Both the position numbers and the translations under genes were made by a program. From an uncultured Nitrososphaerales archaeon (GTDB taxonomy: Archaea > Thermoproteota > Nitrososphaeria > Nitrososphaerales > Nitrososphaeraceae): a DNA stretch of 64,000 nucleotides. Within the stretch, counting starts at the first letter, position 1; every line of letters begins with the position of its first letter. The stretch covers positions 768,001 through 832,000 of the forward strand of contig CAVQMO010000001.1 of assembly GCA_963713605.1 (NCBI GenBank), read 5' to 3'. A model generated the notes under the pieces. The model was given only the letters and a program-made list of their open reading frames with translations. It was not told the origin of the DNA and did not search any database. Shown here piece by piece: positions 1 through 64,000 of this stretch.

Positions 1-238
1 TTTTTGAATTGACTAAGGACAGCCCGGATGGACTTGTTGAAGTTAGTGTATAGTTTATTCGCGTATTGTTTTGTAATCCTTCCCCTACAATCCATAAATC
101 CTTTGAAGAGGGTGGACTCAAAAATGAAGGAATAGGCCCCGAAAAGCCGCCTCCGGTAGCCACTATCACCAAACTAACAACAATCCCTAACGTTCCTAGG
201 ATAGCAGTGAGCAGGATAACTCGTCGTACTGGAGACAT
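1..238 (-). CDS. Secreted/membrane-anchored conserved thaumarchaeal protein (partial, runs off window); paralog of the neighbouring gene
   Basis: Manual translation from ATG at 238: MSPVRRVILLTAILGTLGIVVSLVIVATGGGFSGPIPSFLSPPSSKDLWIVGEGLQNNTR...; N-terminal TM helix; WIVGEG motif resembles WFVGKG of 317..1399. Confidence 0.7.
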   Translation of the reverse strand, partial: MSPVRRVILLTAILGTLGIVVSLVIVATGGGFSGPIPSFLSPPSSKDLWIVGEGLQNNTRINYTLTSTSPSGLSLVNSK

Positions 239-316
239 TATCTCTTGCCAAGTACGATTATTCTTAATAGAAAAGAACCAAAAAAAGATTGTGGGGACTG
301 AATTAGATTTCCCTCA

Positions 317-1399
317 TTAGGTTGCTACAACTCTGAAGTCTGAGCTCTCTATGAATTCTCCTGTAGTTACTCCTTCTTCCGAGGTTAAGGTCACCTTCAC
401 TTCATACGGGCCCGGTGAGGGGAAAATTACGCTTTGTAGGCTTGTACCGTCATCGGCTCTTTGGCCCTTTAGATCAGTTGTTATGGTTCCATTCTCTGCG
501 GTTATCGTAAGATCATATGTGACTTGGTTAACGGTTGCCCCAAAACTATCGCTAAAGATTAAGCCAAGCTTCGTTTCCTGGCCTGCAATAATGGGATCTG
601 GTTCCCATATCAACTGAATACTATAGGAACCCCTACCAGTTAGCTGGGTTAACGGCGACTTAGGGGTCTCTATGACGGCCTCGGGTGGTGGAGGTTGACC
701 CTTACCAGTGCTTTGGAGTTCAAATGCAAATAGGACAGGAGGTCTTCCACTAGTCACCCCTGCAAAGGTCTCTGCCTTCACGGGGAACGGTAAATTGGGA
801 TTTACCCAGATATGATTTTTAGCACCATATGTCCAAGATACATCAACCGTGTCAAATGTACCAGCAGGTGTTGTGACCTTGGATGACCCGCCAGGAGAAA
901 TAGGCGAGCCTCCTATAGCTGCTATTTTCCCCCAATTGGGAGCACTAAGGGACTGCCCAGGCTTGGGGACGTAGGATGCCAGCCACTGCAATGAATTAGA
1001 GTAAGCGTTTCTGTATGGGGCCATTTCAGCAGGTATGACTGAGGATCCTAACGCGCTCATGTCCAAATCACTGAGATGGAATGTACCGTTGTACACCTTT
1101 CCTTGATCGACTACGAATACTGGAGCAATCCAATATTTGTTTGCCTCATCGAATTCCTTTAGGTACATTGTCATCAGAAATGGTCTGCCTTGATTGGTGT
1201 CAAGATTCTGAACCTTGTATGTATAATAAGTATCAGGTGCAGCGCCCTTTCCTACAAACCAATTATTACCCTGACCAAAGGCCGGGGTCTGATCGATTGC
1301 ACTGAACAAAAAAATGCTAGATCCCAGAATAATAACAAGGAAACATACTTCCAAGTTAGCTCGGAAGATCCTTGAGGTCTTGGCTAAGTAGTTTTTCAT
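317..1399 (-). CDS. Secreted conserved thaumarchaeal protein with C-terminal Ig-like/YtkA-like domain
   Basis: 360-aa ORF with signal peptide, WFVGKG motif, PPPP linker and beta-rich C-terminal domain (FPSPGPYEVKV). Confidence 0.7.
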   Translation of the reverse strand: MKNYLAKTSRIFRANLEVCFLVIILGSSIFLFSAIDQTPAFGQGNNWFVGKGAAPDTYYTYKVQNLDTNQGRPFLMTMYLKEFDEANKYWIAPVFVVDQGKVYNGTFHLSDLDMSALGSSVIPAEMAPYRNAYSNSLQWLASYVPKPGQSLSAPNWGKIAAIGGSPISPGGSSKVTTPAGTFDTVDVSWTYGAKNHIWVNPNLPFPVKAETFAGVTSGRPPVLFAFELQSTGKGQPPPPEAVIETPKSPLTQLTGRGSYSIQLIWEPDPIIAGQETKLGLIFSDSFGATVNQVTYDLTITAENGTITTDLKGQRADDGTSLQSVIFPSPGPYEVKVTLTSEEGVTTGEFIESSDFRVVAT

Positions 1400-1511
1400 T
1401 AACTGATATGTTCAAAAAGTAACTGATAAATGTTTCAATAACAACCACGCGCCTCAAGTCCAGATTCAAGAGCTAACATAAATATGACTGGTGCACCCTC
1501 ACTTGTGATGT

Positions 1512-1667
1512 ATGTGTAGCTGCCCCAATATCCAATTCTATGAAGTGGAGTTCAAGCTATGGGGGATGCAGGTGGTTCCGACACACAAAAATTGTGGGGA
1601 CCCCCTCACAGATGAACAAGCAACTAAATTCAATAAAGAACTAACCAAAATGTGGAATTTGGAGTAA
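1512..1667 (+). CDS. Small Cys/His-containing hypothetical protein (51 aa, below ORF-track cutoff)
   Basis: Manual translation MCSCPNIQFYEVEFKLWGMQVVPTHKNCGDPLTDEQATKFNKELTKMWNLE*; CSC...HKNC possible metal ligands. Confidence 0.65.
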   Translation: MCSCPNIQFYEVEFKLWGMQVVPTHKNCGDPLTDEQATKFNKELTKMWNLE

Positions 1668-1958
1668 TCCGTCATTTATTTCTCCAGAGTGTATTTTTCA
1701 GTGCGTCTTGGATACAATTCTGTCTTGCCAAGGCGGCAGTAAACCTCTAGACGTTGTATTACGACCAATTCCTACCTTGGCGATTTCAGAGCAATCAGAA
1801 TCTTTGTATCTTGTCACTGGTTTCGGCGTCATAGTCAAATCTAGCCCAGTAAAATTGAACATATGGCAAGATAGAAATATTTTCAACGTTATTCCAGCCG
1901 GAAAACCATACGTCAACTTTATTAAGATCCGGAATGAATTTGGTTTAGGTGATTTTGA

Positions 1959-2213
1959 ATGACCAAGATGCTAACCGTAAATATAGAAACAGATGGCGTT
2001 AATGAAAACGAAGCAAAGGAATGGGTTAACGAGCTTACAAATGTCTATGCGGATATGGAGATTGAAGATGTCAATGTCTCGGGTAACAAGATCTCATTTA
2101 AAGCTGGCTTTTCGGGAATGGACGATACCGACCCAGACGATATCAAGATGAAAATCGACGAGTACCTCACAATGAATGAAGCATTCCAAGCCAAGAACGT
2201 TTCAATAAAGTAA
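1959..2213 (+). CDS. Small acidic conserved hypothetical protein
   Basis: 84-aa ORF with GGTGA SD-like motif upstream and T-rich tract downstream. Confidence 0.75.
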   Translation: MTKMLTVNIETDGVNENEAKEWVNELTNVYADMEIEDVNVSGNKISFKAGFSGMDDTDPDDIKMKIDEYLTMNEAFQAKNVSIK

Positions 2214-2331
2214 GGCACGCGTCATTTCTGTTTATTTTCTTTTTATTTGTCAGATTGTTGTAATTAATAAATCATTAAAAATAGTTACTCTAGTTTAAAT
2301 AATAGTATAAGAGCCTCATATAGGTCAAACG

Positions 2332-2571
2332 ATGACGTGTAAAGGTATCTGCATTAGACATAGGGCACAAAAGCCTGTCGGTTCAGGTCGGTACGTCAGT
2401 GGTCAGAGGCGATGTCAGATTTGCGAAATTTTCATCAAGTGGGAAGGGTTATGGTGTCCTTGTTGTGGATATAGGCTAAGAACTAAACCAAGAAACCTTA
2501 AGTACAAAGCAAAATTGCGTGCCAGAAATAAGAGAGTTGAAATTACTCAACCCGCAATAACCGTTCGGTGA
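2332..2571 (+). CDS. Small basic zinc-finger protein (thaumarchaeal family)
   Basis: CKGIC, CQIC and CPCC motifs with Lys/Arg-rich tail; TTTAAATA TATA-like box upstream. Confidence 0.85.
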   Translation: MTCKGICIRHRAQKPVGSGRYVSGQRRCQICEIFIKWEGLWCPCCGYRLRTKPRNLKYKAKLRARNKRVEITQPAITVR

Positions 2572-3460
2572 GACCTAAGAAGCTGCTTGGTGGCTTTGGT
2601 AAGCTGTGAATTCCATCTTTGAATATGCTCAACGTTCATGCTTAGATCCATTCCAATCTGAATGAGTTTTCCGTATGTATGCAAAAAAGTACTGTCTATC
2701 GACTTTAGAATGTCTGAACAAATTTTCCCTACATAGTAATAACAGTCTGCCGTCATTCCAGATTCGTAAAGAAACTTTATTTTGGCTTCAATTAAGGATC
2801 TATCGTACCTATTCGCAGCGAGTCGAGAACATGAAGGAATCGATCGTTTCAGCAGTGAACCCGTTGCTCTCTCTACCCCAATAATTTCTAGAGCTAATGA
2901 AAGGCTCTCAGATTCGAACTGATTTGGTTCCAAAGCCCTTCGGATTAATTCTAGCTGATGCAACGGAGATCCAGGTAATCCGGAAAAAAAGACAAGACTC
3001 TGCATAATTTCATAGGCGGAAATCTTAAGTAGCATCGATGAAATGATGGGAAATTTCTGTGACATCCTCTCGATTTCAGTGTATCTCATTAAGCAAGAGA
3101 TGAGTAACTTTCTAGCAATCGCTGATTTGCTGCTAGTTCGCCTTGCATCATTCATGACGGTATTTCTTATTGAATGTAGCTCGAGGTTATCCATATCATT
3201 TAGCACGATTCCTTCAACGCTATCTGGTACTATTTTCATTAACTTAGATTTCAAAGGAATGTAGATAGCTCCGTCCAATATGAACCAAGTTTCATTACCT
3301 CATGCGGTCGATTACCCTTCGATAAAACCATAATATCATACTCACAACAGGGCTTTGACATTCCTAGGCCCATCGCTCTACAACCAATGAGCAAGGCTGG
3401 CGCCCTTAGGATTTCAATGACGTAAGTCGAAATGGCTGGTGGAATGTGGATGTCTTCCAA
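2547..3460 (-). CDS. Hypothetical protein, possible degenerate nucleotidyltransferase fold (split by frameshift near 3260-3280)
   Basis: Two overlapping same-strand ORFs; N-terminal LIGCRA..x..CEYDIMVL resembles the NTase hG[GS]x..Dh[DE]h motif. Confidence 0.55.
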
Positions 3461-3615
3461 TAAATCAAGTTCATCTGGGGACTACCAAATATAATGCAAT
3501 CCATTTAAGTGACAGTCTCTTTCATCCTAACTAATTCACTGAGGAACTATCTGAGGTATGTATTATGATGTTTTGAACGCAATTTTTATATGATGAATAG
3601 CATGCAATGTGTTGA

Positions 3616-3722
3616 GCTCCGGTGGTGTAGTCCGGTTAAGCATTTCGCCCTCTCAAGGCGGAGATCCCGGGTTCAAACGGATCGCGGTCAAAGCCGCAGC
3701 GGAACAAATCCCGGCCGGAGCA
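3616..3722 (+). tRNA. tRNA-Glu(CTC) with 31-nt non-canonical intron in the T-loop (58/59; 3677..3707)
   Basis: Acceptor GCTCCGG/CCGGAGC, anticodon arm TCGCC-CTCTCAA-GGCGG; BHB motif GTTC-AAA / GAAC-AAA; splicing restores GTTCAAATCCCGG. Confidence 0.93.
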
Positions 3723-3967
3723 TTAAATATGGATGTCTCTTCAGGATTCAGTAGTCCGGTCATTCTCTTCATCTTTTCTGACTGATTTGCCAGAATAATA
3801 GGGGGACTATCTTACTCTTCATCATCCGGTACGATTAGCAGAATTGGAAGATAGAATTCTTCGCTCATAAATATAATCCATTTGGACAGGCAAAACCAAG
3901 AGTGTCATTCTTTCAGTATTATCTTGATTAAAGGCACAATAAATATTGTTTCTTATTCATCATAAGG

Positions 3968-4156
3968 CTACACTTCAAAAATGGAAGTATCGTCGGTTAT
4001 TAACGCACTATGATAGGCCGCGTTACATATCGGACACATTGAGTGTACACTGATGCATTCGATGCAAAAATCACCAGCCTGTAGATATTCATAGTCATCA
4101 CCCGTGTAGAAACAGCTCTCACACACTCTTTTCAATATCATTCCGATCAGTTCCAA
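3968..4156 (-). CDS. Small zinc-ribbon protein
   Basis: CESC, CIEC, H-x2-CPIC motifs in about 60 aa. Confidence 0.65.
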   Translation of the reverse strand: MELIGMILKRVCESCFYTGDDYEYLQAGDFCIECISVHSMCPICNAAYHSALITDDTSIFEV

Positions 4157-4815
4157 CTCTTATTTAATGGTTCTCGATATACTGCAAACAGAAAGGACCG
4201 GATTTAATCAAGTACCTACTTTGTAGTAATTCTCTTACATCAAATGACTCAGAATAATATATTGCAACTGAAAAATATGAAGCATGTGATCCTTCTACAT
4301 TTTAACAATGACTTCTCCAAGATTATACCTCAATTTAGCCAGGGGTAATTAAGCTTATCAGAAATATCCAATGCAATTACAGCATTCAATGATAAGCCCT
4401 TCATGGATCACAACCCCTCCTACAGAAGAACCCACCCACCTTTAACACATATTATCAAATTGATTCCTTAAACATAGACTCTTTTCAGAATAGGAAATAA
4501 TCGATTTTCTTAATAGGTCTTGACCTATCGATTAGCAGTTGTAGATGCAATTGTCATCACATCCATTTTTTCAAGACAGAGGGTAAAGATGTTCTCTCAA
4601 TTGCCATTATCACTAGTCAGTCTTGTTGTTACCGAATGGCCACTTCTTATGTGAGTGTTGTGATGTAACCTTGTCAGTTCAGTAACCTTAAGATCTGAGA
4701 AATAATCAGCGTTGTAGCGAGCTAGAATGGTACTACAGTCATGACAGAATACTTCTTTGAATCCCATCTATGCAATATAATAACATAAGATTCATTTAAA
4801 TGATGGTTCTTATCG

Positions 4816-5436
4816 TTATTGTGAGCGTTTGAAGGGCCTACTGCTGATTTCACTTGCTTGACGAAATTTGTTGTCCCTTAGGAGAAACTTCGAGGTTTTA
4901 TAGTAGATCACCTCTCCTCTTCGCTCAATAACAGCTAGAACAGAATCCTTTCCCATCTTGGAAGTCTGATCGATCAAATCATAAAGATCTTCTATCTTTA
5001 AGTTAATCCCTTCGTTCAGTGCATACACCAAATATTTTGAAGGTTTTTTCTGATATTCTCCCCTTTCATATACTCTAAAGTCAATTCCAAAGCCAAATCC
5101 ATCCTTCACAACATAACCCCGACTTCGCAAGTCGCGGTAAACTAGAAATCTTGTAAGTACACTAGGATCGTGCCTTAACATTAGCTTTATCAACTGCTCA
5201 AATCCGATGTTAACGTCTTCATTATTTTTTATAATTAACCTATTTGTAAATGCCAAGTATAGAGCCTCACAATAGCTAAGAGTGTATTCCGAATCCTCGC
5301 TCTCGCCGAATCCTTTTGACCTTAGCTGATCTTGGAATTTCGTTTCGGTTACCGATATCTTGGTCTCTCCGGATGGTATAATTGCCTCAATTAAGTATGA
5401 TATATCGAGGTCTGAGCCCTCAATATCAGCGGACAT
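4816..5436 (-). CDS. endA: tRNA-splicing endonuclease subunit, probably structural beta subunit of (alpha-beta)2 EndA
   Basis: LSYCEALYL, FLVYRDLRSRGYVVKDG, DFRVY and ERRGEVIYY motifs; catalytic Tyr and His positions substituted. Confidence 0.85.
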   Translation of the reverse strand: MSADIEGSDLDISYLIEAIIPSGETKISVTETKFQDQLRSKGFGESEDSEYTLSYCEALYLAFTNRLIIKNNEDVNIGFEQLIKLMLRHDPSVLTRFLVYRDLRSRGYVVKDGFGFGIDFRVYERGEYQKKPSKYLVYALNEGINLKIEDLYDLIDQTSKMGKDSVLAVIERRGEVIYYKTSKFLLRDNKFRQASEISSRPFKRSQ

Positions 5437-5488
5437 AACGAATAAATCGGAGCTTGTCCACATTTAAGCATTAAAAAACAGGTGCATT

Positions 5489-6007
5489 TTGTTGAAGGGT
5501 AGTAATTATAGAGAAATTCGTGGTATGCCATACGTAAGAAAGGAATACATTAGAGGCAAGCCTCAGTTGAAGATTGCTAGGTTCTCGTCTGGAGAATTTA
5601 GGGATGATTATGATTACAAGATTGAGCTCGTGGTAGAGGAAAGGCGCCAAATCAGGCATAACGCATTGGAGGCAGCAAGACTCGGTGCTAACAAGACGTT
5701 GGCATCTGCAGGTGAGACGAGTTTCTTCTCAAGCATTAGGGTATTCCCTCACGTTATTCTGCGTGAAAATAAAATGATTGCAACGGCAGGAGCCGATCGA
5801 TTACAAGAGGGAATGAGGAGAGCTTTTGGCAAGGCGACAGGTCTGGCTGCTAGGGTTTATCCAGGAGACACCATTTATGAGGCATACGTGAGTGCTGAAA
5901 ACCTCCAACTTGCTAAGCAAGCACTAAAAGTAGCTGCCGGTAAGCTCGGATGTTTGACGGCAACAAAATTGACTCAGCTTCGCCAAAATCAACCAAAGGA
6001 AGAATAG
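5489..6007 (+). CDS. rpl10e: 50S ribosomal protein uL16 (L10e)
   Basis: QIRHNALEAAR, FPHVILRENKM, GADRLQEGMRRAFGK. Confidence 0.97.
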   Translation: MLKGSNYREIRGMPYVRKEYIRGKPQLKIARFSSGEFRDDYDYKIELVVEERRQIRHNALEAARLGANKTLASAGETSFFSSIRVFPHVILRENKMIATAGADRLQEGMRRAFGKATGLAARVYPGDTIYEAYVSAENLQLAKQALKVAAGKLGCLTATKLTQLRQNQPKEE

Positions 6008-6371
6008 AAAACTACTCGTATTGTGAACTATTTAGAGTACCTTGGCATGCACTGGATGATGGATACATGCCATGTAGATTGGCTGCGAAATTCTACATGT
6101 GATTCTAATCGTCTTGTACAATAATTAATTATTTTGAATAGTCGTGAATGGTGGAATATGGTTAAAAAATTTTTTGCTGATTTCAGAAGCCGAGACTGGG
6201 TCCATTTCACTCCAAAATTTGACCCTCGATTGCTCATTCAGAACAACTATTTGAATAAGAGCATGACAGATGCATTAATTCCTGGACTGTTTATTATGAG
6301 ATGTAACTTTGCTGGATTGTTGTGTTTGTGTGACTACCCATTAAGGGTTCAGAAATAAAATACCTCCGAAT

Positions 6372-8040
6372 TTATGTTGGTATATTTACTTGAACTGCTC
6401 GAAGTACTGAGGCGTCACTTGTTTCTGCTCCTACCATAAGCGTGTAATTCCCTGACTCTACTTCTAGTGTTGGCGCTATTATGAGGCTTATTTGCTTAGT
6501 TTGTCCTGGTTGTAATCTGACAGAGTTCTCACTAAAAAGCCCTGAGACATTACCCAAATTACCTGTCGTGGTAAAGGACCCTGCTGCCTAACATGTCTGC
6601 CGTCAAACTAGCATTACTGTTTGAAGTAACGTTTATTCTAACCTCCTCATTACCGCCCCTTTGCAGGGTAAAATTGTTAGGCAAAACAGAAATAGATATG
6701 GGTAAAAGTCTGTCCGTCAGCACCCTGCCAATTTTATTTTCAGACCATTCTGAAAACCATACTTCATTATTTTTGCCCACATCAAACTGCAAAGCATTAC
6801 TTATACCGCATTGACTGACCTCATCTTGGCATGGTCCCCAAAGTTTGTTTTGGGAAGGAATCCAATATTCAGTGAGCGTCATGTTGTTGGGGTTAAAGCT
6901 TGACATTTTGTTTCCGGTATGTTGGTTGAACCATATTGTACCGTTTTCGCCTGTTTTTATCCAATATGGCAAAGTATAGGCCGCGGCTATGGCTTTGCTT
7001 TGTCCTAGTGTTCTTGGAGACACGGTAGATGTTGTAAACTTCGTAATGTCTCCAGATGCAGGATCTAGCCGATAGAAAATACTAGTCCCATGGTCAGTAA
7101 CCCACAAATTATCATTGAGATCAAGTGTTAATCCTACTGGAGAGGTAATATCGTCTGGCATTTCGTAAGAAGTAAAGGTATTATTCTTTAAATCATATCC
7201 TAAGATCTGTCCTTTCGTGTTGAAAGCAAGTAAAGAAATGAACAACCTGTCGTTACCCTCGTCCAAGACAATGGATCCAGTGCTTACTAGATCTGGATCT
7301 ACTCCTTTAAACGAGTCAAGCGGAATCCCTATGCGTTCTATTCCTTCCGCAGTACCGTTCCTCATCTGAGAAATGTTACCTATCCATATCGAAGGAGATC
7401 TTATTCCAACAAAGTAAATATTGCTACCATTTTTATCTATCTCCATGGAGACCGGATAGGTCGTTCCGAATGCCTCTGATTTCTCCGGTACCATAAACAT
7501 TTCAAAGGATCCTGTCTCATTTGAAAATCTCCATAACGCATTTTGTTTTTCATCAGTAAACCAGATATTCCCTTTATTGTCAATGTCAAAATCCCAAACC
7601 TGCGAGGACATTGTGGGATTCTCCCTAGAAGGCCAGCTCGGAATTTTATATTCTTCTCCAAATGTATTGGTAATCTTATCATACCTTCCCAACGTGCCAT
7701 TCTTTGTAGATATGTACCAAATATTTTGGTTCTGAGAATCCACACCAATGGCCAAGGGCATCTCACAAAGGGCTGGAAGAGGGTATTCAATAACAAGGTA
7801 GCTAGAATTGGGATGTGAATTTAGCCCACAGAATTGGGCGTTGAATTTTTCTACTGCGTCGGCTTTAGACCCTGAGACGAGTTCGGACACATCCTTGTTA
7901 GCCTCTTGGGATGGACCTGAACTGATATTGGAGGAATATACTAATGAAATACCCACAATTGCAATAATGGCTAGAACAACGAAAACGACTATTTTCTTTT
8001 TTTGAAAATGTTTCGACTTGCTCCCCCTTTTTTCTACCAA
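6372..8040 (-). CDS. Membrane-anchored Vgb (virginiamycin B lyase)-like beta-propeller protein with C-terminal Ig-like domain (frameshift near 6570)
   Basis: N-terminal TM helix; repeated GNIWFTD/DNLWVTD/GTIWFNQH/NEVWFSE blades; 6372..6557 continues the C-terminal domain. Confidence 0.8.
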
Positions 8041-8492
8041 TTACTCTTCAAGAGCAACTTTTGCTCCCATATAAATTCTTAAGACCAAATGAACTGTTTA
8101 GAATTTTGAGGGTTTAGATAGTCTTATAGTCCTTGTCCATTCCCACCATAATAAAATTGATGTCCAAACCCGTTTCTTAGAGATCAGATCAGTTCTGAAA
8201 CGATTTTAACCTGCGTTCAAAAATGTTTGGTCCGTATTCGTGATTCTGGCAAGGGAAATTCCATAAAATGAATCGCTAACTGACGAAAAAACTAAACAAC
8301 TGACGAAACAATTTAGTGATCATGCCCTGCTATTGAATCCAGCACTAACTGAATGATCATTGCAACTAAGATTGGCGTCAAGATCTGGCTCTGCCATGAT
8401 CCTAAGTAGCCTTTCAGATGGATCTGTGAAAATTTGAACAGCTGGAAAGGCACTAATAACAGGTCGTACCACATTCCTCCTGAAATCGTAAA

Positions 8493-9059
8493 ATGCCTAA
8501 ACGGAAGGTAAAAGAGGAGAAACCAAGAAAAAGACTAGGTAAAAAAGAATTACTCATACCGCCAGCGGCCATGGGGGCATCTCTGCTTGTGACCTTGGTA
8601 ATAATTCCTCTATTTGCACCCCCTCCAACCCCTCTTGAAGTCTGTCTAAAAGGGCATAACGTAGACACGTTCAGCATACATCCTACTGTAGAAGTATCAG
8701 TTAATGGTGAACCAAAATTACTTCCTGCTGGGATAGGAAATGATACCGTGGATGGTAAAGAGTGTCTCAAAACCATCCATACTGACACTCAAGGCAACAC
8801 AATTCACATTGAGTATGTCAGACCAATTAGGCTTACTTTGGGTGATTTTATGAAAATCTATTCGCCAGACAATTCGACCATTCCGATAATAGATAATTCA
8901 ACAGGGTCGTTCTCAGAACAGCGTCTTAATCTCAGTGATTATGAAATTTCTTATTCGTACTACTCAGAAAATAATGAATTTACAAATGTCAAGAATGGTA
9001 GTGACGTGCCGCCGTTTAGAGACAACATGGTAAGCCGGATCGAACTTAATTCAAAATAA
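8493..9059 (+). CDS. Membrane-anchored exported protein with His/Cys motifs
   Basis: Basic N-terminus plus TM helix; CLKGH..SIHP..PAGIG..CLKTIHTD..IHIE pattern. Confidence 0.7.
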   Translation: MPKRKVKEEKPRKRLGKKELLIPPAAMGASLLVTLVIIPLFAPPPTPLEVCLKGHNVDTFSIHPTVEVSVNGEPKLLPAGIGNDTVDGKECLKTIHTDTQGNTIHIEYVRPIRLTLGDFMKIYSPDNSTIPIIDNSTGSFSEQRLNLSDYEISYSYYSENNEFTNVKNGSDVPPFRDNMVSRIELNSK

Positions 9060-9096
9060 ATATAATACTGGAACAATTCTTTCTGATCTAACCTCT

Positions 9097-10123
9097 TTGA
9101 CACGCAAGACAGCTGTTGTGATAAAAGGTGATGGAACCGGCCCAGAGCTCGTTGAAGCTGTCTTAAATGTATTAAAATCATGTAACTCACAGGTTGAATT
9201 CGTGATTTGCGACGCAGGTTCTGATTGGTGGATGAAGGCAGGTGGCAATTCATACATTTCGGATGAAGTATGGAACCTTCTCGCACAAAGTGATGCGTGC
9301 TTTAAAGGCCCGACTACCACTGTTCCAACACTTGAGGCTCCTCGCAGTGTAGCAGTTAGCATAAGACAAAGATTTGAACTTTATGCAAATGTGAGGCCGA
9401 TCAAGACATACAGGCAGTCAGAGCGAAAGCTTGACTTCCTATGTGTTAGAGAGGCTACAGAAGGTCTCTATGCAGGGATAGAGTTCAGAACTAGTGAGGA
9501 TTCCGCGATTGCAGTAAGGAAGACAACAAGAAAAGGATGTGAGCGAGTGGCTCTTAAGGCTTTTGAGTTAGCCAAAGAACGACACTATCGAAAGTTAGTA
9601 GCGGTGACGAAACGGAATATCTTGAAAGTAACGGATGGAATATTTTGGAATTCTGTTGAAAAAATCAGTCATCAGTTCCAAGGTATTGGGGTAGAAGAGT
9701 ATTATGTGGACAACATGACTCAGCAGCTTGTAAAAAATCCTGAACGATTCAATCAAAACTGTACTTTTGAGTACAAATTTATTTATGGATATCATTTCAG
9801 AGTGTGCTTCAGGTCACGTAGGTTCGATTGGTAGCGTTTATTCTGGAAATTTCGGAGAGAGTTACGCAATGTTTGAGCCTGCGCATGGGAGTGCACCGAA
9901 ATATTCTGGAATGGATAAAGTGAATCCTGTAGCTTCTATCCTTTCAGGCGCCTGGTTAGTAAGATATCTAGGTGAAACGGATATCTCTAGCGCAATTTTT
10001 GAGGCAACTGAAAAAATAATTGCAGACGGAAAGTATGTAACATATGACCTTGGGGGGGAGTCATCTCTATCCCGCATGACCGCTGAAATTTCCCAGAAAT
10101 CATCTAATCTGCTGCGGAAATGA
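9097..10123 (+). CDS. Isocitrate/isopropylmalate dehydrogenase family protein (frameshift near 9760)
   Basis: GDGTGPE, KGPTTT, LYANVRP, TNLFMDIISE, FEPAHGSAP, TYDLGG. Confidence 0.9.
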
Positions 10124-10157
10124 GATCATTTCTTTATATTGGCCTATTATGAACTAG

Positions 10158-10760
10158 TTAGTGAAAAATCCGAATCTCCTCTACTAAAAGAGATTCGAAG
10201 AACAGCTTTTTCTTTGAAATTGTTCTTCTGGAAAGCCCCAAAGATGCTACTTCGCCATAAAATTGAGGCAAGTTAGATAGACTTGATAAGAGAATCAAAA
10301 TTGCACCGTGCCGGCTCAAGAGATTAATTGCAGATTTGATGAATTCTATCGCCAATTCTGAACCTATTATTCCCCCGTAAATGGTCGTGTCGCAAGTATC
10401 ATTATCATCGAATGGAAGATATGGCGGGTTGCTGACAATAAGGTCGTATTTCTGAGAGGATGCAAGAGCATTCGCAGCATCACAGCATACCAAATCTGCT
10501 TCTGTAATGTTAGATTGATTGCATAATGTCAAGGCATCAAGATCAATATCCGTTCCAACAACTACGGAAAATCTTTTGCAAAGCTCTTTAAGAATAATCC
10601 CTGACCCAACACCAATTTCTAATGCCGTCTTCCCCCGATATCCTGCCAACGAGTCGAGCAAAAGGTAAGTGTCGTCAGACGGCTGGTAATTGAGAATCTT
10701 ACGAATCATATTGCGGTTCGATTCGATGTCTGAATTATCGTATGATAAAACCGGTTTCAT
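10158..10760 (-). CDS. HemK2/Mtq2-type release factor glutamine methyltransferase
   Basis: YQPSDDTYLL, LEIGVGSG, NPPY. Confidence 0.88.
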   Translation of the reverse strand: MKPVLSYDNSDIESNRNMIRKILNYQPSDDTYLLLDSLAGYRGKTALEIGVGSGIILKELCKRFSVVVGTDIDLDALTLCNQSNITEADLVCCDAANALASSQKYDLIVSNPPYLPFDDNDTCDTTIYGGIIGSELAIEFIKSAINLLSRHGAILILLSSLSNLPQFYGEVASLGLSRRTISKKKLFFESLLVEEIRIFH

Positions 10761-10799
10761 TCCATTTTTGTGTCAAGCTATTTGAGGTCAAGTCTAGCT

Positions 10800-11531
10800 T
10801 CAGATGCTCATGCTCCTTGCCATGTCCACTATTTCATTTGGACTTAACTGACAAATTCTCTTTGATAAGTTATGACCGGATTTGAGTCCAAGATTTGAGG
10901 CCACTTTACGAACAATTCTTCTTTTTTGTGAGAATAGTAGGCCGATATTCTTTTTTGCCTCGTAGGAGAGTTGTCGTCCTGAGGGCACCAATTTAATAAC
11001 TTGAGATGAAACCGTGGGTGGCGGACTAAATGAGGTACTTGGAACTTCGAATAATTCTTTAACATTAAAGCAATATCCACATATTACGGAAATTGCTCTA
11101 TAGGATCGCTTCCCTGGAGTCGAAGAGAGTTTTTTTGCGAATTCTCTTTGTACCATAATTATTGCCCTGTTAAATTGATGATTTGTTAGCCACAATATAG
11201 TTTCTTTGCTCCTCGAATAGGGAATGTTAGAGACACAAACATCAAATTCAAAACTCATCGGATTACGACTAAAGGGATTTACATTCAGCAAAAGCAGATT
11301 ATTACAGTGCGCCAATTTCTGCTTCGTAAACTCAAACTTGGCCTTGTCAATTTCAACAGAAATCACTTGTTCCGCATTCATGCAAAGGTGGGCTGTGAGA
11401 GCTCCCTCTCCTGCACCGATCTCTAATACTTTCTCAGTTTTTGCCAGCTTCGTTTCACGAATGATCTGTTCAATAACCTTCCTGTCTGTAAGTATATGTT
11501 GCCCTAGAGAGTTTGGACCTGTGAATCTCAT
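10800..11531 (-). CDS. rsmA: 16S rRNA m6,2A dimethyltransferase
   Basis: LGQHIL, VLEIGAGEGALT, SNIPY, MVQREFA, FSPPPTVSS. Confidence 0.93.
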   Translation of the reverse strand: MRFTGPNSLGQHILTDRKVIEQIIRETKLAKTEKVLEIGAGEGALTAHLCMNAEQVISVEIDKAKFEFTKQKLAHCNNLLLLNVNPFSRNPMSFEFDVCVSNIPYSRSKETILWLTNHQFNRAIIMVQREFAKKLSSTPGKRSYRAISVICGYCFNVKELFEVPSTSFSPPPTVSSQVIKLVPSGRQLSYEAKKNIGLLFSQKRRIVRKVASNLGLKSGHNLSKRICQLSPNEIVDMARSMSI

Positions 11532-12160
11532 CTCCTCACGAAAAGGTTCATGCGAGCTTCACCAGTTATTTCTTCAACGATTCTCTTTGCTATCAATTTG
11601 GCAGGGTCCTTTAGACCAATTCTGTCTTGAATATCCTGAAAGGACTCGAATTTCTTCGTTTCCCTTCCTTTTATTATCGCCATCATGTATGTCTTCCCGA
11701 TGCCAGGAATGAGCTCTAGCGCGTGAATTCTAGGAGTTACCGGTTGCGCAATATTTACATAATCGATAAATCTCTTTTCATTCTCTAACACAATTTTTTC
11801 GACTGTCACGAGCAGTTCATTTTTAGCCGTCTGAGATATACTTGAGTATTCCAATCTCCCAAGAACGCTGATAATTTTTTCTCTTCCATCTCTTCCTATG
11901 TACAGCCTTTCTCCTACTTCGAAGGTTGCGTTTCCATATCCGAGCAATTCCAACAACGTGAGTCTTTCTTCACCAATTGCTTGTATTATAACACCCTCAC
12001 GACCCCTTACGGTTGAGGACTTTCCGCGTTGCGTGAAATCCAATATGTAGGCATATTCTTCGTATTTACGTTGAGGTTGGTGATGATGTGCATAAGTATC
12101 ATCATTTCTCCAAGTACGATCGGATCTGTCCACAGACATTGACAATCGTTTTATTCCCAC
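11528..12160 (-). CDS. DUF655 family putative RNA-binding protein (HhH)
   Basis: EEYAYILDF, RIHALELIPGIGK; conserved rpl21e-rpo4-DUF655-ksgA gene order. Confidence 0.9.
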   Translation of the reverse strand: MGIKRLSMSVDRSDRTWRNDDTYAHHHQPQRKYEEYAYILDFTQRGKSSTVRGREGVIIQAIGEERLTLLELLGYGNATFEVGERLYIGRDGREKIISVLGRLEYSSISQTAKNELLVTVEKIVLENEKRFIDYVNIAQPVTPRIHALELIPGIGKTYMMAIIKGRETKKFESFQDIQDRIGLKDPAKLIAKRIVEEITGEARMNLFVRR

Positions 12161-12183
12161 CTAATTGATTAGTGGCTGAATAT

Positions 12184-12516
12184 TTAACCTTCAGCTTTCT
12201 GTTTCAATATCTCTAACATTTTTTCCAACGTATTGGTCAAAATCAGTTTTTTCCATCCAAATGTAAATGACCTTAGTTCCTCAAGCGACTTTGGTAATAT
12301 GTTTACTAATTCGACTGCCTCTTCTTCCTTTAATTCACAATCCCTAATCTGTTCCTCGACCATCTTGCGTGAGGTTTTTGCATCGAGTTTCGAGAATCTT
12401 GTAACGAAATCAAAAGTCCATCTTTGGATCTGGTCCATTTCATCAGGTTTCACCTTCTCTAGGATCTCCTTAACCTCTGGTAACGTGATTATTTCTTTCT
12501 TCTCAATCTCTGTCAT
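12184..12516 (-). CDS. rpo4: RNA polymerase subunit Rpo4 (F)
   Basis: ITLPEVKEIL, AVELVNILPKSLEELR; synteny with L21e and DUF655. Confidence 0.92.
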   Translation of the reverse strand: MTEIEKKEIITLPEVKEILEKVKPDEMDQIQRWTFDFVTRFSKLDAKTSRKMVEEQIRDCELKEEEAVELVNILPKSLEELRSFTFGWKKLILTNTLEKMLEILKQKAEG

Positions 12517-12520
12517 TAAA

Positions 12521-12811
12521 CTAATTCACAGCCGTTAGATGTTTTACATGATTGAGCCTAGTTTGTAAGATTTTCTGTTTATTGCCAATAACCACTGAAG
12601 TCTTCAACGTCCTTCTTCCAACTTGCAATACAGTCCCGACTTTACCTTGGTATCTTCTATGAGGGGTTGTCCTATGTTCCCTAGGATCTATCGTAATGAT
12701 TACCTTGTCACCAGGACTGTACTCAGTAAGCAGGTATGATAGCCCCTTTGGAACATTATTCTGCGTCATAACTGAGCGAGACTTCCTCCTGTAGCCATGT
12801 GAACTAGGCAT
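12521..12811 (-). CDS. rpl21e: 50S ribosomal protein L21e
   Basis: MPSSHGYRRKSR, PHRRYQGKVG. Confidence 0.95.
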   Translation of the reverse strand: MPSSHGYRRKSRSVMTQNNVPKGLSYLLTEYSPGDKVIITIDPREHRTTPHRRYQGKVGTVLQVGRRTLKTSVVIGNKQKILQTRLNHVKHLTAVN

Positions 12812-12862
12812 TTTATTTCCTGTACTTACAGGCCTTAATTTAATAGTAACTGCTTGCAACAA

Positions 12863-13852
12863 TCAATGTTCTTCTGGATCAGTAGCTCCCTTCTCTGAAA
12901 GCGAGAAAAGCACCTCAGTTTCTGGGTGATAAGGACTGTCTACCATCCTTGCAATTCTATTCCTGCCTGAGCGCTTGAGATAAATGCGGTATGTGCTAGT
13001 GTGGGCCACTACATTGCCGCCTGCCGGTCTGAACGCGTCGCCAAAAATTGAATCTGGAGAGGATTGAATCTGATTGGTAATTACTACAGCAACACCGTAT
13101 GTTTCAGAAATTCTTAAAAGGATGTGCATAAATTTATTTAGTTTCTGCTGCCTTTCTGAGAGTGTCGCCCTACCCAAGAATTCCGCTCTATAGTGTGCAA
13201 CGGCAGAATCCACTATAACCAGCTTAACCCCATTGGCATCTATGATTGGACCTGTTTCATCAATTATTAATTCCTGGTGTGCGGAGTTGTATGCTTTAGC
13301 TACAATGATGCTATCAAGAACTTGGTCGGGTACAATATTTCTTGCACTACATATAGAAACTATGCGTTCGGGTCTAAAGGTATTTTCAGTATCTACGTAA
13401 ATTGCTTTACCGCCCAACCCTCCATGGGCTCTGTTCTGTGATACCATCACGCACAAACTGTGACATATCTGTGTCTTGCCAGTCCCGTACTCTCCATAAA
13501 TTTCTGTGATAGCACGAGTCTCAACCCCTCCTCCTCCGAATAGGGTGTCAAGGTTTCTAGAACCTGTTGATATTCGTTCAGCGGTAAGTCGTTTATTATA
13601 CAATTTACGTGCTGTTACGAAGCTTTTCTCCAATACCCCCGCGTCCTCAAGTCTTTGTCGAGCCCGATTACATAGAATAGCTGATTTTTCTATATCCATC
13701 CCCGTAGCTTCTGAAATATCAACGGGTCCTCTAACAACCAAATCTTTAAGCGACCTAAACCCTGAGCTTTCGAGATGCGTTCTTGTGGCGATTCCTATCT
13801 CCTCTATAGAACAAAGATCAAGCGCTGTCTTTGGAGCATCATCGTCATTCAA
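12863..13852 (-). CDS. radA: DNA repair and recombination protein RadA
   Basis: N-terminal HhH, Walker A GEYGTGKT, DTENTFRPER, RAEFLGRATLSERQQ, GGNVVAH. Confidence 0.93.
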   Translation of the reverse strand: MNDDDAPKTALDLCSIEEIGIATRTHLESSGFRSLKDLVVRGPVDISEATGMDIEKSAILCNRARQRLEDAGVLEKSFVTARKLYNKRLTAERISTGSRNLDTLFGGGGVETRAITEIYGEYGTGKTQICHSLCVMVSQNRAHGGLGGKAIYVDTENTFRPERIVSICSARNIVPDQVLDSIIVAKAYNSAHQELIIDETGPIIDANGVKLVIVDSAVAHYRAEFLGRATLSERQQKLNKFMHILLRISETYGVAVVITNQIQSSPDSIFGDAFRPAGGNVVAHTSTYRIYLKRSGRNRIARMVDSPYHPETEVLFSLSEKGATDPEEH

Positions 13853-14063
13853 GGGTTAATACTGGTAAACAATCCATTCTTAATTAGTCTTAGGTGAAAG
13901 GTTATTGTATCTGACCACGCTCTGTCGAACCCGCAAGCAAATATTTTGTCATTAATTCGATTACCCTAATTGGAAACAGATATTGACTTAAATCAATTTT
14001 GCCAGATGCAACAATTAAATAGTAAAACTTACGTCTTGTTCCTTGTTTATCCTGGTGCGATAA

Positions 14064-14732
14064 TTGCTAGTTGATTTGAACCTCAACGGGAAACAAGTCA
14101 TTATTGTAGGTGGCGGAACAGAAGGTTTAAGGAAGTTGAGAGGACTTGAAGATCAGAATTGTGAAATAATTCTGATCACGAACCGGTTGAATAAGATAAT
14201 CAAGGGTCTACAAGACAAAGGGAAACTCTCTCTGCGAAAAGAGCATGTTAAGGATACCAGCTTTCTTAAAGAATATAAGAATCCATTTCTAGTTTTAGCA
14301 TGCACTAATAATAAACATCTAAATCGTGTAATAGCTAAAGAGGCTAGCTTAGTGGGGGCGTTGTCATACGCGGTAGATGACCCATCGGTTAGCGATTTCT
14401 CATATGCTTCTATAATTAATGTTGAAGGGATCCTTCAAATCGCCATTTCTACCTCAGGGAGAAGTCCAATAGTTGCCAGAAGATTTCGGATAAAAGCAGA
14501 AAGGGTCTTAAGGAGATTAGTAAGTAAGTCGGATATTGAAAACATCCGACTCCAAGAAACTGCGAGAAGAATGATTAGGACGAGAATACCCACCGTCAAT
14601 GAAAGAAAGGAATTTCTGTACTCTATTATTAATAATGTTACTATCCAGAAGCTTATTAAAGAAGACCGATTTGATGATGCTCGACAGGAATTAGTTGCAT
14701 TAATAAACTCTTGGGAGGGTAAAGGAAACTAA
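14064..14732 (+). CDS. sirC: Precorrin-2 dehydrogenase / sirohydrochlorin ferrochelatase (SirC/Met8 type)
   Basis: IIVGGG Rossmann motif, AVDDP, IAISTSGRSP. Confidence 0.88.
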   Translation: MLVDLNLNGKQVIIVGGGTEGLRKLRGLEDQNCEIILITNRLNKIIKGLQDKGKLSLRKEHVKDTSFLKEYKNPFLVLACTNNKHLNRVIAKEASLVGALSYAVDDPSVSDFSYASIINVEGILQIAISTSGRSPIVARRFRIKAERVLRRLVSKSDIENIRLQETARRMIRTRIPTVNERKEFLYSIINNVTIQKLIKEDRFDDARQELVALINSWEGKGN

Positions 14733-16026
14733 ATGACACAATTCGAGCCTCTATACAGAGAACATCAATTCTGTAACGCTCGAATCACTTACAAGAAGGC
14801 TCCCATTCACCTTCTCGAAAGATTCACGTTTAAGAACATTAATGAAGCATATGCTAGATTCAGGGAGCTCTCACCTGATAGTGAGTGTGTTATTTTGCAA
14901 ACGTGCAATAGGGTGGAAATTTTTTTGTCTTCGGATAAAACCCTAGGTGAACAGGAAATATTAGAGATTTGGTCATCAGTCACTGGTTTGTCAAAAATGG
15001 AATTTTCAGGCAATATAGAGTTAAGCTTCGGACAAGAAGCCATTATGCATCTCTTAAGGCTAACATCCGGTCTAGATTCCCTGGTAATAGGTGAGGATCA
15101 AATATTAGGACAAGTAAGGAGGTCTTTTGAATTCTCGAGGTGCAATGGCCATTCTAGTTCGAATCTCTCATTAATATTCCTGAAAGCCCTCAAAGTTGGA
15201 AGTAAAGTAAGAACAACTACTCGATTGAATAAAGGTAACGTCTCAATTGGTTCTGTGGCAGTTAACATCGCAGAGAATTACTTCGATGATCTCAAAAGTA
15301 GAAGCATATTGATAATAGGGTCTGGGGAAGGAGCTAGTCTGGTTGCAAAGTCATTGAGGCAAAGGGAGGTTAGATTTATGATTACAAGTAGAACCTTTGA
15401 AAGAGCGAAATCCTTCGCAGATACGGCAGGCGGACATCCTATTGTTTTTGAAGGCGCCTTGTCTGGTCTTACTGGATATGATGTAGTCTTCGTATCGACC
15501 ACCGCACCCTATTTCTTGCTTACGTATGAAAGGATTAGCAAAGCGATGTCAACAAGAAATAAGGGGATGCTAGTTTTCGATCTATCGAATCCTAGAACGG
15601 TAGAGGACCAAATTATGTACCATTAAAGGAATCAAACTAATTAATATGGACCAGATCGCCGAAATCGCAGAGAACAATCTCAAACTTCGAAAAAACGAGA
15701 TATTTTCTGCAGAGCAAATAATCGATAAAGAGGCCCAATCGTTTGAGGATATTCTTAAGAGTAAGAGAGTAGAACTATTGATCGATTCGGTTTTCAGGTC
15801 AGTTGAGGCATTGCGAGAGGCTGAACTAGAGAAGGCAATGTCCATTTTTTCAGCAAAGTTCGGTGCAGAAGACAAGAGAACTATTAGAGAGCTTTCTCGT
15901 TCAATAGTCTCTACTGTTTTATCGACTCCTATGAACAACCTTCGGAAGGAGGCTCGAAAAGGAAGAGTCTCTGAGCAGGACCTAATTAGAATCGTCGAAA
16001 GCTTATTTACTTATGACAATGGATAA
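14733..16026 (+). CDS. hemA: Glutamyl-tRNA reductase (frameshift near 15615)
   Basis: LQTCNRVE, GLDSLVIGEDQILGQV, DLSNPR; C-terminal dimerisation domain in next frame. Confidence 0.93.
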
Positions 16027-17014
16027 ATCTTCGCCAGGATTTCCGAAGGTAAGGCTAAGACGGCTCAGAAAGAATCCGGCGATACGACAGCTGTTGCAAG
16101 AGACCAGAATTTCGGTCAAGGATTTTATTTATCCAGTTTTTGTAAAGGAAGGGATTACTTCAGCTGAAGAGAGTAAAGCAATGGCGGGCGTAAGAAAATT
16201 TCCCTTATCCGGTCTCATTAAAGAAATTCAGGAGTGCTTTGATCTTGGAATGCGTGCGTTTATCATCTTTGGGATCCCCTCCTCAAAAGACGAGAGTGGT
16301 AGTTCAGCATTTAGTAGACACGGGATAGTGCAACAATCGATAGAAACTCTGAGAAAAGCCTTCGGCGATCAGATAGTCATTATTAGCGACGTATGCCTAT
16401 GTCAGTATACTCTTTCAGGTCATTGTGGAATCTTGAGAGGAAGTAGGGTTGATAATGATCTAAGCCTCGATCTGCTAGCAAAGATAGCCGTGAGCCACGC
16501 AGATTCAGGTAGTGATATGGTTGCTCCCTCTGCAATGATGGATGGTCAAGTAAAGGCCATTAGGGAAGCACTAGATGGCAGTGGATTCACAGACACTATA
16601 ATCATGGGATACTCTGCAAAACACGCTTCTTCACTTTATTCCCCCTTTAGAGAGATCTCTGACTCTGCTCCATCTCTGGGTGATCGGAAGACGTATCAAA
16701 TGTCGTTTCCCAATTTTCGAGAGGCCCTTAGGGAAGTGATGATGGATATTCAGGAAGGAGTAGACATAATAATGGTCAAACCTGCTGTTCCTTATCTGGA
16801 TTTGATTAGGAAGGTAAGAGAGATGACTAATTTACCTCTTTGTGCCTTTAGTGTTTCAGGTGACTACGCAATGATAAAAGCTGCCTCGACTCAGGGTCTG
16901 ATTGACGAAAAACAAGCTGTGCAAGAAATGCTAATTTCAATAAAGAGGGCCGGTGCTGATATCCTCATAACGTATCACGCCAAACTGATTTCTCAGATAC
17001 TGAATGGAAAATAG
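16013..17014 (+). CDS. hemB: Porphobilinogen synthase (Zn-type)
   Basis: DVCLCQYTLSGHCG, APSAMMDG, MVKP. Confidence 0.97.
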   Translation: MTMDKSSPGFPKVRLRRLRKNPAIRQLLQETRISVKDFIYPVFVKEGITSAEESKAMAGVRKFPLSGLIKEIQECFDLGMRAFIIFGIPSSKDESGSSAFSRHGIVQQSIETLRKAFGDQIVIISDVCLCQYTLSGHCGILRGSRVDNDLSLDLLAKIAVSHADSGSDMVAPSAMMDGQVKAIREALDGSGFTDTIIMGYSAKHASSLYSPFREISDSAPSLGDRKTYQMSFPNFREALREVMMDIQEGVDIIMVKPAVPYLDLIRKVREMTNLPLCAFSVSGDYAMIKAASTQGLIDEKQAVQEMLISIKRAGADILITYHAKLISQILNGK

Positions 17015-17067
17015 GAAGCTCGGAATGAAATTATAACGACAATTACATTCTGGTCTTTGATCGATGA

Positions 17068-18348
17068 ATGTACGATAACTCACGAATTCTTTACGATCGG
17101 GCAACCAAAATTATTCCCGGTGGCGTTAACAGCCCAATTAGGTTCTTCAAGCCTTTCCCTTTCTTTGCGGCTTCGGCGAATGGCAGTAGAGTAACCAGCA
17201 GTGACCACATCAGTTATGTAGATTATTGCATGGGTTATGGGTCATTGCTCTTAGGGCATGCATTTGGGGAAATATTGGAAGCTGTTAAGTCGCAGCTAAA
17301 TATTGGCTCTCTTTACTGTATTCCCACCGAAAAGGAGGTTATCCTCGGAGAGATGATTGCTCAACTTATTCCGGCATGTGAAATGACTAGGGTCGTGAAT
17401 TCTGGGATGGAGGCTACAATGAATGCTATTAGGCTCGCTAGAGCGCACACTAGACAGAACAAGGTTATCAAATTCGAAGGGTGTTACCACGGTGCACAGG
17501 ATTATTCACTGGTTAATGGCGACAGTTTTGGGCATGGCACATCCTCATCTAGTGGCATTCCTAAAGAATTTAGCTCGGAGACGATTGTGATTCCATTTAA
17601 TGATCCTAAGCAATTGGAAGAGGTGATAAGGAAGAGAAATGATATCTCGTGCGTTATCCTCGAACCAGTTCCGGCTAATATGGGTCTAGTAATCCCTGAC
17701 AAGGAATATCTCACCTTTATTAGAAAAGTTACTATGGAAAAAAATATTGTGCTGATCTTCGATGAGGTTGTAACAGGTTTTCGTCTTGCGCTTGGTGGAG
17801 CAAGTGAATTCTTTGGAATTAGACCTGATATCGTAACCTATTCAAAGTCAGTGGCAAATGGATTTTCTTTAGCAGCCATCTGCGGCAGGAGAGAGTTGCT
17901 CGAACAGTTCTCTCCATCTGGAGATGTGTATCAGGCGAGCACATACGGTGGTAACCCGGTAGCAGTCACCGCCGCCCTTGCTACCATCTCTGTTCTGAAC
18001 AGAGGTCGAGATCAAATATATCCAAGAATGAATAGGATATGCGATTCATTGATAGATGGCATCAAAGAAGTAGCACATGAAAGAAAAATTCCGTGCAAGA
18101 TAAACAATATCAGTTCAATGTACCAGTTATTCTTTACATCTAGAGATGTCAGAGATATGGCCTCAGCCAGAACGTCTAATCTTGATAGGTTTAATGTGCT
18201 TTTTAGAGCATTGCTCGAAAAGGGCATCTTTATCCCTCCCTCCCAATTCGAAACTTGTTTCCTGTCCTATGCACATGCGGATGAAGATATCGACAAAACG
18301 ATTGAAGCATATGATTACGCGTTCAGTTTGATGAGTTCAAAGAAATGA
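17068..18348 (+). CDS. hemL: Glutamate-1-semialdehyde 2,1-aminomutase
   Basis: PGGVNSP, FEGCYHG, FDEVVTGFR, PPSQFE. Confidence 0.97.
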   Translation: MYDNSRILYDRATKIIPGGVNSPIRFFKPFPFFAASANGSRVTSSDHISYVDYCMGYGSLLLGHAFGEILEAVKSQLNIGSLYCIPTEKEVILGEMIAQLIPACEMTRVVNSGMEATMNAIRLARAHTRQNKVIKFEGCYHGAQDYSLVNGDSFGHGTSSSSGIPKEFSSETIVIPFNDPKQLEEVIRKRNDISCVILEPVPANMGLVIPDKEYLTFIRKVTMEKNIVLIFDEVVTGFRLALGGASEFFGIRPDIVTYSKSVANGFSLAAICGRRELLEQFSPSGDVYQASTYGGNPVAVTAALATISVLNRGRDQIYPRMNRICDSLIDGIKEVAHERKIPCKINNISSMYQLFFTSRDVRDMASARTSNLDRFNVLFRALLEKGIFIPPSQFETCFLSYAHADEDIDKTIEAYDYAFSLMSSKK

Positions 18349-19295
18349 GAAATTACACAGTAGGAACGAGACATAGTAGACTGGCCTTGGAGCAAACCAA
18401 ATCTGTGGTGGATTTGCTAATGAGAACCAAGAGGCAAATATACATCAATATTCTTAGAATCAATTCCTCAGGAGATTTAGACGTGAGACCTCTTTACACA
18501 TTCGACAGGAAGGGCATATTTGAGAAGGAAATAGATCAAGCAGTAATTGATCGATACGCAGATTTCGCGGTTCACAGCGCCAAGGATGTACCAACTGAGC
18601 TCTTCTCGGATCTCACTCTAGCTTCTGTGCCGACTAGGTCTGCAGTCAATGACGTGCTAATACATCGGAATGGTTTGAAATTGAACGAGCTACCTTCCGG
18701 CGCCATGGTTGGAACCAGTAGCTTGAGACGGGCAGTCCAGCTCTTGAGGATGAAACCTGAATTGAAAGTAAAACCAATCCGTGGAAATATAGAGACAAGA
18801 ATAAGGAAGGTTGAAACTGGGCCATATGATGCCATCGTATTGGCGCAGGCCGGTTTAGATCGATTGGGTTTAACCAAGTATATAACGGAACGGTTTAATG
18901 TTACGGATTTTGTCCCAGCTGCTGGACAAGGGGCACTGGCACTCATCTGTAGGAGGGATAGGTCAGATCTGATAAATCTTTTGAAATTGGTAGAAGACCC
19001 TCTATCACGTGCTGAATTGGAGGCTGAAAGGAATCTCTTGTCGGTAGTCGAGGGAGGTTGTAAATTCCCAGTCGGTGTTGTGGCTTTATCCACCAAAAAA
19101 CCCAACCTATTGATTCTCAATGCAAAGGTATTCTCTGCTGACGGTTCAGATCAGATCTTTATCACCGAAAAGGGGCGAATCGAGGAAGCAAGAAATATTG
19201 GAATAAAGGCAGGACAAAGACTATTGGATGAGGGCGTCAAAGACTTCTCTGAGAGCTGGGAATTAGCTTTAAAGAATTGGAATAATCTGTCATGA
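18345..19295 (+). CDS. hemC: Hydroxymethylbilane synthase
   Basis: GTRHSRLA, AVHSAKD, GTSSLRR, RGNIETR, EGGC. Confidence 0.97.
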   Translation: MRNYTVGTRHSRLALEQTKSVVDLLMRTKRQIYINILRINSSGDLDVRPLYTFDRKGIFEKEIDQAVIDRYADFAVHSAKDVPTELFSDLTLASVPTRSAVNDVLIHRNGLKLNELPSGAMVGTSSLRRAVQLLRMKPELKVKPIRGNIETRIRKVETGPYDAIVLAQAGLDRLGLTKYITERFNVTDFVPAAGQGALALICRRDRSDLINLLKLVEDPLSRAELEAERNLLSVVEGGCKFPVGVVALSTKKPNLLILNAKVFSADGSDQIFITEKGRIEEARNIGIKAGQRLLDEGVKDFSESWELALKNWNNLS

Positions 19296-20050
19296 ATTCC
19301 CCAAAGGTGTTTATTTGCGGGGCTGGCCCCGGAGATCCAGGGCTTATCTCTGTTAAGGGATACAGGCTTTTAACGAAATGCGATGTGGTGCTTTATGACA
19401 GATTAGTTAGCAAGAAGCTGGTAGACAAGATTCCCTCGACGATAAAGAAAATCTATGTCGGGAGGGAATCAGGCAAAGCCACCTCGATGCATCAGTCAAG
19501 AACAAACAAGCTTATGGTGACTTTTGCTCGAAAAGGGAAAAGCGTATTGAGACTTAAGGGAGGTGACCCATTGATTTTCGGAAGAGGAGGAGAAGAAGCA
19601 GAATACTTACGCAAACATGACATCCAGTTTGAGATTATACCTGGTATTTCATCAGCGATTGCCGCTCCAGCCTATGCAGGGATTCCTCTCACCCACAGAA
19701 ACTACTCGTCATCGGTCGCCTTCATAACTGGTCATGAAAATGAAAGGAAAAATCATTCAAATCTAGATTTGAAACTTGTGGCTTCTGCTGTCGATACAAT
19801 AGTCGTGTTGATGGGTATAGAAAGAATCAAAGAAATTGTTCAAAACTTGAAGGCGGGTGGTTTGAAGGGAAGTACCAGGGTAGCAATTGTAGAGAAAGGA
19901 ACTATGGAAGATCAGAGGGTAATAATAGGAAACTTGAACACTATCCTGAAAAAGGTTGTAATATACAAGGTAACCTCTCCAGCAGTGATAGTGGTGGGTC
20001 GTGTCGTTTCCTTATCTGAGCGTCTGACGTGGTTATCTCCAAATGATTAA
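19292..20050 (+). CDS. cobA: Uroporphyrinogen-III C-methyltransferase
   Basis: GAGPGDP, RLKGGDPLIFGRGGEE, GIPLTHR. Confidence 0.96.
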   Translation: MNSPKVFICGAGPGDPGLISVKGYRLLTKCDVVLYDRLVSKKLVDKIPSTIKKIYVGRESGKATSMHQSRTNKLMVTFARKGKSVLRLKGGDPLIFGRGGEEAEYLRKHDIQFEIIPGISSAIAAPAYAGIPLTHRNYSSSVAFITGHENERKNHSNLDLKLVASAVDTIVVLMGIERIKEIVQNLKAGGLKGSTRVAIVEKGTMEDQRVIIGNLNTILKKVVIYKVTSPAVIVVGRVVSLSERLTWLSPND

Positions 20051-20855
20051 ATCGGAGAACCACCAAGCGAGGCGGTACTTTGCAATTACACGAGAATCAT
20101 CAAAATCAGTTGGATTTAAGAAGGCAATGGAGAGTTACGGATGGACGGTCATCTTTCTCAAGTCCATAGTCATATCGCCTAAACCTTATCTTGAGATAGA
20201 GCGTATAGTTTTAAGAATTATTCAAAATGACTATGACGTCTGTGTGTTTCTGAGTGGAAATGTAGTAGAAATTCTTATGGCAAATGCTGATAACACTGGA
20301 AATAAATTAGCCTTAATATCTAAGCTACGCTCAATTAGAACTATTTGTATTGGTCCAAGAACCAAAGAAAAACTTTCACACTACGGGATCGATTCTGCAA
20401 GAGTGCCTGAAACGTACAACACACGTGGATTGATTGAGTGTCTTTCCAGTCACAAGAGCCAAGTACACAGAATTGTCGTACCACGGAGTCAGCTTGGAGA
20501 TAGTGAGATAGTGCTCTCCCTCTCAAGGCTGGGAATCTTTGTGGACCAGTATCAACTTTATGATACATCAACCAACTCAACTATCGACAACGAATGGAAG
20601 TGCTTTTTTTATCTATTAAGGGATAGAAATGTGGATGCAGTTGGTTTTACTAGCCCTTCGTCAGTAAGAGCATTATTCCAGATCGTAAAGAAAGAGGCAA
20701 GTCGTGATGATTTGATCTACCTTAGACATCTGAATGGTTTAGTCTCGATCGGACATAAAACGAGCACAGAGCTAAAGAAACACGCCTCGGGTCGAATCAT
20801 AGAAGCAGAAGAACACACTCTCAATGGCATGGTGCAGGCATCCGAATTAATCTGA
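20043..20855 (+). CDS. hemD: Uroporphyrinogen-III synthase
   Basis: ITR start motif, CIGPRT, FTSPSSV; last gene of the hem operon. Confidence 0.88.
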   Translation: MIKSENHQARRYFAITRESSKSVGFKKAMESYGWTVIFLKSIVISPKPYLEIERIVLRIIQNDYDVCVFLSGNVVEILMANADNTGNKLALISKLRSIRTICIGPRTKEKLSHYGIDSARVPETYNTRGLIECLSSHKSQVHRIVVPRSQLGDSEIVLSLSRLGIFVDQYQLYDTSTNSTIDNEWKCFFYLLRDRNVDAVGFTSPSSVRALFQIVKKEASRDDLIYLRHLNGLVSIGHKTSTELKKHASGRIIEAEEHTLNGMVQASELI

Positions 20856-21004
20856 AAAAAACAAAACAAAGCGGCTGTATCCCTTATATAGCAGTGGCGG
20901 CTATTTCATTGCTCAGAAGCCTGTCACCAGTGGTAGTCAGTGCCTGCTCGATTATCTAATAAGTTAACAAAATATATATAAGAAATAACGCCGTTATAAA
21001 TTAT

Positions 21005-22406
21005 ATGACAACTGAAAATTTGAACATGGATTATAGTAAGTATGACTTTAGGGATTCAATTGATAAGTATGTTTATTTAAGTAAGAAGGGACTTGCTAGA
21101 GAGACTGTAGAGGAGATTAGTCGGCTAAAAGACGAACCAGAATGGATGAAACAATTTAGGCTGCGCTCATATGATGTTTTCATGAGTAAGCCAATGCCTA
21201 ATTGGGGCGGGAACCTGTCAAAGATTGACTTCCAGAATATCTTCTATTACGCAAAGGCGTCAGAAAAACAAGGCAAGAGTTGGGAGGACGTGCCAGAATC
21301 AGTGCGAAATACGTTCGAGAAGTTAGGAATTCCAGAGGCAGAAAGGAAATTCTTAGCCGGAGTAGGTGCGCAGTACGAATCAGAGGTGGTGTATCACAAC
21401 CTTCGTGAGGATCTTGCCAGTCAAGGGGTAATATTTGTGGATACTGATACCGCGGTAAAAAAGCATCCAGACCTTCTAAGGAAGTATTTTGGGAAAATAA
21501 TCCCTCCTGAAGACAACAAATTTGCCGCATTGAATAGTGCAGTCTGGTCAGGTGGTTCCTTTATTTACGTACCACCAAATGTGAAAGTGGATCTTCCATT
21601 GCAGGCTTACTTCAGAATAAATGCAGAAAACATTGGTCAATTTGAAAGAACACTCATAGTTGCTGATGAGGGCGCAGAAGTTCACTATATTGAGGGATGC
21701 ACGGCGCCTATTTACTCTACAGAATCATTGCATTCTGCGGTTGTAGAGCTGAATAGCAAAGAAGGGAGCAAAGATCCGATATACTACAATCCAAAACTGG
21801 AGTAAAGATGTCTATAATCTAGTAACAAAAAGGGCATATGCCTACGAGAATGCCTCAGTCGAATGGATAGATGGCAACTTAGGAAGCAAGCTCACGATGA
21901 AGTATCCAGGAGTATACATGTTAGGACGAAATGCTCATGCCGAGGTAGTATCGGTAGCTTTTGCTGGCGCAGGTCAACATCAGGATGCTGGGGCAAAAGC
22001 GGTGCACTTGGCTTCTAACACTACCTCCCGAATTACAAGCAAATCTGTTAGTAAGGACTCAGGAAGAACAACATATAGGGGACTCTTGCATGTGGCTAAA
22101 GGTGCAAACGGGGTAAAGTCTAACGTCAGATGTGATGCTCTTCTCCTTGATGAAAAGTCTAGAACGGACACTTATCCTTATGTTGAGGTAAATGAAGAGG
22201 ATGCTACTATTTCTCATGAGGCGACTGTAGGCAGGATAGGAGAAGATCAAATATTTTACCTGATGAGCAGGGGATTTACAGAATCAGATGCCTTGTCTCT
22301 CATAGTTGGAGGATTCATGGAGCCATTCACGAAAGAACTCCCAATGGAATATGCAGTAGAGCTGAACAGGTTAGTCAAGCTCGAAATGGAAGGGTCAGTC
22401 GGCTAA
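21005..22406 (+). CDS. sufB: Fe-S cluster assembly protein SufB (frameshift near 21750)
   Basis: [50 protein letters not shown]. Confidence 0.95.
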
Positions 22407-22450
22407 TTTTAATTTGATGCGATGATATAGCGTGATAGGATGGAATAGAG

Positions 22451-23872
22451 TTGCCAAGTCTATCATCTTTGAGCTTAGAGGATATTAGTGCCTTATCGTC
22501 ACTTTATGGCGAGCCTGAATGGATGAGTCGTATAAGAGAGCGGAACTTCGTAAAGTACCAATCACTTCCACACGAAATATCGCCTTTATATTCCAAATAT
22601 TCTGATGTTAATCGACTTTATCCGGATCGGGTAGAGTTATCCGTAGCATCTAACTCATCGGAGTCAAGCGAATTTTTATCAGATAGAATGAATGAACTAG
22701 ACAAAGATGTCGGCCTAATAAGGGCCGGATCTACGGTAATCAAGCTCAATAAGAGTGATTTAGAATCAGCAGGAGATACTATTGTTATAGAGGATCTTTC
22801 CAAGGCAGTCGAAAGTCACGAAGGAAAGATTAAGGACGCTTTGTTGAAACATGCAGGAGGTCAAGACGAAGATAAGTTTTTAGCCCTTGAATCCTCTGCC
22901 TTCAGATCTGGGATATTTATTTACATTCCTAAGAATATTATTGTCGAAAACCCAATTAGGCTAGTTTGTGCGCTCAGTCAGGATAAGGCATCTTCTATCA
23001 GTCGTAATCTGTTTATCGCCGACGAAGGCTCAAAATGTACTATCGTTCAAGAATTGTACTCTCCCAGCGCTCCAGGGCCTTCAAGTGTTCAGCAGGGAGT
23101 CTTTGAACTGACAGAATGTCACGTCGGTTACGGGTCTAATTTAGAGATGATAACCCTTGAGGCTCTAGATTCAAGCAATATTTCATTTTTGAACAAGAAG
23201 GCATGGGTTGAACGGGATGCAAAGATGTCATGGTATCATGGCTTGTTTGGAGGTCAAACTACTAGATGTAAGGTAGACAGTATCATGATTGGCACTGGGT
23301 CTTCTGCTGAGGATGTTGAGATCATTTTCGGTAATGCTACTCAGTCTTTTGATATCACATCGAATCTGAACCACATCGGCAGGCATTCCAGAGGTCGAGT
23401 GTTGGTCAAATCTGTAATGCGTGATAAATCAAAATCCTTGTTTAAGGGTATGATAAAGATTGGGAACGATGCTAAAGCATCTGAATCCTATCTTGCCGGC
23501 CACGCTATCTTGTTGGATAAGGACGCAAAATCTGATGCGATACCAGGCTTGGAGATCGAGACTAATGAAGTAAGGGCAACTCATGCGGCCTCGGTGGCTC
23601 AAATTGATGAGGCCCAAATATACTATTTAATGTGTAGAGGACTGGATAGAGATTCTGCAAAGCGTGAGATTGTGAGTGGATTTCTAGAACCATTGTCTAG
23701 AAAGATGGGCCCCACTATCAGGGCATGGATCAACTACCTGTTAGAAAATAAATGGTCTGGAAAGCCTCTCATTCTTAAGGCTGATGATGCTCTGGAACAG
23801 ATGTTGGAAGTAGAGAGATCAAGGTATAGAGAGTCACAGGATTTGTTCGAAAAGCACTACAAGTATCGGTAG
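22451..23872 (+). CDS. sufD: Fe-S cluster assembly protein SufD
   Basis: SufBD beta-helix; PGLEIETNEVRATHAASV, YYLMCRGL; follows sufB. Confidence 0.9.
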   Translation: MPSLSSLSLEDISALSSLYGEPEWMSRIRERNFVKYQSLPHEISPLYSKYSDVNRLYPDRVELSVASNSSESSEFLSDRMNELDKDVGLIRAGSTVIKLNKSDLESAGDTIVIEDLSKAVESHEGKIKDALLKHAGGQDEDKFLALESSAFRSGIFIYIPKNIIVENPIRLVCALSQDKASSISRNLFIADEGSKCTIVQELYSPSAPGPSSVQQGVFELTECHVGYGSNLEMITLEALDSSNISFLNKKAWVERDAKMSWYHGLFGGQTTRCKVDSIMIGTGSSAEDVEIIFGNATQSFDITSNLNHIGRHSRGRVLVKSVMRDKSKSLFKGMIKIGNDAKASESYLAGHAILLDKDAKSDAIPGLEIETNEVRATHAASVAQIDEAQIYYLMCRGLDRDSAKREIVSGFLEPLSRKMGPTIRAWINYLLENKWSGKPLILKADDALEQMLEVERSRYRESQDLFEKHYKYR

Positions 23873-23893
23873 AATTAGTCGTAGCAACTTTAC

Positions 23894-24425
23894 TCAATAC
23901 CCCTGCAAAACCTCATTCAGTTTAATTCTCAAATTCGTCATGCTGATCGGCTTTATGATAAAGTCCTTCACGTCAATGGATGGGAGGTACCTTACTGAAT
24001 TCTTCTTTATTTATTTCAAAAGCTGTGATGAAGACGATTTTCATCGATGGATTTTTCTCTTTGATCTTACGGTATAACTCAAATCCATTCATCCGTGGCA
24101 TCCGAATATCAGTCAGAACAAGATTGTAATAATCATGTGGATGGCTATCTAAAGCTTCTAGTGCATTCCAGCCGTTAGTAAAAGTCTCTACCATGAAGGT
24201 ATCTCCAACTCGTTTCGCATCGTGTTCCCTAAATTCGCCTTGGTTCGATGCTCCTTCATTTTGTTGCGTATCTGGAATACTCGTATCGCTTGAGGCCGGC
24301 ATTTCCGAAGCTGAGGAGGAGAGAGGAGATTCGAGATCCCGCTTAATTATTCTAAGTATATCCTTCTCGTCATCAACAACCATAATTCTAGGAAGCACGT
24401 CCCTATCAAGATTGTTGACCATCAC
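23894..24425 (-). CDS. Stand-alone response regulator receiver protein with internal insertion (frameshift near 23990)
   Basis: VVDDE, TDIRMPRMNG, ITA; shifted frame continues LPSIDVKDFIIKPISMTNLRIKLNEVLQGY*. Confidence 0.88.
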
Positions 24426-24607
24426 TATTCCAGAAAATTACTAGTATTTAATTTTATCAAATAGCCAGTTGCACAAATAACCCCTGTTACAAAAAGGTTT
24501 GTCGTGGTGATCTATGCCATTTCTTTTTGAATGAAAGTCTTTGTAAACTGCTCAAGAGACTGTCATCATAGTAGGGCTAAAGTTCCCCAATTAATAGGAG
24601 AAATCTC

Positions 24608-24793
24608 CTATCTATCAAACTTGTAATTCGAGGTGAATGGACTATCGGACAGGATCATTTCTACCTTTGTAATTCGAGTATGGCCTGTTTGTGTCTTGTG
24701 ATCACTGACGTCTGCGTGAAAAATGAAATGCGAATCACATTCCTGACATATCCAAATCATCTTTAGGTCTTCTGGGTGCATATATATGTACAA
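24608..24793 (-). CDS. Small C2H2 zinc-finger protein
   Basis: WICQEC-x12-HKTQTGH. Confidence 0.75.
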   Translation of the reverse strand: MYIYMHPEDLKMIWICQECDSHFIFHADVSDHKTQTGHTRITKVEMILSDSPFTSNYKFDR

Positions 24794-24979
24794 AACTGCC
24801 TTTAATTGGATTTAAGAGATGAGTAACATATCTCTTAGCAATCTTATCCTCCATTAGCCCGTGCAAAAGGTTCATCATAAAGCCTTAAAACAAAAATCAT
24901 TGGAATGTACCATCCGCATGCTATACGATGATTCAACATAAACATATTTTTTGTAAATCCACTATATGACATGTATATA

Positions 24980-26797
24980 TTAATTCAAGGGGAGTGTGAA
25001 CTTGAATGTAGCTCCTTTTACCTCATTATTTTCTGCCCAAATGATTCCCCCATGGGCTTCGACTATCTTTTTTGATATAAATAGCCCTAGCCCTGTTCCG
25101 TTCTCCGATGACGAAACAAATTTAGAGAATAATTTGGGCATAATTTCACTCTCTATGCCTGAACCGGTGTCCTTGACCGTTATTTCTATATCTTTTTTAT
25201 TTCTAATCACACTTATTGTGATTTTTCCTTCATTTGTGAATCTTACTGCGTTATCAATTAGATTTATAATAACTTGAAGAATCCTAGCCTTATCAGCAAC
25301 GATATTGCACCGGAACGGTTCGTAAATTATTTCCCAGTTTTTTGAATTCCCGGACAATTGTCTCTGAGTTGTTTCTCGTATGGCCCTATGAATAAGATGA
25401 TCTAAATCAAAGTTCTCCTTGTTGAGTTTGAGGGTCTTGCTTTCAATTCGGGTGACGTCCAAGATATCTGACGCAAGGCGATCTAGTCTCTTTGCATTAA
25501 GAATTATTGGTCGAATTTGATCTTCACCCACTAGGATCCGACTCTGGTTGCCATGAAATCTATGAGAAAGAAACTCCGCCTCGCTCAGTATTGGAAGTAT
25601 GGGAGTTTTGAGCTCATGAGCTGCTATATCTATGAATTCCTTCTGAATCCTATCATGTGCTTGCAACTGCTCGTTTGTCCCAGCTAAAAGTCGATTTGAA
25701 TCACCTAGGGAAACATTTGCTTTTTCTAATTCTCTAGTCCGCTCGCGGACTGCCTTTTCGAGCTTCTTATTCCATGATAAGATCAGAACCGCAATGCCCA
25801 CTGCTATTAGTGCAATTACAATTATTATTTGACTGCTCAAGTTCTTCTGTTGTTCTATGACTAGTCCGACGTCGGTCGCCAAATTATGCGGGGAGCCTAA
25901 AAATAGTGTCCATATGTGTTTTCCATCTACATTTATTGGCTGGTACGAAATGGTCGTTGTGGTTCGATTGAAGGTAATGTCTTCAGCCCCAGGAGTCGCT
26001 TCCAAGGAGCGTGTAAGAATTCCAATATACTCTGATTTCACTTGATTAGGAACAGTTGCTTGAAAGTCGTCGGATTCGTAGTTTTTTCCTACCAAGGATT
26101 GATTCCGGGCGTAAAGTATAGTGCCATTCTTATCCATCAAACCCACATTACTAATAAATTCAGGTGAAATTTCATTCTGCAAGAATGCACCCAGTGAATC
26201 CAGATTTACAACCGCAACTATTACTCCATCGAATGCCGCTTCGCCCTCTGCATTATTAGTGTCATTGTTCTTTGTTGACATAATTGGATACGAAATGTAG
26301 AATCTTGGCAGCATATCCGGTGAATCAATGGCGTTGCTGTAATAGGGAACGTGAGTAGATTGAGGAATCCTATAAAACTCCCTGTCACTTAAATCAAATC
26401 CACGGTAGCCTTCTAATTCGCTTGTGTTCTGTGTGCTCCAGGCGGTAAGTTTACCGTCTTTGTCTAACCAGTAGTACCCTTCGGTAAGCTCAGAAGTCGA
26501 AGACTGCGTATTGTTGAGAAGCGTTAGACCACCATCCACGTGTCCATCATGGATTGGTTGTGAATTTGCTAAAGATCTCAAATTACTTGTCACAGATTCA
26601 AGCGTGTGCAGAAGAATCTGAGAGAGATCGTGCGCTTCAATTCGTGCATTAGATCTAACATCGACAGAAGCAATTCTTGCAATTTCATCGGCAGTATATG
26701 CCGAATATCTAAAAGAAATAACAGAAAGAGAAAGCCCTATAAGTGCAATCACTAGCAGAAGTACGATATTTTTTCTTGAAAAAATAATACCCGCCAA
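24980..26797 (-). CDS. Membrane sensor histidine kinase with extracellular dCache domain
   Basis: Two TM helices; DLSDREFY Cache motif; H-box AAHELKTP, NLIDNA, DTGSGI, GTGLGL. Confidence 0.95.
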   Translation of the reverse strand: MAGIIFSRKNIVLLLVIALIGLSLSVISFRYSAYTADEIARIASVDVRSNARIEAHDLSQILLHTLESVTSNLRSLANSQPIHDGHVDGGLTLLNNTQSSTSELTEGYYWLDKDGKLTAWSTQNTSELEGYRGFDLSDREFYRIPQSTHVPYYSNAIDSPDMLPRFYISYPIMSTKNNDTNNAEGEAAFDGVIVAVVNLDSLGAFLQNEISPEFISNVGLMDKNGTILYARNQSLVGKNYESDDFQATVPNQVKSEYIGILTRSLEATPGAEDITFNRTTTTISYQPINVDGKHIWTLFLGSPHNLATDVGLVIEQQKNLSSQIIIVIALIAVGIAVLILSWNKKLEKAVRERTRELEKANVSLGDSNRLLAGTNEQLQAHDRIQKEFIDIAAHELKTPILPILSEAEFLSHRFHGNQSRILVGEDQIRPIILNAKRLDRLASDILDVTRIESKTLKLNKENFDLDHLIHRAIRETTQRQLSGNSKNWEIIYEPFRCNIVADKARILQVIINLIDNAVRFTNEGKITISVIRNKKDIEITVKDTGSGIESEIMPKLFSKFVSSSENGTGLGLFISKKIVEAHGGIIWAENNEVKGATFKFTLPLN

Positions 26798-26895
26798 TGG
26801 TTAGTACAACGTTTAAACGCATTTCGGGTAGATAAGTCATGCCAAAAAGTCATCCGAAAGGAGGAACGATCTGATTTGCCATCTAATTAGATACC

Positions 26896-26941
26896 CATGT
26901 CGTCCTAGTATATGTATTTCTTGAACATGTCGTCCTAGTAT
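26896..26941. repeat. 16-bp direct repeat CATGTCGTCCTAGTAT x2 (30-bp period) in a divergent promoter
   Basis: Exact copies at 26896 and 26926. Confidence 0.8.
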
Positions 26942-27003
26942 TAAGTATATGTGTTTCTTTATATTTAATAAACATATATCTCCATTAATCGATATCTATT
27001 GAA

Positions 27004-27321
27004 ATGTCCCTTCCAAAGAGATGCTCACATCAAGAGGAATATTTTAGCTGCACACTACCACCTTCTTATATAATTTCAATTCAAGAAGGAAAAGACGAGT
27101 TCCTAGTAGGTGTATACTGTGAAAGACACAGCAGGGAGATGGAAATGAATCTGGCTTCGGTACTGCGAAGAGAAAATAGTCCGGAAAGGAACATGAAAAT
27201 TGAAAAATTGAGATTTGTATCAACTGAATGTATACGTACATGCACTACGAATCGGCCCATTTCCGAGCGATCTTCAAGCTTTAATGACAGTCAACTAATG
27301 AACGAGAGGGAAGACTCTTAG
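27004..27321 (+). CDS. Cys-rich hypothetical protein
   Basis: 105-aa ORF with C..C..CERH and TECIRTC motifs. Confidence 0.7.
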   Translation: MSLPKRCSHQEEYFSCTLPPSYIISIQEGKDEFLVGVYCERHSREMEMNLASVLRRENSPERNMKIEKLRFVSTECIRTCTTNRPISERSSSFNDSQLMNEREDS

Positions 27322-27333
27322 CTAAGCAAAATT

Positions 27334-28020
27334 GTGTATTTGGAAAAAAATATTATTGGGATTATAATGAACACCAGGGGTCTGAATAGACTGATGGACC
27401 CCTTTGAAAAAGCTCTATTGGCATCGGTGTATGTGAGTAATATTGAACCTAGTATCAGTTCTATTGATAGACTTAGGTCGAGAATGTATCTACCTATAAA
27501 GATATTTAATGACAAAATACGACACATGATTTCTATTGGTCTACTAGAAAAGGATACTCCGCCAAGACTGAGTTTCTTGGGGCGGGACGCTATAAAAGTA
27601 GTTTTAGTCGGCGGCGTTTTCGATGTAATTCATCCCGGTCATATCCATACACTCAAGGCAGCAAAACAACATGGGGATGTCCTGGTAGTCGTAATAGCTC
27701 GGACATCTACAGCGGCTAAAATAAAGAAAGGTAGAAGGATCTATCATGGTGAGAATTTGAGAAAGGAACTTGTTTCGTCCCTTTCATTCGTGGATCTGGC
27801 TATAATTGGCAGTCAAGTGTCATTATATGACACGGTAGAACGTGTATCACCGGATATTATTGCCTTAGGCTATGATCAGATCCATAGCGAAAAGGAGATC
27901 TCTCAGAACTGTAAGGATAGAAACTTGGCAGTAAGGATCATTAGACTAAACACCCCGGTTCCGGGCATTAAGAGTTCACAGATCAAGGATGAAATGGGGA
28001 ATTCAATTTATGGTATCTAA
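27334..28020 (+). CDS. ribL: FAD synthase (cytidylyltransferase family) with N-terminal helical extension
   Basis: GGVFDVIHPGHIH, PDIIALGYDQ; next to ribK; start codon uncertain. Confidence 0.88.
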   Translation: MYLEKNIIGIIMNTRGLNRLMDPFEKALLASVYVSNIEPSISSIDRLRSRMYLPIKIFNDKIRHMISIGLLEKDTPPRLSFLGRDAIKVVLVGGVFDVIHPGHIHTLKAAKQHGDVLVVVIARTSTAAKIKKGRRIYHGENLRKELVSSLSFVDLAIIGSQVSLYDTVERVSPDIIALGYDQIHSEKEISQNCKDRNLAVRIIRLNTPVPGIKSSQIKDEMGNSIYGI

Positions 28021-28731
28021 GTGGCCGCAAGTTGAGGACCTTTTGAAGTCATAGTTACAAATACCTTGACAGAGTCTCCATTTTTGATTCCCAATGAATC
28101 CTTAATACAAACAGGTGCAATTACCTCCAGCATACTGTTATCGTAGTGAGTTCTTTCCAGAACTATAACTGCAGCTTTGTCTAGAGCCCCATCGTTTAAG
28201 ATGGCAGGGTAGCATTTAACCCATCCATAGGATCTTGAAGTATCAGTAAATCCTCGAACGAATATCGAAGGATAATTGTCCATCATACTTCTCATCCGCA
28301 TGGATGATTGATTGAGTAGCTTTAAGTTTAATGTTCCAGCGTAAGGTTCATAGCCAAGTTTTTCATTGAACTGGCTTCGATAGCCATCCAATGACATATA
28401 GTAGGCACCTTCTCCCATGCCCGAAACGACCTTACCATCCAGTTGCAAACCCGATCTGTCAAGAATTTCTACGGAGTCTCTTGATAGTCTCGTGCAGATT
28501 AAGTACCTCGTCAACCCCTCTGTCAGTAATCATTATCCTGAATTTCTGACCCGCTTTTGTTCGTTCCAGTAATCCCGCCTTCTCTAACTCTACAAGATAC
28601 TTGGAAGCGGATTGTTGGGATCTGTTAATAATGTTGCCAAGTTCTGTGGTCGTGATCTCAACACACGGTCCTCCTTTTCCGAACTTCAACAAATATGCTA
28701 AGGTGAGGATATGTTGCAGGTTGGGATGCAT
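28017..28731 (-). CDS. ribK: CTP-dependent riboflavin kinase with N-terminal wHTH (RbkR type; frameshift near 28460)
   Basis: RSQQSASKYL HTH; VSGMGEGAYY, PYAGTLN, LERTHY. Confidence 0.92.
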
Positions 28732-30010
28732 CTAATTGGGGATACCCAATTCTTCAAAAGTATGTACCTTGACCGTAGAAGGCTTCTTGCTCGCCGTGGT
28801 TCTATGGCCTACAATGTATTCGATCCCTGCTCGATCTGCAACATCTATGAGCCTCTGAGTGACGATCCCATCTAGAACTAGAAATTTTCCACCCTCATTA
28901 TCCCCCAGCTGTTTTACAATATCTGAAACGGGCACCTTGACTAGAATCCTCATAGAATCGTCCAACAGCACCGCTTCTAAAGTCTCATTTATCTCAGAAA
29001 ACACATTTTGCACCTTCAATACCATCTCTTGGTCATGTTCTGCTTGCAAAATCTCCTTTCCCTCGTGGTCAGCGATCCTGGTAGTTCGCCCTCCATAGGA
29101 TTGGGGGCTAGTTTCTGATTCTTCTTCATGCTTTCGATAATTATGTTTTGTATCCTGTGGCTGTTGTGTCGCAGTAGACCTAGTATGGTGTGCAATAGCG
29201 GGATGACCAACAGCTTCGCGCAATATCTCAGCGATCTCGAGGGGGGTGCATTCCTCAACCTCTCTCCCATTGGGAGCTCTGAGCACCTTATCTATCTTAA
29301 CTAAACCATGCAGTTCTTTCAAAATAAGATCGCCCGCTCTGTCTCCGTCAAGAAATGCCACAACTCTCTTACCTTCAGTTAGTTTAATTATACTTTCATC
29401 GACTTTCGCTCCTTCTATTGCGATAGCGTTGTCGAAGCCAGCCCTAAGTAGATTTATGACATCTGCTCGTCCTTCAACCAGAATAATCCAATCAGAATCA
29501 AAAACGCCTGTGCCACATGCCAGCCTGTGCTTTACCAAATGCCGTTAGCTTACCAGGCTTGCTAGCATCGTACACGTCTTTAAGCATTTCCTCCCCCTCG
29601 CTTATGGTCTTAGTTGCCCATTCTTGGACTATCCTCTTTGCACGGTCTACGATAATCTTTTTCTTTATTGCTCTGATATCGTCTATGCCGACTAGGAGGA
29701 ACTTCGCTTGAAACGGACCTACTTTATCAATACTTTCAATTGCCGCTGCAATCAACGCGGCGGTTGAGATATCTGTACTCATGGGTATAACTGCGTCTCC
29801 CTTAGCTATGTTAGATCTCGTATCAACATTTACTTCAATTCTTCCTACCTTCGAAACCTTCTGTAATTCATTCAAGTTCATCTCTGGTCCAAGAAGACCT
29901 TCTGTCTGTCCAAAAATGGCGCCAATTATATCCGCCTTCTCAACCAGTCCATCTACTTCGAATTTTAATTTAACATGATATTTAACAATACCTGTATTAG
30001 GCAATCTCAT
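28732..30010 (-). CDS. dnaG: Archaeal DnaG (exosome-associated, TOPRIM; frameshift near 29530)
   Basis: DIIGAIFGQTEGLLG, VEGRADVINLL, FLDGDRAG, LDGIVTQRL. Confidence 0.95.
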
Positions 30011-30131
30011 AACCTCATTATTATTAAGTGAATGTAAGGTGAGCTGGCCAGAATATAAGTGCTTTGAAGGAACAAATTCTAAATTTATGACTCTACATTT
30101 CGTTTCCTTTGAGTAAGATAAAAGTATAATG

Positions 30132-30551
30132 TCAAGAATAATTAGGTAAAAATTTTGATCCTGCGTTCTGGTAGGAGCCTATGTCCTCAATATGACGAAC
30201 TTTTCCATTCGTAATTTCACATAATTTCTTCTTATAGGTAAGATTTACATTGCTGCCTATTCTCTGAAGGAGAGAAACTAGTCTGCTAGTCAAGTATTTT
30301 CCAGTTCGATCCATATCCAATAAAAGAATAATCTTTTTGTCAGTCATTTGATGGCTGTCGACAAAATCTAAAATCCCCTTGAATCTGTTATACACAGTAA
30401 CTTCACCAATGAAACCCAACCTTGTGAGGGCCGCCGAATCTCGCTTCCCCTCGACCACTATTATGGAACCATTTTCAGACTCATGGTTTAAAGTGCGAAT
30501 AAATTCACTAATCCTCTCAAAGACAGCTGCGTCAGTATTTCGGTAGACCAT
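30132..30551 (-). CDS. Small TOPRIM-domain protein
   Basis: IIVVEGKRD ... LLDMDRTG. Confidence 0.88.
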   Translation of the reverse strand: MVYRNTDAAVFERISEFIRTLNHESENGSIIVVEGKRDSAALTRLGFIGEVTVYNRFKGILDFVDSHQMTDKKIILLLDMDRTGKYLTSRLVSLLQRIGSNVNLTYKKKLCEITNGKVRHIEDIGSYQNAGSKFLPNYS

Positions 30552-30698
30552 GTTGTGACAAAAAACAATCGCCTTTAAAAGGATACGTGTATACTAAAAG
30601 GCAATTCAGTTTTTTCTATTTTCTTATCTTACAAAGACAAAGTAGGACTATCCAAATAAGGGAGGATAGCTTCATTGATTATTGAGGGCAAATCATAA

Positions 30699-31031
30699 TT
30701 GGTTTTCTCGTCAATGGAAATGAATATTGCAGGTGCCGAGTGGTTCATAATTGCTTTTGTGTTTATCGTCCTTTTCTTTGGTTCAAAAAACTTAGCTTCT
30801 TTTTCAAGAACGATTGGCAGAGCCATGGCGGAATATCAAAAAGCTAAAAGTGGAATTGAAAGGGAAATGTCGTCGACAAACCTCCCCCTTATCAGCCCCA
30901 AAATTTCTCCCATTTCTTCTGAGCGAGAGAAGCTTGAAATAATTGCAAAGTCCCTTGGAATTGAATACCAAAACCTACCTGACGACACTTTGAGAGATAT
31001 GGTCTCCAGAAAATTGCAGGATACTGGCTAA
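30699..31031 (+). CDS. tatA: Twin-arginine translocase TatA/TatE subunit
   Basis: EWFIIAFVFIVLFFGSKNL..RTIGRAMAEYQKA; start probably 30720. Confidence 0.85.
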   Translation: MVFSSMEMNIAGAEWFIIAFVFIVLFFGSKNLASFSRTIGRAMAEYQKAKSGIEREMSSTNLPLISPKISPISSEREKLEIIAKSLGIEYQNLPDDTLRDMVSRKLQDTG

Positions 31032-31106
31032 TTGCAGACGAAGTGATTCTAAAGTGTGTCTCAAGCAATTCAACACTTAAATACACCAAATTTTTCTGAT
31101 GATCTA

Positions 31107-32362
31107 ATGTCAGAATCGCTTAATCCATTTGAGGTTGCTGTAAGACAGCTGAGACGAGGCCGCAAAACTGGCAAAACTTGACAAGGGCATGAGAGATATT
31201 CTCGCAAGCCCAAATCGTGTTTTGACAGTAGCAGTTCCGGCAAGGATGGACAATGGAGAAATAAAGGTTTACACCGGCTTCAGATCACAACATAATTCTG
31301 CGCGGGGACCTTACAAAGGTGGTATCCGATACCACCCACAGGTTACCGTTGATGAAGTTAAGGCATTATCAATGTGGATGACTTGGAAATGTGCCATTGC
31401 CAACATACCGTATGGTGGTGGTAAGGGAGGCATAATTTGCAACCCCAAAAAGTTGTCAGAGAATGAAATTGAAAGGATCACAAGAAGATATGCCTATTCG
31501 ATCGCAGATATCATCGGGCCGTTGACTGACATTCCTGCCCCTGATGTATATACAGGAGGAAGGGAAATGGCATGGATAATGGATACTTATTCGGCTCTTA
31601 AGGGGAATTATTTGCAACCCGATGTAGTTACAGGTAAGCCTCTTTCAATCGGCGGCTCCCTAGGACGTAACGAAGCCACGGGGCGGGGAGTGTCTATTAC
31701 AGTACGGGAGGCCGCAAAGAAGCTTGGCATCAATTTGAAAGGTGCCAAGGTTGCTATTCAAGGATTCGGTAATGCAGGACAATTTGCTCGCTATTCTCTT
31801 AACCGAGATGGGAATGAAAGTGATTGCAGTGTCGGACTCTAGAGGTTCAATTCATAATCCGGATGGAATAGATGTCGAGTCACTCCGGATTCACAAGTTG
31901 AAAAATGGTACAGTTGCGGATTTCCAAGGTGCAAGTCCGATAGACGATAGTGAGCTCCTGGAGCTTGATTGTACTGTGTTGGTTCCTGCAGCATTAGAAA
32001 ATCAGATTACAAGATCTAACGCAGGAAAGATAAAGGCAAAAATAGTTGCGGAAGCGGCAAATGGACCTACAACTCCAGATGCAGACGATATCTTGTTTGG
32101 AAACAATGTGTTGGTTATTCCAGATATCCTAGCCAACGGAGGTGGAGTAACAGTTTCTTATTTTGAATGGTTGCAGAACTTACGAAGAGAGTATTGGAGT
32201 GAGGAGGAAGTAAATACCAGGTTGGATTCTAACATATCGTCCGCATTCAATGATGTGTATAGCAATCACAAAGAATTCAACGTCAATATGAGAAAGGCTA
32301 GCACATTACTTGCAATAAATAGAGTGGTCGAAGCAATGAAAATTAGAGGGCTATGGCCGTAG
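31107..32362 (+). CDS. gdhA: Glutamate dehydrogenase (two frameshifts, near 31152 and 31790)
   Basis: MSESLNPFEVA start; GPYKGGIRY, GGGKGG, PAPDV, QGFGNAG, EAANGP, NGGGVTVSYFEW. Confidence 0.95.
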
Positions 32363-32388
32363 GATCTGTTTTTATTTAGTCGCACTTA

Positions 32389-32739
32389 TCACTCAGTGCT
32401 GAAAGAATGTCCACAAGAGCAACTCTTTGTGACATTAGGATTGTTTATTTTGAATCCTGATCCCATTAGACTTTCCACGTAATCAATATTGGCGCCATTC
32501 AAATGCCTCTGGCTATAGGTATCTACCAAAACCTTGACCCCATTTTGCTCAATTACACTGTCATCATCATCAGGCTTTTCTTCGAAACCCATTCCATATG
32601 ATAGACCAGAACATCCTCCACCTGACACATAAACGCGTAAGTAGAGATTAGTATTACCTTCCTGTTTCATAAATTCAGCTACCTTCTCTGCAGCTTTGTT
32701 CGTTATAGTTACGTTTTGACTCTGTTGTGCACTTTCCAT
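32389..32739 (-). CDS. erpA: A-type Fe-S cluster carrier (ErpA/IscA/HesB)
   Basis: GGGCSG and CSCGHSF. Confidence 0.92.
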   Translation of the reverse strand: MESAQQSQNVTITNKAAEKVAEFMKQEGNTNLYLRVYVSGGGCSGLSYGMGFEEKPDDDDSVIEQNGVKVLVDTYSQRHLNGANIDYVESLMGSGFKINNPNVTKSCSCGHSFSTE

Positions 32740-32837
32740 ACTATCACGTACGGTAGAATAAATATAATAACTTTTGCTTGAAAATAAGAAGAATTTTTTA
32801 TAGATGAATCGTCACTGGGTTACCAAATGTTGTCTGA

Positions 32838-34955
32838 TTAGGTAGATCGCACAAGTTGCCATTTTGCAAGGCTTCCCGCAGCCGTAGACCAAGTTGAAAC
32901 AAAGTCGTACACTGGTATATTTTTAGTCTCTATCTCTGCAGCTATTTTTCGAGTAAATGGACCCCCCATCGCCCCTACCAGAATGGGTTTCTTCTTCAAC
33001 TTCTGAAACCCTGCGAGGACATCTACAATTGTCTCCTCTAGAGGGTCGTCTTGGAACACGAACCACGGCATTATGATATCTACATTCGGGTCGTCCATAA
33101 AGGCCTGAATAGCGAACTTGTAGTCATCCGCGTTAGCAGAGCCAGTTACGTCTAACGGGTTTCCTAGTACATAAGTTGCAGGGTAATGTTGCTTAAACGA
33201 ATTCATAGTTTCCTCAGAGAGAGTGGCTAGCTTTAATCCAAGATCTTCAAAACGGTCTATAGCCGCTATAATTGGCCCGGCTCCATTTGTAACCATGGCA
33301 ACCCTGTTCCCGGTGGGAACAGGCTGCCACGCCAAAGCCTTAAGTGATCCAGTAAGCTCCTCGTAACTATCGACGGATACTATGCCAGATTGTTGGAATG
33401 CTCCTTTGACGACTCCAAAGGAACCTCCCAATGAACCGGTGTGGGATGCGGCCTGAACTGCTCCTCTTGTAGACCGGCCATTCTTGAAGACCACTACGGG
33501 CTTTTTGTGTTCAGAAATCACCCTTTTTGCAGTAGTTACAAATTTTCTGCCGTCTCCTAATCCTTCGACGTACAAACCAATTACATCCGTATTGGGATCT
33601 TGGGCTAGGTACCATATCATATCTGCTTCGTCAACATCCGATCGGTTACCGTAAGAAATCATCTTGCTTGTTCCGAAGGTATCTGATGTCTCCATAAAAG
33701 CTATCCCAACTGTCCCACTCTGAGACAAGAAGGACACCTTCCCATTTTTGGGACGAACCATTCTTGCGTGACCCTGGAAGGCACAGTCTAAACGATTTTC
33801 GCCGTTGAACACTCCTATGCAGTTAGGGCCTATGATCCTTATACCAAGGTCCTGAGAAAGTTGCTTTATTTCTTGTTCTATCTCGGCCCTTTCTCCTCCA
33901 AGTTCTTTACCACCTCCTGAGATAATGACCATGTTGTGAATTCCCTTCATTCCGCAGGTCTTAAGCAACGCTGGAACAAACTTAAGATCAACCGTAACTA
34001 TAACGAGGTCAACCGATTCTTGGATCTCATCCAGGCCCTTGTATGCCTTTAAGCCCATTATTTCAGGATACCCTTTCGCGTTTACTGGAAAAATCTTGCC
34101 TCTGTACTCGTGTTTAGAAAGACTCTCGAGAACCGAATTTCCAATTTTCCCTTTCTCAGGAGACGCTCCAATCAAAGCGATTGATTTCGCATTAAAGAAA
34201 ACATCCATGTAGTTGGAATTGGGCTGAGCGTTTGAAATAACACTGGTATTCGGTTTGTCTTTAAGTAGAATTTTCGCATCAACTATATAGTAATTGTCTG
34301 GATATACGGTCATTGGGTTGAAATCTACGCTTTCAAAGAAGGGGGCTATGTCGACTCCTAAGTTCCCAATCTTTACCAAAGCCTCTGCCACCATCTCCAG
34401 GTCGACTGGTCGACTGCCTCTAAAGCCATGTAGAATTTGCTTTCCTTTTAGTCCCTCCAACATCTCCAGCGCATCCTGTTTGCCAATCGGCAGGACCCTA
34501 AAACTTACATCCTTAAATAACTCTGTATACACGCCACCTAGTCCACACATTATTACTGGCCCAAATTGAGGGTCGTTTTGTAAACCCACTATTAATTCCA
34601 CACCTGGAGGCACCATCTTTTCAAGTAAGATCCCTCGTATCTCAAAGTCCTTCCTTAGTCTGTCGTACATGTCATTGAATGCATTCACTACTTCGCCCTC
34701 CGAAGCAAGACCTGTTTTTACGCCTTGGACTTCCGTCTTGTGTAGTATCGAAGGGGAGACGACCTTTGCGACCAGCGGGAACCCAATGGTCGCACTTTCC
34801 TTGGCTGCCTGCTGGGAGCTGTTTACTATAACATAAGGGGGAACTTGAAGCCCGTACGCGGATAGGATCTGCTTTGCAAGATCCTCTGTGACTACTTTAT
34901 GCGGACCGGCTATTACCTCTGAAATAACACTTTGAACATCTTTCTTATCGTTCAT
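32838..34955 (-). CDS. 3-hydroxypropionyl-CoA synthetase (ADP-forming), HP/HB carbon-fixation cycle
   Basis: 705 aa with ATP-grasp domain first, then CoA-binding domain; SGGGKELGGERA, RLDCAFQG, ASHTG, MPWFVFQDDPLEETIVD as recalled for the Nitrosopumilus enzyme (Nmar_1309). Confidence 0.88.
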   Translation of the reverse strand: MNDKKDVQSVISEVIAGPHKVVTEDLAKQILSAYGLQVPPYVIVNSSQQAAKESATIGFPLVAKVVSPSILHKTEVQGVKTGLASEGEVVNAFNDMYDRLRKDFEIRGILLEKMVPPGVELIVGLQNDPQFGPVIMCGLGGVYTELFKDVSFRVLPIGKQDALEMLEGLKGKQILHGFRGSRPVDLEMVAEALVKIGNLGVDIAPFFESVDFNPMTVYPDNYYIVDAKILLKDKPNTSVISNAQPNSNYMDVFFNAKSIALIGASPEKGKIGNSVLESLSKHEYRGKIFPVNAKGYPEIMGLKAYKGLDEIQESVDLVIVTVDLKFVPALLKTCGMKGIHNMVIISGGGKELGGERAEIEQEIKQLSQDLGIRIIGPNCIGVFNGENRLDCAFQGHARMVRPKNGKVSFLSQSGTVGIAFMETSDTFGTSKMISYGNRSDVDEADMIWYLAQDPNTDVIGLYVEGLGDGRKFVTTAKRVISEHKKPVVVFKNGRSTRGAVQAASHTGSLGGSFGVVKGAFQQSGIVSVDSYEELTGSLKALAWQPVPTGNRVAMVTNGAGPIIAAIDRFEDLGLKLATLSEETMNSFKQHYPATYVLGNPLDVTGSANADDYKFAIQAFMDDPNVDIIMPWFVFQDDPLEETIVDVLAGFQKLKKKPILVGAMGGPFTRKIAAEIETKNIPVYDFVSTWSTAAGSLAKWQLVRST

Positions 34956-35143
34956 GGGTTAAAATAAAAAACTTTGTGGCTTCTAATTAACTTTACTTGG
35001 ACAAGCATGAAGAGATTGAACATATCGGTAAACATAATCACTACCAAATGAATCATGCAAATTAATATTAAATTCCAAGAGGATTCATGATTCTTTTCGC
35101 TAGAATAATGTGAAAGATTACGTTATTGCAGCTGTACTAAGGG

Positions 35144-35860
35144 TTACTTTATTGCAGCTACAATTACTGCTCCTCCTAACATATACTTCCTAAACTGGAC
35201 CTCTGAAAACTCTTTTTCTAGCATCTTCTTAAGTTCTGAATTCTTTGGCCATCGTTTATAAGTTCCATATAATGCCCTAAAGCCTAGTCCCTTACTGCCG
35301 GCTACCGCGAATGCAAGAAAACCTAACACATATCTCAGATACATACTAACTAGAGCATCCAAAAAGACCTGATCCGGCTTACCAAGATCTACAATCAACA
35401 ATCTTCCGTTAGGCTTCAGAATGCGGTGAAATTCTCCTATAGCATCTCTAAGATGAATAGCATCCCTTAATGAATATCCACATAATACCGCATCAAAAAT
35501 ATTGCTTCTGAAGGGCAAATATTCAAAAATGCCTGAAGATAATTCAATACTCAAATCAGTTGTGTCGTCAAGAGATCTTCCAGTTCGAAGCATTTCGATA
35601 ATTGGGTCATACAGAATTACTTCCAAATTATCATGCATTTCAATTCTGGCCAACTTAGACATATTACCAAAACCAGAACCCGCATCCAATATTCTATCTC
35701 CAAATTTTAGTTGTTTGTTCAAACACATTCTCCTATAGTCGGCATCCTTGCCAAGTGAAATCACTCTATTTACTCTGTTGTAGATAGGAATAATGCCTCT
35801 TAGCGTCGAGATAATTTCTGGCCAGTATGTTTTGCCCAGACCGGACATGGTAACCTCCAA
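35144..35860 (-). CDS. UbiE/MenG-family SAM-dependent methyltransferase
   Basis: YNRVNRVISLG, LDAGSGFG, RILKPNG. Confidence 0.85.
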   Translation of the reverse strand: MEVTMSGLGKTYWPEIISTLRGIIPIYNRVNRVISLGKDADYRRMCLNKQLKFGDRILDAGSGFGNMSKLARIEMHDNLEVILYDPIIEMLRTGRSLDDTTDLSIELSSGIFEYLPFRSNIFDAVLCGYSLRDAIHLRDAIGEFHRILKPNGRLLIVDLGKPDQVFLDALVSMYLRYVLGFLAFAVAGSKGLGFRALYGTYKRWPKNSELKKMLEKEFSEVQFRKYMLGGAVIVAAIK

Positions 35861-36000
35861 TCAGGGTATGAAGAATATTATCTTTCTTAGAAACTGACGT
35901 GGTACGATTGGAGACAATTCCCATGTTTAACTATTCATAGTAAACAGTTTTAGCTTTCAGAACGACAAACCGACCGCAGTTCTCCAGCTGAATCCACCAA

Positions 36001-36673
36001 ATGTTGATTAATGACGTGTCAGAATATAGATCTGTGTCAGTTACTACTAACGAATATGTCTGTGGAGATTGTGGATCTCTATTACTTCATGAGAACCCAA
36101 ATACGCTTCAGAGCATGATAGATGTGCACAATCAGTTGTGCCCAGTGAAAAGGCAAAAAACTTTGTCAGGTCTAATGGTATCATCAAAGCCCTCTCCTCC
36201 CTCCAAGGTTACAGTACAGCAACCAGCCTCTCCTTCCATTGCCGCTCCCCAACCGCAAGTAACCCAAACCCCAGAAACTAACGCTCCCGCGGTCGGGAGG
36301 CGGTGCCACAACTGTATCTTTAACAGGTAGCGGAACAAATTACTCTAAAGTCGAAGGTCCAATTGACCCTGATTTTAAATCAAAGCGTAGTGTTGTTGGC
36401 ACATTCCAAGACATAAAGGTCTGGGGTGAAGTGGATCCTCCTGGACGATTGGGTATCTGGGGTTCAGAAGTTACAGTAGATTTTGATATCTGTGTAGCAG
36501 ATGGAGCTTGTATTGAAGCATGTCCTGTAAATGTTTATGAATGGCTTGATACTCCAGGACATCCTGCCTCTGAAAAGAAACCATTTATGATAAGAGAAAA
36601 GGATTGTATATTCTGTATGGCATGCGAAAATGTCTGTCCTCCTCAGTGTGTAAAGATCTTCAATAAGGCTTAG
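36001..36673 (+). CDS. Dicluster ferredoxin (Zfx-like) with N-terminal Zn-finger and Pro-rich linker (frameshift near 36296)
   Basis: [12 protein letters not shown] and [12 protein letters not shown]; joined frame reads ...[29 protein letters not shown]. Confidence 0.85.
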
Positions 36674-36779
36674 AGATAATAATCAGATAATCGAAGTCGT
36701 TGACCGCTGCCTACTATTACTTGGAGACGAGTTCAAAAATCTTAAACTCGTCAATCTAGTGAAGTTTCTGATCGTCGAA

Positions 36780-37269
36780 ATGCCAGCAGAACAATTTGAT
36801 CTAGTAGCCACAGGAGGCACATTCGATGAAATCCATGCCGGGCATCGGGAATTGCTAACTATGGCGTTCAGTTTGGGAAAATCAGTGCTGATAGGGGTCT
36901 CAAGTGACAATTTTGTGGCAGCAAAGAAAGGCAAAAATAGAATAATTCACAGGTTCGAAACTAGAGTAGATACGATTAATTCAATTCATTAATGATGAGT
37001 TTGGAAATGTCAATTTCGAGATTAAAGAGTTAAATGACGATTTTGGACCTACAAGCACGGACAGAAATCTCCAAGCTCTTGTTGTCAGCGAAGAAACTGA
37101 ACAGAAGGGGCATGAAATTAATAGGATTCGGTCAAAGAAAGGATTTGCCCCTTTGGTAATCGTCACTGTCGCAATGTTAAAGGCAGAAGACGGTCGACCA
37201 CTCTCATCATCTCGAATTCGCTATGGAGAAATTGATAGGTACGGGAGAGTCTTAAGGAAGTGGAGTTGA
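36780..37269 (+). CDS. coaD: Phosphopantetheine adenylyltransferase (frameshift near 36980)
   Basis: GGTFDEIHAGH; second frame gives DDFGP, ALVVSEET, AEDGRPLSSSRIRYGEID. Confidence 0.9.
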
Positions 37270-37450
37270 TAAGAGGAATATTCGATCTTACAACCGAAAC
37301 TTTTTCAGTCACCGCTAAATCTATGTATTAGATACTGATTTACTTGACTAGGAAGGTGTCAGTTTTGGGGATTAGAGTGGCCACCCAGCCATGCTAACGG
37401 GATGAGTTGGAGGGAGACTACAATTAAGGGCAGACATTTAAAATGAATAT

Positions 37451-37762
37451 TTATCCTATATCTATCTGGACGGTATTTCTATGTGTACGAATGGACAGGG
37501 GCTTTCTCCCCTCAAATAGCATCATATAGACAGTCTTTTGAAGCCTTACAGCGGATTCTTTGTCCGACATCATTATGCTATGCGAACTATCATCATCTAA
37601 AACTACTATCAGTTCCCTCTCGCCGACGGTAGATACATGTTTGAGGTTATGCTGTTCTCTATTTGGGGATAATATCCACATCAGTTTCTCAGCCTCGTAC
37701 TCGTCCTCACAAACGATATCTTGTGTGTTCCTGGTAGAGCTATTCAAAGGGATTTTCCTCAT
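37451..37762 (-). CDS. Hypothetical protein downstream of trpS
   Basis: About 103-aa ORF from ATG overlapping the trpS 3' end. Confidence 0.6.
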   Translation of the reverse strand: MRKIPLNSSTRNTQDIVCEDEYEAEKLMWILSPNREQHNLKHVSTVGERELIVVLDDDSSHSIMMSDKESAVRLQKTVYMMLFEGRKPLSIRTHRNTVQIDIG

Positions 37763-38922
37763 AAAGAAACGAATCGATTTGATTCCTTGCTTGGTCTCTT
37801 CGCCTAGTAAACTCTGACATAAACAACTTTGTCTGAGTTGTAAGATCAGATTTACATTCCCCACATAATAGATTACCTGTTCTACATTTCAGAGATCGTT
37901 CAAAGGAATCCTTTCCGTCGTCAAAGAAATGGCTTAAGTACCAAAATACTGGACATGCATCTGGATCTCCTCCCAGTATCCTTTGGAGTCTAACCGACGG
38001 TTGCCCTCCAGTGTACGCGCCTGAAATCTTGCTTTCAATTGTTTCTGGGTCGTCGGTTGTAAAAATAGCACCGGTTGGGTTTGAAGATGACATCTTGCCA
38101 TTCATTTCAAGACTTGGTACAAACTTGCTGTGAATTTGTGCCGGTTTATGGTATCCCATCTTCTCTGCGATGTCTCTTGTAATCCTCCAGTAAGGGTCTT
38201 GATCAATTGGAGCAGGGATTAACACACGCGTGGGTTTCTTTTCGATCAACGACGGCAAAAAACAAGGGGCAGCCTGAATAGCGGGAAACCCTATCATCCC
38301 AATATTAGACGAAGGTTTATACCCAAATACGGCTTTTGCAGTAGAAAAGGTTATCTTTTTTGCGATCTCTAGATAGAGAGGATATAAAGTTTGTATGTTT
38401 CTTGTATTCACTATAATTCGAGTCAGCTTGGGGTCGAATCCAGTTGCTATGACATCGAGGATATTGTCGTACGCGTACTTCTCTACTTCTTGTAAGCTGA
38501 AGGTGTTGACTATAGAGGAATTTTTCGTCATCGGTAATCTGAAATAACAGCCTGGATCGAAATGTGTCTTGTAGATACTTCGTGAAAAACCAAGGCATTA
38601 AGTGACCCATATGAACATGGCCAGAAGGCCCTCTGCCGGTATAGAGGTAAAAATTTTCACCATTTCTATATGCGTCTAATACTACGTCAAAATCCCTGTG
38701 GGAAAAAAAGAAGCCACGTGCTAAGAGAGGATGAATGCTTCCGGAAAACATCTGCAATTTCTCGATAATTTCAGGAGTGATTAACCGGGTGCCGAAATCT
38801 TGGACAATCTTATTGTAGTCAACAACTCCATCGACTTGCCAAGGCGTAACGCTATACCCTCCTTCCAAATTACCAGCTTCATTACCTCCTGATTCTTCGA
38901 TTTCCTCGTCTCGTTCACCCAT
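37740..38922 (-). CDS. trpS: Tryptophanyl-tRNA synthetase (frameshift near 38500)
   Basis: VTPW, YTGRGPSGHVHMGH, DDEK, DQDPY, KMSSS. Confidence 0.95.
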
Positions 38923-38997
38923 ATTGAATTATTTCACGACCATAAGCTGATTAAACGTTTAAAAAGTGTTCTTCGCTGAGAAGAATAAAAACACATT

Positions 38998-40510
38998 ATG
39001 ACTTATAAAGTAACTGCATTACATCCTATCGAGAAAAAGATTCTCCAACTATTGGTTAAGAATGGCTCCCTCACAGTTGATGCCTTGTCAGAAAAAGTGC
39101 GGCTTGACCGTCGACCAGGTGAGGAGAGGAGTGGAACGGCTAAAATACAAGAAACTCATTCTGATCACTCAGGATTTATCTGTCCTCTATGAATTGGATG
39201 ACCGGGGCAAATCTGCTTTAGTCAAAGGATTACCTGAGAGGAGGCTGGTTAGTGCCATTCAGTTAGAACCCGATAAAGGGATTGCAATGCTCGCAAAAAC
39301 ACAGGTTTTTGAGAAGGATGAGCTGAGTGCGGCTATCCGGATTGCGAGAGATCAAAACCATTGGTTGCTTCAAGTTTCTGGCGATAAAAACAAAGGTAAT
39401 CTGAGAATTAGCCAGTCAGTATCAGAAACTTCGTCAGAAGAGCAAGTTATAGAGCGATTCAGAAGTGTCCAGCGTGTCTCTGAAAATGGATTAAATGACT
39501 TTGAAAAGAAGGGTGTTGAGCTTCTCTTAAGGAGACCAAATTATCTAAAAAAGATTCAGCAACAAACTGTTACTGCCTCGTTAACAGAGATTGGGAGGTC
39601 GGTGGCTGCAGAGATAACTGTACCCACATCCCCTCAGACAGAATTCGTTAGTTCAAAGGCTAGAGCAGGAGGTAGACCAGAAAGTTTTGCATTAGACCTT
39701 CAAGCTGCAGTTAAAGCAGCGGTGCCAGGGAAAACGCATCCATTAACGGATTTAATTGCAGAAATTAGAGATATTTTCGTGAGCATGGGCTTCGCAGAGA
39801 TAGAAGGTGACATCATCCAGACTTCCTTTTGGAACTTTGATGCATTGTTTACACTTCAGGATCATCCCGCTAGAGAAATGCATGATACATACTATCTCTC
39901 TGGGCACAGGAGGGTAGAGGAAATAGCAAGCAAGGAGCAGATCGCAAATGTTTCTAAAATACATAACAAGAATTCAATTAATGCTTGGGATATTCGGGAG
40001 TCTAACCGTCTAGTTCTACGTACTCATACGACTCCAATCACACTGAAGTATCTGGCAGACAACCAACCTAACGAGGCAAAGCTCTTCTCTGTGGGGACTG
40101 TGTTTCGAAATGAAAAAGTAACAAAAGGTCACCTCTCCGAATTTTTTCAAATTGAAGGCATAGTTACCAAACCGGACGCCTCCGTCAGGGATCTAATGGG
40201 ATTACAAACGGAATTCTACCACAAATTAGGAATACAAAAAGTAAAGTTTTGGCCTACATTTTTTCCGTACACTGAACCATCGTTACAATCGATGGTATAT
40301 ATCGAAAGTGTCAACAAATGGTTGGAACTCTTTGGGATGGGAATATTTAGGGATGAGGTTACCCTTCCCATGAAAATCAAGAATCCAGTTCTGGCTTGGG
40401 GAGGCGGGCTCGAGCGGTTGGCAATGGTACGATTTGGCATAGATGATATAAGAACACTTTACAGCAACAAGATCGAGTGGTTAAGGAGTGTTCCCAAATG
40501 CCAGTTGTAG
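38998..40510 (+). CDS. pheS: Phenylalanyl-tRNA synthetase alpha subunit (frameshift near 39090)
   Basis: WNFDALF..QDHPAR, LRTHTT, FPYTEPS, AWGGGLER. Confidence 0.95.
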
Positions 40511-42171
40511 AAGTACCACTAACTATCCTTACAAAGTCATTCCCCAACAACTCCATTGAAGATATCATCGCCTCCCTACCCTTCATAGGCCTCGATATAG
40601 AAGGTAGAAATGATAAGCTTATTAGATTAGAATATAACCCGAATCGGCCAGACTTTTCATCCTATATCGGAATAGTGCGTGCACTTAAGGGGTATCTTGG
40701 ATTAGAAACTGGACTTCCCAAATATAGAATAAATAATGATAAGAGGTTTCAGATCGAGATAAGTGGTTCTGTAAGATCAATCAGACCCTATATTAGGGCC
40801 TTAGTGGCAAAGAATATAGAATTAGATAGGGACCTTATCAAGATGCTAATAGGTATGCAAGAAGATTTGCATATGGGATTATGTAACAGGAGAAAGTCTG
40901 CATCAATAGGTCTACATAATCTCGAAAAGATTCGGTTTCCACTCTATTACTCGGCGGCTAGTTCCGAAATTTCATTCGTGCCTCTAGATTCCAGTCAAGC
41001 CCTTTCGCTCAATGAGATCTTGAGCTCAACGGATGTTGGTAAGAAGTATTCGTATTTGCTTGAAAAGAAAAGTGAGTTTCCTATTTTGCTGGATACCGAA
41101 AAGCAAGTTGTATCATTTCCGCCCATAGTGAATTCCAAGAATACCAGATTAGACCACCGATCGAAGGGAATATTTGTTGAGGTCACTGCAATCGACCCGA
41201 AAATAGCAGATCTTGTCTCAGCTATATACGCTGCAACATTGTACGATATGAACTTCCAGGTTTATCACGTTACATTGAATGAAACAAATGGTTCCTCAAT
41301 CAAATCGCCTGATATGAGTCCCTCGTCAGTATCAGCCAGCTTTATGGAAATTAATAGATCACTAGGAACCAAGTTTCCTCGAGGGGAGATCGTTAGAGCT
41401 GCAGCTCGTAGCCGGTTAGGCGCCAGAGATTCGGCACATGGTAAGCTCACATGTACTGTACCTAGGTACAGAAATGATGTTAGGCAAGTTAGAGACTTGA
41501 TTGAGGAGGTGATGATCGGGGTTGGAATATCTAAACTTTCCCCGACGTTACCACTGATTAATGTAACTGGAAGTAGGAACACAAACTCGGTTCTTATCGA
41601 TAAGATCAAAGAGGTATTGGTTGGGCTTGGGCTATTGGAGACCAGAAACTTTGTTATAGTTTCGAGGTTTCTGCAGTTTGATTCCATGGGTCTGAAGCCC
41701 GAAGAATCGTCAATTTTTAAGATTGAAAATTCTCTGGTTTCCGGACATGACATATTGCGCAATTCTCTACTTCCGTCGCTTGTCGATACCATTGGACACA
41801 ATATCCATAGCTCATATCCTCAGAATATCTTTGAGATTGGCATGGTATTTAAAAAAGGAGAACCTGAAACGGAAAAATGGCACCTTTGTGTAGCTCTTGC
41901 TTCTAATAGAGCTGACTACACTAGTATCAAATCGCTTTTGCAGGCTTTTCTGAAAGTCACTTTTGGTAAAGACGTTGCGACAAGACCGAACTCTTACAGC
42001 GAGGAATACGCCAATGGTCGTTCCGCGAATATTATAGTGGAAGGAAGCGAAGTGGGTAAAATAGGTGAAATTAGTGATTTCGTCAGGCAAAATCATAGGA
42101 TACGTGTGCCTGTGGCTGCCTATGAAATAGACCTTTCTCATTTTTTCAACTCATTTCGAAGATCAGTGTGA
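40498..42171 (+). CDS. pheT: Phenylalanyl-tRNA synthetase beta subunit
   Basis: NPNRPD, QEDLH, SFPPI, LRNSLLPSL, IFEIG. Confidence 0.95.
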   Translation: MPVVEVPLTILTKSFPNNSIEDIIASLPFIGLDIEGRNDKLIRLEYNPNRPDFSSYIGIVRALKGYLGLETGLPKYRINNDKRFQIEISGSVRSIRPYIRALVAKNIELDRDLIKMLIGMQEDLHMGLCNRRKSASIGLHNLEKIRFPLYYSAASSEISFVPLDSSQALSLNEILSSTDVGKKYSYLLEKKSEFPILLDTEKQVVSFPPIVNSKNTRLDHRSKGIFVEVTAIDPKIADLVSAIYAATLYDMNFQVYHVTLNETNGSSIKSPDMSPSSVSASFMEINRSLGTKFPRGEIVRAAARSRLGARDSAHGKLTCTVPRYRNDVRQVRDLIEEVMIGVGISKLSPTLPLINVTGSRNTNSVLIDKIKEVLVGLGLLETRNFVIVSRFLQFDSMGLKPEESSIFKIENSLVSGHDILRNSLLPSLVDTIGHNIHSSYPQNIFEIGMVFKKGEPETEKWHLCVALASNRADYTSIKSLLQAFLKVTFGKDVATRPNSYSEEYANGRSANIIVEGSEVGKIGEISDFVRQNHRIRVPVAAYEIDLSHFFNSFRRSV

Positions 42172-42694
42172 AATGTCCGTTATCTATGTGAACTACGAGC
42201 GTGATTAAGTGAGTATTTTTAGCGAAGTCATCATCGACGATTTCAATATCGTTGTAAATTTGAGCCTCAAGGGCTCCATCTACGCAGGTTGTAGTCGACT
42301 AGTTTTTATATTTGCGTGCACAATTACTGGAATTTTCAACCAGCTTTGTTAAATGCTTCTATGGTCTGACATAAATGAGAACTGGTATCGTACCCATTTG
42401 TTTCATCGTGCGGTCTTTCCAGAATACCAAAATCATGAGTACCTGTCTTTATAAGTAACGCTACATGTCAGCATAGGCCATTTAGTAAGGACTTTTGAAA
42501 TATTTTCTTGTTCAACATGGACCCATCGCTCAGACCGTAGTAGTATTATTCAAATATATACGTCTACAATCTCCCTTGTTATCCCCGTTAGAGAGTACGC
42601 TAGGAGGGAATACACATGAGTGTAACAGGCTACCAATGAATAGTAGTGGGTCAGAGGCGGGGGACATTTTATCAACATTTCGATTCACCTAAAA

Positions 42695-42868
42695 TCACCT
42701 AAAATCATCTATCACATTTTTTATAATAGACTTTGCTTCAGAAGAAATATCATAATCGGCTAGCACTTTGGTTGGTTCTGTAAGCAAGAGTCTTCTGAAA
42801 TTTGGTTCGCTAGCTGCCCTAAGAAGTATTTCGCCCACAATTTTAACATCCCCGTTTCTGATTCCCAA
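42695..42868 (-). CDS. Small NHLP-clan (nitrile-hydratase-leader-like / Os1348-like) protein, candidate RiPP precursor or leader
   Basis: Manual translation from TTG 42868: MGIRNGDVKIVGEILLRAASEPNFRRLLLTEPTKVLADYDISSEAKSIIKNVIDDFR*; matches the RAxxDxxFRxxLxxDPxxxLxxYxL pattern; divergent from ycaO. Confidence 0.7.
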   Translation of the reverse strand: MGIRNGDVKIVGEILLRAASEPNFRRLLLTEPTKVLADYDISSEAKSIIKNVIDDFR

Positions 42869-42966
42869 TCAGAATCATGCTATATATGGAATCTTAATTT
42901 GTGCCTTTCTACCTATAGTACACCACAAGAACATTATTATTCTGAAAATTTGATTCCGATTATGTA

Positions 42967-44273
42967 TTGCGACTAGTAGACCGCTTTAAATGGTCCGATA
43001 ATGGCACAAGTAGAATTCAACCTCCAGAAAAGACTCTTCTCACAGTGGAGGGGATCACAGGAAAGATTGGGGTGACTCGAATTGGCAACATTACTCATCT
43101 GGACAGACTTGGTATTCCTAATTATTCAGTTGTTCTGCCCGGTACCGAGGATTACATTTGGGTCTATAGCGGAAAGGGTTTCACCATGAAGCAAGCCAGG
43201 ACAAGCGGCCTTATGGAAGCTATAGAACGATACTCTTCTTTGCCTGGCAGCTATGAGCGTCAGTTAATCAGAGGTTCATATTTTGAACTATCAAAAAGAT
43301 ATAATATACTTAGTTCAGACGATGTTTGCGAACCACTCTCTGTTCCATATAGGGATGATATGATAATGGATTACATTGAAGGCTTAGACCTGGTTTCATA
43401 TGAACAAATTCTGGTACCTGCCGCCTTGGCTTTGTTTAGGTACACTCAGCACGGTAAGGCTGTCAATCCGTTCTCTTTCTCTCACACGAACGGACTCGCA
43501 TCAGGAAATGTCTTGGAGGAGGCAATCTGTCATGCCTTATGCGAAGTTATTGAGCGAGATGCATCAAGTCTAGCCGAATTACGTTCGAGTGCCTTTCCAT
43601 TTCATCTATTAAAGATCCTGACAAACAAGTTTAAGGAGAGCGGGTACGCAATTAATGAAATTGCTTCCGATGCTATGGTTGATGAACCAAACTTGTTTCC
43701 TATGCTCGATTTAGAAGGTAATATCTTCCATCCGGCAAGAAATTTAGTGGATAGATTTAAGGCCGCAAATATTTCCTTGATAATCAAGGAGATTACAAGT
43801 GACGTGGGAATATCAACATTCAACGCTGCAAGCGTTGAATGGCTGACTCAAAATTACGGTTATCTTGCTGAAGGAACGGGCACACACCCAGACGCTAGGA
43901 TTGCGCTTGTCAGGGCAATTACCGAACTTGCTCAGACTCGAGCGGCCAACATCCAAGGTGCTCGAGACGATCTTCGCAAAATTAATTACGTGGGTGAAAA
44001 TTCAGAGGACAAGAGGTCGTGGCAATTTTTGAATTCAGATCGAAAGGTTCGTCTCTCAGGGGTCAGAGCTACTACAATCAAAACATACTAGATGATATAA
44101 GGTTGATCCTCAACCAGCTTAGAGCCGTGGGACTAAAGAGAGCTATTGTGGTGGATCTAACGGTACCGTGGATAGGAATTCCTGTCGTAAGGGCCATCGT
44201 ACCAGGTTTGGAAACATTCAAGTTCACAAAATCTGTAGTAGGTCAAAGGGCAAGGAATTATTTCAAGGCATGA
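42967..44273 (+). CDS. ycaO: YcaO-family ATP-dependent amide-activating enzyme, TfuA-associated (frameshift near 44068)
   Basis: ITHLDRLGIP, SGKG, SGLMEAIER, TNGLASGN..EE..HALCEVIERD, RAITELAQTR, IQGARDD, PVVRAIVPGLE. Confidence 0.93.
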
Positions 44274-44929
44274 AAAACATAATTGTTTTTGTCGGTCCTA
44301 GTTTAGATACAGAAAAGGCACGAAAGGTGTTGGAAGCGGACTATAGACCTCCAGCAAAGAAAGGAGACTTGATCAGATTGGTCATGTCGTTGGACGACAA
44401 AGAGACTGTGGTAGGGCTAATAGATGGATATTTTTTGCTTGATTATCCTCCCACGCCTATTGAAGTTTATCAACTGATAGTTAGACACAATACTGTAGTG
44501 ATAGGATCATCAAGTATAGGGGCCCTAAGAGCAGTTGAGCTAGAGAAATTCGGAATGATCGGTGTGGGAAAGATATTCCAATTATTCAAGACAGGGAGAC
44601 TAGATGCGGACGACGAGGTAGCTGTGACTTTTTCTCAGGACTTGTACCACCTTCAGTCTGAAGCGATGATAGATATTCGATATAACCTATACCTATCGCT
44701 GAAGAAAGGGTTTATCGATAAGGAAACCAAATACGCTATCACTAAGGTAGCCAAGGATATCTATTTTCCATTTCGAACATACCAAAACATTGTTGAAGAA
44801 ACCATTAGGAGATATCCCATTCTGGACGATAAAGTGAGACGCTTCGAAGCCTACATTTTTAAAAATAGGAAGAGTCTAAAAGAGATGGATGCTTTGAAAC
44901 TTATTGAGTATATCAGAGATATGTTTTAG
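44270..44929 (+). CDS. tfuA: TfuA-like protein (thioamidation partner)
   Basis: VFVGPSL, RPPAKKGD, GLIDGYF, GSSSIGALRAVEL, GVGKIF, DDEVAV, SEAMIDIR; ATGA overlap with ycaO stop. Confidence 0.92.
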   Translation: MKNIIVFVGPSLDTEKARKVLEADYRPPAKKGDLIRLVMSLDDKETVVGLIDGYFLLDYPPTPIEVYQLIVRHNTVVIGSSSIGALRAVELEKFGMIGVGKIFQLFKTGRLDADDEVAVTFSQDLYHLQSEAMIDIRYNLYLSLKKGFIDKETKYAITKVAKDIYFPFRTYQNIVEETIRRYPILDDKVRRFEAYIFKNRKSLKEMDALKLIEYIRDMF

Positions 44930-45074
44930 AAATGTTCAGATTAGAATTCTAATGACAGGACAAAAGGAAAACTTTCAAAGCCCACACGGAATGGTTTAAT
45001 TTTGTATGAATACATACTGCGGATTAGTCAGAAAGAAAGTACGTCTATATTCGTAGTCTAAATTATTGGTAAAT

Positions 45075-46263
45075 ATGCAGTCCATTGAACCTATAGCTCT
45101 TTCTATATTAGGTTTTATCATGTTCTCAGTCCTGCTCACTTGGGTACGCTTGTTAATGTATTGCAAAAGGTCATTGAAATATTCGCCGAAACTCGAAGAG
45201 GTCAGAACGCTCGACCCTAATCTTACACCTCGAGTCAGCATAATTGTACCTGCGTTGAATGAAGAAAAATACATAGGCAGGTGCTTACAAAGCCTTCTAG
45301 CTCAGGACTATCATAATCTTGAGATAATATCCATAGATGATGGTTCAATAGACAGTACTCTTCTGACGATGAAGTCAGTAGCATCAACAGACCAAAGACT
45401 TCGCGTAGTTGAAGCTGGGCAGAGGCCGGGCGGCTGGGTAGGGAAAAATTGGGCCTGCTTTATAGGCTATAACAATTCGACAGGAGACATTCTTATCTTT
45501 ACTGATGCGGATACTGTTCACTCCAAAAAGACTGTTACCTTAGCAGTAAACCATATGTTGCAAGAGAACCTCTCCGCGATTACGGCTATTCCAAAACTGT
45601 TGTCTGATGATTTCCTAACTAGCGTCACATTGCCCCTCCTCTCGGTTTTTTTGCAGACCAGGTTTTCTCCTCTGAAAGTAAACGATCCTGCAAACAAGTT
45701 GGGGTATTTTTTTGGAAGTTTCTTTGCTATTATTCGAGGCCACTATGAATCTATTGGGACTCACAGGGAAGTTCATACAGAAATAATTGAAGATGGAGCA
45801 ATTGGGTCGCTTGTAAAAAAAAAGAGGGATAAGGATGAAAATGTTTAGAGGAGAAAACTGCGTTGATGCATTGTGGGCGAGGGACAGACAAGGATTATGG
45901 AATGGGCTGTTACGACTCTTGATTCCTATGCACAGAGAACAGGGTAAGAAGACAGTTCCAATGGTGATTGCAATTGCCTTCCTAATGTTATTTCCATTCA
46001 TGGCTTTACCAGGAGGAATTTATTTTGCAAACCTGTTAGATTCAAGCTTTCTAGGCATTTTTCTTGCCGGCGCTGCACTGATTACTTTGTGCATTATGAT
46101 GATGACAACTATCCTTATCCTTTCTCAATCGATTAAGACTAGCAGGAAGTTGGCTCTCGGGTCACCGATAGGAGCAACCGTCATAACATTGTCCTTTGTT
46201 ATTTCCCTGCTCAGAGCCCACAAGCCTCGGTCCTTCGCCTGGAAAGGAAGAACGTACGTGTAG
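45075..46263 (+). CDS. Membrane GT2 glycosyltransferase (HpnB/CrtQ-like; frameshift in A8 run near 45820)
   Basis: VSIIVPALNEE, DDGSID, GWVGKNWAC, FTDAD, IIEDG, C-terminal TMs and WKGRTY. Confidence 0.88.
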
Positions 46264-46318
46264 AACTGAATTAAGAATAGTGTTTATTAGTCAAGGCGTA
46301 ACAGATAACGATGCATTG

Positions 46319-47506
46319 ATGCGATGTGATAACGGTCTGGAGCAAGTATCCAAAGTAATGGATGAAATAAAGCATTCTACTTATAATCTTGATAGTGAAC
46401 AGGCTCTATCGTTATTTCGTAGTGCTAGGTTAGAACAACTAATTGAGTGTTCTTCATATCTGCGCAATAAATTCAAGCCTTCAATCTTGACTTATTCTAG
46501 AAAGGTCTTTGTAAATCTTGTAAATCTGTGTCGCGATACATGTACTTATTGTACCTACAAAAAGGAGCCTGGGGACACAACAATTTCAATGCTAGATCCC
46601 GACAAAGTCTTGGCTATAGTAGAGTTTGCAAAGCGACTGAGATGTACCGAGGCCTTAATAGTCACAGGGGAGAGACCAGAAAATCGATACCCCGAAGTAC
46701 GAAGTTGGCTTCGAAAGATGGGATTCTCTACACTGTCTGAGTACGTAGGTGAAATATGTGAAATGATTATCAAGAAAACGGGATTATTGCCTCACACGAA
46801 TGCTGGCAGCCTCTCCAAAAAAGAGTTACTCACTCTACGGGAAAGCAATGCTAGTATGGGGTTAATGTTGGAATCCTCAAGTGTTAGATTATCTGGTCGA
46901 GGGATGCCTCACGAAAGGGCACCAAGCAAACATCCTAGAGTAAGAATAAAATCGCTGACTTCATGTGGTGAGTTAAATATCCCAACTACAACGGGACTAC
47001 TCATAGGTATAGGGGAGACACCTGAGGAAATCGTTGAATCACTATTTCTTATTAAATCGCTACACGAGTCTTTCGGGCATGTACAGGAAGTAATTATGCA
47101 GAACTTTTCACCGAAGGATGGAACGTCAATGTCTGATTATCCGGCCCCATCAAAGGAATATTTCATGAGAGCAGTAGCGGTAGCCCGGATTTTGATGCCT
47201 AATATGAACATTCAGGTGCCGCCAAACCTCAACGAATCCCTGGAAGACTATATTAGCGTGGGTATTAATGACTGGGGTGGAATATCGCCTGTTACCATCG
47301 ATTACGTCAATCCAGAACACCCTTGGCCCCCCATAGAACATGTAAATCGAGTGACTTCCCGGAAAGGATTTCTATTAAGAGCCCGACTGCCGGTATATCC
47401 AGAGTTTTTGAAAAATGGTCGGTCTTATATTTCTCACCGTGTTCGTCCTTCAATTGAAGCACTCTCAGACGACGAAGGTTTGGTAAAGGAGTCATACTTG
47501 TTTTGA
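46319..47506 (+). CDS. cofG: FO synthase subunit CofG (radical SAM)
   Basis: TYSRKVFVNLVNLCRDTCTYC, LPHTNAG, QVPPNL, NDWGGISP, RLPVYP. Confidence 0.95.
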   Translation: MRCDNGLEQVSKVMDEIKHSTYNLDSEQALSLFRSARLEQLIECSSYLRNKFKPSILTYSRKVFVNLVNLCRDTCTYCTYKKEPGDTTISMLDPDKVLAIVEFAKRLRCTEALIVTGERPENRYPEVRSWLRKMGFSTLSEYVGEICEMIIKKTGLLPHTNAGSLSKKELLTLRESNASMGLMLESSSVRLSGRGMPHERAPSKHPRVRIKSLTSCGELNIPTTTGLLIGIGETPEEIVESLFLIKSLHESFGHVQEVIMQNFSPKDGTSMSDYPAPSKEYFMRAVAVARILMPNMNIQVPPNLNESLEDYISVGINDWGGISPVTIDYVNPEHPWPPIEHVNRVTSRKGFLLRARLPVYPEFLKNGRSYISHRVRPSIEALSDDEGLVKESYLF

Positions 47507-48765
47507 ATCTAGAAAGCATTCTCAAGACGGTCGACCCTCTTGTTTCAGAAGCTTTGAATTTAGCAATTGATGAAAAGGAAATAACTGTCAAGCAGGCAGT
47601 AGAATTGTTCGATACGAGTGGGATCGAAATGAACTTATTGACTTCGGTTGGAGATGAGCTGCGAAGAAGAGCATGTGGAAACGTTGTCACGTATGTTATC
47701 AACAGAAACGTCAATTTCACTAATGTGTGTATAAAGAGGTGTGGCTTTTGCGCATTTAGCCGTGATTTCAGACAGGAGGAAGGTTACTTCTTGCCTATCG
47801 AGGAAGTAGTTCGACGTGCAGTAGAAGCCCATCGGTTGGGTGCCACTGAGATCTGCATACAGGCAGGTCTACCCCCAAATATGGACGGTTCCCTTTATCC
47901 TGATATCTGTAAAGCGATTAAGCACGAAATACCGGAGATCCACATTCATGGGTTCTCCCCTGAAGAAGTGTTGTACGGAGCCAAGATGAGCAACAATAGC
48001 ATTAGGGATTTCTTATCTTGGCTCAAAGAGTCCGGTGTAGGAAGTCTACCAGGAACTTCCGCAGAGATACTAGATCAAGAGGTTAGAGACCTAATATCTC
48101 CAGGTCGAATATCTGTTAATGAATGGATAGATGTTATAAAGACAGCTCATAGTTTAGGTATTCCAACTACCTCAACTATAATGTACGGACATGTAGAGTC
48201 GAATTTCCACAAGGCTAACCACATCGACATTTTACGTAAGATCCAGAAGGAAACTGGTGGCATAACTGAGTTCGTCCCTCTCAGTTTCGTATACCAAGAA
48301 GCCCCTATGCACAGCCGGAGTACATTAGAAAATATGCGTGAGGCAGGAGCGGGGGCAATGGATATCGTAAAAATGTACTCCGTTTCTAGGTTGATGCTCC
48401 ATAACTATGTGAAGAATATACAGGTTTCGTGGGTAAAAGAAGGCTCCAAGATGTCTCAATTTCTTTTATGTGCTGGGGCAAACGATTTTGGTGGTACACT
48501 TATCAATGAAAGTATATCTACAGCCGCTGGTTCAATTCACGGTCAGCTCATGAGACCCAATGAAATAAGAGCCCAAATCAAAGGTTTGGGACGGATCCCT
48601 GCTCAACGCAATACATTATACGAGATCTTACGAATAAATTCAGGAGCCGACGAGGAATGCCAGACCGAACTTGATCATGTAAACCCCAATAATTTTGGCT
48701 CCTATGGAGAGCTTATCAAGCTTGACAAGTACAAGTATCAACATTCTTTACGGCATCATAATTAG
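47503..48765 (+). CDS. cofH: FO synthase subunit CofH (radical SAM)
   Basis: VTYVINRNVNFTNVCIKRCGFCAF, PGTSAEIL, NIQVSWVK, NDFGGTLINESIS. Confidence 0.95.
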   Translation: MNLESILKTVDPLVSEALNLAIDEKEITVKQAVELFDTSGIEMNLLTSVGDELRRRACGNVVTYVINRNVNFTNVCIKRCGFCAFSRDFRQEEGYFLPIEEVVRRAVEAHRLGATEICIQAGLPPNMDGSLYPDICKAIKHEIPEIHIHGFSPEEVLYGAKMSNNSIRDFLSWLKESGVGSLPGTSAEILDQEVRDLISPGRISVNEWIDVIKTAHSLGIPTTSTIMYGHVESNFHKANHIDILRKIQKETGGITEFVPLSFVYQEAPMHSRSTLENMREAGAGAMDIVKMYSVSRLMLHNYVKNIQVSWVKEGSKMSQFLLCAGANDFGGTLINESISTAAGSIHGQLMRPNEIRAQIKGLGRIPAQRNTLYEILRINSGADEECQTELDHVNPNNFGSYGELIKLDKYKYQHSLRHHN

Positions 48766-49007
48766 CTGAGGTTTGCTTTTTCCATAATCAGCATGGTAAG
48801 AGTAGATTTAACTCCATTCATCCGTCTGATTTTCAAGCTGATGAAGTCCTTTAGTCCTTCCATTGATTCCGCTTCTACCTTTAGCATAATATCATATACT
48901 CCGTAGATCGCGTAGGCCTCCTTAACTCCGGGTAGTTTTTTCATCTCCTCGGCCAACGGACCTTCATACCCTAATTCTGCATTCAGCAATACAAAAGCTC
49001 TTGGCAT
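48762..49007 (-). CDS. Lrp/AsnC ligand-binding (RAM) domain stand-alone protein
   Basis: AFVLLN..G, GVKEAYAIYGVYDI, GVKSTLT. Confidence 0.9.
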   Translation of the reverse strand: MPRAFVLLNAELGYEGPLAEEMKKLPGVKEAYAIYGVYDIMLKVEAESMEGLKDFISLKIRRMNGVKSTLTMLIMEKANLS

Positions 49008-49131
49008 TATCCACACGTTGGCTGTGATTATACTTTAATCTAACTGTTGACCTCGATTGACCTTCATTTGCAGAAAGCCTTGAGAGGCCTAAATTGGCTT
49101 TTGTTTCGGCTATGATCGGTAACGTTTAAGA

Positions 49132-50919
49132 GTGATACAAAAACCTTTAGGAAAGCAGATGGAGACGCAATTCAACCTGGCCCGCCTTAAATGGCAAACA
49201 TTGCAACATAATGGAATTGCATTTCCTCCAGAATTCAAACCGAGGGGCATCACTATTAGCATTCTTGGAGAGCAATATCTGTTGAATGCTGCCCAAGAAG
49301 AATTGATCTATGCCTGGTCCAAGAAGAAGGATACTCATTACGTCCATGATAAAGTGTTCGAATCAAATTTCATGATTGATCTCAGAAGTGTACTTCCTCC
49401 TAAGTTCGGATCCGTCAATAAAATCTCCGAATTAGATCTGTCGAATGCCTACCGCCTGGTAGAAGAAGAAAACAGATTGAAGGAAGAAGAAAAGGAGCGG
49501 ATTAGAAATCTACCCCGAGATGAAAGAAGGCTTATATCTCAATCCAAGAAAAATGAGCGAGAACGACTTCGATCGATTTATGGTTTGGCGACTGTTGATG
49601 GTGTGACAGTTGAAATAGCAAATTGGCTGGTGGAACCTCCGGGCCTATTCATGGGAAGAGGACAACATCCACTGCGAGGCCGATGGAAACCCAGGGTACA
49701 GTCGCAAGATGTAATTCTGAACATGGGTGAAAGCGCAGAAGTACCGGAAGGAAACTGGAAGGCAGTTGTTAATGATCATACCTCCACCTGGCTCGCGACA
49801 TGGATGGAAAAATTGACTGGCAAAAGAAAGTATATGTGGCTTCATGATTCATCCACCCTTCGTCAGAACAGTGATAAGGAAAAATACGATAGGGCTAATA
49901 TACTCGGGAAACATATCGACAAAGTTCACGAAAGGATAGTGACCAAGATGATTAATTCTAAAGATCTGAGCCAGAAGAAGTTATCCACTGTCTGCTATTT
50001 AATTAGTAAGCTCGCGATGAGAGTGGGAGATGAAAAAGATCCGGACGAGGCAGACACAGTAGGCGCGTCGACGTTACGGGTGGAGCATATTCGATTTCCA
50101 ATTCATCAAGGAGTAAAGAATATAGAGTTCAATTTTCTCGGAAAAGATAGCGTCCCATGGCAAAAAAGTTTGGAAATTAATTCGCAAGACACAGAAGCAC
50201 TATATATGAACATGGAATTATTTATGAAGGACAAGAAACTTACGGAGCAGATTTTCGATGGTATTACCTCTGCGAAGGTAAATTCATTTCTTAGAAAGAT
50301 TGATAAAAACAAAGTTCCCGGTTTGACTGCTAAGGTTTTCCGAACTTTCATAGCGACCCAAATTGTTAAGGAGGCTTTAGCTCATCCTCCAATCAAAGTA
50401 AATGAGGAGTCTTCAGAAATGGAAAAAGTATACGTCGCCAAAAAGGCGAATCTTGTAGCGGCTATTACCTGTAATCATAAAAAGGGAATTGATGCAAACA
50501 ATCCTACTAGCAAGCAAAGCCTTGAAAGGTTTCAAAAATCAGTGGAAAAGAAGGAAGAAGTTATTAGAAAAATTGAGAACGATATCGCCTCTCGTAAATG
50601 GAAGACAGATCTACAAAAGAAGAGATTGATGGATAGATTGGAAAAGGTCCAAATAACGTTGCGTCTGCAAAAGGAAACTCGTGATTATAACCTCGGGACT
50701 TCACTTCGAAACTATATAGACCCTCGTGTCTTGAAATCATGGATGAACTACGTAGATCTTGATGGGAAACGGCTCTTTACAGCAACTTTGCAACGCAAGT
50801 TTAGATGGGTTGAGACATATTCTAATGCCGAGCTGCGACAATTTCTTCCTGAAGTCGAGAAAACTGGACGCCAAAAATCTGAGGCGGTAATTCAAGAGGA
50901 AAGTCTGGCTAAAAGTTAA
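49132..50919 (+). CDS. DNA topoisomerase IB (eukaryote-like)
   Basis: KWQTLQHNG, EPPGLFMGRGQHP, MRVGDEKD, GKDS, AKVFRT, CNH, SLRNYIDPR (catalytic Tyr). Confidence 0.96.
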   Translation: MIQKPLGKQMETQFNLARLKWQTLQHNGIAFPPEFKPRGITISILGEQYLLNAAQEELIYAWSKKKDTHYVHDKVFESNFMIDLRSVLPPKFGSVNKISELDLSNAYRLVEEENRLKEEEKERIRNLPRDERRLISQSKKNERERLRSIYGLATVDGVTVEIANWLVEPPGLFMGRGQHPLRGRWKPRVQSQDVILNMGESAEVPEGNWKAVVNDHTSTWLATWMEKLTGKRKYMWLHDSSTLRQNSDKEKYDRANILGKHIDKVHERIVTKMINSKDLSQKKLSTVCYLISKLAMRVGDEKDPDEADTVGASTLRVEHIRFPIHQGVKNIEFNFLGKDSVPWQKSLEINSQDTEALYMNMELFMKDKKLTEQIFDGITSAKVNSFLRKIDKNKVPGLTAKVFRTFIATQIVKEALAHPPIKVNEESSEMEKVYVAKKANLVAAITCNHKKGIDANNPTSKQSLERFQKSVEKKEEVIRKIENDIASRKWKTDLQKKRLMDRLEKVQITLRLQKETRDYNLGTSLRNYIDPRVLKSWMNYVDLDGKRLFTATLQRKFRWVETYSNAELRQFLPEVEKTGRQKSEAVIQEESLAKS

Positions 50920-51086
50920 AAGCCTTTCGATATGCATTTTCACTGAAGTGCACAAGACCCTTTAACTTGAATGTTCAAGAACAACAATCCTAGTTCGCTA
51001 CCTTGAATTTTTCAAAATTTCAACATCCTTTCTGTGTTATTAAAATCATGCACCAAGTATAAATATTTGATCTCTTATTTTAGAAC

Positions 51087-51599
51087 ATGAATGAAAATTC
51101 AGCTGAACCTACGAGTATGTCCTTTTTGCTAATGTCCCCTGCCAGAAAACTCGCGGATTCGAATGTAGCAATGGCTGACTACAATGACTCTGCTGATAGG
51201 GCCATAAGGTTGATGAAAGATAAACAGACAAAGTGTGTATTGCTTTCCAGAGGGGGTGCGGCAATCGGAATCGTGACTAAGACAGATATTCTTTACAAGG
51301 TACTATCCCAAGGGAAGAATCCATCAAAGGTACGGCTTGAAGAAATTATGACTAGTCCTATATTAGCAGTGGACCCCGATTCCACCGTGCAGGAGGCATT
51401 GTCTATAATGGATAAACACGCTATTCGTCAAATCGTCGTCAGCACAAATTCATCTGTCCTGGGTATCATTTCAAGGGACGATCTATTTGAGAGAGAGCAA
51501 CTTGCAACAACGTCATCTGAAGAATCTGCTATACAAGGTACACCAGTCTGTATCATAAACCCAGAAGCTATTCTATTTAGCAAAGATAGTGAAGCCTAG
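51087..51599 (+). CDS. CBS-domain protein
   Basis: Two CBS repeats (GIVTKTDI, IMTSP, GIISRDD). Confidence 0.88.
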   Translation: MNENSAEPTSMSFLLMSPARKLADSNVAMADYNDSADRAIRLMKDKQTKCVLLSRGGAAIGIVTKTDILYKVLSQGKNPSKVRLEEIMTSPILAVDPDSTVQEALSIMDKHAIRQIVVSTNSSVLGIISRDDLFEREQLATTSSEESAIQGTPVCIINPEAILFSKDSEA

Positions 51600-51807
51600 A
51601 GGGATTTTTCCAAATTTCCTCAGCTTGGCGGAAATAGTCTCCACCTTATGACACTAGAGGAATCCAGATGAAATACAGATCAGTGTAACTCGGATTCCTA
51701 AAGTAGATCGGCGTATAGTGCTTGAAAAGTCGGAATAAGGTCCATAAGTCGTGCGGAGATATCTTTATTAAAGTAGGCCATCAATTGCTGAACGCAAAGC
51801 TGAGCTT

Positions 51808-51882
51808 GCCGGGGTAGCTCAGCTTGGTCAGAGCGTTCGACTCATAATCGAAAGGTCGCGGGCTCAAGTCCCGCCTCCGGCA
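51808..51882 (+). tRNA. tRNA-Met(CAT), elongator type, intron-less
   Basis: GCCGGGG/CTCCGGC acceptor, GCTC/GAGC D-stem, TTCGA-CTCATAA-TCGAA anticodon arm, GCGGG/CCCGC T-stem. Confidence 0.92.
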
Positions 51883-52273
51883 CATTCTTAAAATTTCTTA
51901 TCATTCATAAGTTAAAATTATCATTCATAATTTGGCCACCCGACTAAAACTAAAATGCTTCATAAGTAAAATTGGGCAGCAGTGATACATGAAAATCGTG
52001 ACAAAGTAATTGGGATTTGCCCCTGAACGTGTTTGAATTTAAAGTGATGGCAAGGACTAATGAATTTGACGAGATAGATTGCTGTAACCCCCCGATTTTT
52101 AACCTAGTCAAATATCATTCGATAAGGAGGAGCCTATTTACTCTTGAAAGATTTTAATCATATACTGACCCAAATAAAGAACTGGTGCTTCAACTCTGAA
52201 TTGAACAGCAAGAACAATGACAGCGACGTAAGAGATGACGTAAACGCCATCAGTTATTTGAGTAGTATGTGAC

Positions 52274-52612
52274 ATGACAACAAATCCTGATTTTTATCGG
52301 ACTTTGAAGGTATCCAAGACATTTGAGGTTAGCAGACCCCACGACATAACTAATATCGTGACTCAGTTGGCAGACTTTGTTGAAAAGAGTGGTTCTATGG
52401 ACAATTTGAGCGTAAGAATACTTCTGCCAAGAGAGGCTGGGGTTGGTACGCGCGCGCAGAAATGGGGAGCATCTCTTCGATCTGGGTTGATTTTAGCCCT
52501 GAAGAGAAAAAGAATAGGCCTTAATCTAAGAGAAGTGAGGTATGTTCACGATGAATACCACTATGGATGGATATTGATTGAGCCCAGCATACTCGATAAT
52601 TTATCTGAATAA
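52274..52612 (+). CDS. Hypothetical protein
   Basis: 112-aa ORF with normal composition; no recognised motif. Confidence 0.7.
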   Translation: MTTNPDFYRTLKVSKTFEVSRPHDITNIVTQLADFVEKSGSMDNLSVRILLPREAGVGTRAQKWGASLRSGLILALKRKRIGLNLREVRYVHDEYHYGWILIEPSILDNLSE

Positions 52613-52668
52613 TAATAATAAAGATATTGAAATGTGAGAAATTTGATTAGGAAGGTTGATGCACAAAG

Positions 52669-52772
52669 GGCCTTCGGAGGGATTTGAACCCTCCTCAAGC
52701 GGTTTCTGCCTTAAGCGATTACTGTATCTAGTCCACAGCCGCCTATACTGACCAGGCTATACTACGAAGGCC
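52669..52772 (-). tRNA. tRNA-His(GTG) with 29-nt canonical intron (37/38; 52704..52732) and encoded G-1
   Basis: Minus strand G-GCCTTCG...GGCGG-CTGTGG[intron]A-CCGCT...GAGGG-TTCAAAT-CCCTC-CGAAGGC-C; BHB CTGT/GCAG with GGA and AAA bulges. Confidence 0.93.
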
Positions 52773-53075
52773 ACTTTATATCATGTGCAATTATAGTGGT
52801 ATATATAATTAAGTTGAGGTTTCTGATAAGTAGAGATTTTCTTTATCTCGTCACTTTTGGATTCGGAAGAAGTGATCCTCACTTACAGTAAATGATTTGT
52901 ATTAGTACGGCCTTTCCTCTAAATTTTTGCAAAATGTGTAAAATTATAAACATGTACAATCTATCATATTTGCCACAAAACTTGGTAAGAAATGTTCTTT
53001 TGAATTGATTCTCAGGATTCGACGTCTTCGATTTAAAGACTTAAATCTCGATGAATAGTCTTGATCGCACTTAGC

Positions 53076-54107
53076 ATGAGCTGCTCAGGAGAGTACACTT
53101 CCCACTCCTCAGGTAATAACCTAATCCAGATCGATACAAACGCGAAATCTAAATTACTGAACGCAAAGTATGGTGTATACAACCATTCAGCAGTGGAACT
53201 ATGTCACTGGACTAAAAAATCTTTTGCCCACGAGGGAGATTGTTATAAACGAAAATTTTACGGAATTTCGACTCATAGATGCATGGAAATGACTCCCACA
53301 GCACTAAACTGCGAAAATCGATGCGTCTATTGCTGGCGACCTACTGAATTTTATGATACTCTCATGATGCCGGAAGACCTAGTGGATGAACCAGATGCAA
53401 TTGTAAATAATCTGATTGAAGAACGCAGAAGACTTTTGACGGGATTCTATGGTCATAAGAAGTATGACAAGAATAGACTAGACGAAGCGTTATTTCCCCA
53501 ACATTATGCAATCTCACTTTCTGGAGAACCCACAATGTACCCAAAATTGCCTGCACTAATCAGGTATCTTAGGAAACTACAAGCGACTAAATCGATATTT
53601 TTGGTTACTAACGGACAAGAACCTCGAATGTTGGATCGACTAGCAGCAGAAGACTCTCTTCCTACCCAGCTGTACTTGTCTACGAACGCTACGAACAGGC
53701 CTGGTTTTATTAGGATAAATAGACCAAGGCATCCTGATGCATGGGAAAGGTGGCTGACAAGTTTGCAGTTTCTTGCTAGGTGTGAAACGAGAACCGTAAT
53801 TAGAATTACCCTTGTTAGAAGTCACAATTTTAATCATGAAACAATAGCGCAGTTTTCTAAACTAATTCCTGAGGCAAATCCCCATTTTATCGAGATAAAA
53901 TCATATATGCATGTAGGCATGTCAACACAGCGATTGGAGAGGGAAAATATGCTCGAAATGGAAGAGGTTAGGGAATTTTCTGAAAAACTTTGCGAAAAGC
54001 TTCCAGGATTCAATGAGATGGACGAGAGTGAGATTTCTAGAATAGTAGTCTTGCAGAACAAGAACAGATACACTGACAGGTTCATCTCGTCGTACTTGCA
54101 TCAATGA
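53076..54107 (+). CDS. taw1: tRNA 4-demethylwyosine synthase (radical SAM)
   Basis: HSAVELCHWTK, CYKRKFYGISTHRC, CENRCVYCWR, AISLSGEP. Confidence 0.95.
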   Translation: MSCSGEYTSHSSGNNLIQIDTNAKSKLLNAKYGVYNHSAVELCHWTKKSFAHEGDCYKRKFYGISTHRCMEMTPTALNCENRCVYCWRPTEFYDTLMMPEDLVDEPDAIVNNLIEERRRLLTGFYGHKKYDKNRLDEALFPQHYAISLSGEPTMYPKLPALIRYLRKLQATKSIFLVTNGQEPRMLDRLAAEDSLPTQLYLSTNATNRPGFIRINRPRHPDAWERWLTSLQFLARCETRTVIRITLVRSHNFNHETIAQFSKLIPEANPHFIEIKSYMHVGMSTQRLERENMLEMEEVREFSEKLCEKLPGFNEMDESEISRIVVLQNKNRYTDRFISSYLHQ

Positions 54108-54309
54108 TGGAATAAATAAGGTTAATAGAAGCCCTACCAACTTTACGGAATTGCTTGTCCTTGCTCGCCGCCAAGGACTCGCCTTCAAGAAATTGAAGGC
54201 ACAAAATAATCAAGGAACAAAATGGTCAAGTTATTTTTGTTCTCTGCCAAAATCCGATTACATTTAGTTTTTTTATATGCCCCTCTAAATTGCTAGTAAG
54301 GTCCGCTAA

Positions 54310-56383
54310 TTGAAAGACTGCAATACTGTAGCACTTATTACCTTGAGTCTCTTCATTTCAGCCATTTTTTATAGTGCAGGTGATACTTATTCACAGCTCT
54401 ACAATCCACATGGTGTAAAGATCTTGTCTCCTGTCAAGGAACAAGAGGTGTCCATAAATATCCGAAATTTCACGGTTGAAGGAGTTTCCACGGACAATTC
54501 TACGAACAACTGCGACGTGTCACTTCTTCTTAATGGGATTACTCCATATGCCAAAGTTTCTTCTAAGGTACAAAATGGACCGAATGATTTCTCAGCTTGG
54601 GAACGAATATTCGACTCCAATTTACACTTGAATGTCGGAGAAAACAAGTTAACTGCTAGGTTACTCTGTCCCGATGATAAAAGCGGTCAGATAACCAAAT
54701 ATCACTCTGTTAACTTCACAGGAACAAACGAAACGAGTTCTGCTCCCATAACTAAGGAATTGAATTCGCTCTCAACAAGAGATAATATATCTCCAACCAA
54801 CATTAATGAAGTCGATGAAACCGAATCGACCTCATCAGAAAATGAAACGAGTTCTGCTCCCATAACTAAGGAATTGAATTCGCTCTCAACAAGAGATAAT
54901 ATATCTCCAACCAACATTAATGAAGTCGATGAAACCGAATCGACCTCATCAGATATTGACGATCAAACCGAAGTTACGAGCAGGGATCAAGTGTTTAGGA
55001 ATATAACTTCAGGTCCGGTAATAATCCCTCCTAGTGAGGATCAAGAGTCTGCCGTGTTTGATTCTTCATCTGTTAATGATTCTGTGATTATACCTAACGC
55101 AACCAACTCAGGTTTTGCTAAGGACAATGGAACCTCCCCATCTGTAATAATCCCTCCTAGTGAGGATCAAGAGTCTGCCGTGTTTGATTCTTCATCTGTT
55201 AATGATTCTGTGATTATACCTAACGCAACCAACTCAGGTTTTGCTAAGGACAATGGAACCTCCCCATCTGTAATAATCCCTCCTAGTGAGGATCAAGAAA
55301 CTTCAACTAACCATCTTGCACCTGTCAATAATCAGTCTTACAGCCGACCCAATCAAGTATCGAAGGAAATCATCGGGCACCAAGAGTCCCGGGGTGAAGA
55401 AAGCGACGATATTCCTCTAATATTTCCTACTCCGTCTCCTCGTGTCACATTCGATGATGATGGAGATAATTCTATTGTTGACAGTTCAGTTCAAGATTTG
55501 TCTCCTGTGATTAAAATTGAAAATAACAATACTGTGATTGAGGAGGGCTCACTCATGATGCTCAATTCAACCCAAAGTTATTCCCATGTTGGCCCGATCG
55601 TGTCGAATTCCTGGAAGCAACTGACAAACCATCCACTTGAGTACATTGAGGGTCTCAATCTGCCGATTCTGAAGTTTAGGGCCCCTTATGTTTCTCAAGA
55701 TACACCGCTTGAATTTGAAATTTCGGTTTCAGACTCGCATGGAAAGAGTAGCAGTGGAATAGCTCATGTTTTGGTGAGTGACGTTGCGAGCCTTGGATCA
55801 ACATCAAACACTTCCTCTGACATACTTAATCAGTCCATCTCGGATCCACATTCAGGGGGTATGACAACAAATGTAAGAATCCCTGACTCGTCCGAAACTA
55901 ATTTCTCGGGATCTCCAAGTGCATCCAACTCCTTCAGCTACACAGTCTAAGAACCAATCGCAAACAACAGTCGTTTCCAACTCCTCCGCGAGGGGAGATG
56001 AGAATGGCACTTCTGTGAGGGCCGTAGCTGGAGTTGATCAGATAGTAAACGAAGGTATGGAGGTTATTCTTAGTGGGGATTCTACTTCTACAAATAATAG
56101 TCAGTTATCATATGAATGGAAGCAGGTTGGTGGAGATGTCAAAGTATCTGCACCAGGACAGCAGAATGCAAAACAAATTAGCTTCCAGGCACCAGAGGTA
56201 AATAAGGATTCAAAATTAACCTTCAGGTTTATCGCGTCTGCTGATGGAAGACAAATCTCGTCGGACGAGGTTACCATTACCATAAATGATATCCTTCCGA
56301 ATCATGAGGAAAACGAATCAACGGATTCCCAGGATGGGGAAATAAGTGATAGCGAGGACGACGACAATGATGATGATAATTAG
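54310..56383 (+). CDS. Large secreted Ser/Thr/Asp-rich surface protein with Ig-like N-domain, internal repeats and two PKD/K319L-like domains (frameshift near 55940)
   Basis: Signal peptide; GENKLTARLLC domain; SWKQL..FRAP and AGVDQ..YEWKQV..FQAP modules; acidic C-terminus. Confidence 0.75.
54730..54953 (+). repeat. Intragenic tandem repeat, 114-bp period, 2 copies
   Basis: GAAACGAGTTCTGCTCCC...ACCTCATCAGA identical at 54730 and 54844. Confidence 0.95.
55018..55298 (+). repeat. Intragenic tandem repeat, 126-bp period, about 2.2 copies
   Basis: GTAATAATCCCTCCTAGTGAGGATCAAGA... at 55018, 55144 and (partial) 55270. Confidence 0.95.
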
Positions 56384-56449
56384 TCCTTTTTTGATAACGC
56401 TTCTGAAATTGCTGGAAAACTAACCATGAAGTGATTCATGACCGAGGTC

Positions 56450-57070
56450 TCAAACTGAGTGGACTTCGACTCCGTAGTATGAGTGATTTCCATATTTAAT
56501 ACGAGTCTTAATGTACCATTTTGAAAATTTCTTAATAGACTTGTGGCGATGGGAGAAGACTGCTTTCCTATTTGATATGCTTAACTCTCCGTACGTCTTA
56601 GTGGTGTTTTCCGGGATAAAAATAGGATCAAAGCCCCAACCTCCATCAGTAGCTAATCTGCTTAGCATCCCTTGCGTCTTGCCAGTAAACATCTTTAAGG
56701 TTTGACCATCATTATATGCAATCACTGAAAGGAAGTGCGCTTTTCTGTTTGTTCTATTTTCCATTAGTTTCAATAGACCCTGGTTACCTAAGGTTTTGTA
56801 AACAAATGATGAATACTGTCCTGGGAAACCTTTCAACGAGCTTATGTAAAATCCATCATCTTCAATTATGACCGGCTTTTGGAGATATTCAAAGGCATTG
56901 GTCGATTTGGCCTTTGCTATTCGATGTACTGATTCGGATTGGATTTCCTGGAGTGACATCTTGACAAAGTGGGATTCTACTCCGTAATGACTCAGTATTT
57001 GCTCAATTTCTCTGTACTTATTAGAATTCGAACTTGCAAAATAAATTTCCTTGATATTCGTCTCTCCCAA
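56450..57070 (-). CDS. rdgB: Non-canonical purine NTP pyrophosphatase (RdgB/HAM1)
   Basis: FASSNSNK, EDDG, GFPG, GWGFDPIF, SHR. Confidence 0.93.
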   Translation of the reverse strand: MGETNIKEIYFASSNSNKYREIEQILSHYGVESHFVKMSLQEIQSESVHRIAKAKSTNAFEYLQKPVIIEDDGFYISSLKGFPGQYSSFVYKTLGNQGLLKLMENRTNRKAHFLSVIAYNDGQTLKMFTGKTQGMLSRLATDGGWGFDPIFIPENTTKTYGELSISNRKAVFSHRHKSIKKFSKWYIKTRIKYGNHSYYGVEVHSV

Positions 57071-57131
57071 ATTGATATGCTATAGTAGAATCAATTGGAG
57101 GTCATTATTATTTCAATACCATTAGTCGACA

Positions 57132-57812
57132 CTAATAGGAATTCATAATGCGTGAATATCTTCCTCTGGTCTGTATTTCGTCAACCTTTCGCAATACCCT
57201 CCTCCCTCTTTCGGAAGGGCTAAATGACGAATACGCCTCTGAGAAATTCGAGAAAGCTTCATCAAAAATATCACAGTGCACGCTATTTAGGACCTCCTTT
57301 AACATCCGCACCTCCGATGCCATGTCTTCCAATCTTTGAGAGAAGAAGGATAAACCAAAATCTATTATTGCGAGTTCCGTATAATTTTCCCGTGGGCGAC
57401 TTTCCAGAATAAAATTAGCAGTAGTTACGTCTCCGTGGATAATGTTCTTGGAATGAAGTTTTGCAATACACTCTCCTAATTTTAATGCGAGGTCGGCCGA
57501 AAAGACAGTTTTCAAATTTTCGCCTTTGATGTACTCCATAATTATTTCATTGCGGTGTATATCCAAGAAATATACGTATGGAGATCTAATCCCTGCTTCT
57601 TTGGCCTTCGAGAGCATCTCTGCCTCGCGAATTGTCCTTCTATGTCTCAGCTCCCTGTCTAGGACAGGATGTCGATAAGATCTCTCAGTTCTCAATTTTG
57701 ATAGCGCTCGCTTGTCATACCAACTAATTAGAAAAAGATCTGCCTCAGACCCTTTCTTGAGTAGACTCGGAAGCTTGTTCGACAACAATAATATAAATCG
57801 GAACAATATCAT
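57132..57812 (-). CDS. bud32: KEOPS kinase Bud32
   Basis: KGSEA, YRHPVLD, RTIREA, HGDVTTAN, IDFGL, RGRY. Confidence 0.93.
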   Translation of the reverse strand: MILFRFILLLSNKLPSLLKKGSEADLFLISWYDKRALSKLRTERSYRHPVLDRELRHRRTIREAEMLSKAKEAGIRSPYVYFLDIHRNEIIMEYIKGENLKTVFSADLALKLGECIAKLHSKNIIHGDVTTANFILESRPRENYTELAIIDFGLSFFSQRLEDMASEVRMLKEVLNSVHCDIFDEAFSNFSEAYSSFSPSERGRRVLRKVDEIQTRGRYSRIMNSY

Positions 57813-57818
57813 AAAAGT

Positions 57819-58148
57819 GTGAGCGGGGCTGAACCTAGACTAGGAGAAAAACTGATCATACAAGAAGACTGTGCAGAGGATAAATTGAGAAATGGAATAT
57901 TGACATTGACAAACCAACGACTCATTTTCGAAAAGACAGAAGGCAGGATGACAACATTGAGCAAGAAAACAGAGGAGGTACTGCTCGACATTCCATTGGA
58001 AAAGATTTCAGCATCAAAGTCAGAGGGCTTTATCATAGCAAAAGTCGTCGTAGAATTAAGTGATCGGACTTACAAGTTCGGCGTCCTAAATACAGGACAT
58101 TGGGCCAAAGAAATAATGACCCAGGTTAACAAAGTCAAAGGTAGTTAA
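57819..58148 (+). CDS. PH/GRAM-like domain protein
   Basis: GILTLTNQRLIF..IPLEKI.. beta strands with terminal W-containing helix. Confidence 0.6.
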   Translation: MSGAEPRLGEKLIIQEDCAEDKLRNGILTLTNQRLIFEKTEGRMTTLSKKTEEVLLDIPLEKISASKSEGFIIAKVVVELSDRTYKFGVLNTGHWAKEIMTQVNKVKGS

Positions 58149-58158
58149 TTGGTCTTGA

Positions 58159-59171
58159 TTACCTCCATGTTACATTCACGGAGTCCAACCGCCAAGTTTG
58201 ATCGATAAACCCATTTTCTGGCGCTACACCAACTTTCGAATGCACATGATCAACTAGGCTTGTTAACGCAATTTGGACGCCGTTGTCTCCCGCATAACGG
58301 ATTGGACAGATATGCAGCCTAGTACCCGTGTCTTGCGCAAACATAATTTAACATGTCTGCTAGACGTCTATTAGCCGCTACTCCTCCAACTACTAGCACT
58401 TCTTCTTTGTTCGTAAATGAAATAGCTCTCTCTGTGGCCTCGGCCAAAATTGCAAACGCCGTTTCTTGTAAAGAGTAACATGTATTACCGATATCAAATC
58501 TCCCGCCCTTGGCACGTTTTATTGCGGCTGTAAGCAACCCACTGAATGAAACGTCGTTTCCCTTAATCGTGTATGGTATCAAGGAATACTCTTTTCTAGA
58601 ATTGCTTGCTAATCTTTCAATCATCGACCCACAAGGGGATGAAAAACCCAATGACCTGCCAAATTGATCAAGTAGTTGACCTATGGTGATGTCCAAGGTT
58701 TCTCCGAATATTCTCCATCTTTTATTCAAATGCAAGAGAATCATCGTGTGACCGCCTGAAACCAGAATGACCAAAGGATTCTTAGCACCTGTCAAACAAG
58801 CCCCCAGTTCAATATGAGCTAATGCATGATTGACAGGCACCAAAGGTTTTCTATAGTATGTGGACAGGAGGCGAGCTAGAACAGACTCCTATCCTTAGGC
58901 ATGGTCCCAGTCCGGGACCTCCAGAATAACCTATTATATCTATTTGTTCCATCTCTAAAGAAGAAAGGGCAACTGCTTCTTTCAAGATTCTGCTGCAAGC
59001 ATCCGCGTGGTGTCTGGATGCCTCTCTTGGGTGTATCCCGGAACCTTCTGGAGGCCTATAGGACGACCGTACATCTGACAGTATCCTAAAAGATCCTGTC
59101 CTCTTCCCTTTCATTTCTGCAATGGCACAACCGAAAGTATGAGCTGTACTTTCTATTCCTAAAGCTAACAA
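58159..59171 (-). CDS. kae1: KEOPS t6A synthase Kae1 (two frameshifts, near 58880 and 58340)
   Basis: LGIESTAHT, GIHPRE, GPGLGPCL, VNHALAHIE, VSGGHT, GETLD, GDNG. Confidence 0.93.
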
Positions 59172-59187
59172 ATAATGTTCCTATCTC

Positions 59188-60392
59188 CTATCTTCTACTG
59201 GTCGCTGAAACTATTTTGATCACATCTTTGTCCTTTAACTTGTACTCTGCTCCTACCCTCTGTTTAGATCTGACATCGATAGCGTAAAGGAAGCCTTTGC
59301 CCAATTGTTCGTGTACCTTTCCAGCAAGATCCTTCACAGTAGTGTCATTCGATAACAGATAAGCATCAGGAAGAACATTTCCCTTCTTATCCATTAGTCT
59401 GTTTTCATCCTCTACAGGGTAAACAACGATCATTCCAAGCAGTCCGAAGCATACCCTATTCAAAATCTGCTGAACACCTGTTGAACCATATCTAGTTAGA
59501 ACTGTGCGAACTTTCTCCAATGCCTTCATTTGGTCTTCCCGGAGTAACGCTTTTGGGTTGATGTCAAATGAACTATCACCAGGAAGGTACCGTAGCATAC
59601 CATTTTTTGATCCGAGCTTAAGCATAACTTCGGCCTCGGAAATACAGGGGATGATCTCGCTGTCGAGGCTCTTAAGTCTTAGTAAGTTCGATTCAGCTGT
59701 TAGGAAATCTGCCTTGTTAGGCAGCAACTATCATCGGTTTTGACAATTTCCTTAATGTTTGACAGAACAACAATAAATCATTGGGAGACCAGGAAGATAA
59801 CTTCTTATCACAAAGTCCTGTCTCATTCAACGAAGTAATTATCTGACTCTCCCTCACCGACAATCCTGAAAGTTGTCTTGATAATATCTTTGATATCTTA
59901 TCTGGAGCACCCTGCAAATCTCTTGAAGACCTTTCTAAGTTCTTCTTCAAATTTGTAACCAACCACAAGTCAAATTCTTCTAATACAAATTCTGCATCCT
60001 GTACTGGATCTCCTGTTCCAGGGCTTACCGCGCGGCCCTCCAAATCAGTACTTCCGGCTACGTCTACCACATGCACCAGCGCATCTGCCTCTCTCGCACT
60101 ATCTAGAAATTGGTTTCCTAGGCCTCTGCCAGTGTGGGCACCTGGAACAAGCCCTGCTATGTCCAGAATTCTTATAGGAATATATCTGCTACCGTCTATA
60201 CACATTGAATGCAATGGGTTATCCTTAACTTGGAATTCTCTGCATACGCACCTTGTCCTTACATATCCTATGCCAATGTTCGGCTCTATCGTTGTAAATG
60301 GAAAGTTAGCAGTTTGAACTCCTAGACTTGTAGGCAGCGTTGAAGAACGTAGACTTACCGACATTTGATTTACCAATAATCCCGATTAGCAA
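59188..60392 (-). CDS. ychF: OBG-family ATPase YchF with TGS domain (two frameshifts, near 60330 and 59720)
   Basis: Frame from TTG 60392 LIGIIGKSNVGKST; NFPFTTIEPN, DIAGLVPGAH, GLGNQFL, TGS C-terminus. Confidence 0.9.
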
Positions 60393-60546
60393 TTATGTCC
60401 AGATGTTATAGTATTATTATATATAGACATACTTCACATCCTGGAAAAATCCAACAAACTATGCCTCTGAACTATGTTGTCTTTAGTTCTGGCACTAAAC
60501 TTAAATAGCTATCCAGATCTTATGAAGCATTTTAGGAGAACTTGAT

Positions 60547-61920
60547 TTGGCCGGAATTGTGGCTGTTTCAGACGCTGAAACTGGAAGGGCAAAAAATGTT
60601 GTCTACATTCTGGCTCACTGTATGCGAATGCTCCAGCACAGAGGCAAGGCTTATTGGAAATTAATGGTAGGCAAGAATATCGCCGAAGGTGATGGCCCTT
60701 TGCCGTATGAAGAAAAGATTTTCAGAATTGTAAAGGAGCGTAAGCTTACCGGAAATGATGGGATTGGATTTCTATCCAAGCGGCGGCCGGAGTCGAGTGG
60801 CTTTAATCACAGTCAAATCGCCTTGGATGGATTTTTAGTGGATACCGAAAAACTATACCTACACCCCATGATAGGGGGGGCAAGGCAAAGCGATCCACTG
60901 TATCAAATCTATTGCATTTTCAAGATACTTCTGACCAAGAATTGTGATCCACCGAAGGCTAGCGACTTTCTAGACCGGCACTTGAGAGGAAATATGCTTG
61001 TACGGATGGATGGCAACATCTATGCTTATCGAAATAGCACGGGGTTCAAGCCTCTAGTATTAGGAAGTGACAAAAAAGAGTCATTGCACGTGATTGCGTC
61101 AGAAAATTCTTTACGGATTTCGTTAATAGATCTCACATTCAGAGATGTGGTTCCAGGGGAACTATTAAAACTTGACAGAAAATCTGGTCCTGTCACATTG
61201 ACGACCCAGTCATCACCCAATGTGGTAGCAGACCCTTTCGAATTTATCAGGGAATCGAATGTGGCATCCATCGTAAATGGCAAAAGCATTTATGAAATAA
61301 GGAAAAATATCGGAAGGGAGCAGTCAAAGTTTCTTTCTGGGAGATTCCGCATCGAATCGGCATTCGCTGAACCCGACTACACGAGACCTATGGGCTTGGG
61401 CTTTAGCTTGGAATATCAAAAAAATCATAAGATGTTTGAAATAGGTGAAGGTGTCATAAAGGATCGATATGACGATTCCGATCACATGATCGACTTTTCA
61501 GAGGAAGTAAGCAAGTACAAACTATTAACGACAAGTAAATCCTTGAAATTTGTTGTGGAGAATTTGGTCGCAGATAAGAGTATTGGAACAATCCAGGGTA
61601 CCATTCAGACCGGTGCCACGGTCAAGGAGACAATTCATTATCTGAAGAAAGCAGGAGCCAAACAGATTATTGTCATTGTTAGCTATCCACCAACGATTGA
61701 TGGTAGACAGGTCGGACTTTACACACAAAACCGAGATCTTGTCGCCAACAAGTATGTAGGTAAAGTGTCATCCATCGATGAAATCAATGTTCTAATGAGT
61801 CACGAAATAGGTGCTGACAGGGTCTATTATAATTCCCCTACTTCATTGGCTAAGGCTATTGGCATAGCCGAAGGAAACTTATGGTTTCCGGAGTGGATAC
61901 GGTTCTTGGAGTACCAGTGA
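60547..61920 (+). CDS. Amidophosphoribosyltransferase (PurF)-like protein, catalytic residues degenerate
   Basis: LQHRG, GFKPL, ASEN, VPGE, SIYEIRKNIG, LKKAGAK, IGADR; lacks Cys1 and the DDSIVRGTT motif. Confidence 0.75.
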   Translation: MAGIVAVSDAETGRAKNVVYILAHCMRMLQHRGKAYWKLMVGKNIAEGDGPLPYEEKIFRIVKERKLTGNDGIGFLSKRRPESSGFNHSQIALDGFLVDTEKLYLHPMIGGARQSDPLYQIYCIFKILLTKNCDPPKASDFLDRHLRGNMLVRMDGNIYAYRNSTGFKPLVLGSDKKESLHVIASENSLRISLIDLTFRDVVPGELLKLDRKSGPVTLTTQSSPNVVADPFEFIRESNVASIVNGKSIYEIRKNIGREQSKFLSGRFRIESAFAEPDYTRPMGLGFSLEYQKNHKMFEIGEGVIKDRYDDSDHMIDFSEEVSKYKLLTTSKSLKFVVENLVADKSIGTIQGTIQTGATVKETIHYLKKAGAKQIIVIVSYPPTIDGRQVGLYTQNRDLVANKYVGKVSSIDEINVLMSHEIGADRVYYNSPTSLAKAIGIAEGNLWFPEWIRFLEYQ

Positions 61921-62255
61921 TTGTTCTGGATATCAAGACAGATGTCGAAAGGCTCAGACTAGCAAATGCACCAATAAACAAAGTAGTGTTATTCGAAGGC
62001 GTTTTATTATCAGTCGAAAACATATCGATTGAAAGAGTAGAACTCAGGCATTACCGGGAAGGATTGGACAAGGAAAAGGGAATTTATTCACTAATAACGG
62101 TTTACCTTAAATCAACCAAAGGAGAGGTAGAACTTAAGTTCGATGAAGGGTTCAAAGGAAAAGATCCTCTCCCAGAGATTTCATTAATTCTGAAGAGATA
62201 CGTAGGTCTTGAGTCATTAATAAATCGACTCCTCATCGCGTTCAATGAAACGTAG
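61917..62255 (+). CDS. Hypothetical protein coupled to the purF-like gene
   Basis: GTGA overlap with the upstream stop; 112 aa. Confidence 0.65.
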   Translation: MIVLDIKTDVERLRLANAPINKVVLFEGVLLSVENISIERVELRHYREGLDKEKGIYSLITVYLKSTKGEVELKFDEGFKGKDPLPEISLILKRYVGLESLINRLLIAFNET

Positions 62256-62337
62256 GGAGTTGAAATTAGCTTCTCATAGTTAATTGCAACATCATAGCGT
62301 CTGCCCGACAGCCTCCTAGAAGGATTAGGTAGTATCG

Positions 62338-62847
62338 TTATTTAAAATCCTCACGAACAGATTTTGCATGGTCACGAATATGTTTAACATTGTCTACTAT
62401 TCCTGCAATATCCGGATTCCCATCTGCACTTCCGATGGTATGCAACAGCTGTTTTATTTCTAATACCATTGAACTAATTTCTGAGATCAGATTTCTTGAT
62501 GCGCTAACCAATTCCTTAGTACTTCCCTCGCTGTTAAGGGTATCTAGTGCAAGTCTGCCTGCTCTTATAGTGCTCGAAATTTCATCCATTAGGCCTGAGT
62601 TCTGGGCCTCGCCACGCAGGCTATCTATTTTCGAAGAAATCCTTTCAATCGACTCCAATGCAAGCCTGAAATTTTCAATGTTTTTGACCATGGAAGGATC
62701 CTTGAAGGACTCGACTATCTCCTTAGTGGTACCTGCGATATCCTTCATTCTATTCAAAGATTCATGTACTTCGGGATTTTTGAGGTCTCGAATTATCTGT
62801 ATCGCATTCGAGGAAGTCTCTCGAATGTCATTTAGTTTCCCGCCCAT
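62338..62847 (-). CDS. Coiled-coil/helical hypothetical protein
   Basis: 169 aa, amphipathic helical repeats. Confidence 0.65.
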   Translation of the reverse strand: MGGKLNDIRETSSNAIQIIRDLKNPEVHESLNRMKDIAGTTKEIVESFKDPSMVKNIENFRLALESIERISSKIDSLRGEAQNSGLMDEISSTIRAGRLALDTLNSEGSTKELVSASRNLISEISSMVLEIKQLLHTIGSADGNPDIAGIVDNVKHIRDHAKSVREDFK

Positions 62848-63213
62848 AATTGTAATACATTCACTTAGTTAATAAAACTAAACTAGTGCAAACTATTCAT
62901 GGTGAGATAAGAGTGGGATGAAACGGTATATTGCAATTGGATATTGCCATGACCTGATTAGTCGAGTTGGCAGTAAGAGAAATCTATCTCGCTCATGAGA
63001 TACCAATTCACGAACTAATGTGACAATAGCCCCCTTTTGAGTAGCTTGAAAGAATTTAGACATTATCCGTGAGGCGTTTATACCAGTACCATGATATCAA
63101 ACCTTTATTCGTTAGAATCGGCAGAAGAAAACATTTACATTAATCTAAAAAAAAACAATACCATAATACTCAGTCGCGCCTCTTTTATTCTAGGTGATGG
63201 CGTATGCCAATAG

Positions 63214-63487
63214 ATGAAGCATAGGAATAGGTTAGAAATTATTGCGCTAATTCTCCAGAACGCATCGGATGAAAGTGGCGCATCTCAAAAAAAGATCATG
63301 TACAGGTCATTTTTGTCATATCACCATCTTAAAGACTATCTGACTCTATTATTGGTAAATGGCCTGATCGAGTTTTTGGATATTCAAAGAAAATATAAGA
63401 TTACAGTCGAAGGGCAAGAAATTTTTGCAAATATATAATGGACTTAATGAAGTAGTAGAATTAACAAATACGATTACCTCGAGATGA
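63214..63487 (+). CDS. Winged-helix DNA-binding protein (archaeal HTH_45-like; frameshift near 63408)
   Basis: RNRLEIIALIL..KIMYRSFLSY..LKDYL..NGLI..YKIT; shifted frame continues KGKKFLQIYNGL. Confidence 0.8.
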
Positions 63488-63541
63488 ATTTAGAAGGCAC
63501 CTCTTACCTTATGCCAAACTCGTAGCTTTGTTTTTCCTACT

Positions 63542-64000
63542 TTACTCTCTTTTTCCAATCAGATTTGAACGTGAGAACACTCTTTCTACGTCTTCAGCCT
63601 TCATTAAGCCTTCTTCTATTACTATGTCCTTCACATTCCTGTTTGTTTCCAGTGCTCTCTTGTAAATTTCGGACGCCTTCGTATAGCCTATGTAGGGGTT
63701 TAAAAGAGTCACGAGTACCGGGCTTCTATATACATACTTAGAAAGCTTTTCTGCATTTGCTTGAATGCCCTCGATAAAATTGGCTGTGAATACCGGGAGA
63801 AACTTCCTGAGCATATCCATAGAATCTAGAACCCATTTCGACATCCCTGGGAGCATCACATTCAACTCAAACTGGCCCGCTTGTGATGCCATTGTAACCG
63901 CCAGATCATTACCAATAACGTTAAAGCAAATCATGTTGAGACATTCGGCCAAAGATGGATTAATCTTGCCTGGCATTATCGAAGAGCCTGCATGCACGGC
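63542..64000 (-). CDS. Class II fumarate hydratase / aspartate ammonia-lyase (C-terminal part)
   Basis: GSSIMPGKINP signature, GQFELNV, LNPYIGY. Confidence 0.9.
   Translation of the reverse strand, partial: AVHAGSSIMPGKINPSLAECLNMICFNVIGNDLAVTMASQAGQFELNVMLPGMSKWVLDSMDMLRKFLPVFTANFIEGIQANAEKLSKYVYRSPVLVTLLNPYIGYTKASEIYKRALETNRNVKDIVIEEGLMKAEDVERVFSRSNLIGKRE

Follow-up and report, generated by a model that had tools for sequence, protein, structure and literature searches.

The locus described here poses two questions: what a YcaO-TfuA pair modifies in an ammonia-oxidising archaeon (AOA) that encodes no methyl-coenzyme M reductase, and what role is played by the small gene that faces the pair. 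It lies in a window of 64,000 nucleotides, which is the whole stretch of DNA that was analysed. In the family chemistry described in PMC8120280 and PMC13063428, YcaO uses ATP to activate a backbone amide, and the sulfide is delivered by TfuA, which takes it from a ThiS thiocarboxylate. McrA is the thioamidated protein substrate of the methanogen system (PMC5589413), the YcaO of E. coli acts on the ribosomal protein uL16, and no thioamidated cellular proteins other than these two are described (PMC13063428). AOA homologues were noted in the methanogen YcaO clade by Nayak 2017 (PMC5589413), and eight TfuA clusters were counted in Thaumarchaeota in the survey of PMC8120280. The AOA YcaO-TfuA pair itself is already published; apparently new here are a third gene and an insertion private to the YcaO of these archaea. 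A literature search, with most subscription papers outside its reach, returned no paper on the small partner, the YcaO insertion or the substrate in AOA.

The layout of the locus is summarized in Table 1. Both ATP-binding motifs that the preliminary description had read in YcaO (SGLMEAIER and TNGLASG..E..EVIERD) are present in the sequence, and so are the ATGA in which the tfuA start (ATG at 44270) overlaps the ycaO stop (TGA) and the 98-bp gap to a 57-aa open reading frame (ORF) on the opposite strand. The small ORF and ycaO (at 42967) both start with TTG, and the gap between them is probably a two-way promoter. As had also been described, no protease, transporter or ThiS gene adjoins the locus; ThiS genes and a ThiS-ThiF fusion are encoded elsewhere in the genome, unlinked to ycaO-tfuA. 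When the neighbours of 95 loci are summarized, the small gene is the sole constant neighbour of ycaO-tfuA, and no shared tailoring, protease or export gene is found among them. The pheT and cofG/cofH flanks vary across relatives at these loci, and a functional tie of the module to pheST, the GT2 gene or cofG/cofH was rejected, since the flanks differ between genera.

Table 1. Features of the ycaO-tfuA locus, with positions counted from the first letter of the window
Feature	Position	Strand	Evidence and remarks
Small ORF, 57 aa; core-less NHLP/LigA-type helical protein, predicted YcaO accessory subunit	42695..42868	-	dN/dS, AlphaFold2, co-retention, ipSAE
Divergent intergenic gap, 98 bp	42869..42966	.	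Sequence; head-to-head layout recurs in linked loci
ycaO, AOA-specific clade, ~435 aa in congeners	42967..44273	+	PF02624 on both pieces; 1-nt deletion near 44066 in assembly
AOA-specific YcaO insertion, residues ~210-243	43594..43695	+	Amphipathic helix + loop, invariant D239; predicted small-protein docking site
tfuA, 219 aa, translationally coupled to ycaO	44270..44929	+	PF07812, E 2.5e-33

PF02624 matches both pieces of the frameshifted ycaO (E 1.8e-55 and 3.1e-11), and the closest solved relative of the protein is MJ1094 (6pe3, E 5e-42). Seven residues of YcaO (E84, E87, R88, N175, E193, E196 and R197) are invariant in 83 sequences. TfuA, earlier called full, matches PF07812 and aligns over its full length with the solved TfuA 6xp8 (E 3e-30), and its S82 and K204 are shared by all of 76 sequences. 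A Ser/Lys catalytic pair in TfuA was reportedly described by Liu et al. in 2021, to which these two residues would correspond. The genome carries amoA, and McrA (PF02249) is found in none of five AOA genomes including this one, which supports the earlier picture of a putatively thioamidating YcaO-TfuA pair in an ammonia oxidiser that lacks methyl-coenzyme M reductase. Compared with the McrA-type system (TIGR03266/NF033432), the locus has adjacent ycaO and tfuA genes with intact ATP-site residues and scores below the curated cut-offs: the ycaO pieces, scored as a broken gene, reach 224.2 and 47 bits against 365 in the YcaO family of McrA thioamidation, and TfuA reaches 207.1 bits against 235.2 (NF033432). 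The model of uL16-modifying YcaO (NF040716) gives only 27.8 bits against a cut-off of 700, and here TfuA is adjacent.

An error in the assembly is the probable cause of the ycaO frameshift seen here, because the assembly is indel-rich and the frames of relatives are intact. The gene lacks one base near 44066 compared with all aligned congeners (6 of 6), and its frame is unbroken at 28 of 29 relatives' loci, the remaining one being cut by a contig end. In the assembly, 13 of 65 genes tested match in at least two frames, ycaO among them, together with genes which we take, from their sequences, to be MCM helicase, TrpS and DnaK.

The distribution of the module was surveyed across the order, in 300 genomes with a completeness of at least 80% and with the source genome left out; the counted set includes one genome marked unpublished (G013), and no claim depends on it alone. 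In the families f1 (89 of 89), f4 (8 of 8) and f9 (10 of 10), tfuA is present in a single copy in every genome (107 of 107). It also occurs in 3 of 10 genomes of f12, and was not found in f13 (0 of 89), f10 (0 of 58) or the other families of the order among the 300 genomes. YcaO follows the same profile, with one weak match below the cut-off in f10. Of these families, f1 is presumably Nitrososphaeraceae, f9 Nitrosocaldaceae and f13 Nitrosopumilaceae. The amoA gene was found in f1, f4 and f9 (5 of 5 genomes tested) and in f13 (2 of 2 tested), and was absent in the f10 and f12 genomes tested (0 of 3). Three AOA families thus have the YcaO-TfuA pair as a core trait in single copy, and in a fourth it was not found. 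TfuA was also found in 26 of 300 further genomes of the phylum, which belong to two families, and McrA is encoded in all of the non-AOA TfuA genomes tested (5 of 5).

The 57-aa ORF is a real coding gene. In 12 congeners it is under purifying selection (dN/dS 0.19), and its frame contains no stops, compared with 11-92 in the other five frames. Conservation and linkage in relatives had been set as a check beforehand; by tblastn the ORF was found head-to-head with ycaO at 26 of 29 relatives' loci (one copy is frameshifted), and of the other three loci, one is truncated where its contig ends, and the genomes of the other two carry the gene elsewhere. In the survey the gene is present in 88 of 89 genomes of f1, 7 of 8 of f4 and 9 of 10 of f9 (104 of the 107 tfuA-bearing AOA genomes); in two of the three genomes without it tfuA lies close to the end of a contig, and the remaining one is 88% complete. 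Every genome with a strong match also contains tfuA (105 of 105), the matches listed outside the strong set of f1, f4 and f9 are weak and partial (E > 5e-5), and the gene was not found in genomes with McrA-type YcaO-TfuA (0 of 3 in f12 and 0 of 5 in f26/f52). Synteny of the three genes, likewise proposed as a check, is found in 72 of the 107 AOA genomes (small gene within 4.5 kb of tfuA), and the small gene is unlinked in 32 and missing in 3. Most of the unlinked cases (28 of 32) come from a single genus, g14, in which the gene has moved to another neighbourhood, and some of the remaining ones may be contig breaks. That the small gene is kept after unlinking argues for a functional tie to YcaO-TfuA, with relatives not being independent, so that the co-occurrence pattern counts as a single gain and a single loss.

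In two trees, both built by maximum likelihood in quick mode and the second omitting 21 of 68 rows (long branches, truncated, redundant), the AOA YcaOs group together in a single clade (SH-aLRT 99-100), next to a McrA-type clade that includes f12. The join of the two clades has an SH-aLRT of 99. In both trees, the comparison with McrA-type and bacterial enzymes that had been suggested places the AOA YcaOs in a separate clade, sister to McrA-type. They share 38% identity with McrA-type YcaOs and 29% with six bacterial ones. Descent from the McrA-type YcaO of f12, a family of the same order, is not favoured: f12 shares 55% identity with McrA-type YcaOs and 38% with those of AOA, the same as AOA to other McrA-type sequences. 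A forced clade of AOA and f12 is, however, not rejected (p-AU 0.09).

An insertion of ~35 residues after the EVIERDA motif is private to the AOA YcaO clade; it is missing from the McrA-type and bacterial rows shown and from all f12 rows (3 of 3). Its D239 is invariant, being present in all core YcaOs (72 of 72) and all paralogous ones (8 of 8). Eight TfuA-less YcaO paralogues keep the insertion with no adjoining small gene, which means that insertion and small gene do not go together one-to-one. These paralogues nest in the AOA clade, and a conserved 39-40-aa peptide adjoins them in 9 loci clustered, which shows that the AOA YcaO lineage can sit beside RiPP-like peptides. The C-terminus of this peptide resembles a uS11 loop in spacing, and uS11 is not among the 25 best-scoring matches.

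The leader pattern of the NHLP clan that had been read in the small ORF stands in part: the likeness to a helical bundle is borne out, and the model scores remain below their cut-offs, at 21.3 bits against 40 for Os1348 (NF038399; HMM E 2e-4) and 17.9 bits against 48 for PF14407. A profile of 82 homologues matches alpha chains of nitrile hydratase, with a best E of 8e-8, and has a weak match to the NHLP structure 9cjx (E 0.005). The AlphaFold2 model (pLDDT 89) is all-helical, with helices at 2-20, 22-30, 32-36 and 43-56 and no beta1-beta2 strands. Its best fold match is a weak one to LigA (1b4u; Z 5.5, rmsd 2.4, 50 aligned), followed by the DesB C-terminal domain, borosin proteins (9cgw SonA) and Os1348 (6lk7), and Z-scores at this level (4.4-5.5) are within noise for helical bundles. 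Foldseek gave no match at E <= 0.001, and in the ESM Atlas the protein falls into its own archaeal cluster at 0.90, with Os1348/Franean clusters below 0.9.

Proteusin precursors have beta1-beta2 strands, an LxxxxL helix, a double-Gly and a core (PMC10858898). Measured against the NHLP/proteusin type, the small protein has the N-terminal nitrile-hydratase-like bundle and lacks these four elements. No core, LxxxxL helix or double-Gly was found in any of the 82 homologues, all of which end 4-7 residues past position 53 with both termini variable; 54 of them have no Gly at all, and no Gly is conserved. The small protein thus has the fold of a leader but carries no cargo. A single longer homologue is a read-through into a downstream non-coding element, which is weak evidence that fused or longer forms are absent. 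The wider search also gave longer NHLP-like proteins from bacteria or archaea that bear tails or repeats (P0004, P0009, P0016, P0020 and P0021).

A three-chain ESMFold2 run was made with the YcaO of an intact congener, TfuA and the small protein, each with its own alignment. The ipSAE between small protein and YcaO is 0.78, 0.78 and 0.76, compared with 0.00 for the best of three controls, and the score also falls to 0.00 when YcaO is swapped out; the runs agree in at least 96% of contacts, with a partner pLDDT of at least 85. Among solved complexes 116 of 157 attain the score mark, as do 2 of 215 mismatched pairs, which is only a rough guide for a three-chain job with custom alignments. In the predicted interface, YcaO contributes residues 211-242 (the insertion) and 433-434, the face of the small protein includes the near-invariant A18, A19, P22 and R25, and no contact of the small protein with TfuA or an ATP-site residue is listed. 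Since no similar complex was found in PDB sequence searches, it is unlikely that the model recalls a solved structure. Judging by this model, the small protein probably binds YcaO. The interface residues are more conserved than the remainder (0.77 vs 0.60, p 0.014), a comparison that is not independent, as the same alignment fed the prediction. Across 58 pairs, the small-protein distances follow the insertion less than the rest of YcaO (Spearman 0.48 vs 0.67), and no specific co-evolution signal between the small protein and the insertion is seen.

With moderate confidence, we favour the explanation that AOA possess a housekeeping three-protein module which thioamidates a cellular protein encoded elsewhere, the small protein being a standing docked subunit. 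This explanation starts from the observed genes, their conservation and co-retention, the absence of a core and the clade-specific insertion. By family chemistry, YcaO would phosphorylate a backbone amide oxygen with ATP, and TfuA would free sulfide from a ThiS-type thiocarboxylate, the product of the unlinked ThiS/ThiF genes. The 57-aa orphan NHLP-type bundle is predicted to use helix 1, the AASEP turn and helix 3 to dock on the private YcaO insertion, at a distance from the ATP site. There it may act as a permanent activator, stabiliser or substrate adaptor, replacing a leader joined to a core. Because the module is kept universally in single copy, the backbone thioamide would be installed in a cellular protein, as in the case of McrA and uL16. 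The small protein had been put forward as "substrate or recognition partner"; co-retention and predicted docking speak for the partner, and the lack of a core and the predicted placement away from the active site speak against a substrate or precursor. More tentatively, a RiPP leader fold that lost its core could have become the third subunit of a thioamide synthase; docked on a purpose-built insertion, it might switch on the enzyme or aim it at a third thioamidated cellular protein, which the ammonia oxidisers of soils and hot springs would have retained from their common ancestor onward and one family would have lost.

RiPP clusters are typically patchy rather than universal and single-copy, and the proposal of a thioamitide RiPP system with the small protein as precursor is not supported, as no core, LxxxxL or double-Gly is present and the gene set is universal and single-copy. 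A classical thioamitide cluster, in which the ORF encodes leader plus core, would account for the NHLP-clan likeness and the adjacency to ycaO, but is extremely unlikely: it is contradicted by the 82 homologues without these elements and by their length distribution, the small gene is unlinked in 32 of 104 genomes, and the only longer homologue is the read-through product. A split-precursor RiPP, in which the small protein is a leader in trans and an unlinked short core peptide becomes the thioamitide, is unlikely. It agrees with the NHLP-type fold predicted bound to YcaO and with the peptide next to the same-clade paralogues (9 loci clustered), whereas the 95 loci have no tailoring, protease or export gene in common and universal single-copy retention is unlike RiPP clusters. 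Of 120 family genomes only 12 contain the 39-40-aa peptide family, and its match in this genome is weak, partial, confined to the N-terminus and not convincing; the peptide was also rejected as a hidden substrate.

The small protein itself might be a folded substrate, thioamidated at an internal or terminal amide, since it is encoded by the sole constant neighbour and a YcaO can act on a folded protein, uL16 (PMC13063428). However, the complex model shows no contact with ATP-site residues, and the protein is nearly all helix, with variable termini, 4-7 residues after position 53 and no conserved Gly, so that we regard this as rather unlikely. Other chemistry (amidine formation or another amide activation), or a small protein that serves as inhibitor or regulator, is improbable: these YcaOs form a clade of their own, at 38% identity to the McrA-type and 29% to bacterial enzymes, and TfuA lies under the methanogen cut-off, but TfuA is retained in every genome and coupled to ycaO, and it marks thioamide-forming YcaOs in PMC8120280 and PMC13063428. 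That the small gene has nothing to do with YcaO and is only inherited along with it, encoding perhaps a dioxygenase subunit of the LigA kind, is highly improbable. LigA 1b4u and the DesB C-terminal domain are the top fold matches and the gene is unlinked in genus g14; against this, those Z-scores are within helical-bundle noise, LigB (PF02900) is over its cut-off in none of five genomes (one weak partial match), and the predicted docking is on a YcaO insertion of the same distribution.

For the substrate of the favoured three-protein module, the open frames of this genome were scanned with the McrA-site motif, and the best match scores 29, compared with 68-70 for McrA. Ammonia monooxygenase (AMO) as an obligatory target is unlikely, since f13, which bears amoA (2 of 2 tested), is without the module in 89 of 89 genomes searched. 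AOA homologues of YcaO have been on record since 2017 (PMC5589413), no substrate being named for them, and an overlooked third gene is now added. The small protein should therefore be included in reconstitutions or proteome-wide structure screens of AOA YcaO-TfuA, and the AOA family without the module is a natural negative control for proteomics. If the more tentative reading of a core-less leader turned subunit is true, key nitrifiers would have a post-translational modification that is new, and a leader-in-trans design for YcaO enzymes would exist in nature; the module also suggests how a RiPP leader may turn into a subunit of an enzyme.

Among known systems, the YcaO-TfuA of methanogens and ANME (TIGR03266, NF033432) is similar in its adjacent ycaO-tfuA genes, ATP-site residues, vertical single-copy inheritance and sister clade; the AOA differ in having no McrA (0 of 5), ~38% identity, an insertion of ~35 residues and a dedicated small partner, which none of the 8 McrA-type genomes tested was found to carry. 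The NHLP/proteusin systems MprE/MprC (8tb1, 9cjx; PMC10858898, PMC12455567) and DprE/DprM (PMC12537861) share a helical bundle whose helix 1 engages the enzyme. In PMC12455567 the folded NHLP bundle places its alpha1 helix on the RRE of the YcaO MprC, and in PMC12537861 DprM is modelled with an extra helix, absent from homologues, against the NHLP bundle, akin to the AOA insertion. Unlike those precursors, the AOA protein is the bundle only, with no beta1-beta2, LxxxxL, double-Gly or core, and the AOA YcaO is a stand-alone enzyme that lacks an RRE/E1 part and has TfuA as its companion. Thioamitide clusters of the thioviridamide type (PMC8120280) also combine YcaO with TfuA, whereas the AOA module has neither a leader-plus-core precursor nor tailoring genes, is spread as core genome and shares 29% identity with the bacterial YcaOs sampled. 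The bundles of LigA, the borosin binding domain and Os1348 (1b4u, 9cgw SonA, 6lk7) are alike as small docking folds, at weak Z-scores of 4.4-5.5; in AOA the partner enzyme is YcaO, and the protein has no core and is shorter than Os1348 (85 aa; PMC7726476). Finally, the E. coli YcaO that acts on uL16 belongs to a different subfamily (NF040716) whose members are without TfuA, but as a housekeeping YcaO it provides a precedent for a folded, unlinked protein target (PMC13063428).

Beside the small gene (the 57-aa ORF head-to-head with ycaO), a conserved non-coding element of about 85 nt was detected, with a TATA-like box upstream and an ACA plus a U-run at its 3' side. It is present in one copy in the window's genome and in about 40 fetched loci from several genera, some of which share a genome. 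No match was returned by an Rfam search, and covariation did not exceed that of shuffles. The element fits an H/ACA guide RNA, with 94.7% of cells paired. Because its pocket strands are complementary to helix 69 of the 23S rRNA of the same genome, the predicted guide target is suggested to be the site equivalent to E. coli pseudouridine 1917. The element is probably unrelated to YcaO.

Features in the window and its genome (G000)
Feature	Location	Strand	Remarks
Conserved non-coding element, ~85 nt	window 42582-42666	+	convergent on small gene's 3' end
Phosphopantetheine adenylyltransferase-like gene	window 36759-37159		apparently frameshift-split; name partly by reading
trpS-like gene	window 37740-38922		apparently frameshift-split; also among multi-frame genes; name partly by reading
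GT2 glycosyltransferase-like gene	window 45066-46263		apparently frameshift-split; name partly by reading
ThiS-ThiF fusion gene	G000 C1:283907-284858		spread over two frames

The apparent frameshifts of the three split window genes are consistent with assembly indels. The ThiS-ThiF fusion is a candidate sulfur-donor system for TfuA, and two further ThiS-family genes exist elsewhere in G000.

Among the search hits, P0004 (769 aa) has a secreted-looking N-terminal part fused to four NHLP-like repeats, each closed by a conserved LLCAxGGPCG tail, and could possibly be a multi-core RiPP precursor. In other genomes, YcaO paralogues without TfuA (L037-L045, L046 and L162) are nested inside the clade of ammonia-oxidising archaea, and each adjoins several Trp-rich paralogous genes of ~200-290 aa and a conserved 39-40-aa peptide ending in PGDxTxxxHN (12 of 120 family genomes). 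These loci look like a RiPP-like system of their own.

In family f12 of the same order, three genomes (G080, G118 and G096; loci L061-L063) contain McrA and an McrA-type ycaO-tfuA operon; the small gene was not found in these three, and amoA was absent from the one f12 genome tested. Some Nitrososphaeraceae contain an unrelated fused YcaO of ~830 aa and of the cyclodehydratase type (L047 and L161, genus g5), with an adjoining SagB-like gene in L047, the labels being given by reading of the sequence.
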